From Burkholderiales bacterium (GTDB lineage: Bacteria > Pseudomonadota > Gammaproteobacteria > Burkholderiales > SG8-39): 64,000 nucleotides of DNA. Location: the NCBI GenBank assembly GCA_026416295.1, contig JAOAFL010000016.1, positions 373 to 64,372 of the forward strand, given 5' to 3'. This document shows, piece by piece, positions 1 to 64,000 of this stretch. The number at the start of each line of letters is the position of its first letter. The stretch's first letter is position 1. Made by a program: the position numbers and the translations under genes. Below the pieces are notes generated by a model, which had not been told where the DNA came from, searched no databases, and saw only the letters and a program-made list of their open reading frames with translations.

Positions 1-1161
1 CACACGCACACGGTCGAGCGGGCCGGACGCACCTGGCAGGTGGACACCGGCTTCATCGTCTTCAACGAGCGGACGTACCCGAACTTCACCCGGCTCCTTG
101 CCGAGCTCGGCGTCGCCACGCAGCCGAGCACGATGAGCTTTTCGGTGCGCGACGAGCGCACCGGGCTCGAGTACAACGGCACGTCGCTGAACGCGCTCTT
201 CGCGCAGCGGCGAAACCTTCTGCGGCCGGGGTTCTGGCGCATGATCGCCGACATCCTGCGGTTCTACCGCGAAGCGCCGGCGCTGCTCGATCGGACGGGA
301 GACGACATCGCGCTCGGCGAATACCTCGCGCAAGGGCGCTACTCGCGCCAGTTCGTCGAGCAGCACATCGTGCCGATGGGCGCGGCGATCTGGTCGGCGG
401 ACCCCGCGCGCCTGCTCGAGTTTCCGGCCCGTTTTTTCGTGCGCTTTTTCCACAACCACGGCATGCTGTCGCTCGCCGACCGGCCCGAGTGGCGGGTGAT
501 CCGCGGCGGATCGGCGCGCTACGTCGAAAGGCTCACCGCCCCCTTTCGCGACCGCATCCGGCTGCGCACGCCGGTCGAATGGGTGCGCAGGCTCCCGGGG
601 CAAGTGCTCGTCAAGGCGCGCGGCCGGCCGCCCGAGCGCTTCGAGGCGGCGTTTCTCGCCTGTCACAGCGACCAGGCGCTCGCGCTCCTTGCCGACCCGA
701 GCCCGGCCGAGCGCGAGGTGCTCGGCGCGATCCGCTACCAGCGCAACGACGCGGTGCTGCACACCGATGCGCGGCTGCTGCCGCGCCGGCGGCTCGCGCG
801 CGCGGCGTGGAACTACCACGTGCTCGACCGCCCCGGCGCCCCGGTCGCGGTGACCTACGACATGAACCGCCTTCAGTCGCTCGACGCGCCGGAGCGCTTT
901 CTCGTGACGCTCAACCGCAGCGACGCGGTAGATCCGGCCAAAGTGATCGCCCGCATGACCTACGCGCATCCGCTCTTTACGCGCGCGGCGGTCGCGGCGC
1001 AGTCGCGCCAGCGCGAGATCAACGGGCCGCTTCGCACCTTCTACTGCGGCGCCTACTGGCGCTACGGTTTCCACGAGGACGGCGTGGTGAGCGCCCTCGC
1101 CGCGCTCGAACACTTCCGCGAACGCCTGCATGCAGAGCGCGCTCTACGTCGGGCGGGTTAG
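1..1161 (+). CDS. FAD-dependent oxidoreductase (amine-oxidase/UfaD-like fatty-acid desaturase), 5' end outside window
   Basis: Frame is open from base 1 (HTHTVE...VDTGFIVFN). Motifs VDTGFIVFNERTYPNF and CGAYWRYGFHEDG are typical of this family. Lies upstream of DUF1365 and cfa-like genes. Confidence 0.85.
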   Translation, partial: HTHTVERAGRTWQVDTGFIVFNERTYPNFTRLLAELGVATQPSTMSFSVRDERTGLEYNGTSLNALFAQRRNLLRPGFWRMIADILRFYREAPALLDRTGDDIALGEYLAQGRYSRQFVEQHIVPMGAAIWSADPARLLEFPARFFVRFFHNHGMLSLADRPEWRVIRGGSARYVERLTAPFRDRIRLRTPVEWVRRLPGQVLVKARGRPPERFEAAFLACHSDQALALLADPSPAEREVLGAIRYQRNDAVLHTDARLLPRRRLARAAWNYHVLDRPGAPVAVTYDMNRLQSLDAPERFLVTLNRSDAVDPAKVIARMTYAHPLFTRAAVAAQSRQREINGPLRTFYCGAYWRYGFHEDGVVSALAALEHFRERLHAERALRRAG

Positions 1162-1918
1162 GCATCGGCGCTTTGCGCCTCGCCCGCACGCCTTCGAGTA
1201 CCGGCTGTTCATGGTCTGGCTCGATCTCGCCGAGCTGGACAGCGTGTTCCGCGGCCGGTGGCTCTGGTCGGCGCACCGGCCGGCGCCCGCGCGGTTCCTG
1301 CGCGCCGACTACCTCGGCGATCCGGCGGTGCCGCTCGAGCGCGCGGTGCGCGAGCGGGTCGAGGAACGCACCGGCCGGCGCCCGGTCGGGCCGATCCGCA
1401 TGCTCGCGCACCTGCGCTACTTCGGCTACTGCTTCAACCCGGTCACCTTCTACTACTGCTACGAGCCTGCCGGCGCGCGGATCGAGACGATCGTCGCCGA
1501 AATCACCAATACGCCGTGGAACGAGCGCCACGCCTACGTGCTCGAACGCGCACGCGGCGAGGTCCGCGGGCGCGTCATGCGCTGGCGGTTCGCAAAAGCG
1601 TTTCACGTCTCGCCCTTTCTCGACATGGCGCTTCTCTACGATTGGCGCTTCGGCGAGCCGGGGCGAACGCTCGCGGTGCACATGGAAGACTGGCAGGAGG
1701 GCCGGAAGGTCTTCGATGCGACGCTCACCCTCGCGCGCCGGGAAATTTCGACCGCGCAGCTCGCCGCAGCGCTCGCGCGCTTTCCCCTCATGACCGCGAA
1801 GGTGATCGGCGCGATCTACTGGCAGGCGCTCAGGCTTTGGCTGAAGCGCACGCCCTTTCACCCGCATCCCGCGAAAATCGCGGCCTCCGGAGGCGCCGAT
1901 ACGGCGAACACCCGATGA
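1130..1918 (+). CDS. DUF1365 family protein (UfaO-like)
   Basis: SALYVGRVRHRR, GYCFNPVTFYYC, EITNTPWNERHAY, KAFHVSPF, IYWQALRLWLK motifs. Confidence 0.9.
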   Translation: MQSALYVGRVRHRRFAPRPHAFEYRLFMVWLDLAELDSVFRGRWLWSAHRPAPARFLRADYLGDPAVPLERAVRERVEERTGRRPVGPIRMLAHLRYFGYCFNPVTFYYCYEPAGARIETIVAEITNTPWNERHAYVLERARGEVRGRVMRWRFAKAFHVSPFLDMALLYDWRFGEPGRTLAVHMEDWQEGRKVFDATLTLARREISTAQLAAALARFPLMTAKVIGAIYWQALRLWLKRTPFHPHPAKIAASGGADTANTR

Positions 1919-3189
1919 ACGACTCGACGCTTTCTCCGACTCGCCCGCAGGTGCGCGCAGGAACGCGCTTTCTCGACCGGCTCGCCGAGCGCGCGGTGCG
2001 CGCTCGGCTCGCGGGTCTCGTGCACGGGCGCCTCACGCTGATCGCAGGCGGCGCGGCGAGCCGCTACGGCCGGGGCGGGCAGCCGCCGCTCGAGGCGACG
2101 CTATGGGTGCACGACCCCCGGTTCTGGGCCGAGATCGCCCTCGGCGGCTCGATCGGCGCGGGCGAAGCGTACATGAAGGGCTACTGGAGCACGGACGATC
2201 TCACCGCGCTCGTACGCATCCTCCTTCGGAACCGCGCGGTGCTCGATGGCATGGAAACCGGCCTTGCGCGGCTCGCCGCGCCGGCGCGCAAGCTGCTTCA
2301 CCTCCTCAACCGCAACACGCGCGCGGGCGCGCGCCGCAACATCGTCGCGCACTACGACCTCGGCAACGACTTCTTCGCGCTCTTTCTCGATCCGACGATG
2401 ATGTACTCGTGCGCGATCTTCGAGCGGCCGGAGATGACGCTCGAGGAGGCGCAGCGCGCGCGGCTCGAGCGCATCTGCCGCAAGCTGGAACTCGGCCCGC
2501 AGGACCACCTGCTCGAGATCGGCGCCGGCTGGGGGAGCCTTGCGATCCACGCCGCGCAGCGCTACGGCTGCCGGGTGACGACGACGACGATCTCGCCTGC
2601 GCAGCACGCGGCGGCGCGCGAGCGCGTCGCCGCGGCGGGGCTCGCCGACCGCGTGCAGGTGCTCTCCGAGGACTACCGCGATCTGCGCGGCCGCTACTCG
2701 AAGCTCGTATCGATCGAGATGATCGAGGCGGTCGGTCACGACTACTACGACACGTACTTCGGCGTCTGCGCCCGGCTGCTCGAGGACGACGGCCTGATGC
2801 TCCTTCAGGCGATCACCATCGCCGACCAGCGCTATGAGGCCGCGCGCCGCTCGGTGGATTTCATCCAGCGGCACATTTTCCCGGGAAGCACGATCCCGTC
2901 GGTGACCGCGATGCTCGCGAGCCTGACGCGCGCAAGCGACCTGAGGCTCGTGCACCTGGAAGACATCGGCCCGCACTATGTGCCGACGCTCCGGGCCTGG
3001 CGCGAGAACCTGCTCGCCCGACGCGAGGCGGCGCGCGCGCTCGGCTTCGACGATGAATTTCTGCGCAAGTGGGAGTTCTATTTCTGCTACTGCGAGGGCG
3101 GGTTCGCAGAACGCGCGATCGGGGATGTGCAGATGCTCCTTGCCAAGCCCGGCAACCGGCGCGCGCCGCTCGTTGCGCCGCTGTCTTAG
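1915..3189 (+). CDS. Cyclopropane-fatty-acyl-phospholipid synthase family SAM methyltransferase
   Basis: HYDLGNDFF, MMYSCA, LEIGAGWG (SAM motif), SIEMIEAVG, FIQRHIFPG. ATG overlaps the DUF1365 stop (ATGA). Confidence 0.9.
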   Translation: MNDSTLSPTRPQVRAGTRFLDRLAERAVRARLAGLVHGRLTLIAGGAASRYGRGGQPPLEATLWVHDPRFWAEIALGGSIGAGEAYMKGYWSTDDLTALVRILLRNRAVLDGMETGLARLAAPARKLLHLLNRNTRAGARRNIVAHYDLGNDFFALFLDPTMMYSCAIFERPEMTLEEAQRARLERICRKLELGPQDHLLEIGAGWGSLAIHAAQRYGCRVTTTTISPAQHAAARERVAAAGLADRVQVLSEDYRDLRGRYSKLVSIEMIEAVGHDYYDTYFGVCARLLEDDGLMLLQAITIADQRYEAARRSVDFIQRHIFPGSTIPSVTAMLASLTRASDLRLVHLEDIGPHYVPTLRAWRENLLARREAARALGFDDEFLRKWEFYFCYCEGGFAERAIGDVQMLLAKPGNRRAPLVAPLS

Positions 3190-3240
3190 CCTTCGCGCGG
3201 TTCGCGCCGTTCCGGCATCGAAGCCCTCGCGCGGCCTGCG

Positions 3241-4686
3241 ATGAGCACGGCGATCGTCTGGTTCCGCCGCGACTTGCGCCTTGCCGACAACGCGGCGCTC
3301 GCGGCAGCGCTCGAGCGCGCCGACCGGCTCGTGCTCGTCTACGTCCACGCGCCGGACGAAGACGGCGACTGGCCGCCGGGGGCGGCGAGCCGCTGGTGGC
3401 TGCATCGGAGCCTTGCGGCGCTTTCGGCCGATATCGCGCGGCGCGGCTCGCGGCTCGCGATCCGGCGCGGGCCGAGCCTCGATGCGCTTCGCGCGCTCGT
3501 TCGCGAGACCGGCGCCCGGCTCGTCTGCTACAACCGCGTCTACGAACCGGCGCGGCTTGCCGCGGACCTCGCGCTCGGCAAAGCGCTCGCGGCCGACGGC
3601 ATCGAGGTGCTGGCCTTCGCGGGCCATCTTCTCGCCGAGCCCTGGGCGGTCGCGAACCGCGCCGGTGCCTCCTACCGCGTCTATACGCCGTTTGCGCAGG
3701 CGTTGCGCGCAGACCTCGTCGCACCCGAGCCGCTCGCTGCCCCGCGCGCGCTTCCGCCCGCGCCGCAGGTGCCGTCGCTCGCCCTCGACGCGCTGGAACT
3801 CAATCCCCGCATCCGCTGGGACGAGGGGTTGGAGGCCGCCTGGACGCCGGGCGAGGCGGCTGCCGAGGAGAAGCTCGCCTCGCTCGCTCTGAAGCTACCC
3901 GCCTACGCCGCGGCGCGCGACCTGCCGGCCGAAGCCGCGACGACACGACTTTCGCCCCACCTCCACTTCGGCGAAATCACGCCGGGACGCATCTGGCTGG
4001 AACTCCGGCGGCTTCGCGAAGGCGCGGCGCCGGCCCTTCGCGCCGGGATCGAATTGCTGCAGCGCGAGCTCCTCTGGCGCGAGTTCGCGCACCATGTGCT
4101 CTACCACCACCCGAAAACGCCCGATGCGCCGCTCGATCCCCGCTTCGCGAAGTTCGAATGGCGAGCCTCCGAGACGCTTCTTTCCGCCTGGCAGCGGGGA
4201 AGGACTGGCATCCCGATCGTGGACGCCGGCATGCGCGAACTGTGGCGCACCGGCTTCATGCACAACCGCGTGCGCATGATCGTCGGGTCGTTTCTCACGA
4301 AGCATCTGCGCATCGACTGGCGGGCGGGTGCGCGCTGGTTCTGGGACACGCTGGTCGATGCCGACCTCGCGAACAACACGCTCAACTGGCAGTGGGTCGC
4401 CGGCTGCGGCGCGGATGCCGCCCCCTACTTTCGCATCTTCAACCCGGTGCTCCAGAGCCGGAAGTTCGACCCCGAGGGCGCGTATCTGCGCCGCTGGCTG
4501 CCGGAGCTTTCGCGCCTGGAGAGCCGCCACATCCACGCGCCCTGGGAGGCGCCGCAAGCGGCCCTTGCCGCCGTTGGCGTGCGCCTTGGCGAGACCTATC
4601 CCCTTCCGATCGTCGAGCTCGCCCGCGCGCGCGCCGAGGCGCTCGCGGCGTTTCGCGCGCTGCGCGCGCCCCGGCGCGGCCGGTGA
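3241..4686 (+). CDS. phrB: Deoxyribodipyrimidine photolyase (class I CPD)
   Basis: WFRRDLRLADN, LSPHLHFGEI, GRTGIPIVDAGMRELWRTGFMHNRVRM, WQWVAGCGADAAPYFRIFNP. Confidence 0.93.
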   Translation: MSTAIVWFRRDLRLADNAALAAALERADRLVLVYVHAPDEDGDWPPGAASRWWLHRSLAALSADIARRGSRLAIRRGPSLDALRALVRETGARLVCYNRVYEPARLAADLALGKALAADGIEVLAFAGHLLAEPWAVANRAGASYRVYTPFAQALRADLVAPEPLAAPRALPPAPQVPSLALDALELNPRIRWDEGLEAAWTPGEAAAEEKLASLALKLPAYAAARDLPAEAATTRLSPHLHFGEITPGRIWLELRRLREGAAPALRAGIELLQRELLWREFAHHVLYHHPKTPDAPLDPRFAKFEWRASETLLSAWQRGRTGIPIVDAGMRELWRTGFMHNRVRMIVGSFLTKHLRIDWRAGARWFWDTLVDADLANNTLNWQWVAGCGADAAPYFRIFNPVLQSRKFDPEGAYLRRWLPELSRLESRHIHAPWEAPQAALAAVGVRLGETYPLPIVELARARAEALAAFRALRAPRRGR

Positions 4687-4705
4687 GCCGCCTCGACACG
4701 CGCGC

Positions 4706-5191
4706 TCAGTAGGTCTTGTAGGGCAGGAATTTCCCGCTCATCACGACGCGCACCCGGTCGCCCTTCGGGTCCGGCTCGCGCGAGATGTCCATCGTGAAAT
4801 CGATCGCGCTCATGATGCCGTCGCCGAACTCCTCGTGAATGAGCGCCTTGATGGTGGTGCCGTAGACCATGACGATCTCGTAGAGCCGGTAGATGAGCGG
4901 ATCGGTCGGCACCGCCGTGGGCAGCGACCCCTTGTACGGCACCTGCTGGAGCAGCGCGACCGCCTCCTCCGGCAGACCGAAGATTTCGGCGATTTTCTTC
5001 GCCTGCGCCGCATCGAAGGTCATCTGGCCGAGACAGCCGGCGGTGACCCACTCCTTCGACAGGCCGACGCGCTTTGCGACCTCCGCCCATTTGAGGCCTT
5101 TGGCGATTTTCGCCGCGACGATCAACTCGGTGACGTCCTCGCGCCGCAAGGGCTTCGCGTAGGTCGGAACGAGACTGGCCGGTGCGTTCAT
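4706..5191 (-). CDS. cynS: Cyanate hydratase (cyanase)
   Basis: PTDPLIYRLYE and EEFGDGIMSAIDF motifs, GKFLPYK C-terminus. GGAGG RBS before the ATG at 5191. Confidence 0.95.
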   Translation of the reverse strand: MNAPASLVPTYAKPLRREDVTELIVAAKIAKGLKWAEVAKRVGLSKEWVTAGCLGQMTFDAAQAKKIAEIFGLPEEAVALLQQVPYKGSLPTAVPTDPLIYRLYEIVMVYGTTIKALIHEEFGDGIMSAIDFTMDISREPDPKGDRVRVVMSGKFLPYKTY

Positions 5192-5204
5192 GTGTCCTCC
5201 TTGC

Positions 5205-6140
5205 TCATGCGTTGGAATGAAGGGAAACGACCGTCGCGCCGCGCACGCCCGCGTTCGTCGCCGCTCGGGGCGACCGCTCGCGCGGCTCCGACGCCGAGGC
5301 AACCTCGCCGCCCTCCAGCCCGGGGCGAACGAGCCGCGGTGCGCCGCCCGTCGCTGCGGCCGAGCGCGCGCGGCTCACGAGAAAATCGAGCAGGTGGTTG
5401 CGGATCCTGTAGTACTGCGGGTCGTGGTGAAGGTCCGCGCGCGTGCGGCTGCGCGGCAGCGTGTTTTCGACCACCTCGACGATGCGCGCGCGCGGACCGG
5501 AAGACATGAGCAGGATCCGGTCGGCGAGCAGGATCGCCTCGTCCACGTCGTGCGTGATCATGAACACCGTCTGGCGCGCCGCCTGCACCATGCGCAGCAG
5601 TTCGTCCTGCAGCGCGCCGCGCGTGAGCGCGTCGAGCGCGCCGAACGGTTCGTCGAGAAGCAGCATCTTCGGTTCGATCGAAAAAGCGCGCGCGATGCCC
5701 ACCCGCTGCTTCATGCCGCCCGAGAGCTCGGCCGGCCGCTTGTGCTCGGCCCCCGCGAGCCCGACCTTCGCCAGGGTTTCCTTCGCGCGTGCGCGCACGC
5801 GCGCCGCGGGCCACTCGGGCCAGCGGGCGCGAACCGCGAAAGCGACGTTGCCGAGCACCGTCAGCCACGGAAGGAGCGCGTGGTTCTGGAACACCACGCC
5901 GCGGTCGAGGCCGGGACCCGAAATCTCGCGTCCGTCCACGATGACGGCGCCCGCGCTCGGCGTCTCGAGCCCGGCGAGCACGTTGAGAATCGTCGTCTTG
6001 CCGCAGCCCGAATGTCCGATCAGGCACACGAACTCGCCGCGCTCGAGGGAAAAGTTCACGTCCTCGAACACCACCGTGTCGGGCCGGCCGCGCGCGCCGG
6101 CGTACACCTTGGCGAGCCCTTCGACCTTCAGGAACGCCAT
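5205..6140 (-). CDS. Cyanate/nitrate-type ABC transporter ATP-binding subunit (CynD/NrtD-like)
   Basis: Walker A GHSGCGKT, signature LSGGMKQRVGIARA, LLLDEPFGALD. Confidence 0.9.
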   Translation of the reverse strand: MAFLKVEGLAKVYAGARGRPDTVVFEDVNFSLERGEFVCLIGHSGCGKTTILNVLAGLETPSAGAVIVDGREISGPGLDRGVVFQNHALLPWLTVLGNVAFAVRARWPEWPAARVRARAKETLAKVGLAGAEHKRPAELSGGMKQRVGIARAFSIEPKMLLLDEPFGALDALTRGALQDELLRMVQAARQTVFMITHDVDEAILLADRILLMSSGPRARIVEVVENTLPRSRTRADLHHDPQYYRIRNHLLDFLVSRARSAAATGGAPRLVRPGLEGGEVASASEPRERSPRAATNAGVRGATVVSLHSNA

Positions 6141-6148
6141 CGCGCCTC

Positions 6149-6988
6149 CTACTCCGCGTAGCTCACGAGGCGCGCGATCCGCCCGATCGCCTGGTCGAGC
6201 CCCATCCCGACCATGCCGATCGCGAAAATGCCGACGAGGATGTTCGCGATGGAGAGGTTGTTCCATTCGTTCCACACGAAGTAGCCGATACCGGTGCCGC
6301 CCACCAGCATCTCCGCGGCGACGATCACGAGCCAGGCGATGCCGATCGAGATGCGCATGCCGGTGAAAATGGTCGGCGCGGCCGCCGGCAGGACGACGCG
6401 CAGCGCGAGCGCCGGCGGCCGCAGCTCGAGCGTGCGCGCGACCTGGATCCACTCGCGGCGCACGCTCGCCACGCCGAAGGCGGTGTTGATGAGCATCGGC
6501 CACATCGAGCAGACGAAGATCACGAACACCGCCGAGGCGTGCGAGTCCTTGAGCGCGTAGAGCGCGAGCGGCATCCAGGCGAGCGGCGAGATCGGTCGCA
6601 GCACCTGCACGAACGGGTCGAGCGCGCGGTAGGCGAGCGGCGACATGCCGATCAGGAAGCCGAGCGGGATCGCGGTCGCCGCCGCGAGCGCAAACCCCGA
6701 GAGCACCCGCCCGAGCGAATAGGCGAGCTGCACACCGATGCCCTTGTCGTTCGGACCGCGGTCGTAGAACGGGTCGCGCAGGTGCTCGAGCAGTTTTGCG
6801 CCCACCTCGAGCGGGCCCGGCATCGCCGAGCGCTGGCCGGTGGCGGCGGCCGCGCCGACGAGCTTCGCGTACTCGTCGCTCACCGCCTGGCGGCCGCCGG
6901 CGGGAAGGGTCGCCAGATGCCAGGCGGCGAGCAGCAGCGCGAGCAGAAAGAGCGACACCGCCGCCGCGCGCAGTCCGAGCGGCATCAT
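6149..6988 (-). CDS. Cyanate/nitrate-type ABC transporter permease (CynB/NrtB-like)
   Basis: DPFYDRGPNDKGIG, LRPISPLAW, WLVIVAAEML; hydrophobic helices. Confidence 0.9.
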   Translation of the reverse strand: MMPLGLRAAAVSLFLLALLLAAWHLATLPAGGRQAVSDEYAKLVGAAAATGQRSAMPGPLEVGAKLLEHLRDPFYDRGPNDKGIGVQLAYSLGRVLSGFALAAATAIPLGFLIGMSPLAYRALDPFVQVLRPISPLAWMPLALYALKDSHASAVFVIFVCSMWPMLINTAFGVASVRREWIQVARTLELRPPALALRVVLPAAAPTIFTGMRISIGIAWLVIVAAEMLVGGTGIGYFVWNEWNNLSIANILVGIFAIGMVGMGLDQAIGRIARLVSYAE

Positions 6989-6991
6989 CGC

Positions 6992-8323
6992 TCAGCTCCG
7001 GCGGATCGCGAACCCGCGCAGATACGCTTCCGGCTGCGCCGGATCGAAGGTCTTGCCGAGCACCGCAAAGCTCTTCATGGTCGCCTCGGGCGGCGTCATC
7101 CCCGCCTCGCGCATGAGGCGCGCGGCGTCGGTGGCGAGGAACACTTCGCGCGCGATCCTGGCGTAGTCGACGTCGGCCTTCAGTTGTCCCCAGCGCTTCA
7201 TCTGCGTGAGGATCCAGACCGCGAACGAATGCCAGGGGAACGGATCGAAGTCGATGCGGTCGGGCACGCGCCGAATGTTTCCGAGCCCGTCGGCGAAGAC
7301 CCCGGTCAGTACCTGCTCGACCACCGTCACCGGCTGATTCAGGTAGTTCGCGGGCGCGATCGCGGCCGCGATCTCCTTGCGGTTCTCCGGTCGCCGGGCG
7401 TATGCGGTCGCATCGAGGATCGCGCGCACGAGCGCGCGGTAGGTGTTCGGCAGCGTGGTGACGAACTCGCGGCTCGCGGCAAACGCGCAGCACGGATGCC
7501 CGTCCCACATCTCCTTGGACAGCATGTGAATGAACCCGACGCCGTCGTAGACCGCACGCTGGTTGAAGGGGTCCGGACCGAGGAAGCCGTCGAGGTTGTC
7601 GGCACGCAGGTTGGCGACCATCTCGGGCGGCGGCACCGCGCGGATCTGGATGTCGCGATCGGGATCGAGGCCGTGCTCGGCGACGAGGTAGCGCAGCAGG
7701 TAGTTGTGGATCGAGTAGTCGAAGGGCACCGCGAACCGGAACCCTTTCCACGTTTTCGGATCGCGCCGCTCCTTGTGTTTCAGCGAGAGCGTGACCGCCT
7801 GCCCGTTCACGTTCTCGATCGCCGGGATCGTGTACGGCACGGGGTTCGCGCCGACGCCGAGCGTGATCGCGAGCGGCATCGGCGAGAGCATGTGCGCGGC
7901 GTCGTACTCCTTGGCGAGCGTTTTGTCGCGGATCACCGCCCAGCCGGCGGTCTTGACGATCTCGACGTCCAGACCGTGCTTCGCGTAAAAGCCCATCGGG
8001 TGCGCCATGATGATCGGGGTGGCGCAGGTGATCGGGATGAACCCCACCGAGAGCTTCGTCTTTTCCGGGCGGCCGGCGCCCTGCGCGAACGCCTCCTTCG
8101 CCCGCCCGAGCGGAAACACGCTCTCCAAGGCCGAGAGGGCGGTCGCCGCGCCGACCGCCTGCAGGAACGCGCGGCGCATCCGCGCGTTCGGAAAGAGCGC
8201 GCGCAGCACCGCTTGCTCGACGATGCGAGAATCGCGCGCTTCTTCGCTTTCGCCGCCGCTTGCGCGCCCCTCGGGCAGAACCCCCGATCGCGCTTGTAAG
8301 CCGCGCTTGTCATCGAATTCCAT
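6992..8323 (-). CDS. CmpA/NrtA family ABC substrate-binding protein (CynA-like), Tat-type signal
   Basis: RRAFL twin-arginine motif, GFIPITCATP, GHPCC, RIDFDPFPW. In an operon with cynS. Confidence 0.9.
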   Translation of the reverse strand: MEFDDKRGLQARSGVLPEGRASGGESEEARDSRIVEQAVLRALFPNARMRRAFLQAVGAATALSALESVFPLGRAKEAFAQGAGRPEKTKLSVGFIPITCATPIIMAHPMGFYAKHGLDVEIVKTAGWAVIRDKTLAKEYDAAHMLSPMPLAITLGVGANPVPYTIPAIENVNGQAVTLSLKHKERRDPKTWKGFRFAVPFDYSIHNYLLRYLVAEHGLDPDRDIQIRAVPPPEMVANLRADNLDGFLGPDPFNQRAVYDGVGFIHMLSKEMWDGHPCCAFAASREFVTTLPNTYRALVRAILDATAYARRPENRKEIAAAIAPANYLNQPVTVVEQVLTGVFADGLGNIRRVPDRIDFDPFPWHSFAVWILTQMKRWGQLKADVDYARIAREVFLATDAARLMREAGMTPPEATMKSFAVLGKTFDPAQPEAYLRGFAIRRS

Positions 8324-8356
8324 CGCGACCTCCGTCTTCAGGCACACGATGGGCCG

Positions 8357-8372
8357 AGCAACCCGCGTGCCA
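8357..8372 (-). promoter_or_regulatory. sigma54 (-24/-12) promoter of the cyanate operon
   Basis: Minus strand reads TGGCAC-GCGGG-TTGCT, an exact match to TGGCAC-N5-TTGC, about 33 nt upstream of the ATG. Confidence 0.85.
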
Positions 8373-8414
8373 GAGGATCGCCCGGCGAGCAGCAAGCACA
8401 AAGAGAGCGGCAGT

Positions 8415-8451
8415 CGCACCAGCGATGTGCATAGGGCACCGTTCAGGTGCG
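8415..8451. promoter_or_regulatory. Tandem NtrC-like enhancer sites
   Basis: CGCACCAGCGATGTGCA (8415-8431) and GGCACCGTTCAGGTGCG (8435-8451) resemble TGCAC-N7-GTGCA. They lie upstream of the sigma54 promoter. Confidence 0.65.
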
Positions 8452-8580
8452 CATCGCCCTTTCGCAACGTCGGCGCACGCGCTACAGTGCGCGCACGCCG
8501 CGCCGAACAGTGCTGCGTCGATGCGGGCCGGGGGATCGCCGATGTTCAGTCGGCGCAGCATGGTGCAGAAGGAGGCTTTC

Positions 8581-8895
8581 ATGCACACCGTGATGTGGAC
8601 GTTCCAGGTTCCTGCCGGCACCACCCGGGCCGACCTCGTCGCAACCATCAAGGCGACCGCGCACAACTATCTCGGCATCCCGGGGCTCGTGCGCAAGTAC
8701 TACGGCATCAGCGAGGACGGCAAGACGCTCGTCGGCATCTACCTGTGGGAATCGAAGGCGGCCGCCGACGCCTTCTACACGCCCGAGTGGATCGAGACCG
8801 TGCGCAGGCGCTGGGGCTCGACGCCTTCGCGGCAGGACTGGACGACGCCGATGGTCGTCGAAAGCCCCGCGCGGCGGCTGCTCGAGGCTGCCTGA
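8581..8895 (+). CDS. YdhR-family putative monooxygenase (dimeric alpha-beta barrel)
   Basis: IPGLVRKYY...GIYLWESKAAADAF motif; AGGAGG RBS. Confidence 0.75.
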   Translation: MHTVMWTFQVPAGTTRADLVATIKATAHNYLGIPGLVRKYYGISEDGKTLVGIYLWESKAAADAFYTPEWIETVRRRWGSTPSRQDWTTPMVVESPARRLLEAA

Positions 8896-8959
8896 AGGCG
8901 GCGATGCGCCCCGCGCCCGCGCCGCGCGCGCAGCGATCGGCCGGCGGGGCGAGGCGCGC

Positions 8960-9307
8960 TCAGAACACGACGACCTTCTCGGCAGCCTTCGTCCACTCGG
9001 CAAGCTCGTCGAGCGTGCCGCGCCGCGCGGCTTCGACCAGTTGCTCGGCGCCGATGCCGCGCGCGTCCATGCAGGTGCCGCAGACCGCGATTTCGCCGCC
9101 GCGGCGTGCGATCGCCCCCAGCATGTCGGCGAGGTTGTACCAGCCCTGCGGCACCTTCTGCCCTTTGTGCGCGCAGGCCGCGGCGTCGCCCATCAGGAAC
9201 ACGCGCACCGCGCCGCCCCGGTCGGCGAGCGCGCGCGCAAGCCGAAGCGCGTTGTAGCAGCGCTCGGTGCCGTACGGCGGATCGTTGAGGATGAAGAGCG
9301 TGCTCAT
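8960..9307 (-). CDS. DsrE/YchN family sulfur-relay protein
   Basis: ILNDPPYGTERCYNALRLA, FLMGDA, CGTCMDARG. Confidence 0.88.
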   Translation of the reverse strand: MSTLFILNDPPYGTERCYNALRLARALADRGGAVRVFLMGDAAACAHKGQKVPQGWYNLADMLGAIARRGGEIAVCGTCMDARGIGAEQLVEAARRGTLDELAEWTKAAEKVVVF

Positions 9308-10164
9308 GCGTTTTCGGACTCCCCAGGATTGCGCTCCGGACGGCGGTGGATCGCGTAGCCGCCCGGCGTGTCGCGAAACGGCTGAACGAGCAGGCGATCG
9401 AGGCGCAGGTCCTCGCGGGCGCGAAACGCATCCACGCCAAGCGTCATCTGCTCGTGCCCGGCCGCCGGAGCCGCCCGATAGGTGCCGAACAGCCGGTCCC
9501 ACCAAGGCAGGTTGAAGCCGAAGTTGCTGTTCGTCTCGTTGCAGGCGATCGAGTGGTGCACTCGGTGCATGTCGGGAGTGACGACGATGAGCCGCAGCCA
9601 GGGCTCAAGCGCGCCCGGAATGCGCACGTTGGCGTGGTTGAATACCGAGGTGGCATTGAGCAGGATCTCGAAGACGAGCACCGCAACCGCGGGGGCGCCG
9701 ATCGCGGCGACCGCGGCGCACTTCACCCCGGCCGAGATCAGGATCTCGAACGGATGAAAGCGCGTGCCGGTGGTCGCATCTACATCGAGGTCGCTGTGGT
9801 GCACCCGGTGCAGCCGCCAGAGCGCGGGCACCGCGTGGAACATCACATGCTGCGCCCAGATCGCGAGGTCGAGCAGTGCCACCGCGACCGGCAGGGCGAT
9901 CCAGGCGGGAATCGCAAGCGCGTTCAGCAACCCCCAGCCGCGCGCTTCGGCGGCGAGCGCCACCGCGATCGCCGCCCCCGGCGCAAGCAGCCTGAGCAGG
10001 GCCACATCCAGCGCAAGCAGCCCGAGGTTGTGCGGCCAGCGCGCGCGGCGCGCGAACGCGCGCTGCCGGCGCGGTGCGGCCGCTTCCCATAGCGCGACCG
10101 CCGCAAAGACGGCGACAAACGCCGCCAGGCGCAGCGCGGCCTCGAACTCGGTCGAAAACGGCAT
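9304..10164 (-). CDS. Sterol desaturase / fatty acid hydroxylase family protein
   Basis: His boxes QHVMFH, LHRVHHSD, FNHAN, MHRVHHS, plus NSNFGFNLPWWDRLFGTY. Confidence 0.88.
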   Translation of the reverse strand: MPFSTEFEAALRLAAFVAVFAAVALWEAAAPRRQRAFARRARWPHNLGLLALDVALLRLLAPGAAIAVALAAEARGWGLLNALAIPAWIALPVAVALLDLAIWAQHVMFHAVPALWRLHRVHHSDLDVDATTGTRFHPFEILISAGVKCAAVAAIGAPAVAVLVFEILLNATSVFNHANVRIPGALEPWLRLIVVTPDMHRVHHSIACNETNSNFGFNLPWWDRLFGTYRAAPAAGHEQMTLGVDAFRAREDLRLDRLLVQPFRDTPGGYAIHRRPERNPGESENA

Positions 10165-10460
10165 GCGGCCACTGTTCAACCAGCCGGTCGAATCGTCGAA
10201 TCGGGCGCGCAGCGATGTCAAGCGAACCGGTCAGGCAGCGCCGATACGAGGGCGCGTGGGGCGGCGCCTGCAAGCGCCGCGCGGCTCGCGCGCGATTTCC
10301 TCGCGCACCGGGGGACGCGCTCGAGCCGGCGCCGCCGCGGCTTTCGCACCCGCAGGCTTGGGTACGGCTTTCCGATATGGCTCGCTACCGGCCTGCCAGT
10401 GTAGCGCTGAGGCGCCTTTGCCCGCCGCGGCGGACGCTGCCCGAGCGGCTCGGATGCCTG

Positions 10461-10793
10461 TTACCCCGGCGGCTGAAGCACTATGATCGCGGTGCCGGCG
10501 AGGGCGACGGCGACGCCTGCGGCGTCCCAGACGGTCGGCCGGATGCCTTCGATCGTCCACAGCCACGCGATCGCGATCGCGATGTAGACCGCGCCATAGG
10601 CGGCGTACGTGCGACCGGCGGCCGCAGGATAGAGGGTAAGCAGATACGCAAAGAGCGCAAGGCACGCCGCCGCGGGGACGAGCAACCAGGCACTTTTCCC
10701 CTGCCGCAGCCACAGGTATACGAAATAGCAGCCTGCGATCTCGGCGATCGCGGTGACGGTGAAAAGCCCTGCGGCGAACGCGAGCCCCCTCAT
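10461..10793 (-). CDS. ynfA: YnfA family small multidrug-resistance-type membrane protein
   Basis: [10 protein letters not shown] and [13 protein letters not shown] motifs, 110 aa with 4 TM. ATG overlaps the cadR stop. Confidence 0.88.
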
Positions 10794-11224
10794 CGGGCGC
10801 CCTCGACGTGGCAGGCGCAGGCCTCGCCCTGCGCCGCGTGAATCAGCTCCTGCAGAATCCCGCAACCGGCGATGCGCTGGCCGTTCGCGCACTGGGCGCG
10901 CAGCGCCTCGAGCTGCTGCTCCAGGCGCTCGAGCGCCTGCCGACGTGCCCGCACACGCGCAAGGTGCGCCTCCACCAGCTGGTTCACCTCGTCGCAGGCG
11001 ACACTCGCCTCGCGCGCGAGCGCGAGCACCCGCCGGATATCGGCGAGCGCCATGTCGAGCGAGCGGCAGTGGCGAACGAACCGCAGCCGCTCGAGGTGCG
11101 CCGGGCCGTAGGCGCGATAGCCCGAGGGCGTTCGCGCGGGAGCATCGAGCAGCCCCTCGCGCTCGTAGTAGCGCACCGTCTGCACGTCCACGCCCGCCCG
11201 GCGGGCGAGTTCACCGATCCGCAT
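10790..11224 (-). CDS. cadR: Cd(II)/Pb(II)-responsive MerR family regulator
   Basis: MRIGELA...[21 protein letters not shown], metal-binding Cys residues, C-terminal GEACACH. Confidence 0.88.
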
Positions 11225-11241
11225 ACGCGTCCTCCGAAGGC

Positions 11242-11272
11242 TTGACTTTATACCGGCTACAGGGCCTGCAAT
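11242..11272 (+). promoter_or_regulatory. MerR-type promoter with 19-bp spacer and CadR/PbrR-like operator
   Basis: TTGACT (11242-47), 19 nt spacer, TGCAAT (11267-72). Imperfect dyad ACTTTATAC-CGG-CTACAGGGC. Confidence 0.8.
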
Positions 11273-11279
11273 GCGGGCG

Positions 11280-11909
11280 ATGAGCGACGCCTGTTGCGAT
11301 GTCCCTGACCCGGGCGCCTCGGGGCGGCACTACCGGCGCATCCTCTGGATCGCCCTGCTCGCGAACGCGACGATGTTCTTCGTCGAGCTTGCGGCGAGCC
11401 TGCACTCGGGTTCCTCGGCGCTCGCGGCCGACGCCGTGGACTTCCTCGGCGACGCCGGAAATTACGGGGCGAGCCTTGCGGCGCTCGCGGCAGGCGGCGC
11501 CTGGGTGAGCCGCGTCGCGCTCGCCAAGGGCGTCGCGATGATCGCCTTTGGCGCCGGCGCGCTCGGCTACGCAGCGGCTCGCGCGCTCTCGGGCGCACCG
11601 CCCGAGCCGGTGACGATGGGCACGGTGGCGCTCGCCGCGCTCGGTGTCAACGTCGGCGTCGCTGCGCTTCTTTTCCGCTTCCGGGGCGGCGATGCGAACA
11701 TGCGCTCGGTGTGGCTCTGCAGCCGCAACGACGCGATCGGCAACCTCGCGGTGATCGGCGCGGCCGCCGGCGTCTGGCAAACCGTTACGGTGTGGCCGGA
11801 TGTCGCGGTCGCCGCGGTCCTTGCGGCGCTCGGCCTGTCCTCGGGCCTTTCGGTCGCACGGCACGCGCGCAGGGAGCTCGCCGCCGCGCCGCCCGCGGCG
11901 CACGCGTGA
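11280..11909 (+). CDS. Cation diffusion facilitator (short CzcD/CzcE-like, no C-terminal domain)
   Basis: SSALAADAVDFLGD and DANMRSVWLCSRNDAIGN motifs, N-terminal CC. Divergent from cadR. Confidence 0.87.
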   Translation: MSDACCDVPDPGASGRHYRRILWIALLANATMFFVELAASLHSGSSALAADAVDFLGDAGNYGASLAALAAGGAWVSRVALAKGVAMIAFGAGALGYAAARALSGAPPEPVTMGTVALAALGVNVGVAALLFRFRGGDANMRSVWLCSRNDAIGNLAVIGAAAGVWQTVTVWPDVAVAAVLAALGLSSGLSVARHARRELAAAPPAAHA

Positions 11910-12024
11910 AGCTTCGCGAGCTCTGAGTGTTCTGCAGCGACGGCAGCGTCCGCTCGCTGCCGGTGCAAGCGCAATCGGCTGAGCGTGCGCGATCCCGCAC
12001 CTCGGTCGGACGGCGCGGGCTAGG

Positions 12025-12489
12025 ATGGCGAGCACGATGGCGAACACCGCCTCTTCCTCGCAGAAGCCGCAGGCGGCATTGGCGGGCGAGATCGCTCGCC
12101 GCATCGCAGCCGTGCTCGCCGAGCGGCCGGAAGTGCTCGAAGCGTATCTGTTCGGCTCGCAGGGCACCGGGCGCGCGCAGGCGCACAGCGACGTGGACGT
12201 CGCGGTGTATCTCGACGAATCGGTGCCGGGCGCAAGCGGTTGGGGGCGCGCCGCAGAGCTCGCAAGCCTCGTCATGTCCGCGCTCGGGCGAAACGACGTG
12301 GATGTGGTGGTGCTCAACCGCGCCCCGCCGCTCCTTTACCACCGGGTGCTGCGCGACGGCGTGCGCGTCTTCTCGCGCGACCTGCGCGCGACCACCACCC
12401 GCGAAGGCTATGCGCTTTCGCGCTATTGCGATTTCGTCCCGCAGCTTGCGAAGGCGCGCGAGGCCCGACGCAGGGCACAGGGCCGATGA
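12025..12489 (+). CDS. Minimal nucleotidyltransferase (MntA-type antitoxin)
   Basis: LFGSQGTGRAQAHSDVDVAV (GS-x10-DxD) and VDVVVLN; followed by a HEPN gene. Confidence 0.85.
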   Translation: MASTMANTASSSQKPQAALAGEIARRIAAVLAERPEVLEAYLFGSQGTGRAQAHSDVDVAVYLDESVPGASGWGRAAELASLVMSALGRNDVDVVVLNRAPPLLYHRVLRDGVRVFSRDLRATTTREGYALSRYCDFVPQLAKAREARRRAQGR

Positions 12490-12919
12490 CCCAGGGCCGC
12501 CCCGACCCGCAGGTGCTGCGCAGGCATCTGGCGGCGTTGCGCGAGGCGCTTTCGCACCTTGGCCGCTATGGCGGGCGCACCGCGGCGGAGCTGCGCGCCG
12601 ACACCGGTCTGCGCTGAACGATCGGGCGGGGACTGCAGCTCGCCGTCCAGAACGTGTCGACATCGCGACGCATGTCGCCGCGGCGCAGGGACGCGATGCG
12701 CCCGATTACGCGAGCGCGATCGATCGCCTCGCCGAGGCGGGCGCGGTCGAGCCGGCGCTCGCAGCGCGGCTGCGCCCGATCGCAGGATTCCGCAAGGTGC
12801 TGGTGCACGGGTATCTGGGCGTGGACCTCGCGATCGTCGCAAAGGTGCTCGCCTACGATCTCGCCGATCTCGAGGCGTTCGCGGCGCAGGTCGAGTCGTA
12901 TCTGGAGCAAGTGCGCTGA
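12486..12919 (+). pseudogene. HEPN/DUF86 (HepT-type) toxin, disrupted
   Basis: In-frame TGA at 12615-17 (LR*TIGRGLQL, where homologs read roughly LRWxxERGLQL). 1-nt frameshift near 12656 (NV/DIATH). R-x4-H motif reads RKVLVH. Confidence 0.8.
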
Positions 12920-12963
12920 GCCGCTGCGCTCGGACCGCGCGGCCGCCCGCCGGTGTCTATCGG

Positions 12964-14325
12964 CTACGCGACGCGAAACACCGCCGCAAGTCCCGATTCC
13001 TGGTGCTCGAGCACGTGGCAGTGAAACATCCACAGCCCCGGGTTTTCGGCGACGAAGGCGATCTCGGCGCGGCTGCGCGCAAAGAGAAGCACGGTGTCGG
13101 CCCATTCTCGGCGGGGATTCGGCCGGCCGTCGCGCGAAAGTACGCGAAACACGTGGCCGTGCAGATGGATCGGGTGATGCCAGACGGTGTCGTTGACAAG
13201 CTCCAGCACCTGCGAGCTGCCGAGCGGAAGCGACAGTAGCGGCTCGTGCGCGTGGCCCGAAACGGCGCGACCGTTCACCGTCCAGGCGATGCCGCGCATG
13301 GCAAGCTCCCGGGTCAAGCCGCCCCTTGCGCCGCCACCGAAGCGAACGACGTGTCGCTCGGCGCGTGCAGGATCGGGCTCCGGCACCGGGTTCGGTGAAA
13401 GCGCCTTCGGCGCGCCGCGCGCTCGCCCCCGGGCACCGCCCTTCGCATAGTGCAGATCGAGGAGCCGATACGCCTCGCGGGGATAGAAATCGTCCACGAC
13501 GCGATACGAGCTGCCCGGCTCGCCGGTGCAGTCGAGGAGGAGGTCTGCGCGCATGCCCGGGCCGAGGACGATGCGTCCGCCCTCGGGCCGGAAAGGCTCG
13601 AGCGGATGGCCGTCGAGCGCGATCACCCACGGTTCGTGCGCCTCGAACCGCAGAGCGAAGATACGCGCGGTTGCGGCGTTGACGAGCCGCAGGCGCAGCC
13701 GTTCGCCTGCGCGCACCTCGAACGCCTCCGTCACCCGGCCGTTCACGGTCACCGTGTTTCCGATCCGGCCGGCGTGGCTCGCGTCGAAGAAGTTGCCGAA
13801 GTCTTCGCGGATACGCGCCTCGCGATCGAGCCGCCAGTCGCCGAGCATCCAGACGAGATCGCGGTCCGCTTCGGGTGGATCGCGCTCCTCGACGACGAGC
13901 GCGCCGTAGAGGCCGCGTCCGACCTGCTCGGGGCTCGCAAGATGCGGGTGATACCAGAAGGTGCCGGCATCGGGCAGGTCGAACTCGTACAGGAAGCGAC
14001 CCCCTATCGCGATCGGCGGCTGCGTGAGATGCGGAACGCCGTCCATCGGGTTCGGAAGCCTGATGCCGTGCCAGTGCACGGTGGTCTCCTGCGGCAGGCG
14101 GTTCTCGACGAGGATGCTCAAGCGCTCGCCCTGGCGGTAGCGCAGCTCCGGGCCCGGTACCGTGCCGTCATAAGCCCACACCTCGGTGTCCGGATAGCCC
14201 GAGCCCGCGATCGCCGCTCGGGCCGGTGCGGCGCGAACGAGGCGCGGCGCGCTCGCCCGCGCCGCGCGCGCACGCGGCAGTAGCGCGAGCGCCGCGCCGG
14301 CCGCGAGGAATTCCCTGCGCCGCAT
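12964..14325 (-). CDS. Tat-exported three-domain multicopper oxidase (laccase-like)
   Basis: RRREFL signal; HWHG, WYHPH, HPIHLHGH, HCHVLEH motifs. Confidence 0.92.
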   Translation of the reverse strand: MRRREFLAAGAALALLPRARAARASAPRLVRAAPARAAIAGSGYPDTEVWAYDGTVPGPELRYRQGERLSILVENRLPQETTVHWHGIRLPNPMDGVPHLTQPPIAIGGRFLYEFDLPDAGTFWYHPHLASPEQVGRGLYGALVVEERDPPEADRDLVWMLGDWRLDREARIREDFGNFFDASHAGRIGNTVTVNGRVTEAFEVRAGERLRLRLVNAATARIFALRFEAHEPWVIALDGHPLEPFRPEGGRIVLGPGMRADLLLDCTGEPGSSYRVVDDFYPREAYRLLDLHYAKGGARGRARGAPKALSPNPVPEPDPARAERHVVRFGGGARGGLTRELAMRGIAWTVNGRAVSGHAHEPLLSLPLGSSQVLELVNDTVWHHPIHLHGHVFRVLSRDGRPNPRREWADTVLLFARSRAEIAFVAENPGLWMFHCHVLEHQESGLAAVFRVA

Positions 14326-14333
14326 GATCCGCG

Positions 14334-14675
14334 CTACCTGCCCTGCACTTCGATCGCCGTCACCGTGTAGGCGCCGCCGAGCTTTTCTGCCGCAAAGCGC
14401 ACCTTGTCGCCCGGCTTCACGCGATCGAGCAGCGCCGGATCCTTCACCTGAAAGACCATCGTCATCGCCGGCATGTCGAGCGAAGCGATCGGACCGTGGC
14501 GGATCGTGAGCTTCTTCGCCTCCCTGTCCACGCGACGGATTTCGCCCTCGGCAAGCGGTGCTCCCTGCGCCTCGGCGCCGCCGCGGTGCGCGGTATGGCC
14601 CCCTTGCGTCTGTGGCTGGGCGAAGGCTGGCGCCGCGATAAGCGCGGCGAGCGCGACTGCGATTCGCGTTTTCAC
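14334..14675 (-). CDS. CusF-like periplasmic copper chaperone
   Basis: Signal peptide; TIRHGPIASLDMPAMTMVF. GTG start chosen from GAGGAGG spacing. Confidence 0.87.
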   Translation of the reverse strand: MKTRIAVALAALIAAPAFAQPQTQGGHTAHRGGAEAQGAPLAEGEIRRVDREAKKLTIRHGPIASLDMPAMTMVFQVKDPALLDRVKPGDKVRFAAEKLGGAYTVTAIEVQGR

Positions 14676-14685
14676 GTCCACCTCC

Positions 14686-15186
14686 TCACTTGACGGTGAT
14701 CCTGCCGACCATGCCGGCCTCGAAATGCCCCGGGATCAGGCAGCCGTAATGGAATTCGCCGGCGCGGGTGAACTGCCAGTGAAGCGTTGCGCTCTTTCCG
14801 GGCGCGACGTGCGCCATCCAGGGCTCGTCGTGCTCCATTGCCGGATGCTTGCGCATGAGTTCGGCGTGCGCCTTCAGCTCCTCGAGCGTGCCGAGCACCA
14901 TCTCGTGCATCTGGCGCCCGGAGTTTCTCACCACGAACTTCACGTTCTCGCCGCGGCGGAATTCGAGCGTCGCCGGAACGAAGCGCATCGTGTCGAGCAT
15001 CTCGATCTTCACCGAGCGCGCGGGCTTCTTCGGATCGCCCGGCCGTCCGAAGGGCTTTTCCTCGTCGGCCTGCGCGGCCCTGTGGCCGCTTTTCTTTCCG
15101 TGCGCTGGCTCGCCATGGGCGAGCGCCGCAGGCGCGGCGGCGGCAATGAACACTGCGAGCAACACTTTTGCGCGCTGCATGGACAT
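14686..15186 (-). CDS. Periplasmic cupredoxin (CopI-like)
   Basis: Signal peptide, His-rich N-terminus, HEMVLG, MEHDEP, type-1 Cu site CLIPGHFEAGM. Confidence 0.87.
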   Translation of the reverse strand: MSMQRAKVLLAVFIAAAAPAALAHGEPAHGKKSGHRAAQADEEKPFGRPGDPKKPARSVKIEMLDTMRFVPATLEFRRGENVKFVVRNSGRQMHEMVLGTLEELKAHAELMRKHPAMEHDEPWMAHVAPGKSATLHWQFTRAGEFHYGCLIPGHFEAGMVGRITVK

Positions 15187-15197
15187 CGGACCTCCTT

Positions 15198-16598
15198 TTA
15201 ATGGTTGTGGCCGCCCGCCGGCTTGCGGGCGCGCAGAATCCGTCCGGCGGCGGCTCGCTCCGGTGCTTCGGCCGCGGGCACTCCCCCGTCGCGTTCGGCA
15301 AGCGGCGGCGCGCCGGTCCATTCGTACGCCACGGTGCCGGGCGGATGCCGGTACCAGCCGGGGTCGCGGTAGTCGTCGCGCGCAAGCCCCTCGCGCACCT
15401 TGACGACGCTGAACATGCCGCCCATCTCAAGCGGCCCGAAGGGCCCGGTGCCGGTCATCATCGGCAGCGTGTTCTCCGGAAGCGGCATCTCCATCTCGCC
15501 CATGTCGGCCATGCCGCGCTCGCCCATCACCATGTAGTCGGGAACGAGGCGCAGGATCTTCTCGGCCAGACCGCGCTGGTCCACGCCGATCATGGTGGGC
15601 ACGTCGTGCCCCATCGGGTTCATGACGTGGTGCGACTTGTGGCAGTGGATCGCCCAGTCGCCGGGCGCATCCGCCACGAACTCGATCGCGCGCATCTGGC
15701 CGACCGCCACATCCACCGTCGTCTCCGGCCAGCGCGCGCTCTTCGGTACCCAGCCGCCGTCGGTGCCGGTCACCTCGAACTCGTGGCCGTGCAGGTGGAT
15801 CGGGTGGTTGGTCATCGTGAGGTTGCCGATGCGGATGCGCACCCGGTCACCGCGGCGAACGACGAACGGGTCGATGCCGGGAAAGACGCGCGAGTTCCAC
15901 GCCCAGAGGTTGAAGTCGAGCATGGTGGCGACGCGCGGGGTGTAGGCGCCCGGCTCGATGTGGAACGCGTTGATGAGGAAGACGAAGTCGCGGTCGACGC
16001 GCATCACGGCCGGATTCTTCGGGTGCACGACGATGAAGCCCATCATGCCCATTGCCATTTGCACCATTTCGTCCGCGTGCGGGTGGTACATGAAGGTGCC
16101 CGACTTCCGCATCTCGAACTCGTACACGAAGGTCTTGCCGGCCGGGATGTGCGGCTGAGTGAGCCCGCCGACCCCGTCCATGCCGTTCGGAAGCAGCACG
16201 CCGTGCCAGTGGATCGTGGTGTGCTCCGGAAGCCGATTGGTGACGAAGATCCTCAGGCGATCGCCCTCGACGCACTCGATCGTGGGGCCCGGCGACTGGC
16301 CGTTGTAGCCCCAGAGGTTCGCCTTCATGCCGGGGGCGAGTTCGCGCACCACCGGTTCGGCGACGAGGTGAAACTCCTTCCAGCCGTCCTTCATGCGCCA
16401 GGGAAGCGTCCAGCCGTTCAACGTCACGACCGGCTGGTACGGCCGGCCGTTCGGCGGCGCAAGCGGCGGCTGCGTGCCGGGGCTCGCCATGCTCGGAGCT
16501 TCGGGAAGCGCAGCGAGCGCCGCGCGCGAGACGAGCGAAGCGCCGAAGAAGCCCGCGGCGGCGCCCGCGCCGCGGAGGAAAGCTCTGCGCGACGTCAT
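15198..16598 (-). CDS. Tat-exported two-domain multicopper oxidase with Met-rich C-terminal extension
   Basis: SRRAFL signal; HWHG, MYHPH, HPIHLHGH, HCHKSHHVMNPM; Met-rich tail. Confidence 0.88.
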   Translation of the reverse strand: MTSRRAFLRGAGAAAGFFGASLVSRAALAALPEAPSMASPGTQPPLAPPNGRPYQPVVTLNGWTLPWRMKDGWKEFHLVAEPVVRELAPGMKANLWGYNGQSPGPTIECVEGDRLRIFVTNRLPEHTTIHWHGVLLPNGMDGVGGLTQPHIPAGKTFVYEFEMRKSGTFMYHPHADEMVQMAMGMMGFIVVHPKNPAVMRVDRDFVFLINAFHIEPGAYTPRVATMLDFNLWAWNSRVFPGIDPFVVRRGDRVRIRIGNLTMTNHPIHLHGHEFEVTGTDGGWVPKSARWPETTVDVAVGQMRAIEFVADAPGDWAIHCHKSHHVMNPMGHDVPTMIGVDQRGLAEKILRLVPDYMVMGERGMADMGEMEMPLPENTLPMMTGTGPFGPLEMGGMFSVVKVREGLARDDYRDPGWYRHPPGTVAYEWTGAPPLAERDGGVPAAEAPERAAAGRILRARKPAGGHNH

Positions 16599-16609
16599 CG
16601 CCCGTCTCC

Positions 16610-18019
16610 TCAGTGTCCGGCTTCGCCGTCCGGTGCGCCGCGGGGCGCGGGCGACGCCGCGCGCGGCTCGCTTCGCACGCGGATCGAAAGGGTCGCATCG
16701 AGTTCGGCCTCGGCCAGCCAGAAATCGCGTTTCGCCTCGAGCGCGGCCTTGACCGCAGCGATCTGCCCGCGCGCATCGGAAAGGAGTTCGAACACGCTCG
16801 CGAGCATGCCGTTGTAGCGAAGGAGCACTTCCTCGGAGATCCGTTTTCTGAGCGGCACCAGCTCGTCGCGGTAGTGGCGCGCAAGGTCCCAGGCGCTGCG
16901 ATAGGCGCCGTAGGCTTCGCGCACCTCGGAGCGCGCCTGGATCGCGACATCCGCCAGCCGCTCGGCCGCCTGGCGGTACTGCGCCTCGGCCCGCGCGACG
17001 CGCGCCTTTCCCCAGTCGAAGATCGGGATCTCGAGCGCAAGCACATGGCCGTACGCGAACGGATCGTGGCCCTCCCTGGTGCGCGCGCGGCTGAATTCGA
17101 ACGCGCTCACAAGGCGCGTCGCCCCGGAAAGGCCGAGCGCCTCGGCAAGCCACTCCAGTTCCCGACGCGCGGCCCGGATGTCGAGCCTTTGCTCGATCGC
17201 GCGCCGCTCGAGGTCCTCCGACGACCGCGGCGTCTCCGGCAGATCGGGAAGCCGCTCGGGCAGGCGAAACGCGAGGTCTTCGCCCCACAGGCCAAGCACC
17301 CGGGCAAGGCGCTCGCGCCCGGCGCTCGCCGCATGCCTTGCGCGCGCAAGGTTTGCGGCGGCTTCGGCGTAGAACGCCTGCTCGCGCATGTGGGCGAGCT
17401 TCGGGAGATTGCCCGCCGCCGCCATGCGGCGCGCAAGCTCCGCCGCCGCTTCGGCCGAGTCGCGGACTCGCTCCGCATGGCGAAGCGTCTCCTCGGCAGC
17501 GACCGCGGCGATCCACGTGCGGCGCGCCTCGAGCGCGACGCGAAACACCTGCGCGGCGACCTCGGCTTGCACGCGCTCGAAGCGGCGCGCCTCCATCCTC
17601 TTGCGAAGCGGCACCAGCAGCAAGCCGAGGATGTCGAAGCCGAAGCTTTCCTCGACCTTGGAAACCTCGCCGCCGTAGGTGGTGCGTAGCGCGTGGAGCC
17701 GCAGGTTCGGGCCGCTTGTCGCCTGAACGAGGTCGGCCTCGGCGATGCCGAGTTCGGCGTAGGTCGCCTGAAGCGCCGGGCTGTTGAGAAGCGCGATTCG
17801 CACCGCGTCCTCCGCCGAAAGCGGCCGGGAAAGCAGCTCGCGCACCGCCGCGCGCACGCTCTGCGCGTCTTCGTCCGTCCTCTGCCAGCGAAGCTCGACG
17901 CCGAGCCGCTCGCGGGCGAGTTCCTGCACGGGGCCGAAACCGCCGTCTTCGGAAAAGCTCGCGCAGCCGGCGAGCGCGAGCGCCGTCGCCGAGGCCGCGG
18001 TCCTCGCTCGCCATCTCAT
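16610..18019 (-). CDS. TolC/CusC-like outer-membrane channel lipoprotein
   Basis: Lipobox LAGC, AVRIALLNSPALQA, LEIPIFDWG, two OEP-like helical repeats. Confidence 0.87.
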   Translation of the reverse strand: MRWRARTAASATALALAGCASFSEDGGFGPVQELARERLGVELRWQRTDEDAQSVRAAVRELLSRPLSAEDAVRIALLNSPALQATYAELGIAEADLVQATSGPNLRLHALRTTYGGEVSKVEESFGFDILGLLLVPLRKRMEARRFERVQAEVAAQVFRVALEARRTWIAAVAAEETLRHAERVRDSAEAAAELARRMAAAGNLPKLAHMREQAFYAEAAANLARARHAASAGRERLARVLGLWGEDLAFRLPERLPDLPETPRSSEDLERRAIEQRLDIRAARRELEWLAEALGLSGATRLVSAFEFSRARTREGHDPFAYGHVLALEIPIFDWGKARVARAEAQYRQAAERLADVAIQARSEVREAYGAYRSAWDLARHYRDELVPLRKRISEEVLLRYNGMLASVFELLSDARGQIAAVKAALEAKRDFWLAEAELDATLSIRVRSEPRAASPAPRGAPDGEAGH

Positions 18020-18315
18020 TTGCGCTCTCCCTGGCCTTCCTGCGCGGCGGGCTTGCCGGCGGGCGCGGCGCCGCGACCGGGCGGCGAGCCGGACACGTGT
18101 CCTGCGTGGCCGCCCAGGCGCCGCACCTCGTCGTTCGCCTCGCGCCAGCGGGCGAGTTCCGGCTCCGAGTAGGGACGGTAGTCCTCGAACGCCGACCTAT
18201 GGACGGGGGGCTTTGTGCCCGCCGCCGGGTCGGCGGGATGGGGCCGCGCGACCTCTCGCGCGGCAGCGCCCGCCGCGAAAGCCGCGGCGAGCGCAAAAGC
18301 GATCGTTCTGCGCAT
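18016..18315 (-). CDS. Small secreted hypothetical protein of the copper cluster
   Basis: Signal peptide, SAFEDYRPY...WREANDEV...GGHAGH; GGAGG RBS; stop overlaps the TolC-like ATG. Confidence 0.75.
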   Translation of the reverse strand: MRRTIAFALAAAFAAGAAAREVARPHPADPAAGTKPPVHRSAFEDYRPYSEPELARWREANDEVRRLGGHAGHVSGSPPGRGAAPAGKPAAQEGQGERK

Positions 18316-18390
18316 CTTTGCCTCCGAGTGCGAACAGGTGCACGCTTGCGCGTGCGGGACGGCGCAACTTGCGCCGGCTTCTGTCAGCGC

Positions 18391-18792
18391 TCAGAGACCG
18401 AGCGGAGGTCGCTCCGGATGATCGGGCACGAAACCGACGTTCGGCCGCGCACCGAAAGGAATGCGATCGGAATCGGACACCCCAGCAAGGCGCGGCGCTT
18501 CGGCGACCGGCGCAAAGGTCGTGCCGCTACAGTGCTTCGCGCAAAAGCCGCAGTCGTGGCCGAGCGAACCGGAACCCTCTTCGCCGTGATGCGCCGCGGC
18601 TCCGGAACCGGGCTCGGATCCCGTTTCGCCGTGGTGTGCAGAGACGCGATCGCTCGCCCCGGGCTTTTGCGCATGCGAAGGCGCGTCGTGGCCGGCGCCA
18701 GCGCAGGAGAGCGCGGCGACCGAGGCCGCCGCACGGATCGGCAGCCCCGCGACGAGCACGGCGAGAAGAACGAGCCGCACAGCGCGTCTCAT
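18391..18792 (-). CDS. CopL/CutF/DUF2946-like metal-binding leader protein
   Basis: Signal peptide, HHGE repeats, CGFCAKHC, C-terminal PERPP. First ORF of the periplasmic Cu operon. Confidence 0.7.
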   Translation of the reverse strand: MRRAVRLVLLAVLVAGLPIRAAASVAALSCAGAGHDAPSHAQKPGASDRVSAHHGETGSEPGSGAAAHHGEEGSGSLGHDCGFCAKHCSGTTFAPVAEAPRLAGVSDSDRIPFGARPNVGFVPDHPERPPLGL

Positions 18793-18888
18793 GCCCGCGA
18801 TCGTAGCACGGCGACCGCGCGCCGATCTCGACCGAGGCGCAGCGCGTCCGCCACAGCGCCCCCGTCGAGGAACCTTGCGCTTGCTGCG

Positions 18889-21081
18889 CTAACGCTCCGG
18901 CTTCCAGCGCGAAAGGAGGAGCGCGTTCGTGACGACGCTCACGCTGCTCGCCGCCATCGCGGCGCCGGCGAACACCGGAGAAAGCATGCCGAGCGCGGCG
19001 AGCGGAATGCCGACAGCGTTGTAGACGAACGCCCAGAAGAGGTTCTGGCGGATCTTCCTCCACGTGCGCCGCGAGACGTCGATCGCCGAGGCGACGAGCC
19101 GCGGGTCCGGCCGCATCAGCGTCAGCCCCGCGGCGTGCATCGCGGCGTCGGTCCCGGAGCCCATCGCGATGCCGAGGTCGGCGGCGGCGAGCGCAGGCGC
19201 GTCGTTGATGCCGTCGCCGACCATCGCCACCGCCCCCCGCTCGCGGCGAAGCGCCTCGACCGCGCGCGCCTTTTCCTCCGGCAGGACCTCGGCGCGATAG
19301 TCCCGGATGCCGAGGCGCGCGGCGACCGCGGCGGCGACCGCGCGGCTGTCGCCGGTGATCATCACCGTTTCGATTCCGCGCCGCGCGAGCGCCGCGACCG
19401 CCTCGGCGGCTTCGGGCTTCACCTCGTCGCCGATCGCAAAGACGGCGAGCGCCCGGGCGGGCGCGCGAAGTTCGGCGAGCCACGCGACCGTCAGGCCTTC
19501 GCTCTCCCACTTTGCCGCGCGCGCCTCGAGCGGCGCGGTATCCACCGCGAGTTCCCGCATCCAGCGGCCGGAGCCGATGGCGAGCCTGCGCCCGCCGACC
19601 TCGGCTTCGACGCCTCGGCCGGGGACAGCCCGGACTCGCCCGGCCGAGGGCACCGCGAGCGAGTCCTTTTTCGCCGCGGCGACGATCGCGCGCGCAAGCG
19701 GATGTTCGCTTGCCTGCTGCACGGCCGCCGCCATCGCGAGCGCCTCGCGGCGCGCGCCTTCGCCGCCTGCGGACGCTTCGCCCGGCGCGACCTCGATCGC
19801 AAGCAGCGCCGGCTTTCCGCGGGTGAGCGTTCCGGTCTTGTCGAACGCCACGACGCGCACGCGATGCGCGACTTCGAGCGCCTCGGCGTCCTTGACGAGG
19901 ATGCCGTGGCGCGCGGCCACCCCGGTGCCCGCGATCACCGCCGCAGGCGTGGCGAGACCCAGCGCGCACGGGCAGGCGATGACGAGCACCGCGACCGCGT
20001 CGAGAAGCGCCCGCTCCCAGTCGCCGCTCGCGAGCCCCCAGGCGAGAAGCGTCGCCGTGCCGATCGCGAGCACCGCCGGCACGAATACCGCGCTCACGCG
20101 GTCGACGAGCCGCTGGATCGGCGCCTTCTTCGCCTGCGCGGTCTCCACCAGTTCGACGATGCGCGCAAGCTGCGACTGCGCACCCACCGCGGTCGCCCGG
20201 ACGACGATCAAACCCTCGGCGTTCACCGCGCCGCCGATCACGCGATCGCCCGGGCCGCGCGCGACCGGCAGCGACTCGCCGGTGAGAAGCGACTCGTCCA
20301 CATGCGTCGCCCCTTCGACGATCACGCCGTCGGCGGCGATCCGCTCGCCGGGCCGAACGACGATCAGATCGCCGGCGGTCACCTCTTCGATCGGAAGCTC
20401 GATTTCGGTCTCGCCCCTTCGCACGCGTGCGCGCTCGGGCCTGAGCGCCGCGAGCGCCCGGATCGCTTCGCTCGCCCGGCGCTTTGCGCGTGCCTCCAGC
20501 CACTTTCCGAGCAGCACCAGCGTGATCACCGCCGCGCCGGCCTCGAAATAGAGGTGCGGCTGCGGCTCGCCCCAGTGCCGGAGCATCAGGTAGGTCGAAA
20601 GGCCCCAGGCGGCGCTCGTGCCGAGGGCAACGAGCAGGTCCATGTTCCCGGTGCCTGCGGCGAGCGCCTTTGCGCCCGCGCGGTAAAAGCGCGCCCCCAG
20701 CCAGAACTGGACCGGCGTCGCGAGCGCGAACTGAAGCCACGCAGGCAGCGTCCAGCCGGGCGCGAAGGGCGCAGCGAGCATCGGAAGAAAAAGCGGCAGC
20801 GTGAGCGCGGCGGCGACCGCGACCAGCCAGCCGGCCGACGCGCGCGCCTCGTGCGCGCGCTCCGGCGCGAGCCTCGCCTCGTACCCCGCGCGGCGCACCG
20901 CCTCGACGAGCGCCTGCGGGTCGGCGCCTGCGGAAAGCGTCACGCTCGCGGTTTCGGTCGCGAGATTCACTTCGGCGCTCGCCACACCGGGAACCGCTCT
21001 CAGCGCCTTCTCCACCCGCGCGACGCAGGCCCCGCAGGTCATGCCCTCGATCGGCAGTCGGATGCGGATGCTCGTTTCCAT
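18889..21081 (-). CDS. copA: Cu(I)-translocating P1B-type ATPase
   Basis: GMTCGAC HMA domain, [33 protein letters not shown] and MAASS motifs. Confidence 0.95.
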
Positions 21082-21179
21082 GCGGCGCGGCGGCCTCGGT
21101 CGGGGTAAAGTCTGCCACGCTCCGCGAGCGGCTCGCGCCCGGCGCGAGCGCAAAGGCGCGGCGGACGAAAGGAGCGGCA

Positions 21180-21377
21180 ATGATCGAATTCAGCGTTCCG
21201 GACATGACCTGCGGGCATTGCGCGAGCGCGATCACCCAGGCGGTGAAGGCGCTCGATCCGACGGCCAAGGTGGAGATTTCGCTGGAGGCGCACCGCGTTC
21301 GGGTCGAGACGAAGGCGGCCGCCGAGGCGCTCGAGCGCGCGATCCGGGAGGCCGGCTACAGCCCGGTCGCGGCCTGA
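21180..21377 (+). CDS. copZ: Copper chaperone (HMA domain)
   Basis: DMTCGHC motif, 65 aa, AAGGAG RBS. Confidence 0.9.
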
Positions 21378-21388
21378 GGCGGCGCGCC

Positions 21389-22951
21389 TCAGGCGGGCAT
21401 GCGCCGGCCGAGGTCGCGCAAGAGCTCGCGCGCGCAATTGTGGCCGGGCGCGCCGGTGACGCCCCCGCCCGGGTGCGCGCCCGAGCCGCAGAGGTACAGG
21501 CCCGGCACCGGCGTTCGGTAGTTCGCCCAGCCGAGCAGCGGGCGCGCTGACCAGAGCTGATCGGGCGCGAGCGCCCCGTGGAAGATGTCGCCTGCGGTGA
21601 GCCCGAACTCGCGCTCGAGGTCGGCGGGCGACAGCGCGCTGTAGCCGACGACGCTTTCGCGAAAGCCGGGCGCGAACGATTCGACGACGTCGAAGATGCG
21701 CTCGATCGCCTCGTCCCTGCGCGCGGCCCAGTCGGCCTGCGGCGCGAAATGCTGGCAGAAGAGGCTCGCAACGTGCGCGCCCTTCGGCGCGAGCGTGTCG
21801 TCCACGGTGCTCGGCACGAGCATTTCGACGATCGGGCGACGCGCGATTCCGTCTGCGCGCGCGTCGCGCCAGGCGCGCTCCATGTATTCGAGCGAGGGCG
21901 CGAGGATGATGCCGGAGGCGAGATGCGGCCCGGGCTCGGGCAGGCAGGCGAAGCGCGGTGCGCGCGAAAGCGCGACGTTCATGCGAAAGCTCGCCGAGCC
22001 GCAGCGGTAGCGCTCGATGCGCGCGACGAACTCGGGCGCGAGCGCCGCGCGATCGACGAGCTGCAGGAAAAGCCGCTTCGGATCGACGTTCGCGACGATC
22101 GCGCGCGCGGCGAATTCGCGTCCGTCGGCGAGCTGCACGCAGCCGCGCGCGATGCGCGCGACCGGCGCCTCGCACTCGATCTCGACGCCGAGCCGCCGCG
22201 CCTCGCGCACGAGCGCCTCGGCAAGCGCCCCCATGCCGCCCGCGACGTGGCCCCAGGCGCCGCGCCGCCCGTTCACCTCGCCGAAGGCGTGGTGCAGCAG
22301 CACATAGCCGGTGCCCGGCTGCGCCGGGCTCGCGTAATTGCCGACCACCGCGTCGAAACCGAACACCGCCTTGATCGGCTCCGACTCGAACCAATGGTCG
22401 AGAAAATCGGCGGCGCTGCCGAAAAAGAGCGCGAGGAGGTCGCGCCGCGCCTCCATGTCGAGGCGGCGCAGCCGGCCCGCGGCGCGCAACGCGCGAACCG
22501 CGTCGGCGAGTCCTCCGCCGACGTTCGGCGGGGTCTCGAGCGCGAGCGCCCGCAAGGCGTCCGCGACGCGGCCGAGCGCGTCGTAGTACGCCGGCAACCG
22601 CTCGGCGTCGCGCGCGGAAAAGCGCGCAAGTTCCCGCTGCGTCGCGGAAACGTCCGGCCCCACGCGCAGGAAGCCGTCTTCGAGCGGCAGGAAGTTCGCG
22701 ATCGGCCGCTCGAGGATGCGCAGGCCGTGCTCGACAAGGCGCAGGTCGCGAATCACCTTCGGCTGAAGCAGGCTCACCGTATAGGCGGCGACCGAGTTGC
22801 GAAAGCCGGGATAAAACTCTTCGGTCGCGACGCAGCCGCCGGGGCGCGCGCGCCGCTCGAAGACGCGCACCTTCAGGCCCGCCCGGGCGAGGTAGCAGGC
22901 GCACACGAGGCCGTTGTGGCCGGCGCCGACGACGATCGCGTCGAGATTCAC
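21389..22951 (-). CDS. Phytoene-dehydrogenase-like NAD(P)/FAD oxidoreductase (COG1233)
   Basis: [46 protein letters not shown] overlaps the glmS stop. Confidence 0.87.
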
Positions 22952-24765
22952 TCGACGGTGACCGATTTCGCGAGGTTGCGCGGCTTGTCGACGTCGGTGC
23001 CGCGCGCAACGGCCGCGTGGTAGGCGAGAAGCTGCAGCGGCACCGTGTGCAGCACCGGCGAGAGCATCCCGTAGTGCTCGGGCATGCGCACGACGTTCAC
23101 GCCGTCCTCGGCGCCGATGCGGGTGTCGGCGTCGGCGAGCACGTAGAGTTCGCCGCCGCGGGCGCGCACTTCCTGCATGTTCGACTTCACCTTTTCGAGC
23201 AGCGCGTCGTTCGGCGCCACCGTCACCACCGGCATCTCGGAGGTGACGAGCGCAAGCGGCCCGTGCTTCAGCTCCCCCGCCGGATACGCCTCGGCGTGGA
23301 TGTAGGAGATCTCCTTGAGCTTCAGCGCGCCCTCGAGCGCGATCGGCCAGTGCATGCCGCGGCCGAGGAAGAGCGCGTGTTCCTTGCGCGCGAAGCGCTC
23401 GGCCCAGGCGATCAGCTGGGGCTCGAGCGCGAGCACCGCGCCGAGCGCGCGCGGCAGGTGCCGCAGGCGCGCCAGGTGCTCGCGCTCGGCGCGCGCGGCA
23501 AGGCGCCGCTTCAGCTTCGCGAGCGTGAGCGCGAGGAGAAACAGCGCGACGAGCTGGGTCGTGAACGCCTTGGTCGAGGCCACCCCGATCTCGACGCCGG
23601 CGCGCGTGAGGAACGCAAGGCGCGTCTCGCGCACGAGCGCGCTCGTTGCGACGTTGCACACCGCGAGCGTCTTCTTCTGTCCGAGCGAGCGCGCGTGCCG
23701 AAGGGCCGCAAGGGTGTCGGCGGTCTCGCCCGACTGCGAGACCGCGACGACCAGCGTGCGCCGGTCCGGGACGCTTTCGCGGTAGCGGTACTCGCTCGCG
23801 ATTTCGACCGTCGCCGGAATGCGCGCGAGCGACTCGATCCAGTAGCGGGCGACGAGCCCCGCGTGGTAGCTCGTGCCGCAGGCGAGGACGAGTACCGAAT
23901 CCACCGCGCCGAGCACCGCCCCCGTCGGGTCGCCGAAGAGCGCCGGCGTCGCCCGCTCGACGCCTTCGAGCGTATCGGCGACCGCGCGCGGCTGCTCGAA
24001 GATCTCCTTCTGCATGAAGTGGCGGTACGCGCCGAGTTCCGCAGCGGCGCCCGTCACCTGCACCGTGCGCAGCGGCCGCGTCGCCTCGCGGCCGCTCGCA
24101 TCGCGCACGCGAAAGCCCTCCGGATCGATCGCGACCACGTCGCCGTCCTCGAGAAAGGCGATGCGGTCGGTGACCCCGGCGAGCGCGAGCGCGTCCGAGG
24201 CGAGGAACGTCTCGCCCGCTCCCGCGCCGACGACGAGGGGGCTGCCCATGCGGGCGCCGACCACGCGGTGCGGTTCGGCGCGCGCCACCACCGCGATCGC
24301 GTAGGCGCCGACGAGCCTTTTGACCGCGCGGCCGACCGCCTCGAACAGGTCGCCGCGATAGCAGTGGTGCACCAGATGCGCGATCACCTCGGTGTCGGTC
24401 TGCGACTCGAACGCGTAGCCGCGCGCCTTGAGTTCTGCGCGCAGCTCCTCGTGGTTCTCGATGATGCCGTTGTGCACCAGCGCGATCTCGCCGCGCGAGG
24501 CGAGCGGATGCGCGTTGTGCGTCGCCGGCGCCCCGTGCGTGGCCCAGCGCGTATGCGCGATGCCGGTCGCGCCGGCGAGCCGCTCGCGCGCGATGCGCGC
24601 CGCGAGATCGGCGACGCGCGCGACCGACCGTACGCGCGCGATCGCGCCGTCGGCGAGCGCGGCCACGCCGCAGGAGTCGTAGCCGCGGTATTCGAGCCGC
24701 TTCAGACCTTCGACGAGCAGCGGCACGATGTCGCGCCGCGCGGCCGCTGCGACGATCCCGCACAT
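22948..24765 (-). CDS. glmS: Glutamine--fructose-6-phosphate aminotransferase
   Basis: [32 protein letters not shown]. Confidence 0.98.
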
Positions 24766-24767
24766 CG

Positions 24768-26147
24768 CTAGCCCCTTGCGCGCGTCGGCGCCTTTGCCGG
24801 CGGCCTCCAGCCAGGCACGGTGACCTGGCGCGCGCGCGCGAGCGTCAGTTTGCCGGGCGGTGCGTCGCGCGTGATCGTCGAGCCGGCGCCGATGTAGGCG
24901 CCGCGGGCGATGCGAACGGGTGCAACGAGCGTCGCGTCCGAACCGATGAACGCGCCGTCCTCGATCACGGTGCGGTGCTTTGCGGCGCCGTCGAAGTTGC
25001 AGGTGATGGTGCCGGCGCCGACGTTGACGCCCCGGCCCACGTCAGCGTCGCCGAGATAGGCGAGGTGATTGGCTTTCGCGCCTTCGCCGATGCGGCTCGC
25101 CTTCACTTCGACGAAGTTGCCGATGTGGACCTCGGCCGCAAGGCGCGCCCCGGGCCGCAGCCGCGCATACGGCCCGATGCGGCAGCGCGCGCCGACCGTC
25201 GCCTGCTCCAAGACCGAAAACGCGAGCACCTCGGTGCCCGCGCCGACGGTGACGTCGCGAAGCACGCAGTACGGGCCGACGCGCACGCCGTCGGCGAGCC
25301 GCACGCGCCCTTCGAACACGCAACCGACGTCGATCGAGACGTCGCGACCGCAGCGGAGCGCGCCGCGCACTTCGACCCGCGCCGGGTCGGCGAGCGAGAC
25401 CCCTGCGGCGAGCAGCCGCTCGGCTTCGGCGCGCTGCAAGCGGCGCTCGAGCGCGGCGAGTTCGGCGCGCGAGTTGACGCCGGCCACCTCCCAAGGCTCG
25501 TCCGCCTTCACCGCGGCGACGGGGACACCCCCCTCAGCCGCGATGCCGATCGCTTCGGTGAGGTAGTACTCGCCCTGGGCGTTACGCCGGCCGATTCTCG
25601 CCACCCAGCGCGCAAGGTCCGACGCCCGCGCGGCGAGCAAGCCGCAGTAGCACTCGCGGATCGCGCGCTCGGCGGCCGCCGCGTCCCGTTCCTCGACGAT
25701 GCGGGCGACGCGCCCCTCGGCGTCGCGCACCACGCGCCCGTAGCCGCTCGGATCGGAAAGCTCGGCGGTCGCGATCGCGAGGCCGCCGCCCGCGGCGGCG
25801 CGCGCGAGCCGCCGAAGCGTTCGCGGCCGAACGAGCGGCACATCGCCCGCGAGCACGAGCACGGTCGCGCGCCGCGGCACCGCCGGCAGCGCCTGCGCGA
25901 GCGCGTGCGCGGTGCCGAGCTGGCGCTCCTGCTCGACCCAGCGCACCCGCTCGTTGTCGAACGCGGCGCGCACCGCCTCGGCGCCGTGGCCGACGACGAC
26001 GTGGATGCGCTCGGGCCGCAGCGCGCGCGCGGCCGCGAGCACGTGTGCGAGCAGCGGCCGGCCCCCCAAGCGGTGCAGCACCTTCGGCAGCGCAGAGCGC
26101 ATTCGCTTGCCCTGCCCGGCGGCGAGGATCACGACGTGCAGCGACAT
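24768..26147 (-). CDS. glmU: Bifunctional UDP-GlcNAc pyrophosphorylase/GlcN-1-P acetyltransferase
   Basis: [19 protein letters not shown], hexapeptide repeats, [15 protein letters not shown]. Confidence 0.96.
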
Positions 26148-26202
26148 CGGGGTCGGCGCGATTCTAGCCGAGCACGCACGGCCTCCCGCGCGCCGGCGGC
26201 CG

Positions 26203-27666
26203 CTAGCGCGGAAGCTCGGACGAACCGGTGAGGAATTCGTCGACCGCGCGCGCGCACTGCCGCCCTTCGCGGATCGCCCAGACGACGAGCGACTGCCCGC
26301 GGCGCATGTCGCCGGCGGCGAACACCTTCGGCACGCTGGTCGCGTACGCGTTCGCGCCCTCGGTCGGCGCGCGCGCGTTGCCGCGCTCGTCGCGCTCGAC
26401 GCCGAATTCGGCAAGCAGCGACTGAAGCGGCGAGACGAACCCCATCGCAAGCAGCACCAGATCCGCCGGCAGCGAGAATTCCGAGCCCGGAATCTCCTCC
26501 GGCTTGCCGTCCCTCCAGGCGAGGCGCACCGCGCGCAGCGCCTTCACGCGCCCGCCCTCGCCGACGAACGCCTTGGTGGCGACCGACCAGTCGCGCGTGA
26601 CGCCCTCCTCGTGCGAGCTCGAGGTGCGCAGCCGCGTCGGCCAGTACGGCCAGACGGGGTTCTCGTCGACCTCCGGCGGCATCGGCAGGAGTTCCAGTTG
26701 CGTCACCGATGCGGCGCCGTGGCGGTTGGCGGGGCCGACGCAGTCCGAGCCGGTGTCGCCGCCGCCGATCACGACGACGTGCTTGCCGCTCGCCCACAGG
26801 TCCGGTACGCCGACGTCGCCGGCGACGCGCTTGTTCTGCAGCGGCAGGAATTCCATCGCGAAGTGAATGCCGTCGAGCTCGCGCCCGGGGATCGGCAGGT
26901 CGCGCGGCACCTCCGCGCCGCCGGCGAGCACCACCGCGTCGAATTCGGCGAGAAGCTTCGCCGCCGGCAGCATCTGCGTCGCGTCGTTGAGGATGCCCCG
27001 CCCCGGCCGCGCGCGCCCGATGAAGACGCCGGTGCGGAAGCGCACGCCCTCGGCCGCGAGCTGCTCGAGCCGCCGGTCGATCACCGACTTCTCGAGCTTG
27101 AAGTCGGGAATGCCGTAGCGCAGCAGCCCGCCGATGCGGTCGTTTTTTTCGAACACCGTCACCTCGTGGCCGGCGCGCGCCAGTTGCTGCGCGCAGGCAA
27201 GGCCCGCCGGGCCCGAGCCGACGATCGCGACGCGCTTGCCGGTGCGGTGCGAGGCCGGCTGCGGCCGCACCCAGCCCTCGTCCCAGGCCTTGTCGATGAT
27301 CGCGTGCTCGATCGACTTGATGCCGACGGGGTCGGCGTTGATCCGCAGCACGCACGCCTCCTCGCACGGCGCCGGGCACACGCGCCCCGTGAACTCCGGG
27401 AAGTTGTTCGTCGAATGCAGCGTCTCGATCGCGGTCTTCCAGTCGCCGCGATAGACGAGGTCGTTCCAGTCCGGGATGATGTTGTTCACCGGGCAGCCGT
27501 TCATGCAGAACGGGATGCCGCAGTCCATGCAGCGCGCGCCCTGGATCGCCGCCTGCTCGTCGGTGAGCCGCGCGACGAACTCGCGGTAGTGGCGCTTGCG
27601 CGCCTCGCGCGGCTCGTACGCCTCGTGCACGCGCTCGAATTCGAGGAAGCCGGTGACCTTGCCCAC
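26203..27666 (-). CDS. gltD: Glutamate synthase small subunit
   Basis: [39 protein letters not shown]. Confidence 0.96.
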
Positions 27667-27687
27667 GGGACGCCTCGGGCCTCGCGT

Positions 27688-30600
27688 TCAGGCCGCCATC
27701 CGGCCGTTGCGCGCGGCCAGTTCTCCGAGCGCGCGCCGGTATTCGTGCGGGAAGACCTTGACGAACTTCGCGCGGTATTCCGTCCAGCGCTCGAGCACCT
27801 CCTTCGCGCGCACGCTGCCGGTGTAGCGCACGTGCCGCTCGAGCAGATCCCGCACGATCGCCTCGTCGGCAAGGCCTCGGTGCCAGTACTCGCGACCGAG
27901 CCTGGCCTCCTGCTCGCGCTCGGAAAGGAGCGGCTCGAGCGCGACCATCGCGGTATTGCAACGCCGCGCGAACGTGCCGTCGGCGTCGAGCACGTAGGCG
28001 ATGCCGCCCGACATGCCGGCGGCGAAGTTGCGCCCGGTCTCGCCGAGCACGACCACCGTGCCGCCGGTCATGTATTCGCAGCCGTGATCGCCCACGCCCT
28101 CGACGACCGCCTGCGCCCCGGAATTGCGCACCGCGAACCGCTCGCCGGCCACGCCGCGGAAATACGCCTCGCCCTCGATCGCGCCGTAGAGCACGACGTT
28201 GCCGGTGATGATGTTTTCGCTCGGCTCGCCGCGGAACTTGGGCGAGGGCTGCACCGAGATGCGCCCGCCCGAGAGGCCCTTGCCGCAGTAGTCGTTCGTG
28301 TCGCCGACCAGGTCGAGCCAGATGCCGCGCGCAAGAAACGCGCCGAAGCTCTGGCCGGCCGAACCCGCGAACCGCACGTGGATCGTGCCTTCGGGCAGCC
28401 CGTCGTGCCCGTAGCGCTTCGCCACCTCGCCCGAGAGCATCGTGCCGACGGTACGGTGGATGTTGCGGATCGGCATCTCGATCGCGACGCGCTCGCCGCG
28501 CTCGAGCGCCGGCGCCGCCAGTTCGATCAGGCGCCGGTCGAGCGCGCGCTCCAGTCCGTGGTTCTGCGGCTCGCAATGCCGGCGCGCCACCTCGGGCGGC
28601 ATCTGCGGCATGTGGAAGATGCGCGAAAAGTCGAGCCCCTTCGCCTTCCAGTGTTCGATCCCCTTGCGGGTGTCGAGCAGGTCGGTGCGCCCGACCAGAT
28701 CGTCGAAGCGCCGGATGCCGAGCTGCGCCATCAGCTCGCGCACCTCCTCGGCGACGAAGAAGAAGTAGTTCACGACGTGCTCCGGCTGGCCGCGGAAGCG
28801 TCGCCGCAGCACCGGGTCCTGCGTGGCCACCCCCACCGGGCAGGTGTTCAGGTGGCACTTCCTCATCATGATGCAGCCTTCGACCACGAGCGGCGCGGTC
28901 GCGAAGCCGAATTCGTCGGCGCCGAGCAGCGCGCCGATCACCACGTCGCGGCCGGTCTTCAGCTGCCCGTCGACCTGCACCGAAATGCGCCCGCGCAGGC
29001 GGTTGAGCACGAGCGTCTGCTGCGTTTCCGCAAGGCCGAGCTCCCAGGGCGTGCCCGCGTGCATGATCGAGGACCAGGGCGAGGCGCCGGTGCCGCCGTC
29101 GTGCCCGGCGATGGTGACGTGCTCGGCTTTTGCCTTCGCCACGCCGGCGGCGATCGTGCCGACGCCGACTTCCGAGACGAGCTTGACGCTCACCAGCGCG
29201 CGCGGGTTCGCGTTCTTCAGGTCGTGGATCAGCTGCGCCAGATCCTCGATCGAGTAGATGTCGTGGTGCGGTGGCGGCGAAATCAGCTCCACGCCCGGCG
29301 TCGAGTAGCGAAGCTCGGCGATGTACTCCGAGACCTTGCGCCCGGGCAGCTGCCCGCCTTCGCCGGGCTTTGCGCCTTGCGCGATCTTGATCTGGATCAT
29401 CTCGGCGTTCGCAAGGTACTCGGCGGTGACCCCGAAGCGGCCGGAGGCGACCTGCTTGATCTTGGAGTTGAGCGAATCGCCCTCGCGCAGCGGGATGTCG
29501 ACGACGACCCGGTCGCGCCCGAGGCGCGACTGCAGCGATTCGCCCGCGCGGATCGGCGCGTAGCGGCGGCGGTCCTCGCCGCCCTCGCCGGTGTTCGAGC
29601 GCCCGCCGATCCGGTTCATCGCCACCGCGAGCACGGTGTGCGCCTCGGTCGAGATCGAGCCGAGCGACATCGCGCCGGTGGAAAAGCGCTTCACGATCTC
29701 GGCGGCCGGCTCCACCTCCTCGATCGGCACCGGGGTGCATTTGTCGAAGCGGAACTCGAACAGTCCGCGCAGCGTCAGGTGCCGCACCGACTGGTCGTTG
29801 ACGATGCGCGCGTACTCCTTGTAGGTCGCGTAGGAATTCTGCCGCGTCGCGTGCTGCAGCTTCGCGATCGCGTCCGGCGTCCACGCATGCTCCTCGCCGC
29901 GCACCCGCCAGGCGTATTCGCCGCCGGCGTCGAGCGCCGAGGCGAGCACCGGATCGCGCTCGCTGAAGGCGGCGCGATGCGCGCGGATCGCTTCTTCGGC
30001 GACCTGGAACACGTCGATGCCCTCGACCCCGGAGGCGGTGCCGGTGAAGTACTTGTCGACGAGCGAGCGCGCGAGGCCCACGGCCTCGAAGATCTGGGCG
30101 CCGGTGTAGGACATGTAGGTCGAGATGCCCATCTTGGACATCACCTTCTTCAGTCCCTTGCCGATCGCTTTCACGAAGTTGCGGATCGCCTTTCCGCCGT
30201 CGAGCCCGCCGGCGAGCTTGCCGCGCGCGGCAAGATCAAGGAGCGTCTCCATCGCGAGGTACGGATGCACCGCCTCCGCGCCGTAGCCGCCGAGCAGCGC
30301 GAAATGGTGTACCTCGCGCGCCGAGCCGGTTTCGACGACCAGCCCGGTCGAGGTGCGCAGGCCCTTCGCCACCAGGTGCTGGTGGATCGCCGAAAGCGCA
30401 AGAAGCGCCGGGATCGCTACCCGCTCGCGGTCGGTGCGCCGGTCCGAGACGATGAGGATGGAAAAGCCCGAGCGCACCGCGTCCTCGGCCTGCGCGCAGA
30501 GCGACGCAAGCCGCGCCTCGATCGCCTCGGCGCCCCAGGCGACCGGATACGTGATGTCGAGCTCGAACGAGCGGAACTTGCCGCCGGTGTAGCGCTCGAT

Positions 30601-32349
30601 GTGCCGGATCTTGTCCATCTCGTAGAAATCGAGCACCGGCTGCGACACCTCGAGCCTGAGCGGCGGGTTCATCTCGTCGATGCCGAGCAGGTTCGGCTTC
30701 GGGCCGATGAAGGACACGAGGCTCGTCACCAGTTCCTCGCGGATCGGGTCGATCGCCGGATTCGTCACCTGCGCGAAGAGCTGCTTGAAGTAGTGGTACA
30801 GCGTCTTCGTGCGCCGCGACAGCACCGCGAGTGCGGCGTCGTTGCCCATCGAGCCGACCGGCTCCTCGCCGGCTTCCGCCATCGGCTGGAGCTGGAACTT
30901 GATGTCCTCCTGCGTCCAGGCGAACGCCTGCTGTCGGTCGAGCAACGCGACAGCGGAGCGTGGCGGGCGCTGGCGGCCGCCGTCCACTTCGTCCAGCTTG
31001 ATGCGGATGCGCTCGATCCACTCGGCGTAGGGGCGCGCGGCCGCGAGCTGGTCCTTCAGCTCCTTGTCGTCCACGATCCGGCCGCGCTCGAGGTCGACGA
31101 GGAACATCTTGCCCGGTTGCAGCCGCCACTTCTTCACGATCTTTTCCTCGGGCACCGGCAGCGTGCCGCATTCGGAGGCCATGATGACGAGGTCGTCGTC
31201 GGTGACGATGTAGCGCGACGGGCGCAGGCCGTTTCTGTCGAGGGTGGCGCCGATCCTCAGGCCGTCGGTGAACGCGATCGACGCCGGCCCGTCCCACGGC
31301 TCCATCATCGCCGCGTGGTATTCGTAGAACGCGCGCCGCGCCGGATCCATCAGCGTGTGGTTCTCCCACGCCTCCGGGATCATCATCATCATCGCGTGCG
31401 CGATCGAATAGCCGCCCATCACGAGCAGCTCGAGCGCGTTGTCGAACGAGGCCGAGTCCGACTGCCCGTCGTAGATGAGCGGCCAGATCTTCTTCAGGTC
31501 GTCGCCGAGCACCGGGCTCGAGATCGCCCCCTGGCGCGCGCGGATCCAGTTGACGTTGCCGCGCAGCGTGTTGATCTCGCCGTTGTGGCAGATCATGCGG
31601 AACGGGTGCGCGAGGTCCCAGGACGGGAAGGTGTTCGTGGAAAAGCGCTGGTGCACCATCGCGAGCGCCGATTCCACGCGAGGGTCCTTGAGGTCGAGGT
31701 AGTACTCGCCCACCTGGTGCGCAAGGAGCATCCCCTTGTAGACGATCGTGCGCGCCGACATCGACGGCACGTAGAACTCCTTGCCGTGGCGCAGGCGCAG
31801 CGCCTGGATCGCGTGCCCGGCGCTCTTGCGGATGATGTAGAGCTTGCGCTCGAGCGCGTCGGTGACCGTGACCCCGCGGCCGCGGCCGATGAACACCTGG
31901 CGGATGACGGGCTCGAGTCGCTTCGCCGGCTCGGCGAGGTCCGAATTGTCCACCGGCACGTCGCGCCAGCCAAGGAGCACCTGGCCTTCTTCCTTCACCG
32001 CGCGCTCGATCTCGTATTCGCAGGCGAGGCGGCTCGCCGGCTCGCGCGGCAGGAACACCATGCCGACGCCGTACTGGCCTGCCGGCGGAAGCTTCACGCC
32101 CTGCTTCGCCATCTCCTCGCGCAGGAACCGGTCCGGGATCTGGATCAGGATCCCGGCCCCGTCGGACAGCTTCGGATCCCAGCCGACCGCGCCGCGGTGC
32201 GTGAGGTTTTTGAGGATCGTCAGGCCCTGCGCGACGATCGCGTGCGACTTCCTGCCCTTGATGTGCGCGACGAAGCCGACGCCGCAGGCGTCGTGCTCGC
32301 GCCCCGGGTGATAGAGTCCTTGAGGGGCAGGCTGTGAGGGCTGGTCCAC
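27688..32349 (-). CDS. gltB: Glutamate synthase large subunit
   Basis: [43 protein letters not shown]. Confidence 0.97.
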
Positions 32350-32432
32350 GTTCGCGCCTTCGTCCGGAGGTCGTTGTCCGCCCGGTGGTCGGTCCTTTGC
32401 CGCTTTGCACAAAGAATCCGGGCGAACCGAGA

Positions 32433-32461
32433 AATATACCTTCGCCCTCCTTGCGCAACAA
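32433..32461 (-). promoter_or_regulatory. Putative sigma70 promoter of gltBD
   Basis: Minus strand TTGTTG-N17-TATATT in an AT-richer intergenic patch. Confidence 0.5.
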
Positions 32462-32482
32462 GGGGTTGGGCGCGGGTTGCGC

Positions 32483-33558
<1,076 letters not shown>

Positions 33559-33577
<19 letters not shown>

Positions 33578-34092
33578 GCGTCCTCCAGCCGCGCGAGCAG
33601 CTCGCGCGCGAGCGCCGCGGCGCTCGCGCGCCCGGTCTCGATCACGAGGTCGGCGACCTCGCGGTAGAGCGGGTCGCGCTCGGCATAGAGCGCCTCCAGC
33701 TTCGCGCGCGGGTCGGCGGTCGCGAGCAGCGGCCGGCCGCGGTCGCGCCGCAGCCGCGGCCACAGCTGCGCCGGCCGGCCGTGCAGGTACACGACGAGGC
33801 CCGAGGCCGCGAGGCGACGCCGGTTCGCCGCGGCGAGCACCGCGCCGCCGCCGGTCGCGAGTACGAGCCCCGAGCGCGCGCACAGGTCCTCCAGCACCTG
33901 CGACTCGCGCGCGCGAAAGCCCGCTTCGCCCTCGATCTCGAAGATCACCGGGATCGGCACGCCGCAGCGCGCCTCGATCTCGTGGTCGGAGTCGCGGAAT
34001 TCGCGCCCCAGGCGCCGCGCGAGGATGCGGCCGACGGTGGTCTTTCCGGCACCCATCAGCCCGACGAGGATGATGTTGTCGCCTGCGCGCAC
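33559..34092 (-). CDS. aroK: Shikimate kinase
   Basis: [29 protein letters not shown]; lies between pilQ and aroB. Confidence 0.93.
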
Positions 34093-34169
34093 CGCGCCAT
34101 TGTACGGGCGAAGAAGAGCGGCCGGCGCCGGGCCGGCCGCCTCGCGCGCGTCCGAGAAGAAACCGGGCG

Positions 34170-36263
34170 CTAACGCACCGTGAGGCGCTCGCTCACGATG
34201 CGCGGCGTGATGAAGACGAGCAGCTCCGTCTTCTGGATCTGCTGCGTGGTGTTGCGGAACAGAAACCCGATGTAGGGCAGCTCGCCGAAGAACGGCACGC
34301 GCGTGACGTCGCGCCGGTCCGATTCCTCGTAGATGCCGCCGATCACCACGGTGCCGCCGTTTTCCACCAGCACCTCGGTCTTGACGTGCTTGGTGTTGAT
34401 CTGCACGCCCGCCGGGGTGATCGTTCCGGGCTGGTCCTTGTTGACGTCGAGCGTCATGATGATGTTGCCGTCGGGCGTGATCTGGGGCTTCACCTTGAGC
34501 GAAAGATTGGCCTTGCGGAACGCGACCGCGGTCGCCCCGGACGAGGTCGCCTGCTGGTACGGAATCTCGGTGCCCTGCTCGATCACCGCCTCGACCTGGT
34601 CGGCGGTGAGTACGCGCGGGCTCGCGATCACCTTGCCCTTGCCGTCGGCTTCCAACGCCGAAATCTCCAGGTTGAGAAACTGCGTCAGCCGCGAGTTGAA
34701 CAGGATGAACGAGAACTGGCCGGCGTTGAACGCGTTCAGGCCGGCGGCCGGCATGTTCACCGAAAGGCTCCCCGGAATGAACGACGCCGCGCCGCCCTGC
34801 GCGCCGCCGCCCGCCTGGCTGCCGACGTTGTTCAGCCCGCCGCCGAAGGCGAACCGCGGGCTGTTCTGCCCGAACAGGCGATGGTTGCCGCCGACGTCGT
34901 TGTAGCCGAGACGCGCGCCGAGGTTTTTCGAGAACGTGTCGCTCGCCTCGACGATGCGCGCCTCGATCAGCACCTGGCGCACCGGGATGTCGACCTTCGC
35001 CACCAGGCGCCGCACCTCGTCGAGCTTGGCGCTGATGTCCTGGATGAAGACCTGGTTGGTGCGCGGGTCGATCACCGCGCTGCCGCGCTTGGACAGGATG
35101 CGCTGCTTGTCGTCGGTGAGCAGCTTCACGAACGACTCGGCCTTGGTGTAGTTCAGCTGGAACGACTCGGTGCGCAGCGGCTCGAGCTCGCTGATCTGGT
35201 TCTGCGCCTCGAGCGCGAGCTTTTCGCGCGTGGCCAGCTCGTCGCGCGGCGCGATCCAGATCACGTTGCCGGAGCGGCGCATGTCGAGGCCGCGCGTCTG
35301 CAGGATGATGTCGAGCGCCTGGTCCCAGGGCACGTCCTTCAACCGCAGCGTGATCGCGCCGGTGACCGAATCGCTCGTGATGATGTTGAGGTCGGTGAAA
35401 TCGGCGAGCACGTTGAGCACCGCGCGCACCTCGACGTTCTGGAAGTTGAGCGAGAGCTTCTCGCCGGTGTAGCGGCCGCGCTGCGGCGCCGCCCGCGACG
35501 GGTCCGCCGTCAGCGGCCGCACCTCGACCACGAACTGGGTGTCCGACTGGTACGCGTTGTGCTCCCACTGGCCGCGCGCCTCGATCACCAGGCGCACGTT
35601 CTCGCCCTGCTGGAACGCGGTCACCGTCTGCACCGGCGTGGCGAAGTCCACCACGTCGAGCCGCCGCCGCAGCTTCTCCGGCAGCGCCGTCTTCAGGAAC
35701 TCGACGACGATGTTCTGGCCCTGCTGGCGGATGTCGATGCCGGTCGAGGTATCCGACAGGTCGACGATCACCCGCCCTTCGCCCGCGCGGCCGCGGCGAA
35801 AATCGATCTCGCGCACCGCGTGCTTGACGTCGGCGCGGCCTTCGGCGAACGGCGCCGTCGGCGCCGCCTGCGCGACCGCCGCCGCCGCGAGCGTCACCAC
35901 GAGCGTGCGGCCCTCGAGCGCCGCCTCGTAGGCGACCGGCCGGCGCAGGTTGAGCACCAGGCGCGCGCGCTCGGCCCCGGGCACGAGGTTCATGCTGCGC
36001 AGCTCGCCCTGCCCGATTTCCTGCGCGTTGCGGCCGAGCGCATTCGCGGTCCCGGGGAAATCGAACACGATGCGCGGCGGACTGACGACCGAAAAGCTCG
36101 GCGGCAGGCTCTTCAGCGGCTCGCGGGTCGTGACGCGAACGACGAGGTTCGCTCCCTGCTGCGCGACCTCGAACCCTTCGATCGCGTTGGTTTGCGCGAG
36201 CGCCCCGCCGGCGAACCCGGCGAGCAGCGCGATGAGGCTCCACGTGATGCGCGTCATGGTCAT
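34170..36263 (-). CDS. pilQ: Type IV pilus secretin
   Basis: AMIN domains, [40 protein letters not shown]. Confidence 0.96.
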
Positions 36264-36814
36264 CTCCTCGCCCCGGTCGGGGCCTCCTGCAGCTGCAGCG
36301 TCGCGGTGCGCTCCACCCAGTCGCCGCTGCTGTCCTGCACCACTTCCTTGAGGCGGATCTCGCCCTCGTCGATCGCGGTGATCAGGCCGAAGTTCTGCCC
36401 GATGTAGTTGCCCTTCTTCACCCGGTACAGGGTCGTGCCCGCCTTGACGAGCGCGTAGATCTCGTTCGCCTGCCGCAGCGTGCCGACCATCTGCAGGCTG
36501 TCGAGCGGGAACGCCTCGAGCGGCTCGCGCGGCCGGTTCATGTCCGGCGCAAGACGGCCGCCGCCGCCCGCGCCGGCGGCCTGCGCGACCACGATGCGCG
36601 CGGGCAGGAACGGGTCGGTGAGCGCCTCGCCGCGGTAGGCGGCCGGCTCGTACGCCTTCATCGTCGGCAGCGGATCGACCCGCCCGCGCAGGTCCTTCGT
36701 CATCTGGGCGAGCTCCTGCTTGAGGTCGCCGAAGCGCTCGCCGCCGCAGCCGGCGAGCGCAAGCGCGGTCGCGAAGAGCAGGCCGCACACAAGGCGAACG
36801 CGCGCGTGCCTCAT
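36260..36814 (-). CDS. pilP: Type IV pilus lipoprotein PilP
   Basis: Lipobox [30 protein letters not shown]. Confidence 0.93.
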
Positions 36815-37464
36815 TTCTTCGCCGGCGCCTTCTTCGCCGCGGCGGCGGCCTTGCGCTGCGCCGCGATTTCCTCTTCGTCCAGGTAGCGGAACGTGCGGGC
36901 GGTCGCGTCCATCGTCAGATTGCCGTCCTTCTGCGCCTCGATGCCGACGTCGTTCAGCGTCACGATGCGCGACAGCTGCCCCACATCGGCGGCGAAATGG
37001 CCCATGTCGTGGTAGGTGCCGACGACGCGGATGCGGATCGGCAGCTCGGCGTAGAACTCCTTGAGCGTCTCGGCCTCGGGCTTGAACAGCTCGAACTGCA
37101 GTCCGCGCGACAGTCCCGCCTGGTTGATGTCGACGAGCAGCGCGTCGATCTGCGCCTTGTTCGGCAGCTGTTTGAGCAGCGCGCCGAACTGCGTGTCGAT
37201 CTCGCGCAGCTGCTGGCGGTGCAGGTCGAGGTTGATCGCCTGCTTCTTCTTGTCGAGGTAGTCCTGCTTGAGCTTCGCCTCGGTGCTGCGGTCGCGCTCG
37301 AGCGCGTCCCACTGATCCTGCCAGACGAGGAACCAGCCGAGCGCCGGGATCGCCGCGAGGATCGCGACGAGCACGAGCACCATCGGCGCCGCCGTCCAGG
37401 TGCCCGGATCCCGCCAGTTGGTGCGCTGCAGGTCCTCGACGATGCGCGCGACGTTGAGCGCCAT
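36811..37464 (-). CDS. pilO: Type IV pilus assembly protein PilO
   Basis: LLKQLPNKAQIDALLVDINQAG, EFYAELPI, RIVTL. Confidence 0.94.
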   Translation of the reverse strand: MALNVARIVEDLQRTNWRDPGTWTAAPMVLVLVAILAAIPALGWFLVWQDQWDALERDRSTEAKLKQDYLDKKKQAINLDLHRQQLREIDTQFGALLKQLPNKAQIDALLVDINQAGLSRGLQFELFKPEAETLKEFYAELPIRIRVVGTYHDMGHFAADVGQLSRIVTLNDVGIEAQKDGNLTMDATARTFRYLDEEEIAAQRKAAAAAKKAPAKK

Positions 37465-37467
37465 GCC

Positions 37468-38067
37468 TTAGCCCTTTCCGGCCGCCTTCGGCGCGCCCTT
37501 CGCGTCCTTGCCCTCGTCGCGCGCCGCGCGCTTCAGCGCGAACCGCAGGTTGAACTCCGACACGCGCATCTTGCCGAGATTCGCCGCCTTGATCTCGACC
37601 AGCTGCGGGTTCGCGAGCCACTGCGACGACTCGATGTTGCGCATGAGCGCCGAGACGCGGGCGTTCGACTGCGCATAGCCGGTCAGCTCGACCGCGAGGC
37701 CCTTCTGCTTCATGCTCTTCAGGAACACGCCGTCGGGCATCTGGCGCACCAGCTCGTCGAGCAGATAGACCGTCTGCGCCCGGTCGGCCTGCAGCGCCTC
37801 GATCACCTGCTTGCGCGCAAGAAGCGCCGCGATCTCGTCCTTCAGCTTCTTGATCTCCTCGATCTCCTTGTCGAGCTTCGCGATCTCGGACTTGAGGAAG
37901 GCGTTGCGTTCCTGCTGCTCCGCGAGCGCGCGCTCGTTGAGGATGTAGACCGCGCCGACGATCGCCGCGCCGAGCGCCGCGGTCATGCCGGCGAGCGTCG
38001 CGAAATGCGCGCGCGCGCGCCGGCGCCGCTCCTCGCGGTGAGGCAGCAGGTTGATGCGAACGATCAT
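37468..38067 (-). CDS. pilN: Type IV pilus assembly protein PilN
   Basis: RINLLPHRE, GYAQSNARVSALMRN. Confidence 0.94.
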   Translation of the reverse strand: MIVRINLLPHREERRRRARAHFATLAGMTAALGAAIVGAVYILNERALAEQQERNAFLKSEIAKLDKEIEEIKKLKDEIAALLARKQVIEALQADRAQTVYLLDELVRQMPDGVFLKSMKQKGLAVELTGYAQSNARVSALMRNIESSQWLANPQLVEIKAANLGKMRVSEFNLRFALKRAARDEGKDAKGAPKAAGKG

Positions 38068-39143
38068 GACGGATCGAAGCGCCGCAGCGCGAGGCCGCAG
38101 GCGATGACGAGCGAGGGCGCGTCCTGCACCAGCTTTTTCAGCGGTACGCGCGGCGCGGGCGGGGCCATCGCCGCGAACGGGTTCGCGATCGCGGTCGGCA
38201 CCTGTGTGCGCGCGTGCACCACCTCGTCGAGCCCCGGGATCACCGCCGAGCCGCCGGCGAGCAGGATGTGCTCGACGCTGCTGTAAGGGGTGGAGGTGAA
38301 GAAGAACTGCAGCGCCCGCTGCACCTCGCTCGCGAGGTTCTCCATGAACGGTCGCAGCACCTCGGCTTCGTAGTCATCGGGCAGGCCGCCGGAGCGCTTG
38401 GCGTTTTCGGCCTCCTCCGGACTCATGCCGTAGCGCGACACGATGTCCGCGGTGAGCAGGTTGCCGCCGAACGCCTGCTCGCGGGTGTAGACCGACTGCT
38501 CGTTGCGCACGACGGTGACCTGCGTGACGTTCGCGCCGACGTCGACCACCGCGACGTTCTGGTCCTTGCCGCCGCCGGGAAGCTGGCGGATGACGAGCGC
38601 GAGCGCCGCCATCTGCGCGAACGCCTCGACGTCCATCACGAGCGGCTTCAGCCCGGCCGACTCCGCCACCGCGAGTCGGTCGCTCACTTTTTCCTTGCGC
38701 GTCGCGGCGATCAGGACCTCCTGCTCCTCCGGCCCGGAGGGCGCGGGCCCGAGGACCTGGAAGTCGAGGTTGACCTCCTCCAGCGCGAACGGGATGTACT
38801 GGTTCGCCTCGGTCTCGACCTGCGCTTCGAGCTCCTCTTCGCGCAGACCCGCCTGCACGATGATTTTCTTCGTGATCACCGCGCCGGTGGGCACCGCCAT
38901 CGCGACGTGCTTGGTGCGCGTGCCGAGCCGCTTGTAGGCGCGCGCCACCGCGTCCGACACCGCTTCGAGGATGTTGATGTTGCCGTCGACCACGGCATCC
39001 TTCGGCAGCGGTTCGATCGCGTAACGCTCGACGCGATAGCTGCCCTTGGCCGCCTCGGCGAGTTCCAGCATCTTCACCGACGAGGAGCTGATGTCCAAGC
39101 CGAACAGCGGGGGCGCTTTCGCCTTGAAGATGTCGAGGTTCAC
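38064..39143 (-). CDS. pilM: Type IV pilus assembly protein PilM
   Basis: GLDISSSSVK, YIPFALEEVNLDF, LAGGSA, CGLALR. Confidence 0.95.
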   Translation of the reverse strand: MNLDIFKAKAPPLFGLDISSSSVKMLELAEAAKGSYRVERYAIEPLPKDAVVDGNINILEAVSDAVARAYKRLGTRTKHVAMAVPTGAVITKKIIVQAGLREEELEAQVETEANQYIPFALEEVNLDFQVLGPAPSGPEEQEVLIAATRKEKVSDRLAVAESAGLKPLVMDVEAFAQMAALALVIRQLPGGGKDQNVAVVDVGANVTQVTVVRNEQSVYTREQAFGGNLLTADIVSRYGMSPEEAENAKRSGGLPDDYEAEVLRPFMENLASEVQRALQFFFTSTPYSSVEHILLAGGSAVIPGLDEVVHARTQVPTAIANPFAAMAPPAPRVPLKKLVQDAPSLVIACGLALRRFDPS

Positions 39144-39313
39144 CTGATTTTTCCTTTCGTATCGGCCGGTTAGGCCGAATACGTAGAATTTGCCTGAGAT
39201 GCTAGCAACAACTCCCTCGGGTGTCTAGCTAAATGCTCCGCAGGCCCCGAGCGCCTATAATGCGCCGTGTTCCCTCCCTCGCGCAACGGCCGACCCCAGC
39301 GGCCTCGACGTCC

Positions 39314-41596
39314 TTGAAGTGGCTGCGTTTTTTGGCGTTTCCGTTCGCCTTGCTGGCCGGCGCGGCGACCGTTGCGGCGTGTCTGGCGGCGCTCGTCGTC
39401 GCGCTCGCCTGGCCGCAGCTGCCTTCGCTCGAAATCCTCACCGACTATCAGCCGAAGGTGCCGCTTCGCGTCTACACCGCCGACGGGGCGCTGATCGCGG
39501 AGTTCGGCGAGGAGCGCCGCTCGGTCGTCTCGATCCGCGAGGTTCCGGAGGTCCTCAAGCTCGCGATCCTCGCGGCCGAGGACGAGCGCTTCTACCAGCA
39601 CACCGGCGTCGATTACCTCGGTGTCGCGCGCGCCGCGTACGCGAACCTGGTGCACGGCGGGCGCCGCCAGGGCGCGAGCACGATCACGATGCAGGTCGCG
39701 CGCAACTTCTTCCTCACCTCGGAGAAGACGCTCACGCGAAAGCTCTACGAGGCGTTGCTCGCCTTCAAGATCGAAAACAACCTCTCGAAGGACCAGATCC
39801 TCGAGCTCTACGTCAACCAGATCTACCTCGGCCAGCGCGCGTACGGATTCGCCGCTGCGGCGCAGATCTATTTCGGCAAGCCGCTCGATCGGCTGACGCT
39901 CGCCGAAGCGGCGGTGCTCGCCGGCCTGCCTAAGGCGCCGTCGGCCTACAACCCTGTTGCGAATCCGCAACGCGCGCGTCAGCGCCAGCAGTACGTGTTG
40001 CGGCGCATGAAGGAACTCGGCCACATTTCGGAGGCGCAGTACGCGGAGGCGCTCTCTGCGCCGCTGCAGGTCCGTCGTGCGGCGGAGGATTTCGCCGGCG
40101 TGCGCGCCGATCACCTCGCCGAGATGGTCCGACAGGCGCTCTACGAGCAGTACGGCGAGGCGACCTACAGCCGTGGGTTCCGCGTCTACACGACGTTACG
40201 CCGCGCCGAGCAGGAGGCCGCGTACGCGGCGCTGCGCCGCGGGCTGCTCGAGTACGACCGCCGCCAGGGCTACCGCGGACCCGAGGCGTACGCGCCGCTC
40301 GCCGAAAGCGCGACCGAGGACGACTACGACGATGCCCTCGCCGAGTACGCCGACGCCGACGACCTGCGCGTCGCGCTCGTTCTCGCGGCGAGCCCGCGCG
40401 AGGTGCGCGCGGTGCTCAAGACCGGCGAGCAGATCACGGTCAGCGGCGAAGGGCTGCGGTTTGCGGCGCGCGCGCTCGAGGAAAGATCGGCCGCCCAGCG
40501 CCGCATCCGCCGCGGCGCGATCGTGCGCGTGCAGCGCGACGAAAAGCGCGCCTGGCACATCGTGCAGCTGCCCGAGGCCGAAGCCGCGTTCGTCGCGCTC
40601 GATCCCACCGACGGGGCGATTCGCGCGCTCGTCGGCGGGTTCGACTTCCAGCGCAACAAGTTCAACCATGTGACCCAGGCCTGGCGCCAGCCGGGATCGG
40701 CCTTCAAGCCGTTCATCTACTCCGCAGCGCTGGAAAAGGGCTATACGCCCGCCACGGTCGTGCCCGACGAGCCGATCGTCGTCGAAGCCGAGGTGACCGG
40801 CAGTCAGCGCTGGGAGCCGAAGAACTACGACGGCAAGTTCGAAGGGCCGATGACCCTGCGCACCGCGCTCGCCAAGTCGAAAAACATGGTCTCGATCCGC
40901 CTGCTGCAGGACATCACGCCGAAGTACGCGCAGGACTTCGTGCAGCGTTTCGGCTTCGACGCCGACAAGCACCCGCCGTATCTCACGCTCGCGCTCGGCG
41001 CGGGCTCGGTGACGCCCCTTCAGATGGCGCGCGCCTACGGCGTGTTCGCGAACGGCGGCTACCTCGTCGAGCCGTACTTCATCCTGCGGGTGGTCGACGA
41101 CCGCGGCAATCCGCTCGGGGCGGCGCGCCCGCGCACCGCCGGCGACGAGGCGCTGCGGGTGCTCGACGCGCGAAACGCCTTCATCATGGACTCGTTGATG
41201 CAGGACGTCACCCGCTACGGCACCGCGGCCGCCGCCGCGCGCCTCGGCCGGCGCGATCTCGCCGGCAAGACCGGCACGACGAACGACTTCGTCGACGCCT
41301 GGTTCTGCGGCTACCACCCCACGCTCGTCGGCGTCGCCTGGGTCGGGTTCGATCAGCCGCGCTCGCTCGGCCGCAATCAGACCGGCGGGCGCGTCGCGCT
41401 GCCGATCTGGATCGATTTCATGGCGCGCGCGCTCGCGGGCGTTCCCGAGACGCCGCGCCCGGTGCCCGAGGGAATCGTCGCCGCGCGCGCCGATCCGGAC
41501 CCGGCCGCCCCACCCGAGGCGCGCGGTCGGGTCGAGTATTTTTACCGCGAGTTCCTGCCGCGAGAGCTCGTCGGCTCGGAGGTTCCCGCGAACTAG
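39314..41596 (+). CDS. mrcA: Penicillin-binding protein 1A
   Basis: EDERFY, GASTITMQVARN, RQPGSAFKP, SKN, AGKTGT; divergent from pilM. TTG start is uncertain. Confidence 0.93.
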   Translation: MKWLRFLAFPFALLAGAATVAACLAALVVALAWPQLPSLEILTDYQPKVPLRVYTADGALIAEFGEERRSVVSIREVPEVLKLAILAAEDERFYQHTGVDYLGVARAAYANLVHGGRRQGASTITMQVARNFFLTSEKTLTRKLYEALLAFKIENNLSKDQILELYVNQIYLGQRAYGFAAAAQIYFGKPLDRLTLAEAAVLAGLPKAPSAYNPVANPQRARQRQQYVLRRMKELGHISEAQYAEALSAPLQVRRAAEDFAGVRADHLAEMVRQALYEQYGEATYSRGFRVYTTLRRAEQEAAYAALRRGLLEYDRRQGYRGPEAYAPLAESATEDDYDDALAEYADADDLRVALVLAASPREVRAVLKTGEQITVSGEGLRFAARALEERSAAQRRIRRGAIVRVQRDEKRAWHIVQLPEAEAAFVALDPTDGAIRALVGGFDFQRNKFNHVTQAWRQPGSAFKPFIYSAALEKGYTPATVVPDEPIVVEAEVTGSQRWEPKNYDGKFEGPMTLRTALAKSKNMVSIRLLQDITPKYAQDFVQRFGFDADKHPPYLTLALGAGSVTPLQMARAYGVFANGGYLVEPYFILRVVDDRGNPLGAARPRTAGDEALRVLDARNAFIMDSLMQDVTRYGTAAAAARLGRRDLAGKTGTTNDFVDAWFCGYHPTLVGVAWVGFDQPRSLGRNQTGGRVALPIWIDFMARALAGVPETPRPVPEGIVAARADPDPAAPPEARGRVEYFYREFLPRELVGSEVPAN

Positions 41597-41916
41597 GGCG
41601 CGCGCAGCTCGACCGGCAGGCCGGCGTGCGCCGACACCAGCCGCGAGAGCGCGGCGAACAGTTCGCTGCCGTCGCGGGTGTCGCGCCAGGCGGTGCCGTC
41701 GCGGCGGAAATGCAGGCCGCCCGAGCGTGCCGCGACCCAGATCTCGCGCGCCGGCGTGTGCCGGTTGACGACGATTTTCGCGCCGTCGTCGAACTCGATC
41801 TCGAGCACCCCGGCGCCCTTGAAGCGTACGTCGGCATCCGGCAGCGTCTGCTCCAGCGCGCGCTCGAGCGCGGCGAGGGTCTCGTCGGCGAGTCGCTCGA
41901 ATTCGCTCTCGTTCAC
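41593..41916 (-). CDS. cyaY: Iron donor protein CyaY (frataxin)
   Basis: ESEFERLAD, VLEIEF, IVVNRHTPAREIWVAARSGGLHF. Confidence 0.92.
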   Translation of the reverse strand: MNESEFERLADETLAALERALEQTLPDADVRFKGAGVLEIEFDDGAKIVVNRHTPAREIWVAARSGGLHFRRDGTAWRDTRDGSELFAALSRLVSAHAGLPVELRAP

Positions 41917-41979
41917 CGTAGGGGGCGTCCGGCTTGATAACATCGCCGATTGTATTCCGCCGCCGCCGCCCGAACCCGC

Positions 41980-42180
41980 ATGCCTGCGCCCCGCCTCGTT
42001 CTGGCCGCCCTCCTCGCCGCCGCGAGCGTCGCCGCCGGCTGCGGGCAGCGCGGCCCCCTTTATCTGCGCGACAGCCCGCCGCCCGGGATGAAACCGCCGA
42101 AGCCGGAACCGTATCGCCCGGTCCCCTACCCGGCGAGCGAGGAGCCGCGCGAACGCGCGCAAGAGCCGGCGCGGCGCTAG
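41980..42180 (+). CDS. Small lipoprotein (LptM/LppL family)
   Basis: AAGCGQRGPLYL lipobox motif; conserved cyaY-lipoprotein-lysA synteny. Confidence 0.8.
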   Translation: MPAPRLVLAALLAAASVAAGCGQRGPLYLRDSPPPGMKPPKPEPYRPVPYPASEEPRERAQEPARR

Positions 42181-42183
42181 CGC

Positions 42184-43434
42184 ATGGCCTTCGCCTACCG
42201 CGCCGGGCAGCTCTGCGCCGAGGACGTCGCGCTCGAGGACCTCGCCCGGCGCTACGGCACGCCGTGCTACGTCTACGCGCAGTCCGCGATCGAGCGCGCC
42301 TATCGCGAGTTCGCCGCCGCGTTCGAGGGGCGGCGCGCGCTCGTCGCCTATTCGGTGAAGGCGAACGCGAACCTCGCGGTGCTCGCGCTGATGGCGCGCC
42401 TCGGCGCAGGCTTCGACATCGTCTCGGGCGGCGAGCTCGCGCGCGTCGCCGCCGCCGGCGGCGCGATGGACAAGGTGCTTTTCTCCGGCGTCGGCAAGCG
42501 CGAGTCCGAGATCGCGCAGGCGCTCGCCGCCGGCGTCCTGTGCCTCAACCTCGAATCCGAGGCGGAGCTTGCGCGCGTCGAGGCCGTGGCCGCGCGCCTC
42601 GGGGTGCGGGCGCCGATCGCCTTCCGCGTGAACCCGGACGTCGATCCGCGCACCCACCCCTACATCGCGACCGGCCTGCGCGACAACAAGTTCGGCGTCG
42701 CCTGGGACGACGCGCTGCGGCTCTACCGGCAGGCCGCGCGCCTGCCTCACGTGCGCGTCGTCGGCATCGGCTGCCACATCGGCTCGCAGCTGCTCGACGT
42801 TGCGCCGTTCGCCGAGGCGGCGGCGCGCCTTCGGGCGCTCGTCGAAGCGCTCGCCGCCGACGGCATCGCGCTCTCGCACATCGACCTCGGCGGCGGCTTC
42901 GGCGTGCGCTATCGCGACGAGGCACCGCCGTCGCCCGCCGAGTTCGTGCGCGCGGCGCTCGAAGCGCTCGGCCCGCGCGCCGAGACGATCGTCGTCGACC
43001 CGGGGCGCGCGCTGGTCGGCGCGGCCGGGGTGCTGCTCACCCGCATCGAGTACGTGAAGCCGGCGGGCGCGAAGAATTTCGTCGTCGTCGATGCGGCGAT
43101 GAACGATCTGCTGCGCCCGGCGCTCTACGGCGCCTGGCACGAGGTGCTGCCGGTGCGCGAGCCGCGGGCCGGCGAAACGCTCACCGTGTGCGACGTCGTC
43201 GGCCCGGTGTGCGAAAGCGCCGACGTGCTCGCGCGCGAGCGGCGGCTCGCGCCGCGCGCGGGCGACCTGCTCGCGATCATGACCGCCGGCGCCTACGGCA
43301 TGGCGATGAGCTCGAACTACAACACCCGCCCGCGCCCGGCCGAAGTCATGGTGAGCGGCGCCACCGCGCGGCTCGTGCGCCGGCGCGAGACGGTCGAGGA
43401 ATTGTTCGCGCACGAGGTGGCGCTCGCATGCTAG
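42184..43434 (+). CDS. lysA: Diaminopimelate decarboxylase
   Basis: YSVKAN, HIGSQ, DLGGG, GPVCESAD, GAYGMAMSSNYN. Confidence 0.96.
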   Translation: MAFAYRAGQLCAEDVALEDLARRYGTPCYVYAQSAIERAYREFAAAFEGRRALVAYSVKANANLAVLALMARLGAGFDIVSGGELARVAAAGGAMDKVLFSGVGKRESEIAQALAAGVLCLNLESEAELARVEAVAARLGVRAPIAFRVNPDVDPRTHPYIATGLRDNKFGVAWDDALRLYRQAARLPHVRVVGIGCHIGSQLLDVAPFAEAAARLRALVEALAADGIALSHIDLGGGFGVRYRDEAPPSPAEFVRAALEALGPRAETIVVDPGRALVGAAGVLLTRIEYVKPAGAKNFVVVDAAMNDLLRPALYGAWHEVLPVREPRAGETLTVCDVVGPVCESADVLARERRLAPRAGDLLAIMTAGAYGMAMSSNYNTRPRPAEVMVSGATARLVRRRETVEELFAHEVALAC

Positions 43435-44564
43435 CGGCACGCCTGCTCGCGGCGGCTGCGGCGGCCGCGCTTTCGGTCGCCGGCTGCGGCGGCGAAGCGG
43501 AATCGGCGCGCCGCCCGGCGGGGCCGCCGGCGACGCTCGTGACCGCGATCGCGGTCGAGCCGCGCGACCTGGAGGTGCTCGAGCAGGTGGTCGGCACGAT
43601 CGAGAACGTGCTCGACCCGAGCATCGGCGCCGAGGTCGCCGGCCGCGTCGTGCGCGTTCACGCCTACACCGGCAAGAAGGTGCGCCAGGGCGAGCTGCTC
43701 GCCGAGATCGACCCGCGCGACTTCGAGATCCAGGCGCGCGCCGACGCCGCCGAGATCGCGCGCCTGGAGACGCTCCTTGCGCAGCAGGAACGCGTGCTCG
43801 AGCGTCAGCAGAAGCTCGTCGCGCAGGGCTTCATCTCGCAGAACGCGGCCGACGAGGCCCTCGCGCAACGAAACGCGCTGCGCGAAAGCCTCGCCGCCGC
43901 GCGCGCGCGCGCCGAGCAGACGAAGCGCAACCTCGCGAAGACGCGCGTCACCGCGCCGGTGGAAGGCGCGATCGAGGTGCAGATCGTCGCGCCGGGCGAT
44001 TTCGTGAAGGTGGGCGATCCGCTCTTTCGCATGGTCGGCACCGGGCGGCTGCGCGCGCGCCTGCCGCTGCCCGAAAACATCGACCGGCTGGTGCGTCCGG
44101 GGCTGAAGGTGCGACTGTCGGCGCCGTCTGCGCCCGAGCGGGAGCTCGAAGCGCGCATCGACGAGCTGCGGCCGACGGTGGTCGCGCAGAGCCGGGCGCT
44201 CGAGGCGATCGTCCGGTTCGACAACGACGGCAGCTTCCGCGGCGGCGGCAGCGTCCACGCGAAAATCGTGGTCGCGGTGCGGCCCGGCGCGCTCACCGTG
44301 CCCGAGCAATCGGTCGTGCTTCGCCCGGCGGGCAAGGTGGTGTACGTCGTCACCGAACGCGACGGTCGGCTGGTCGCCGAGCAGCGCCAGGTCCAGACCG
44401 GCGTGCGCCAGGACGGCCGCTACGAGATCGTGAAGGGTCTTGCCGCGGGCGAGCGGGTGGTGGTGGACGGCGCAGGGTTCCTCACGCACGGCGCGCCGGT
44501 CGCCTTCGCAAAGCCCGCCGGGGGCGACAAGGGCGGTGCCGGAAAGGGCGCGAAGAAGGGCTGA
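43428..44564 (+). CDS. RND efflux membrane fusion (periplasmic adaptor) lipoprotein
   Basis: Lipobox VAGC, AEVAGRV, coiled hairpin, TAPVEG, GLAAGERVVVDG. Confidence 0.9.
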   Translation: MLAARLLAAAAAAALSVAGCGGEAESARRPAGPPATLVTAIAVEPRDLEVLEQVVGTIENVLDPSIGAEVAGRVVRVHAYTGKKVRQGELLAEIDPRDFEIQARADAAEIARLETLLAQQERVLERQQKLVAQGFISQNAADEALAQRNALRESLAAARARAEQTKRNLAKTRVTAPVEGAIEVQIVAPGDFVKVGDPLFRMVGTGRLRARLPLPENIDRLVRPGLKVRLSAPSAPERELEARIDELRPTVVAQSRALEAIVRFDNDGSFRGGGSVHAKIVVAVRPGALTVPEQSVVLRPAGKVVYVVTERDGRLVAEQRQVQTGVRQDGRYEIVKGLAAGERVVVDGAGFLTHGAPVAFAKPAGGDKGGAGKGAKKG

Positions 44565-44567
44565 GCG

Positions 44568-47500
44568 ATGACGCTCGCGGAACTCTCGATCCGCCGGCAC
44601 GTGTTTGCGTTCATGCTGAACGCGGTGCTCGTCCTCTTCGGCCTCATCGCCTACACGCGCATGGGCGTGGACAAGCTGCCCTACATCGAGTTTCCGGTGA
44701 TCTCGATCACCACCGCCCAGAAGGGCGCGAACCCCGAGGTGATCGACGCCTCGATCACCAGCCTCATCGAGTCGGCGGTGAACAGCGTGCCGGGCATCGA
44801 GCACATCCAGTCGACCTCCAGCCCCGGCGTGTCGGTGGTCAACGTCACGTTCAACCTCGACAAGCGCATCGACGTCGCGTTCAACGAGGTGCAGGCGAAG
44901 GTGAACCAGGTGCTGCGCCGCCTGCCGCGGGAGGCCGAGCCGCCGGTGGTCGCGAAGATGGAGACCAACACGCAGCCGATCCTGTGGACGGCGTTGCAGG
45001 GCGACCGCACGCAGCAGCAGCTCAACCAGTACGCGATCAATGTCATCAAGAAGCGGCTGGAGACGATCGACGGCGTGGGCGAGATCCGGATCGGCGGCCG
45101 GCGCGACCGCACGATCCGCGTGAATCTGCTTCCGGCGCGCATGGCCGCCTACGGCGTCGCCGCGCAGGACGTGGCCGCGGCGTTCGCGAACGAGCACCTG
45201 CAGGTCGCCGGCGGCTTTCTCACCGGGCGCACGACCGAGCACCTGCTCAAGCTCGACCTCGAATTCCACCGCCTGGACGACCTGGAGAAAATGGTCATCG
45301 CCTGGCGCGAGGGCGCGCCGGTGCGGCTGCGCGACATCGCCGAGATCGAGGACGGACTGTCGGACTTCCGGCAACTTGCGCGCTTCAACGGCAAGCCGAC
45401 GGTCGGCATCGGCGTCGTCAAGGTGCCGAACACCAACACCGTCGAGATCGTCGCGCGCGTGCGCGAGCGGATCGAGACCGAGATCCGGCCGCAGCTTCCG
45501 CCGGGACTGGAGCTGCACTACGTGCAGAACGACGCGGTGTTCATCGGCGAGATGGTCGAGGCGCTGCGCGCGCACCTGGTCGAAGGCACGCTCCTTGCCG
45601 CGCTCATCGTCTGGCTGTTCCTGAGGAGCCTGCGCGCGACGCTCATCATCGCGACCGCGATCCCGGTGTCGCTCTTCGGCGCGATCGCGGTGATGTACTT
45701 CTTCGGTCTGACGTTCAACTCGGTGACGCTGCTCGCGCTGCTGCTGCTCGTGGGCGTGGTGGTGGACGACGCGATCGTGGTGCTCGAAAACATCCACCGC
45801 CACCGCGAGCGGCTGGTCGCCGACACCTTCCAGGCGGCGGTCGCCGGCTCGCGCGAGGTCACCTTCGCGGTGATCGCGGCGTCGCTCGCGCTGGTGGCGA
45901 TCTTCGCGCCGGTGATCTTCGTCTCCGGCATCACCGGCCAGTTCCTGCGCTCGTTCGCGGTGGTGGTGACCTTCGGCGTGCTCGTGTCGCTGTTCGTGTC
46001 GCTCACGCTCACGCCGATGCTCTGCTCGCGCTTTCTGCACGTCGAGCGCCGCCACGGGCGGCTCTACTGGCTGCTCGAGCACGCGTTCGAGCGCCTCGAG
46101 CGCCTCTACCGCCGGCTGCTCGGCTGGGCGCTCGCGCACCGCTGGACGGTGCTCGCCGGCGCGGTGGCGGTGAGCGCCGGCGCGGTGCCGTTTTTCCGGA
46201 TGCTTCCGGCCGAACTGGCGCCGCAGCCCGACGAGGGGCGGTTCCTCATCGGCATCCGCACGCCGCTCGGTTCCTCGATCCACTACACCGAGCAGAAGCT
46301 GCGCGAAGTCGAGGAGATCGTGTTCCGCTATCCGGACGTGGTCACCGAGTTCGGCGTGATCGGTCTGGGCTCGGCCGGCCAGGTCAATCAGGCGACGCTG
46401 GTGGTGCGCATGAAGCCGAAGTCCGAGCGCCGGCGCTCGGGCGGCATGACGCAGCAGGAGGTGATCGCGGCGGTGCGGCGCGATCTCGCGCAACTGGCTG
46501 GCGCGCGCGCGTTTCCGCGCCCCTTCGGCCTCGTGATGGGCCAGCGCTCCGAGCCGCTGCAGTTCGTCGTCAAGGGGCCGAACCTTGAGGAGATGGGGCG
46601 CGTCGCGACCGCCTTGCAGAGGACGCTTCAGGCCGACCCGCAGATCGGGCGCATGGACACCGACCTGCAGCTCGATCTGCCGCAGCTCGTCCTCGAACCC
46701 GATCGCGTGCGCGCCGCGGCCGTCGGCCTGAGCACCCAGGACCTCGCGCTCGCGATCAGCATGCTCACCGGCGGCGTCGATATCGCGAAGTACAACGACC
46801 AGCCGGGCGACGGCGAGCGCTACGACATCCGCGTGAAGGCGAAGGAAGGCGAATTCGTCTCGCAGGACGATCTCGCGCGGATCTACCTGCGCAACCGCCA
46901 GGGGCAGCTCGTGCGGCTGGATACGGTCGCGCGCTTTGCCGAACGCGTCGGCCCGGCGGTGGTCGGGCGCTTCGACCTGCAGTTCGCCGCGACCTTCTAC
47001 GCCACCCCCTCGATTCCGCTCGCGGCGGCGATGGAGAAGGTGCGCGCCGCCGCGCGGGAACTCCCGCCGGGCTACCAGGTGGTGTTCATCGGCGAGGCCG
47101 AGCAGCTCGAAAAAACGCGCGAGGCGATGCTCTTCACCTTCGCGCTCGCGCTCGTGCTCCTTTTCATGGTGCTCGCGAGCCAGTTCAACTCGTTCCTGCA
47201 ACCGTTCTACGTCATGCTCGCGGTGCCGCTCGCGATCATCGGCGGGGTGTTCGCGCTGTGGCTGTTCCTGCCGCTGTCGCAGCTGGGCGCATCGCTCGGG
47301 CTGAAGATCCCGGTGCACACGTTGAACATCTACTCGATGATCGGCCTCACGCTCCTCATCGGCCTGGTGGCGAAAAACTCGATTCTGCTCGTCGATCTCG
47401 CCAACCAGCGCCGCGCGCAAGGGATGGCGGTGGACGCAGCGCTCGCGGATGCCTGCCCGATCCGCATGCGGCCGGTGCTGATGACTTCGGCGACGGTGGT

Positions 47501-47720
47501 GCTCGCGCTCCTTCCGGCGGCCTTCGGTCTCGGGGCGGGCGCCGAGACGAACGCGCCGCTCGCGGTCGCGGTGATCGGCGGCATGATCACCTCGACGCTG
47601 CTCACGCTCGTGGTGGTACCGGCCGCCTATTCGCTCGTCGAGAACTGGCGCGAGGGAAGAAGGCGTGCGCGCGGCGCGGCGCCGGTCGAGGCCCCGAGCG
47701 CGCCGCGGCGCGAACCCTAG
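44568..47720 (+). CDS. RND efflux permease (AcrB/MdtC family)
   Basis: GVVVDDAIVVLEN, SLTLTPML, GLVAKNSILLVD, RMRPVLMT. Confidence 0.94.
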   Translation: MTLAELSIRRHVFAFMLNAVLVLFGLIAYTRMGVDKLPYIEFPVISITTAQKGANPEVIDASITSLIESAVNSVPGIEHIQSTSSPGVSVVNVTFNLDKRIDVAFNEVQAKVNQVLRRLPREAEPPVVAKMETNTQPILWTALQGDRTQQQLNQYAINVIKKRLETIDGVGEIRIGGRRDRTIRVNLLPARMAAYGVAAQDVAAAFANEHLQVAGGFLTGRTTEHLLKLDLEFHRLDDLEKMVIAWREGAPVRLRDIAEIEDGLSDFRQLARFNGKPTVGIGVVKVPNTNTVEIVARVRERIETEIRPQLPPGLELHYVQNDAVFIGEMVEALRAHLVEGTLLAALIVWLFLRSLRATLIIATAIPVSLFGAIAVMYFFGLTFNSVTLLALLLLVGVVVDDAIVVLENIHRHRERLVADTFQAAVAGSREVTFAVIAASLALVAIFAPVIFVSGITGQFLRSFAVVVTFGVLVSLFVSLTLTPMLCSRFLHVERRHGRLYWLLEHAFERLERLYRRLLGWALAHRWTVLAGAVAVSAGAVPFFRMLPAELAPQPDEGRFLIGIRTPLGSSIHYTEQKLREVEEIVFRYPDVVTEFGVIGLGSAGQVNQATLVVRMKPKSERRRSGGMTQQEVIAAVRRDLAQLAGARAFPRPFGLVMGQRSEPLQFVVKGPNLEEMGRVATALQRTLQADPQIGRMDTDLQLDLPQLVLEPDRVRAAAVGLSTQDLALAISMLTGGVDIAKYNDQPGDGERYDIRVKAKEGEFVSQDDLARIYLRNRQGQLVRLDTVARFAERVGPAVVGRFDLQFAATFYATPSIPLAAAMEKVRAAARELPPGYQVVFIGEAEQLEKTREAMLFTFALALVLLFMVLASQFNSFLQPFYVMLAVPLAIIGGVFALWLFLPLSQLGASLGLKIPVHTLNIYSMIGLTLLIGLVAKNSILLVDLANQRRAQGMAVDAALADACPIRMRPVLMTSATVVLALLPAAFGLGAGAETNAPLAVAVIGGMITSTLLTLVVVPAAYSLVENWREGRRRARGAAPVEAPSAPRREP

Positions 47721-49255
47721 ATCGCGAACTCGACGAGAAACGGCCCGCGCCGGCGGCAGGCGGCGGAAAAGACGTCGGCGAAAGCCTCGAGCGTCTCGAC
47801 GCGCGCCGCCTCGACCCCCATGCCTTCGGCGAGCTTCGTCCAGCCGAGCGCCGGCCGGCCGAGGTCGAAGAGCGCCTCGGACGCCGGTCCCGGCCGCGCG
47901 CCCGCTGCGGCGAGCTCGCCCTGCAGGATCGCGTAGCGTCGGTTCGCGAACACGATGTTCACCACGTCGAGCCGCTCGCGCGCCTGGGTCCAGAGCGCTT
48001 GCAGCGTGTACATCCCGCCGCCGTCGCCCTGAAGGCACACGACGCGCCGAGCGGGGCAGGCGATCGCCGCGCCGGTCGCGGCGGGAAACGCCCAGCCGAT
48101 CGCGCCGCCCGTGATCTGTATCCAGTCGTGCGGGGCCGCCGCCCAGGTGTAGGGGAAAAGCGCGCGGCCCGAGGTGACCGCGTCCTCGGCGACGATCGCG
48201 TCTTCCGGAAGCAGGGCGGCGAGCGTCGGGCCGAAGGCATCGGCGCGGAAGGGACCGCGCTGCGGCTCGGGTTTCGCGAGCGCCGGGAACGTCGGCTCGG
48301 GCGGTGCAGCGAGCTCGTCTGCGAGCGCTTCCAATGCGCCGACCACATCCTCCGCCGGCCCGGCGAGCCGGTGTAGCGCGCAGTCCGCCGGCCAAAGGGT
48401 CGAAGGTTTTCCGGGATAAGCGAAGAAGCCGACCGGCGGCCTTGCGCCGGCGAGCACCAGATGTCGGACGCCTTCGAGAACCTTGAGCGCGGCATCGACG
48501 ACGTATGGGATGCGATCCACCGGCGGCCGTCCGCGCCCGCGTGCCATGCGCGGCACCTGCGTCGGCGTGCGAAGCTCAGCACCGGTCGCCTGCGCGATGC
48601 GCGCGGCAGCCCGAAGCCCGCGTTCGGTGAGCGCGGGTCCTGAAAGGAGCAGCATCGCCCGCTCGCCTGAGCGCAGCGCCAGCGCCGCCTCGCGCAGCGC
48701 CTCCGGTGCGGGCATCCGGCGCGCCGGCGCGGCAAGCGCCGCCGCAGGCCGGCCGCCCTCTCCCCAGGCGCAGTCGGCCGGCAGCACGAGCGTCGCGACG
48801 CCGCCCGGCGGGGCGAGCGCCGCCTGCACCGCGCGGGCGGCGTCCTCGCCGACGTCCTCGGAGCGCAGGCTCGTCCGAACCCAGCAGGACACCGTGCGCG
48901 CGAGCGCCTCGGTGTCGGCGGTGAGCGGAGGATCGTGCGGGCGGTGGTGCGTCGCCTGATCGCCGACGATGTTGACGACCGGGGTATGCGCGCGGCGGGC
49001 GTTGTGCAGGTTGGCCAGCCCGTTCGCAAGGCCCGGTCCGCAGTGAAAAAGCGTCGCCGCCGGCCGTCCGGCCATGCGCGCGTAGCCGTCTGCGAAGCCG
49101 GCGACCGCGGCCTCGGCGAGCCCGAGCACCGCGCGCACGCCCGGCACCCGGTCGAGCGCGGCGACGAAGTGCATCTCGCTCGTTCCCGGATTGGCGAAGC
49201 AAACCTCGACGCCGCAGGCGACGAGGGTGCGGGCGAGGCTTTCTGCGCCGTCCAT
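47717..49255 (-). CDS. TPP-dependent acetolactate synthase large-subunit-like enzyme
   Basis: CFANPGTSEMH, ADGYARM, QGDGGGMYT...N TPP-binding motif. Confidence 0.88.
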   Translation of the reverse strand: MDGAESLARTLVACGVEVCFANPGTSEMHFVAALDRVPGVRAVLGLAEAAVAGFADGYARMAGRPAATLFHCGPGLANGLANLHNARRAHTPVVNIVGDQATHHRPHDPPLTADTEALARTVSCWVRTSLRSEDVGEDAARAVQAALAPPGGVATLVLPADCAWGEGGRPAAALAAPARRMPAPEALREAALALRSGERAMLLLSGPALTERGLRAAARIAQATGAELRTPTQVPRMARGRGRPPVDRIPYVVDAALKVLEGVRHLVLAGARPPVGFFAYPGKPSTLWPADCALHRLAGPAEDVVGALEALADELAAPPEPTFPALAKPEPQRGPFRADAFGPTLAALLPEDAIVAEDAVTSGRALFPYTWAAAPHDWIQITGGAIGWAFPAATGAAIACPARRVVCLQGDGGGMYTLQALWTQARERLDVVNIVFANRRYAILQGELAAAGARPGPASEALFDLGRPALGWTKLAEGMGVEAARVETLEAFADVFSAACRRRGPFLVEFAI

Positions 49256-49298
49256 GCGCCCGATGCTAGCATCGGCAGCTTCCGGAGACAGATCCGAC

Positions 49299-50147
49299 AT
49301 GGCCGCCAATCCCGAAATCCGCAACATGGCGCTCTTCTGCGACTTCGAAAACATCGCCCTCGGCGTTCAGGAGGCGAAATACGACAAGTTCGACATCGGG
49401 CGCGTGCTCGAGCGGCTGCTTCTCAAGGGGTCGATCGTCGTGAAGAAGGCTTATTGCGACTGGGCGCGCTACAAGGAGTTCAAGGCGGCGATGCACGCGG
49501 CCGCGTTCGAACTGATCGAGATCCCGCACGTACGCCAGTCGGGCAAGAACTCGGCCGACATCCGCATGGTGGTGGACGCGCTCGACCTCTGCTACACCAA
49601 GAGCCATGTCGACACCTTCGTCATCATCAGCGGCGACTCGGATTTCTCGCCGCTCGTCTCCAAGCTGCGCGAAAACGCAAAGACGGTGATCGGGGTCGGC
49701 GTCAAGAACTCCTCGAGCGACCTGTTGATCGCCAATTGCGACGAGTTCATCTACTACGACGACCTGGTGCGCGAGGACGAGGCCAAACGCCGCGCGCAGA
49801 AGAAGCGGCGCGAGGCCCAGAAGGGCGCCGCCGCACACGGCGCCGCCGCGGGCGAAGACAAGGCACAGGAGGCGTTCGACCTGGTGCTGGAGACGTTCGA
49901 CGCGCTGGTCGCCGAGCGCGGCGAGGGCGAGCGAATCTGGGGCTCGATGGTCAAGCAGGCGCTCAAGCGCCGCAAACCCGGGTTCAACGAGTCCTACTAC
50001 GGCTTTCGCGCCTTTTCCGATCTTCTCGAGGAGGCCGAACGCCGCGGGCTGCTGCGCCTGGAGCCCGACGAAAAATCGGGCGGTTACGTGCTGCGCCGCC
50101 CCGAGCGGCCGGCGGCCCGGGCCGGCGCGGACGCTACTGCGGGTTGA
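49299..50147 (+). CDS. NYN-domain (PIN-like) protein with C-terminal OST-HTH/LOTUS domain
   Basis: FCDFEN, GKNSADI, ISGDSDFSPL, CDEFIYYD; C-terminal PGFNESYYGFRAFSDLLE. Confidence 0.9.
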   Translation: MAANPEIRNMALFCDFENIALGVQEAKYDKFDIGRVLERLLLKGSIVVKKAYCDWARYKEFKAAMHAAAFELIEIPHVRQSGKNSADIRMVVDALDLCYTKSHVDTFVIISGDSDFSPLVSKLRENAKTVIGVGVKNSSSDLLIANCDEFIYYDDLVREDEAKRRAQKKRREAQKGAAAHGAAAGEDKAQEAFDLVLETFDALVAERGEGERIWGSMVKQALKRRKPGFNESYYGFRAFSDLLEEAERRGLLRLEPDEKSGGYVLRRPERPAARAGADATAG

Positions 50148-50808
50148 GCTGGCGGTAGACGGCTTCGGCGACCGAGAGCAGCCGCTCGCGCGGGAGATCG
50201 CTCGAGGCGAGGGCATAGCCGAAGCGCCGATCGATCCAGTAGAACACGCCGACCTTGCCCTCGGACTGATAGCGGAATGCGGTCTCGCCGTGGTCGCGCC
50301 CGTCGGCGCGGACGTAGAGCGTGACGCGCGTGCCCTGCTTGCACTGGTACATGAACTGCGCGACCGGCCCGTCGTCGCCCGGCAGCAGTCGGCCGCCGAC
50401 CAGGCTGTAGCCGACGTCCTCGAGCTTGGGCGCGCGCACCGGCGCACCGAGCCGCTTCGAGAGCCAAGCGACGAGATGCGCCTCCTGGTCGGCGCCCACC
50501 TCGACCGGATGGCGCACCTCGGGCGAATAGACCGCGTGCGCGATCGCCGCGCGCCGCGCGAACGCCGGGGCATCCGTCGACACGGGCGGTTGCGCGCGCT
50601 CGCCGAGGATCTGCCAGGCGGCGAGCGCGCCGAGCGCGGCCCCGAGCGCGACGAGCACCGCGGCGCGTCCGAGCGCGCGCCAGCGCCCGCGCTCGCCTGC
50701 GACGCGCAGCCGCTCGGGCAGCGGCTCGGCGAGCACCGGATCGTAAAGCTCGTGCAGCGCCTGCGAGAGCGCCCGAAGCGTGTCGTCCTTCTGCGGTTCG
50801 CCGCTCAT
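50134..50808 (-). CDS. Transmembrane anti-sigma factor (PrtR-like)
   Basis: AHAVYSPEVRHPVEV, WLSKRLG, LVGGRLLP, AQFMY; directly downstream of the ECF sigma. Confidence 0.87.
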   Translation of the reverse strand: MSGEPQKDDTLRALSQALHELYDPVLAEPLPERLRVAGERGRWRALGRAAVLVALGAALGALAAWQILGERAQPPVSTDAPAFARRAAIAHAVYSPEVRHPVEVGADQEAHLVAWLSKRLGAPVRAPKLEDVGYSLVGGRLLPGDDGPVAQFMYQCKQGTRVTLYVRADGRDHGETAFRYQSEGKVGVFYWIDRRFGYALASSDLPRERLLSVAEAVYRQLNPQ

Positions 50809-50812
50809 CGGG

Positions 50813-51313
50813 TCACTTCACCCGCTGCAAACGGGCCCCGGCGGGCAGGCCGCCGAGCATCGCGCGCAGCTTCTCGCGCGCGCGCGCAAGGCGCGACATC
50901 ACCGTGCCGATCGGAATGCCGAGGGTACGCGCGGCTTCGCTGTAGCTCATGTCCTCCAGCGCGACGAGCAACAGCACCTCGCGCTGCTCGGGCGGCAGAC
51001 GCCGCAGCGCGCGCTCGAGGTCCCTCAGGTCGAGCGGATCGGTCTCGCGCGCGGCGCGCGCGAGTTCCGGCATGTCCTCCTCGAGCGGCGCGAGCGGGCG
51101 CGCCGCGCGCAGCTGGTTGACGTAGACGTTGTGCATCACGGTGAACAGCCAGGCGCGCAGGTCGGTGCCGCGCCGGTAGAGGTGGAGCTTCGCCAGCGCG
51201 CGCTCCAGCGTGTCCTGCACGAGGTCGTCGGCCGCCGTCGGCTCGCCGACGAGCGCGCGTGCGTAGCGGCGCAGCCGCGGGATCAGCCGGACGAGTTCCT
51301 GCGCCTCGCGCAT
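50813..51313 (-). CDS. ECF RNA polymerase sigma factor (PrtI/ECF26-like)
   Basis: IPRLRRYARAL, ADDLVQDTLERA, WLFTVMHN, GTVMSRLARAR. Confidence 0.92.
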   Translation of the reverse strand: MREAQELVRLIPRLRRYARALVGEPTAADDLVQDTLERALAKLHLYRRGTDLRAWLFTVMHNVYVNQLRAARPLAPLEEDMPELARAARETDPLDLRDLERALRRLPPEQREVLLLVALEDMSYSEAARTLGIPIGTVMSRLARAREKLRAMLGGLPAGARLQRVK

Positions 51314-51320
51314 GTCGGAC

Positions 51321-51345
51321 AACAGTCTAGCGCCGCGGTTATTCC
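51321..51345 (-). promoter_or_regulatory. Putative ECF autoregulatory promoter
   Basis: Minus strand GGAATAA-N15-GTT, 7 nt before the sigma ATG. Confidence 0.6.
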
Positions 51346-51449
51346 GCAGGCGTCGCGGATCGCGCGCGCTCGCCCGCGCGCGACGCGTGCGCCGCGCAAC
51401 ATCGCCCTCCGGCGACGGCGGCGGCGCGAGGCTTGCGGCGGCGGCCGGT

Positions 51450-52085
51450 TCAGCGCAGCCCGGCGACGTACTCGGCGAGCGCGCGGATTTCCTGATCGGT
51501 GAGCCGGGCGGCCGCCCCGCGCATCATTCCGTTCGGATCGTTCGCGCGGGTGCCCGCGCGAAACGCCTTGAGCTGCGCCTCGATGTACTCCGGATATTGC
51601 CCGGCGATGCGCGGATACTGGCTGGGAATGCCCGCGCCGGTCGGCCCGTGGCAGCCGGCGCACGCAGGAACGCCCGAGGCGACGTTGCCGCCGCGGTAGA
51701 TCTTCTGCCCGAGCGCGGCGAGATCCTTGTCGCGCGCTGCGGCCGGCTTCAGCTTCTGCGCCGCGTAATAGGCGGCGAGGTTTCGCATGTCCGCGTCCGA
51801 CAGCGGCGCGACCATGCCGGTCATGACCGCGTTTTCGCGCTCTGGCTTTTTGCCGCCTTGGGACTTGAACGCGACCATCTGCCGGTAGAGGTACTCGGGG
51901 ATCTGGCCCGCAAGATGCGGGTTGGCCGACGTGGGACTGTTTCCGTCGGCGCCGTGGCAGGCAGCGCAGACCTGTGTCGCGATGGCCTGTCCCTTCGCCG
52001 GATCCGGTTTTGCCGGCGCCTGCGCGAACGCCAGAGTCGCGCAAGCGAAGGCGAGTCCGGCGGCGACCGCCCACAAACGGATCAT
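51450..52085 (-). CDS. Di-heme cytochrome c4
   Basis: Signal peptide; CAACH and CAGCH heme motifs; divergent from yihA. Confidence 0.93.
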   Translation of the reverse strand: MIRLWAVAAGLAFACATLAFAQAPAKPDPAKGQAIATQVCAACHGADGNSPTSANPHLAGQIPEYLYRQMVAFKSQGGKKPERENAVMTGMVAPLSDADMRNLAAYYAAQKLKPAAARDKDLAALGQKIYRGGNVASGVPACAGCHGPTGAGIPSQYPRIAGQYPEYIEAQLKAFRAGTRANDPNGMMRGAAARLTDQEIRALAEYVAGLR

Positions 52086-52155
52086 GCAGGATCTCTCCCT
52101 GGAAAGGCGTGCGAAAGCCGCGATTTTATTAGAATTTTTCCCCGCGTGGCGTCCG

Positions 52156-52842
52156 ATGTCGGTGTTTTTCGCAGCCCGCTTTGCGGTGTCCGCAGCTTCG
52201 CCTGCGGCGTTTCCGCCGGACGACCGACCGGAGATCGCCGTCGTCGGTCGCTCCAACGTCGGCAAGTCGAGCGCGATCAACGCGCTCGCGAACCGCAAGC
52301 GCTTGGCGATCGCGAGCAAGACGCCCGGACGAACGCGAACCATCAACTTCTTCGAGCTGGGTTCGGCGGCGCGCGTCGTCGATCTGCCCGGCTACGGCTA
52401 CGCGGCGATACCGCACGCCGTGCGCGCCCGCTGGGACAAGCTCATTTCGGCGTATTTTTCCGGCCGGCGTTCGCTCGTCGCGGTGGTGCTGCTCATGGAC
52501 GCGCGTCGTCCGCTTACCGAGCAAGACCGGCGCATGCTCGCGTGGCTGCGCCCGTTCGGCGCGCGGTTGCTCGTCCTGCTGTCCAAATCCGACCGCCTGT
52601 CGCGGGCCGCGGCGGGCGCTGCGCAGCTCGCGGTGCGCCGCGCGCTGGCCGAAGAGTTGGGGGACGCGGAGGTGATCGCGTTTTCGGCGACGCACAGCAC
52701 TGGCGTTGCCCAGGCGCGCCGGCTGCTCGAGCAGTGGCTCGGAGAATCGGTCAAAGAAAAAGGGCTGCGGGAAAGCGCTCCCGCAGCCCGGAATAAAAGA
52801 CCCCCGGCAAAGGGGAAAGCAACCGGGGGCGAAGCGCCTTGA
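52156..52842 (+). CDS. yihA: Ribosome biogenesis GTPase YihA/EngB
   Basis: GRSNVGKSS, SKTPGRT, DLPGYG, SKSD. Confidence 0.94.
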   Translation: MSVFFAARFAVSAASPAAFPPDDRPEIAVVGRSNVGKSSAINALANRKRLAIASKTPGRTRTINFFELGSAARVVDLPGYGYAAIPHAVRARWDKLISAYFSGRRSLVAVVLLMDARRPLTEQDRRMLAWLRPFGARLLVLLSKSDRLSRAAAGAAQLAVRRALAEELGDAEVIAFSATHSTGVAQARRLLEQWLGESVKEKGLRESAPAARNKRPPAKGKATGGEAP

Positions 52843-52898
52843 TCAGGTCAAGGCAACCCGCTCAGGGAGGAGAAGCGGGAGACGGCTTGCGCCGTCCG
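52792..52898 (-). ncRNA. Structured small RNA (anti-hemB-like), four hairpins ending in an intrinsic terminator
   Basis: Minus strand: GACGGC-GCAA-GCCGTC; CCCGCT-TCTCCTCCCTG-AGCGGG; GCCTTGA-CCTGA-TCAAGGC; CCCCCGG-N15-CCGGGGG-TCTTTTATT. Lies upstream of and opposite to hemB. Confidence 0.75.
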
Positions 52899-52902
52899 CA
52901 TA

Positions 52903-52930
52903 TATGATCGGCAGGTCGCGAAAAAGTTCC
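52903..52930 (-). promoter_or_regulatory. sigmaE (RpoE/AlgU-type) promoter for the sRNA
   Basis: Minus strand GGAACTT-N16-TCATA immediately 5' of the first hairpin. Confidence 0.7.
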
Positions 52931-52959
52931 CGTGCCCCGCAGCTTCCTCAACTTCCTGA

Positions 52960-53970
<1,011 letters not shown>

Positions 53971-53998
53971 TTCAACGGGGCACGCGCGCCCGGTCGCC

Positions 53999-55552
53999 TC
54001 AGTCGCGCTCGCCGAGCGCGCGCTCGAGCGTCACCAGAAACCGCTCGGCGTTCTGAAATCCGATCACGCGCAGCCCTCGGATCTCCTCGCCGCGCGCGTC
54101 GAAAAAGACGATCCCGGGCGGACCGAACAGACGAAACCGCGCAAGGAGCGCCCGGTGCTCGGCGGTGTTGGCGGTGACGTCGGCCTGCAGGAGGAGCATC
54201 TTCGCGAGCTTTTCCCTGACGCGCGGATCGGAGAACGTGAGCGCCTCCATCTCCTTGCACGAGACGCACCAGTCGGCGTAGAAGTCGAGCATCACCGGGC
54301 GGCCGGGATTTTTCAGCTTCGCCTCGAGTTCCGCCACCGAATCGACGCGGACGAAGTCGGTTGCGCCGCTTCCCGGGCGCAGCACCGGCCAGGCGATCCA
54401 GACCGCGACCGCAAGGAGCAGCACGCCGAAGAAGCGCTTGACGTGCGCCATCCAGGGCCCGGCGCGCGGCAGAAGCGCCCCGCCGGAAACCCCGACGGCG
54501 AGCAGCGGCAGCCCCATGCCGAGCGCCATCGTGAAAAGCGCCGCACCGCCGAGCGCCACGTCCTTCGTCTGCGCGATGTAGAGGAGCGCGCCGGCGAGTG
54601 GCGCGGCGACGCAGGGACTCACCACGACCGCGGAGAGCGCACCCATCGCAGCGACCGAGGCGATGCGCCCGCCGTGCAGGCGCCCTTGCGCCGCCGCAAG
54701 CCGCTGCTGCAGTCGCGCCGGAAGCTGAAGATCGTACAGGCCGAACATCGAGAGCGCGAGCGCGACGAACACGAGCGCAAAACCGACGAGCACCCAGGCG
54801 TTCTGCAGCGCCGCCGCGAGGTACGCCCCCGACCAGGCGGCGGCGACACCGGCCGCCGCGTAGGCCGCCGCCACGCCGAGCACGTAGGCGGCCGAGAGCG
54901 CAAGCGCGCGCGCCTTGCCGCCGCGCGCGCGGTCGCCGACGATGATGCTGGAAAGGATCGGGATCATCGGCAGCACGCAGGGCGTGAACGCGAGCAGCAC
55001 GCCGAAGCCGAGAAAGCTGGCGAGCACGACGAGCGTTCCGCCCGACTCGAAGAGGCGCGCCACTTCGAGGTCGCTCGCGCGCTCCCAGGTCTCGCGCAGC
55101 GCGCTCAGGCCGCCGCCGGCGGAAGCGCCCGCGGCGGCTGCGCCGAGCCGCAGTGTGACCTTCGTTTCCATCGGCACGTAGCAAACGCCGACGTCTGCGC
55201 AGCCCTGCGAGGTCACCGCGAGCTTCAGCGTGCCGTCCGGAGCATCGACCGGCAGGCGGATCGAGACGGCCTTGCGGTAGGGTTCCATCTCGCCGAAGAA
55301 CTCGTCGCGGTGACGCACGCCGGGCGGAAACTCGGGCGCACCCAGCCGCACCCCCGGCTGCGCGGCGAAGCGAAACTTGTCGCGGTACAGGTAATAGCCG
55401 TCGGCGATGTCGAAGCGCACTTCGACGTGCCGATCGTCGAGCGCGCGGGCCGACATGCGGAAAGCCTTGTCCGGCTCGAGCAGCTCGTCCGGATTCGCCG
55501 CGAGCGCAGCGCCGCAGACGAGCGCGAACAGCAGCGCGGCGAGCCGCATCAT
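53999..55552 (-). CDS. dsbD: Thiol:disulfide interchange protein DsbD
   Basis: QGCADVGVCY, FTPCVLPM, SPCVAAPL, FYADWCVSCK. Confidence 0.94.
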   Translation of the reverse strand: MMRLAALLFALVCGAALAANPDELLEPDKAFRMSARALDDRHVEVRFDIADGYYLYRDKFRFAAQPGVRLGAPEFPPGVRHRDEFFGEMEPYRKAVSIRLPVDAPDGTLKLAVTSQGCADVGVCYVPMETKVTLRLGAAAAGASAGGGLSALRETWERASDLEVARLFESGGTLVVLASFLGFGVLLAFTPCVLPMIPILSSIIVGDRARGGKARALALSAAYVLGVAAAYAAAGVAAAWSGAYLAAALQNAWVLVGFALVFVALALSMFGLYDLQLPARLQQRLAAAQGRLHGGRIASVAAMGALSAVVVSPCVAAPLAGALLYIAQTKDVALGGAALFTMALGMGLPLLAVGVSGGALLPRAGPWMAHVKRFFGVLLLAVAVWIAWPVLRPGSGATDFVRVDSVAELEAKLKNPGRPVMLDFYADWCVSCKEMEALTFSDPRVREKLAKMLLLQADVTANTAEHRALLARFRLFGPPGIVFFDARGEEIRGLRVIGFQNAERFLVTLERALGERD

Positions 55553-55872
55553 CCGGCGGGCGTCGTCTCCGTCGCGACCCAATCGAGGTAGGCGCGAAGG
55601 CCGCGTTCGATCGGCATCGCGATGATTTCCGGAAGCTCGTAGGGATGCGCCTGCCGGATCGCCGCCTCGAGCGCCGGATAGCGATCGGCAGTGCTCTTGA
55701 TGAGCATCGGATGCTCCTCGTCGTGCTGCACCGCGCCCTTCCAGCGGTACACCGAACGGCAGGGTGCGAGGATGTTCACGCAGGCAGCGAGCCGCTTCTC
55801 GATCAGCAGGTCGGCGATGCGCTCGGCGGCAGCGCGATCAGGCAGGTTCGTGAGTACGAGCAGCGCGGACAT
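55549..55872 (-). CDS. cutA: Divalent-cation tolerance protein CutA
   Basis: LAACVN, SVYRWKG, HPYELPEII. Confidence 0.93.
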   Translation of the reverse strand: MSALLVLTNLPDRAAAERIADLLIEKRLAACVNILAPCRSVYRWKGAVQHDEEHPMLIKSTADRYPALEAAIRQAHPYELPEIIAMPIERGLRAYLDWVATETTPAG

Positions 55873-56689
55873 TCCTCAATCCCTCGTAAACGGTGGGGTA
55901 CGCAAGGCGCACCCCGAGCACGGTCTTCAGCCGCGTATTGTCCAGCAACCGGGACTCGCCCATGAACGAGAGCATCTCCGGCGGAATGCGCCCGGCGGCC
56001 TCGGCGCGCGCGATGCGCGGCGGTCGCGCAAGCCCTGTCGCATCGGCGACCAAGTCGAGCCAGTCGCCCATTTTGAGGCGCGTGTCGTCGGCGGCATTGT
56101 AGATCCCGGCGGGCGCATCCTCCTCGAGCGCGCGCACCGCGATCGCCGCGAGGTCGTCTGCGTGGATGTGGTTGGTGTAGACGTCGTCTTCGGGACGCAG
56201 CACCGGGATTCCCCGGCGCAGGCGCTCGAGCGGCAACCGGTCGGCGGCGTAGATACCGGGGGCGCGCAGGATCGCGAGCGCGACCCCGCGCGCGGCGCAC
56301 CATTCGCCGAGCCGGCGCTCGGCGTCGGCCCGTCGGCGCGCGCGCGGGGTCTGCGGGTCGACCGGTCGGTCTTCGGCGACGAGCGCCCCGCCGCAATCGC
56401 CGTAGACGCCGCTCGTGCTGACGTAAACGATGCGCGCCGGTAGAATGCTCGCCTTTTCGAGCGCTGCGAGCAGGTTCGCGGTGCGGGTGTCGGCGTCGCC
56501 CGTCGCGGGCGGCGGCGCGCAGTGCAGCACCGCGTCCGCCTCGATCCCGCCGAGCGTTTCCGGCCGGTCGAGGTCGAAACCGCGAGCGCGCGAGCCGCAC
56601 CGGCATTCGAAGCGGGATTCGAGCGCGGGAAGCGCGCGGCGCGCGACGTCGCCGCAGCCGGCGATCAAGAGCCGTTTCATCGGGTCCAT
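55838..56689 (-). CDS. Atypical SDR / NAD-dependent epimerase (YeeZ-like)
   Basis: IAGCGDVA, YVSTSGVYGD, LRAPGIY, NHIHADDLA. Alternative ATG at 56680. Confidence 0.87.
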   Translation of the reverse strand: MDPMKRLLIAGCGDVARRALPALESRFECRCGSRARGFDLDRPETLGGIEADAVLHCAPPPATGDADTRTANLLAALEKASILPARIVYVSTSGVYGDCGGALVAEDRPVDPQTPRARRRADAERRLGEWCAARGVALAILRAPGIYAADRLPLERLRRGIPVLRPEDDVYTNHIHADDLAAIAVRALEEDAPAGIYNAADDTRLKMGDWLDLVADATGLARPPRIARAEAAGRIPPEMLSFMGESRLLDNTRLKTVLGVRLAYPTVYEGLRNVRAARTHEPA

Positions 56690-56692
56690 TGT

Positions 56693-57727
56693 ATGCATAC
56701 CGTCACCCTCCAGCCTTCGGGACAGCGCTTTCAGGTCGAACCGGGCGAATCGGTGCTCGCCGCCGCGCTGCGCGAAGGGATCGTGCTCCCGTACGGCTGC
56801 AAGAGCGGCGCCTGCGGAAGCTGCAAGGCGCGGATCGTCTCCGGCGAGGTGGATTACGGCGTCTATCAGAAGAAGGCGCTCACCGACGCCGAGCGCGCGC
56901 AGGGCCGGGCGCTGCTTTGCCAGGCGAAGCCCCTTGGCGACCTCGTCGTCGAGGCGCGCGCGGTCAGCGCGGTCAAGGGGATCCGGATTCGGGTGCTTCC
57001 CTGCCGGGTTCAGCAGATGCTGCGCCTCGCCGACGACGTGATGGTGCTGCGGCTGAAGCTCCCGGCGAACGAGCGGCTCGAATACCTCGCCGGCCAGTAT
57101 CTGGAGTTCCTGCTTCGCGACGGCTCGCGCAGGAGCTTTTCAGTGGCCAACCCCCCGCACGATCAGGAACTGATCGAGCTGCACGTGCGGCATGTGCCCG
57201 GCGGGCAGTTCACCGACCACGTCTTCGGCAAGATGAAAGAACGCGACATCCTGCGCTTCGAGGGACCGTTCGGCACGTTTTTTCTGCGCGAGGAATCGCA
57301 AAAGCCGATCGTCTTCGTCGCCTCCGGCACCGGCTTTGCGCCGATCAAGGCGATCGTCGAGGACATGTTCCACCGCGGCATCGCGCGCCCGGCGGTGCTT
57401 TACTGGGGAGGCCGGCGACCGAAGGACCTCTACATGAACGCGCTCGCCGAGCGCTGGGCGGCCGAGCACGGCGAGCGCTTCCGCTACGTGCCGGTCATCT
57501 CCGATGCGCTCCCGGAGGACGGTTGGGCGGGGCGAACCGGCTTCGTGCACCGGGCGGTGATGGAAGACTTCCCCGACCTCTCGGGCCACCAGGTCTACGC
57601 CTGCGGCGTGCCGGTGATGGTCGAGTCGGCCAAGCGCGACTTCACCGCGCTCTGCGGGCTTCCCGAAGACGAGTTCTACGCCGACAGCTTCACCACGCAG
57701 GCCGACATCGCCGGCGCGCAGGCGTGA
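56693..57727 (+). CDS. 2Fe-2S ferredoxin/FAD/NAD reductase (CDP-6-deoxy-delta-3,4-glucoseen reductase family)
   Basis: PYGCKSGACGSCK, RSFSVAN, SGTGFAP, YACG. Confidence 0.9.
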   Translation: MHTVTLQPSGQRFQVEPGESVLAAALREGIVLPYGCKSGACGSCKARIVSGEVDYGVYQKKALTDAERAQGRALLCQAKPLGDLVVEARAVSAVKGIRIRVLPCRVQQMLRLADDVMVLRLKLPANERLEYLAGQYLEFLLRDGSRRSFSVANPPHDQELIELHVRHVPGGQFTDHVFGKMKERDILRFEGPFGTFFLREESQKPIVFVASGTGFAPIKAIVEDMFHRGIARPAVLYWGGRRPKDLYMNALAERWAAEHGERFRYVPVISDALPEDGWAGRTGFVHRAVMEDFPDLSGHQVYACGVPVMVESAKRDFTALCGLPEDEFYADSFTTQADIAGAQA

Positions 57728-58698
57728 ACGCGGCGCTCGGGCTCGCCTTTGGCGCGGCGCTCGTCGCGCTGCTTCTCTGGGTCATGGTTTCCGTGCCGGG
57801 CGAGTCCTGGCGCGGAGCGCTCCCGCCCTTGAGGGAAGACGAGGCCGCGCTCGCCGAGCGGCTGAAAAAGCATGTCGCGACGCTCGCCGCCGGCGAGCGC
57901 AACACCCGGGCGCCCGCGCGTCTGGAAGCGGCAGCGCGCCACATCGAAGCGGAGCTTCAGGGGGCGGGCTATCGCGTGCGCGCGCAACCGTACGATTCGG
58001 GCGACGGCCTCGTGCGCAATCTCGAAGCGGTGCGCGAGGGCCGCATCGCGCGCTCGCTCGTCGTCGGCGCGCACTACGACTCGGTGTTCGGCTCGCCCGG
58101 CGCGAACGACAACGGCTCCGGCGTCGCCGCCCTTGTGGAACTGGCACGCGGCCTCGCCGCCGCTCAGCCGCGCCATACGCTGCGCTTTGCCTTCTTCGCG
58201 AACGAGGAGCCGCCGTATTTCGCCACCGCTGCGATGGGAAGCCGCGTCTATGCCGACGAGCTGATCGAGCGGGGCGAGCGCATCGCCGCGATGTTTTCGC
58301 TCGAGACGATCGGCTACTACGCCGAGCGGCCCGGCAGCCAGCGTTATCCCTTCCCGCTCGGGTTTTTCTACCCCGACCGCGGCGATTTCGTCGCCTTCGT
58401 CGCGAACCTCGGCTCGCGAAGCCTGCTTCATGCGGCGCTCGCCGCCTTCCGCCGCGAAGCGCGCTTTCCCGCGGAAGGCGTCGCCGCGCCCGCGTTCATC
58501 CCGGGCGTCGCCTGGTCGGACCAGCGCTCCTTCTGGCGCCGCGGGGTGCCGGCGGTGATGATCACGGACACCGCCCTTTACCGCTATCCGCACTACCACC
58601 TTCCGAGCGACACGCCCGACAAACTCGACTACGAGCGCCTTGCGCGGCTTGTCGCGGGGCTTGAGCGGATGCTGCGGGTGCTCGACGCGGAGCTTTGA
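57724..58698 (+). CDS. M28 family metallopeptidase
   Basis: GAHYDS, GANDNGSG, NEEPP, SDQ, YH motifs; N-terminal TM helix. Confidence 0.87.
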   Translation: MNAALGLAFGAALVALLLWVMVSVPGESWRGALPPLREDEAALAERLKKHVATLAAGERNTRAPARLEAAARHIEAELQGAGYRVRAQPYDSGDGLVRNLEAVREGRIARSLVVGAHYDSVFGSPGANDNGSGVAALVELARGLAAAQPRHTLRFAFFANEEPPYFATAAMGSRVYADELIERGERIAAMFSLETIGYYAERPGSQRYPFPLGFFYPDRGDFVAFVANLGSRSLLHAALAAFRREARFPAEGVAAPAFIPGVAWSDQRSFWRRGVPAVMITDTALYRYPHYHLPSDTPDKLDYERLARLVAGLERMLRVLDAEL

Positions 58699-58704
58699 CC
58701 TCGG

Positions 58705-59418
58705 CTACCCCGCCCCTTCGCCGAGATACGCCTCGCGCACGCGCGGATCGGCAAGGAGCGCGCGCGCTTCGCCCGAGAGCGCGATCGCGCCCGACTCCAT
58801 CACGTAGCCGCGGTGCGCGATCTCGAGCGCAAGCCGCGCGTTTTGCTCGACAAGCAGGATCGTGACGCCCTGCCGCGCGATCTCGCGCACGATGTCGAAG
58901 ATTTTTGCGACGAGCATCGGCGCAAGGCCCATGGAAGGCTCATCGAGCAGCAGCAGCCGCGGCCGCGCCATCAGCGCGCGCGCGATCGCGAGCATCTGCT
59001 GCTCGCCCCCCGAGAGCGTGCCCGCGGTCTGTCGTCTCCGCTCCGCAAGCCGCGGAAACATCGCGTACTGCCGCTCCAGATCGTCGGCGATGCCGGGATC
59101 GGTGCGCGCGTACGCGCCCATCGCGAGGTTCTCCTCGACCGTCAGGCGCGGAAAGATCCCGCGGCCCTCGGGCACCATGACGAGCCCCTTGCGCGGAAGC
59201 TCGAAGGCGGGCGTCGCGCCGATGTCCTCGCCCGCGTAGCGGATGCGCCCTGAGCGCGCGACCAGGCCGCAGATCGCGCGAAGCGTCGAGGATTTGCCGG
59301 CGCCGTTCGCGCCGATCAGGCAGACGAGCTCGCCTTCGCCGACGTCGAGGTCGATGCCGCGGACCGCGCGGATGCCGCCGTAGTGCACCTCCAGCGCGCG
59401 CGCTTCGAGGAGCGTCAT
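58705..59418 (-). CDS. livF: Branched-chain amino acid ABC transporter ATPase
   Basis: GANGAGKS, LSGGEQQMLA, DEPSMGLAP. Confidence 0.93.
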   Translation of the reverse strand: MTLLEARALEVHYGGIRAVRGIDLDVGEGELVCLIGANGAGKSSTLRAICGLVARSGRIRYAGEDIGATPAFELPRKGLVMVPEGRGIFPRLTVEENLAMGAYARTDPGIADDLERQYAMFPRLAERRRQTAGTLSGGEQQMLAIARALMARPRLLLLDEPSMGLAPMLVAKIFDIVREIARQGVTILLVEQNARLALEIAHRGYVMESGAIALSGEARALLADPRVREAYLGEGAG

Positions 59419-60185
59419 GCGGCGGCGGGCGCCCCGAGATAGGCCTCGATTACCTTGGGGTCGCGCTGCACCTCGGACGGCAGCCCTTCGGCGATTCGTT
59501 CGCCGTGGTCGAGCACGAGCACCCGGTCGCAGATGTCCATCACCAGCCGCACGTCGTGCTCGATGAGAAGCACGGTGACGCCGTCGTCGCGGATGCGCCG
59601 GATGAGGCGCGCGAGCGCCCGGCGCTCGGCCGGGTTCATGCCGGCGGCGGGCTCATCGAGCGCGAGAAGCCGCGGGTCGGTCGCGAGCGCGCGCGCGATC
59701 TCCAGGCGCCGCTGATCGCCGTAGGGGAGGCTCCCGGCGGCGTCGTTCGCGCGGGCGCGGATGCCGACGTAGTCGAGAAGCTCGGCCGCGCGCCGCTCGA
59801 TCGCCGCTTCCTCCGCGCGCTGCGCCGGCGTGCGCAGGATCGCCGCGAGCACGCCGGCGCGGGTGCGCACGTGCCGGCCGATCATGACGTTCTCGAGCGC
59901 GGACAGGTTGGCGAAGAGCCGGATGTTCTGGAACGTGCGCGCGATGCCAGCGGCGGCGACCTGGTCGGAGGTGAGGCCCGAAAGCGGCCGGCCCTCGAAG
60001 GTGAAGCGGCCGGCGTCCGGCGCGTAGATGCCGGTGAGCACGTTGAAGAGCGTCGTCTTCCCGGCCCCGTTCGGGCCGATCAGGCCGTAGATCTCGCCGC
60101 GCGCGATGCGAAACGAGACGTCTGCGAGCGCCTGGATGCCGCCGAAGCGCTTGCCGATGCCGCTCGCCTCGAGGATCGGGTTCAT
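59415..60185 (-). CDS. livG: Branched-chain amino acid ABC transporter ATPase
   Basis: GPNGAGKT, ARTFQNIRLF, LPYGDQRRLEIARA, DEPAAGMN. Confidence 0.93.
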   Translation of the reverse strand: MNPILEASGIGKRFGGIQALADVSFRIARGEIYGLIGPNGAGKTTLFNVLTGIYAPDAGRFTFEGRPLSGLTSDQVAAAGIARTFQNIRLFANLSALENVMIGRHVRTRAGVLAAILRTPAQRAEEAAIERRAAELLDYVGIRARANDAAGSLPYGDQRRLEIARALATDPRLLALDEPAAGMNPAERRALARLIRRIRDDGVTVLLIEHDVRLVMDICDRVLVLDHGERIAEGLPSEVQRDPKVIEAYLGAPAAA

Positions 60186-61276
60186 GCGCGCAGCGCCCCG
60201 GGCTCTTCGCGCCAGTCGAGCTCGCGCTTTCGCACCTGCGACGGAAGCAGCCCTGCCGGCCGAAACAGCATCACGAGCACGAGCGCGAGGCCGAAGAGAA
60301 GCATGCGGATCACCTCCGGCTCGATCAGCTGGCGGCCAAAGAGCGCTTCCTGCGCCGGCGCGACCGTCCAGCGCAGCACCTCGGGAACGAAGGAAAGGAG
60401 CACCGCCCCGAGCATCACGCCCCAGATGTTGCCCATGCCGCCGAGCACCACCATCGCCACCACCATGATCGACTCGACCAGCACGAAGCTCTCGGGCGAG
60501 ATGAAGCTCTGCATCGCGGCGAACATGCCCCCGGCGATGCCGCCGAAGGAGGCCCCCATCGCGAAGGCGAGGAGCTTCACGTGCGTGGTGTTGATCCCCA
60601 TCGCGCGCGCGGCGATCTCGTCCTCGCGCACCGCCTCCCAGGCGCGGCCGATGCGCGAATCCTGCAGCCGCACGTTGACGACGATGACGACGACGAGCAC
60701 CGCAAGGAGCAGCCAGTAGTACTTCATCGGGCCGCTCACCGTGAGGCCGAGCACCGTGTCCGTGCGCGAAAAATCGATCGGCCCGAGGCGGAACGGGTCG
60801 ATCTGCGCGATGCCCTGCGGCCCGCGCGTGATGTTCACCGGCTGCGACAGGTTGTTGAGGAAGATGCGCACGATCTCGCCGAAGCCGAGCGTGACGATCG
60901 CGAGGTAGTCGCCGCGCAGCTTCAGGGTCGGCGCGCCGAGCAGCACGCCGAAAAAGGCCGCGAGCGCCGCGCCGATCGGAAGGATCACCCAGAAGGGCAG
61001 GTGAATGTCGAAGTGGGGCGAGGCGAGAAGCGCGTAGCAGTAGGCACCGACCGCGTAGAACGCGATGTAGCCGAGATCGAGCAGGCCAGCAAAGCCCACG
61101 ACGATGTTCAGACCGAGCGCAAGGAGGACGTAGAGCACCGCGATGTTCGCGATCCGCACCCAGGTGGTGCCGATCATGGCGAGCGCAAACGGCAGCAGCA
61201 CGAGCGCGAGCACGATCGCGGCGATGCCCGCCCAGAGGAGCGCCGGCCGTCCGCGGGCGTCGAGGAGGCGTCTCAT
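60182..61276 (-). CDS. livM: Branched-chain amino acid ABC transporter permease
   Basis: GLNIVVGFAGLLDLGY, LRGDYLAIVTLGFGEI, REDEIAA. Confidence 0.93.
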   Translation of the reverse strand: MRRLLDARGRPALLWAGIAAIVLALVLLPFALAMIGTTWVRIANIAVLYVLLALGLNIVVGFAGLLDLGYIAFYAVGAYCYALLASPHFDIHLPFWVILPIGAALAAFFGVLLGAPTLKLRGDYLAIVTLGFGEIVRIFLNNLSQPVNITRGPQGIAQIDPFRLGPIDFSRTDTVLGLTVSGPMKYYWLLLAVLVVVIVVNVRLQDSRIGRAWEAVREDEIAARAMGINTTHVKLLAFAMGASFGGIAGGMFAAMQSFISPESFVLVESIMVVAMVVLGGMGNIWGVMLGAVLLSFVPEVLRWTVAPAQEALFGRQLIEPEVIRMLLFGLALVLVMLFRPAGLLPSQVRKRELDWREEPGALRA

Positions 61277-62250
61277 GCGCGCTCGCCGACCCGCTCGCCG
61301 AGCAGCCCCGAGGGGCGGAAGACGAGGACGAGGATCAGCACGACGAAGGCGAACACGTCCTGGTAGTTCGAGCCGAAGAGCACGAAGTGGCCGCCGTCGG
61401 CGCAGCGCTCGGCGGGCCCGATGCCCCAGCGGCACAGGTCGGTGAGATCGCCGATGTAGCCCGCCCCGAGCGCCTCGACCACCCCGAGCAGGATTCCGCC
61501 CAGCATCGCCCCGGGGACGTTGCCGATGCCGCCGAGCACCGCCGCCGAAAACGCCTTGAGGCCGAGAATCGAGCCCATGGTGTACTGCGCGACCCCGTAG
61601 TAGGTGCCGAACATGACGCCCGCCACCGCCGCCATCGCGGCGCCGATCACGAAGGTCGCGGCGATCACGCGGTCGATGTCCACGCCCATCAGCGCCGCGA
61701 CCTGCGGGTTCTGGGCGGTCGCGCGCATCGCGCGCCCGAGGCGCGTGCGATAGACGAGCCAGGCGAGCCCCGCCATCATCGCCGCGCAGATGGCGACGAT
61801 CGCGATCTGCACGCCGGTCATGGTGGCGCCGGCGAAGCTGAAGGTGACGAGCGGGATGATCTGCGGAAACGCGAGCACGTTGCGGCTCCAGATCATCATC
61901 GCGAGGTGCTGCAGGACGATCGAGACGCCGATCGCGGTGATCAGGGGCGCAAGGCGAGGCGCGCGCCTGAGCGGCCGGTAGGCGAGCCGCTCCATCGCGT
62001 AGCCGACCGCCATGCACACCGGCACCGCGCAGGCGGCACCGAGCGCGACCGCGACGACCGGCGGCAGCCCCGCGGCAGCGAGGATCGGAATGACGGTAAA
62101 GGCGACCATCGCGCCGATCATCACCACTTCGCCGTGGGCGAAGTTGATGAGCTGGATGATCCCGTAGACCATCGTGTAGCCGAGCGCGACCACGGCGTAC
62201 ACCGCGCCGAGCGTCACGCCGTTCACCAGCTGCTGGACAAAGGTGTCCAC
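61273..62250 (-). CDS. livH: Branched-chain amino acid ABC transporter permease
   Basis: ALGYTMVYGIIQLINFAHG, GRAMRA, KAFSAAVLGGIG, RPSGLLG. Confidence 0.93.
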   Translation of the reverse strand: MDTFVQQLVNGVTLGAVYAVVALGYTMVYGIIQLINFAHGEVVMIGAMVAFTVIPILAAAGLPPVVAVALGAACAVPVCMAVGYAMERLAYRPLRRAPRLAPLITAIGVSIVLQHLAMMIWSRNVLAFPQIIPLVTFSFAGATMTGVQIAIVAICAAMMAGLAWLVYRTRLGRAMRATAQNPQVAALMGVDIDRVIAATFVIGAAMAAVAGVMFGTYYGVAQYTMGSILGLKAFSAAVLGGIGNVPGAMLGGILLGVVEALGAGYIGDLTDLCRWGIGPAERCADGGHFVLFGSNYQDVFAFVVLILVLVFRPSGLLGERVGERA

Positions 62251-62265
62251 GGCGGCGAGCCTACC

Positions 62266-62293
62266 AAGAAAAACGGCACCCGAAGGTGCCGTT
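62266..62293 (-). terminator. Intrinsic terminator / stabilising hairpin after livK
   Basis: Minus strand AACGGCACC-TTCG-GGTGCCGTT-TTTCTT. Confidence 0.75.
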
Positions 62294-62318
62294 CCTCTTC
62301 CCCGGTGCGCGGGGGTTA

Positions 62319-63644
62319 CTACTTTTTCGCCTCCTCCTTCTTCGCCTCGGCGGCGGGCGCCGGGGCAGGCGCGGGCGCAGGCGCAGGCGCCGCGGCAGCC
62401 GGTGCCGGCGCAGGGCCCGCCGCCGCCTTGATGAACTCCTCGTAGGCGATGGTCTGGCCGCCCTTGACGATCGCCACCGGCTCGAGTTTTCCGCCCTTCA
62501 TCGTGAAGATCGTCATCTCGGCGTCCTTGCGGTCGCCCTTCTCGTCGAAGGCGATTTTGCCGGTCGCGCCGGTGTACTCGAGTTTCGCGAGCACCGGCAG
62601 GTATTTCGCCGGGTCGGCCGAATCGGCCTTCTGCATCGCGGTGATCAGCAGCTTCGCCGCGTCGTAGGTGAACGGCGCATACAGGATCGGGTCGGTGTTG
62701 AACTTCTTCTTGTAGGCCTCGAGGAACTTCTTGTCGGCGGCCTGCGGCGGAATGCCCGCCTGAGAGCAAAGCAGCCCTTCGGCCGCGTCGCCCGCGAGCT
62801 CCTTCATCTTGTCGGTGCAGGCGCCGTCGCCGAAGGTGAACACCGCCTTCATCCCGAGCTCCCTCGCCTGCTTGAGCAGCGGTCCGCCGGTCGCGTCCAT
62901 GCCGCCGTAGAACACCGCATCCGGGTTCCGACCCCGCAGTTTCGTCACCACCGCCTTCCAGTCGGTGGTCTTGTCGGTACCTTTCTCGCGCGCGAGCACC
63001 TTGATGTTGGCGGCCTTGAGCGTCTTCTCGACCTCGTTCGCGATGCCTTCGCCGTAGGCGGTCGCGTCGTCGATGATCGCGACGAGCTTCGGTTTGCGCG
63101 TCGCGGCGAGGTAACTCGCGATCGCCGGCCCCTGCTGGTCGTCGCGACCGACGGTGCGGAACGTCACCTTGAAGCCCTGTTCGGTGAGCTTCGGGTTCGT
63201 CGCCGAACCGGTGATCATCGGAATGCCCGCCTGGTTGTAGATCGCCGAGGCCGGGATCGAGGTGCCGGAGTTGAGGTGGCCGACGATGCCGGCGACCTTC
63301 GCGTCCACGAGCTTCTGGGCGACGGTCGTGCCGACCTTCGGATCGGCCTGGTCGTCCTCGTACACCCCGACGAACCTCGCTTCCTTGCCCTCGATCTTGA
63401 TCTTCGCCTCGTTCGCTTCGTCGAGCGCGAGGCGCACGCCGTTTTCGTTGTCCTTGCCGAGATGCGCAATGCCGCCGGTAAGCGGCGCGACGTGGCCGAT
63501 CTTGATCTCGATCGTCGGCGGCGGAGGCGGCGGCGCGTCCTTCTTCGCCTCCGCAACCTTCTTCTGTTCGGCCGGCTTCTCGCCGCAGCCGATCACGGCG
63601 AGCGAGGCCGCGAGGACGGTCAGTGCGAGCTTGGTGTTCTTCAT
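62319..63644 (-). CDS. livK: Branched-chain amino acid ABC substrate-binding lipoprotein
   Basis: Lipobox VIGC, GHVAPLTG, GHLNSGTSIPAS, TAYGEG, FDEKGD; Pro/Ala-rich tail. Confidence 0.92.
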   Translation of the reverse strand: MKNTKLALTVLAASLAVIGCGEKPAEQKKVAEAKKDAPPPPPPTIEIKIGHVAPLTGGIAHLGKDNENGVRLALDEANEAKIKIEGKEARFVGVYEDDQADPKVGTTVAQKLVDAKVAGIVGHLNSGTSIPASAIYNQAGIPMITGSATNPKLTEQGFKVTFRTVGRDDQQGPAIASYLAATRKPKLVAIIDDATAYGEGIANEVEKTLKAANIKVLAREKGTDKTTDWKAVVTKLRGRNPDAVFYGGMDATGGPLLKQARELGMKAVFTFGDGACTDKMKELAGDAAEGLLCSQAGIPPQAADKKFLEAYKKKFNTDPILYAPFTYDAAKLLITAMQKADSADPAKYLPVLAKLEYTGATGKIAFDEKGDRKDAEMTIFTMKGGKLEPVAIVKGGQTIAYEEFIKAAAGPAPAPAAAAPAPAPAPAPAPAAEAKKEEAKK

Positions 63645-63717
63645 GCGGTCTCCGTCGGAAAAAGGGGTTGAAATTGAAAGGCTTTTTGCAGGCCTGGGAT
63701 CATACCGCCAGACCCCG

Positions 63718-63748
63718 AAAAAAAGAAGGCCGCCCGGCTTGAGCGGCC
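63718..63748 (-). terminator. Intrinsic terminator after the cytochrome c gene
   Basis: Minus strand GGCCGCTC-AAGCC-GGGCGGCC followed by TTCTTTTTTT. Confidence 0.7.
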
Positions 63749-63775
63749 CGCGCTGGATGTCGGAGAGCCCGGCGG

Positions 63776-64000
63776 CTAACGGGTCGCCAGTATCCACTTG
63801 ACGAGCGCCCGGACATCGCCGTCCGGGACGTTCGGATTCGCGGGCATCGGCACCTGCCCCCAGACGCCCGCGCCGCCTTTTTTCACTTTCTCGACGAGCT
63901 TTGCCTCGGCGTCGCCCTGCCCGGCGTATCGCTTCGCGATCTCCACATAGGTCGGCCCGACGGTTTTGGCCCCCCTCGCGTTGTGGCACGAGACGCAGGC
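63776..64000 (-). CDS. Cytochrome c551/c552 (class I), 5' end outside window
   Basis: Translated by hand: ACVSCHNARGAKTVGPTYVEIAKRY...GGAGVWGQVPMPAN...LVKWILATR*. Absent from the ORF track. Confidence 0.9.
   Translation of the reverse strand, partial: ACVSCHNARGAKTVGPTYVEIAKRYAGQGDAEAKLVEKVKKGGAGVWGQVPMPANPNVPDGDVRALVKWILATR

Follow-up and report, generated by a model that had tools for sequence, protein, structure and literature searches.

A short open reading frame (ORF) stands at the head of a group of copper genes in the window, the 64,000-nt stretch of a Burkholderiales contig analysed here, and the question it raises is whether translation of this ORF controls the genes behind it, and through which bases of the mRNA. 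According to a preliminary description of the locus, copper bound to the nascent, exported chain would modulate a ribosome stall at C-terminal prolines, and the codons of these prolines would themselves form the anti-Shine-Dalgarno (anti-SD) sequence masking the start of the next gene. The outline of that model is in accordance with all the comparative evidence presented below, and is the same as the mechanism published for CutF, but its assignment of the anti-SD to the proline codons did not stand. In our view, the leader is likely to be a CutF-type, copper-induced pause-and-unmask switch, with the anti-SD located at its last codons and stop codon.

The leader ORF and its copper operon

Judged from sequence comparison, the ORF is a conserved CutF/CopL-like leader, related to DUF2946, with the following elements:

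18391..18792, minus strand: CutF/CopL-like (DUF2946-like) leader ORF of 133 aa (ORF translation, HMM scores, homologs, Atlas neighbours)
18724..18792, minus strand: predicted Sec signal peptide, residues 1-23 (hydropathy and a conserved pattern with invariant Pro18, by eye)
18529..18552, minus strand: putative metal-binding motif C81-x2-C84-x2-H87-C88 (C81 and C84 kept in at least 90% of the 26 leaders aligned)
18403..18411, minus strand: putative pause site Arg128-Pro129-Pro130, coded CGA CCT CCG

The length of the ORF, its cysteines (residues 30, 81, 84 and 88) and the PERPP placed about 42 residues past the last of them agree with the preliminary description; PERPP occupies residues 126-130, with Pro130 lying 42 residues after C88, and is followed by LGL and the stop codon. 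The Sec-type signal claimed there fits as a sequence pattern judged by eye, with a basic n-region, a hydrophobic stretch (11-residue hydropathy up to 3.2 in the hydropathy plot) and AxA at residues 21-23. The two AHHGE repeats do occur, at residues 52 and 67, but they are not conserved beyond the window, and they were ruled out as a functional motif since homologs keep only a variable His-rich linker.

Homologs were collected by profile searches, each of which retrieved the top-scoring loci only. A profile of seven leaders had matches in 29 of 101 genomes, the bacterium's own included. With a profile of 26 leaders, matches were obtained in 131/301 genomes sampled from the order and in 23/301 from the class. 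The near set holds 29 loci (L001 and L002 were excluded as duplicates of L004 and L005); for alignment A2, comprising 26 leaders, L004, whose N-terminus is frameshifted in its assembly, and L023 and L025, near copies of L021, were also omitted. The distant set holds 42 of 54 loci, after leaving out one near duplicate (L061), four loci without a clear downstream start (L056, L069, L076, L082) and seven without a C-terminal PP motif (L081, L084, L086, L089, L095, L098, L101). Downstream start codons were chosen by eye among SD-bearing candidates.

Conservation of RPP in orthologs, on which the preliminary description had made its model depend, is complete in the aligned leaders: Arg128, Pro129 and Pro130 are invariant in 26/26, as is Pro18, and Cys30, Cys81, Cys84, Pro123 and Leu131 are conserved in at least 90%. 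Arg directly precedes PP in 29/29 near and 36/42 distant loci, and the residue two before the first Pro is E, D or Q in the near set and varied, never R, in the 42 distant loci. The full CxxC is absent from 3/29 near homologs. In the 26 near loci that have it, the second Cys precedes the first Pro by 45 residues in 21 and by 44 in five, a fixed spacing, while the part of the leader preceding the Cys motif varies between 65 and 89 residues.

The CopL/DUF2946 search proposed in the preliminary description gave nearly full-length matches below both cut-offs. The best match was to CopL_fam (NF033807; 27.4 bits, E 4e-6, almost full length, cut-off 40), followed by DUF2946 (PF11162; 18.8 bits, E 0.003, profile positions 2-114 of 117, gathering cut-off 23.7). 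Among the 26 leaders scanned, three pass the DUF2946 cut-off and 16 match it at E <=0.1, none passes the 40 bits of CopL, and the weak matches to CzcI (NF045614) found in ten are far below its 100-bit cut-off, which none passes. ESM Atlas neighbours of the leader score 0.96-0.97, and some are annotated as DUF2946 or CzcI.

As far as the published CutF-like rules were compared, the leader appears to follow them, though it stays under the Pfam and NCBIfam cut-offs. It has 133 aa where at most 150 are allowed, and its PP, to be found within 15 residues of the C-terminus, is followed by LGL-stop. The same-strand downstream gene, expected within 1000 nt and typically metal-related, comes after a 75-nt spacer and opens a series of copper genes. 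For the signal, where the rule is SignalP-based, the n/h/c pattern and hydropathy fit by eye. Of the two features used for DUF2946/CruR leaders, CxxC at a conserved spacing was found (44-45 residues in 26/26 near loci having CxxC), and in place of RAPP the leader carries ERPP. Likewise, its motif, (D/E)RPP-L, differs from the R-(A/G)-P-P core of RAPP/RGPP arrest peptides (SecM/ApdP type).

Several homologs present particular structures. Five distant ones (L081, L084, L086, L098, L101) end in RP-x-W or RPK, not RPP, and are CzcI-like; they also have a -10 box near the start. One genome holds tandem leaders about 1.2 kb apart (L083 and L100, G489:C2), each with its own predicted tail/SD helix. 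In the closest relative (L111, G020:C18:72500-87500), the leader N-terminus, copA, the first oxidase and cusF contain frameshifts, which are probably assembly indels because an intact leader of 89% identity exists (P0002).

The genes around the leader are the following:

18889..21081, minus strand: Cu P1B-ATPase (copA), upstream, ending 96 nt before the leader (TIGR01511 over cut-off)
18016..18315, minus strand: 99-aa hypothetical protein, probably exported, the putative first target gene (no Pfam or NCBIfam family; Atlas clusters unnamed)
16610..18019, minus strand: outer-membrane efflux protein (OEP), TolC/CusC-like (PF02321)
15198..16586, minus strand: multicopper oxidase 1 (PF07732/PF07731/PF00394)
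14686..15183, minus strand: CopI-like cupredoxin (PF00127; CopI models below cut-off)
14334..14681, minus strand: CusF-like periplasmic Cu/Ag chaperone (PF11604)
12964..14325, minus strand: multicopper oxidase 2, a lineage-specific addition (Pfam)

A divergent copZ-like gene also lies upstream of the leader, and it is from this gene context that copper would be taken as the leader's metal. Downstream, the stop of the 99-aa gene and the next start overlap by 4 nt, and the further gaps are 23, <=14, 4 and 8 nt. The six-gene operon of the preliminary description is present in the window, but in most relatives it has five genes, the second oxidase having a full-length orthologue in only one of ten relative loci (G020); it is about 38% identical to oxidase 1 over the best segment. 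The 99-aa protein has a tblastn match in 9/10 relative loci, in eight of them right after the leader, and a plasmid search with it gave no match. It carries a conserved RPDPAD motif and belongs to no family, and in 4/29 near loci the leader is joined directly to an OEP lipoprotein gene. In the 42 distant loci, the downstream family is OEP in 16, CusF in five, CusB/HlyD in four, oxidase in three, DUF2231 in one, and none in 13.

The preliminary description also pointed to a missing regulator beside the cluster. This holds for the bacterium's own genome (94% complete), where no CueR or CusS orthologue exceeds the cut-off (for CusS-type kinases, none among 22 matches), but it is specific to this lineage, as CueR was found over cut-off upstream of the leader in 8/10 relative loci and as the adjacent gene in seven of those. 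The only CueR-model match in the own genome is a CadR/PbrR-like gene (10793-11224), below cut-off. It encodes a MerR regulator (148.4 bits, cut-off 151.45) and is transcribed divergently from a short gene for cation efflux (CDF), the pair spanning 10793-11909; the genome gave no other MerR-family match. The closest relative, G020, lacks cueR like the window. Compared with the CueR-type box consensus, the copA/copZ spacer (21082-21179) has a GC palindrome, without the paired CueR-type boxes and promoter hexamers found in L105, L106 and L113, which keep cueR; the spacer of G020 is the same as that of the window. The regulator gene cueR seems to have disappeared from this lineage along with its operator sites. 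CsoR was considered as the missing copper regulator and rejected: the genome has two PF02583 genes, both of which adjoin, to judge by eye from translations, TusA/DsrE/rhodanese-like genes and are therefore probably of the sulfur type. Just past the end of the copper operon, on the plus strand (12025-12919), lie a minimal nucleotidyltransferase gene (PF18765) and a probable small partner ORF, which together resemble an MNT-HEPN toxin-antitoxin pair.

Codon usage and predicted start and fold of the leader transcript

The leader is predicted to have its own promoter and a leaderless or near-leaderless transcript, on the basis of one motif:

18800..18808, minus strand: predicted extended -10 box TG-c-TACGAT, placed 7 nt ahead of an SD-less leader ATG (sequence and homolog comparison)

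A -10-like hexamer occurs 4-12 nt before the leader start, mostly with no SD, in 26/28 near loci (at 6-7 nt in 21; L004 was not counted) and in 37/50 distant ones. At downstream-gene starts it was found in 1/29 and 1/42, and at random positions in 3.4% and 7.3% (near and distant, respectively). The near leader starts had been fixed before the pattern was noticed. A consensus scan of the minus strand from 12700 to 21500 detected no full sigma-70 promoter and no intrinsic terminator.

The codons of RPP are also biased. CGA encodes the motif Arg in 13/29 near loci, compared with 9/145 other Arg codons of the leaders, and in 11/36 compared with 12/148 in the distant set; CCT is used for motif Pro in 28/58 versus 41/239 elsewhere in the leaders (near) and in 25/84 versus 66/388 (distant). 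In eight genes of the window, these rare codons make up 4% (CGA) and 2% (CCT). We read CGA and CCT at RPP as slow decoding, and the bias may also have a role at the RNA level.

Folding of the region and inspection of its covariation, suggested in the preliminary description, gave four RNA elements:

18381..18398, minus strand: anti-SD arm, with the last codons, the stop and the following bases (pair probabilities 0.92-1.0, compensatory changes, cognate complementarity)
18360..18376, minus strand: spacer hairpin 1 (fold; 97.5% of cells paired over 21 distinct homologs)
18340..18355, minus strand: spacer hairpin 2 (fold; 94.3% of cells paired over 21 distinct homologs)
18321..18325, minus strand: SD (GGAGG) for the following gene, masked in the ground state according to the prediction (unpaired probability 0.00-0.01)

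The spacer between the leader stop and the next ATG (18315) is indeed 75 nt long, and both hairpins described earlier were recovered, with pair probabilities of 0.95-1.0 except for one pair. Over 141 nt, the folding energy of the region is -62.6 kcal/mol, with z -2.6 relative to 200 shuffles. In this fold the SD is masked by the 3′ end of the leader: it pairs with GUCUCUGAG (18398-18390, made up of the final two codons, the stop and one further base) in a 9-bp helix with p 0.98-1.0, and this core, paired with 18320-18328, is extended by pairing of 18388-18381 with 18330-18337. Among homologs, the SD is paired (p>0.5) to the segment following PP in 21/29 near and 24/42 held-out distant loci, the same level not being reached in 8/29 and 18/42.

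On an alignment of 22 of the 29 near loci made with MAFFT (A3; the seven most divergent spacers were omitted), RNAalifold chose the tail/SD helix and both hairpins unprompted. In the consensus structure 90.6% of cells are paired and 9/18 pairs have two-sided changes, counts for a structure that came from the same alignment; an example within the SD helix is U-A in 11 versus C-G in eight loci. With 500 shuffles, neither the fraction of paired cells nor the score for covariation was attained once; controls with a slid structure had 31-58% of cells paired. Cognate duplexes of the post-PP segment and SD region are more stable than non-cognate ones with z -4.9 in the near set, whose loci are kin and whose statistics are overstated by it, and z -12.3 in the distant set; for the upstream leader segment, no significant preference for its own SD was seen in either set. 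In both sets, complementarity scanned with a 12-nt sliding window was highest at offsets of +9 to +12, counted from the first Pro codon, and the windows concerned span +9 to +24. When the SD-side segment of each locus was shuffled as a control, only 8/29 near and 22/42 distant loci had a pairing above the 95% level. The conserved anti-SD is thus predicted to lie 9-24 nt downstream of the first Pro codon, at the last codons and stop of the leader; the mRNA helix characteristic of the CutF mechanism, in which bases immediately 3′ of the prolines cover the next SD, is found here by prediction and covariation.

In two loci (L016, L017), the anti-SD bases and their SD-side partner are nearly identical to each other, with the stop codon differently placed (tails LA and LALLR), which suggests that the leader tail is constrained as RNA, not as peptide. 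A search of 18200-18950 against Rfam gave no known structured RNA at E <=1.

Ribosome position and possible readings

The preliminary description had the Pro-Pro codons themselves as the anti-SD. Their complementarity is real, CCTCCG (18408-18403) matching CGGAGG (18326-18321) over 6 bp, and this duplex of the window ranks first among 29 SD segments tried; CCT is enriched at the Pro codons, and two of 42 distant loci (L094, L096) fold in this way. However, the pairing has a predicted probability of about 3e-6 in the window and occurs in 0/29 near loci. These codons show no cognate preference (near set, p 0.82 and 0.31; distant set, p 0.18 and 0.20), and in the alignment 59% of cells are paired, with 177/500 shuffles as high; covariation supports only the helix after PP. 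A ribosome mask reaching only the end of the Pro codons also leaves the cost of opening the SD unreduced, at 14.5 versus 12.4 kcal/mol. We regard the proline codons as very improbable anti-SD, and they could be a minor alternative register.

Masks that extend farther do lower this cost. They were set by the usual footprint lengths of the ribosome. From 12.4 kcal/mol in the free RNA of the window, SD opening falls to 4.9 with a mask to +15 and to 0.9 with a mask to +18 from the first Pro codon, and stays at 12.4 with a mask ten codons upstream. A mask at the prolines cuts the cost by at least 2 kcal/mol in 16/29 near and 20/42 distant loci, compared with 3/29 and 2/42 for the upstream control. 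A terminating ribosome leaves 3.6 kcal/mol in the window, and near-locus medians are 4.7 (stop) versus 5.0 (prolines). The same helix is opened about equally by a ribosome at the stop codon, and the RNA data consequently do not separate a copper-dependent pause from plain coupling.

It is therefore conceivable that ribosomes finishing the leader melt the stop-codon helix irrespective of copper and the next gene initiates at a fixed basal level, with the exported leader serving as a periplasmic metal-binding peptide and copper control coming from elsewhere. Besides the overlap of the anti-SD with the stop, where the terminating-ribosome mask works about as well as that at the prolines, such coupling would suit a leader motif that is not RAPP/RGPP and the presence of CueR upstream in most relatives. 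Yet it leaves unexplained the invariant RPP, the fixed 44-45-residue spacing and the rare motif codons; the leader has its own predicted promoter; and CutF, of the same layout, requires the Cys motif, the prolines and the signal for copper induction, according to PMC9973294 and bioRxiv 10.1101/2025.02.05.636593. We consider such coupling unlikely. Even less probable, in our estimation, is control at the level of transcription, where ribosome position would set Rho-dependent termination or mRNA decay, the SD helix would be secondary, and the response could have another sign or another metal (Ag, Zn) than that of CutF. Without translation, the first gene would lie open to Rho; the scan detected no intrinsic terminator on the minus strand, so that termination, if it occurs, would have to depend on a factor. 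CusF and CusC-like proteins handle Ag too. Such a mechanism is known for CruR (PMC9426467). Against it, the 75-nt spacer (162 nt in CruR) is almost fully paired and presumably a poor Rho-loading site, the covarying partner of the leader tail is the SD itself, and copper repression would have the wrong sign for downstream genes that detoxify copper.

Under the preferred reading, a copper-induced pause that unmasks the SD, events could proceed as follows. The transcript would begin at the leader's own -10 box, the motif being conserved and the exact start predicted, and in the resting mRNA a three-way junction of the two hairpins, closed by the covarying anti-SD/SD helix, is predicted to hide the SD of the 99-aa gene. 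The leader would be exported co-translationally, as in CutF; with the Pro codons at the P and A sites, the CxxCxxHC motif, 44-45 residues away, would be just across the membrane, a position suggested by CutF. By analogy with CutF we infer that copper binds and the ribosome stalls: copper on the exported Cys motif would lengthen the pause at RPP. This pause would probably be of the EF-P-sensitive diproline type, with rare codons aiding it, rather than an arrest of the RAPP type; because the motif here is (D/E)RPP-L and not RAPP/RGPP, the strong arrest, resistant to EF-P, that PMC12992588 describes would not be transferable. In the computed geometry the paused ribosome would cover or melt the +9 to +18 arm and free the SD, and the tight gene junctions, together with polarity, could carry the signal along the operon.

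Relation to known copper leaders

The mechanism is already known from CutF, and no new kind of regulation is opened by this leader. What is added here is the family-level covariation, the predicted leaderless promoter, the fixed Cys-Pro spacing and the rare RPP codons; a prior description of these features, or of a common xRPP plan, was not found in the literature searched, most subscription papers being outside its coverage. It is possible, if not quite probable, that xRPP leaders form a large CutF-like branch (131/301 genomes of the order, 23/301 of the class) built on one plan, with a leaderless transcript from its own promoter, a 44-45-residue tether by which the Cys motif reaches the periplasmic mouth of SecY, an RPP pause that the rare codons CGA and CCT tune, and an anti-SD in the last codons and stop, located under the leading edge of the paused ribosome, that covaries with an SD at a distance of 60-180 nt. 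In the lineage studied here, apparently without cueR and its operators, the leader would then be the only dedicated copper sensor left. Sequence evidence that the xRPP branch has SD masking by the leader 3′ end as its common output comes from the covariation over 71 loci; this branch heads copper efflux and oxidase operons across Burkholderiales and in some other Gammaproteobacteria (GTDB sense). The analysis also names the exact bases of the anti-SD, correcting the Pro-codon idea, and adds two testable features, the leaderless start and the rare codons at the pause.

Among the known leaders, CzcI (NF045614) has a similar signal and Cys pattern, but it lacks the C-terminal proline motif and heads czcCBA, as stated in PMC9973294. 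CopL of Xanthomonas/Stenotrophomonas, described in the same paper as cis-acting, needed for copper-regulated copA expression and possibly isofunctional with CutF, is the best HMM match over nearly the whole length (NF033807, 27.4 bits), whereas all 26 leaders scanned remain under its cut-off and the downstream operon is different. CruR (Bp2923) of Bordetella pertussis, a DUF2946 (PF11162) protein, likewise combines CxxC and a C-terminal diproline at conserved spacing and is encoded by the first gene of a copper operon. PMC9426467 presents it as acting via Rho, independently of the signal, and repressing copper uptake when copper is present. In PMC12992588, where the RAPP/RGPP arrest motif is defined and CruR arrest was followed by toeprint, the arrested ribosome has the two CruR Pro codons at its P and A sites. 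CruR differs in having RAPP instead of xRPP, a 45-nt 5′ UTR and 162-nt spacer instead of a predicted leaderless start and 75 nt, and a Cys-Pro spacing three residues longer by the same measure. In the present leader, moreover, it is the SD that is masked, and the targets serve detoxification.

For CutF of Rhodobacter capsulatus (cutFOG), the leader-pause and SD-unmasking mechanism has been published (PMC9973294; bioRxiv 10.1101/2025.02.05.636593). In PMC9973294, 5,334 CutF-like proteins are listed, with OEP as the commonest neighbour; the mechanism is established there for one alphaproteobacterial gene and its use across the thousands of CutF-like proteins is left open, and the available methods report no RNA covariation analysis. 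The preprint describes EF-P dependence of CutF and loss of induction with PAP, and mentions the term leaderless a single time, in a general passage of its introduction. Both CutF and the leader studied here are small and signal-bearing, with a Cys motif about 45 residues before the C-terminal Pro motif; the 44-45 residues found here are close to the 45 discussed for CutF and CruR. In both, an anti-SD just 3′ of the prolines masks the next SD. According to the primer given in PMC9973294, the bases mutated in CutF lie one base after the stop and occupy +16 to +19 counted from the penultimate Pro codon, inside the +9 to +24 found here. Copper-detoxifying genes, including an oxidase and a chaperone, follow in both cases, and the expected sign is copper induction. 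On the other hand, CutF is alphaproteobacterial and has CxxxC and GPPP-RL, while the Burkholderiales leader has CxxCxxHC and ERPP-L. The stem-loop of cutF is formed in a spacer of 40 bp (PMC8456105), whereas here the anti-SD, with last codons and stop, closes a predicted three-way junction over 75 nt, and the first target would be a small exported protein of no family, followed by OEP, oxidase, cupredoxin and CusF.
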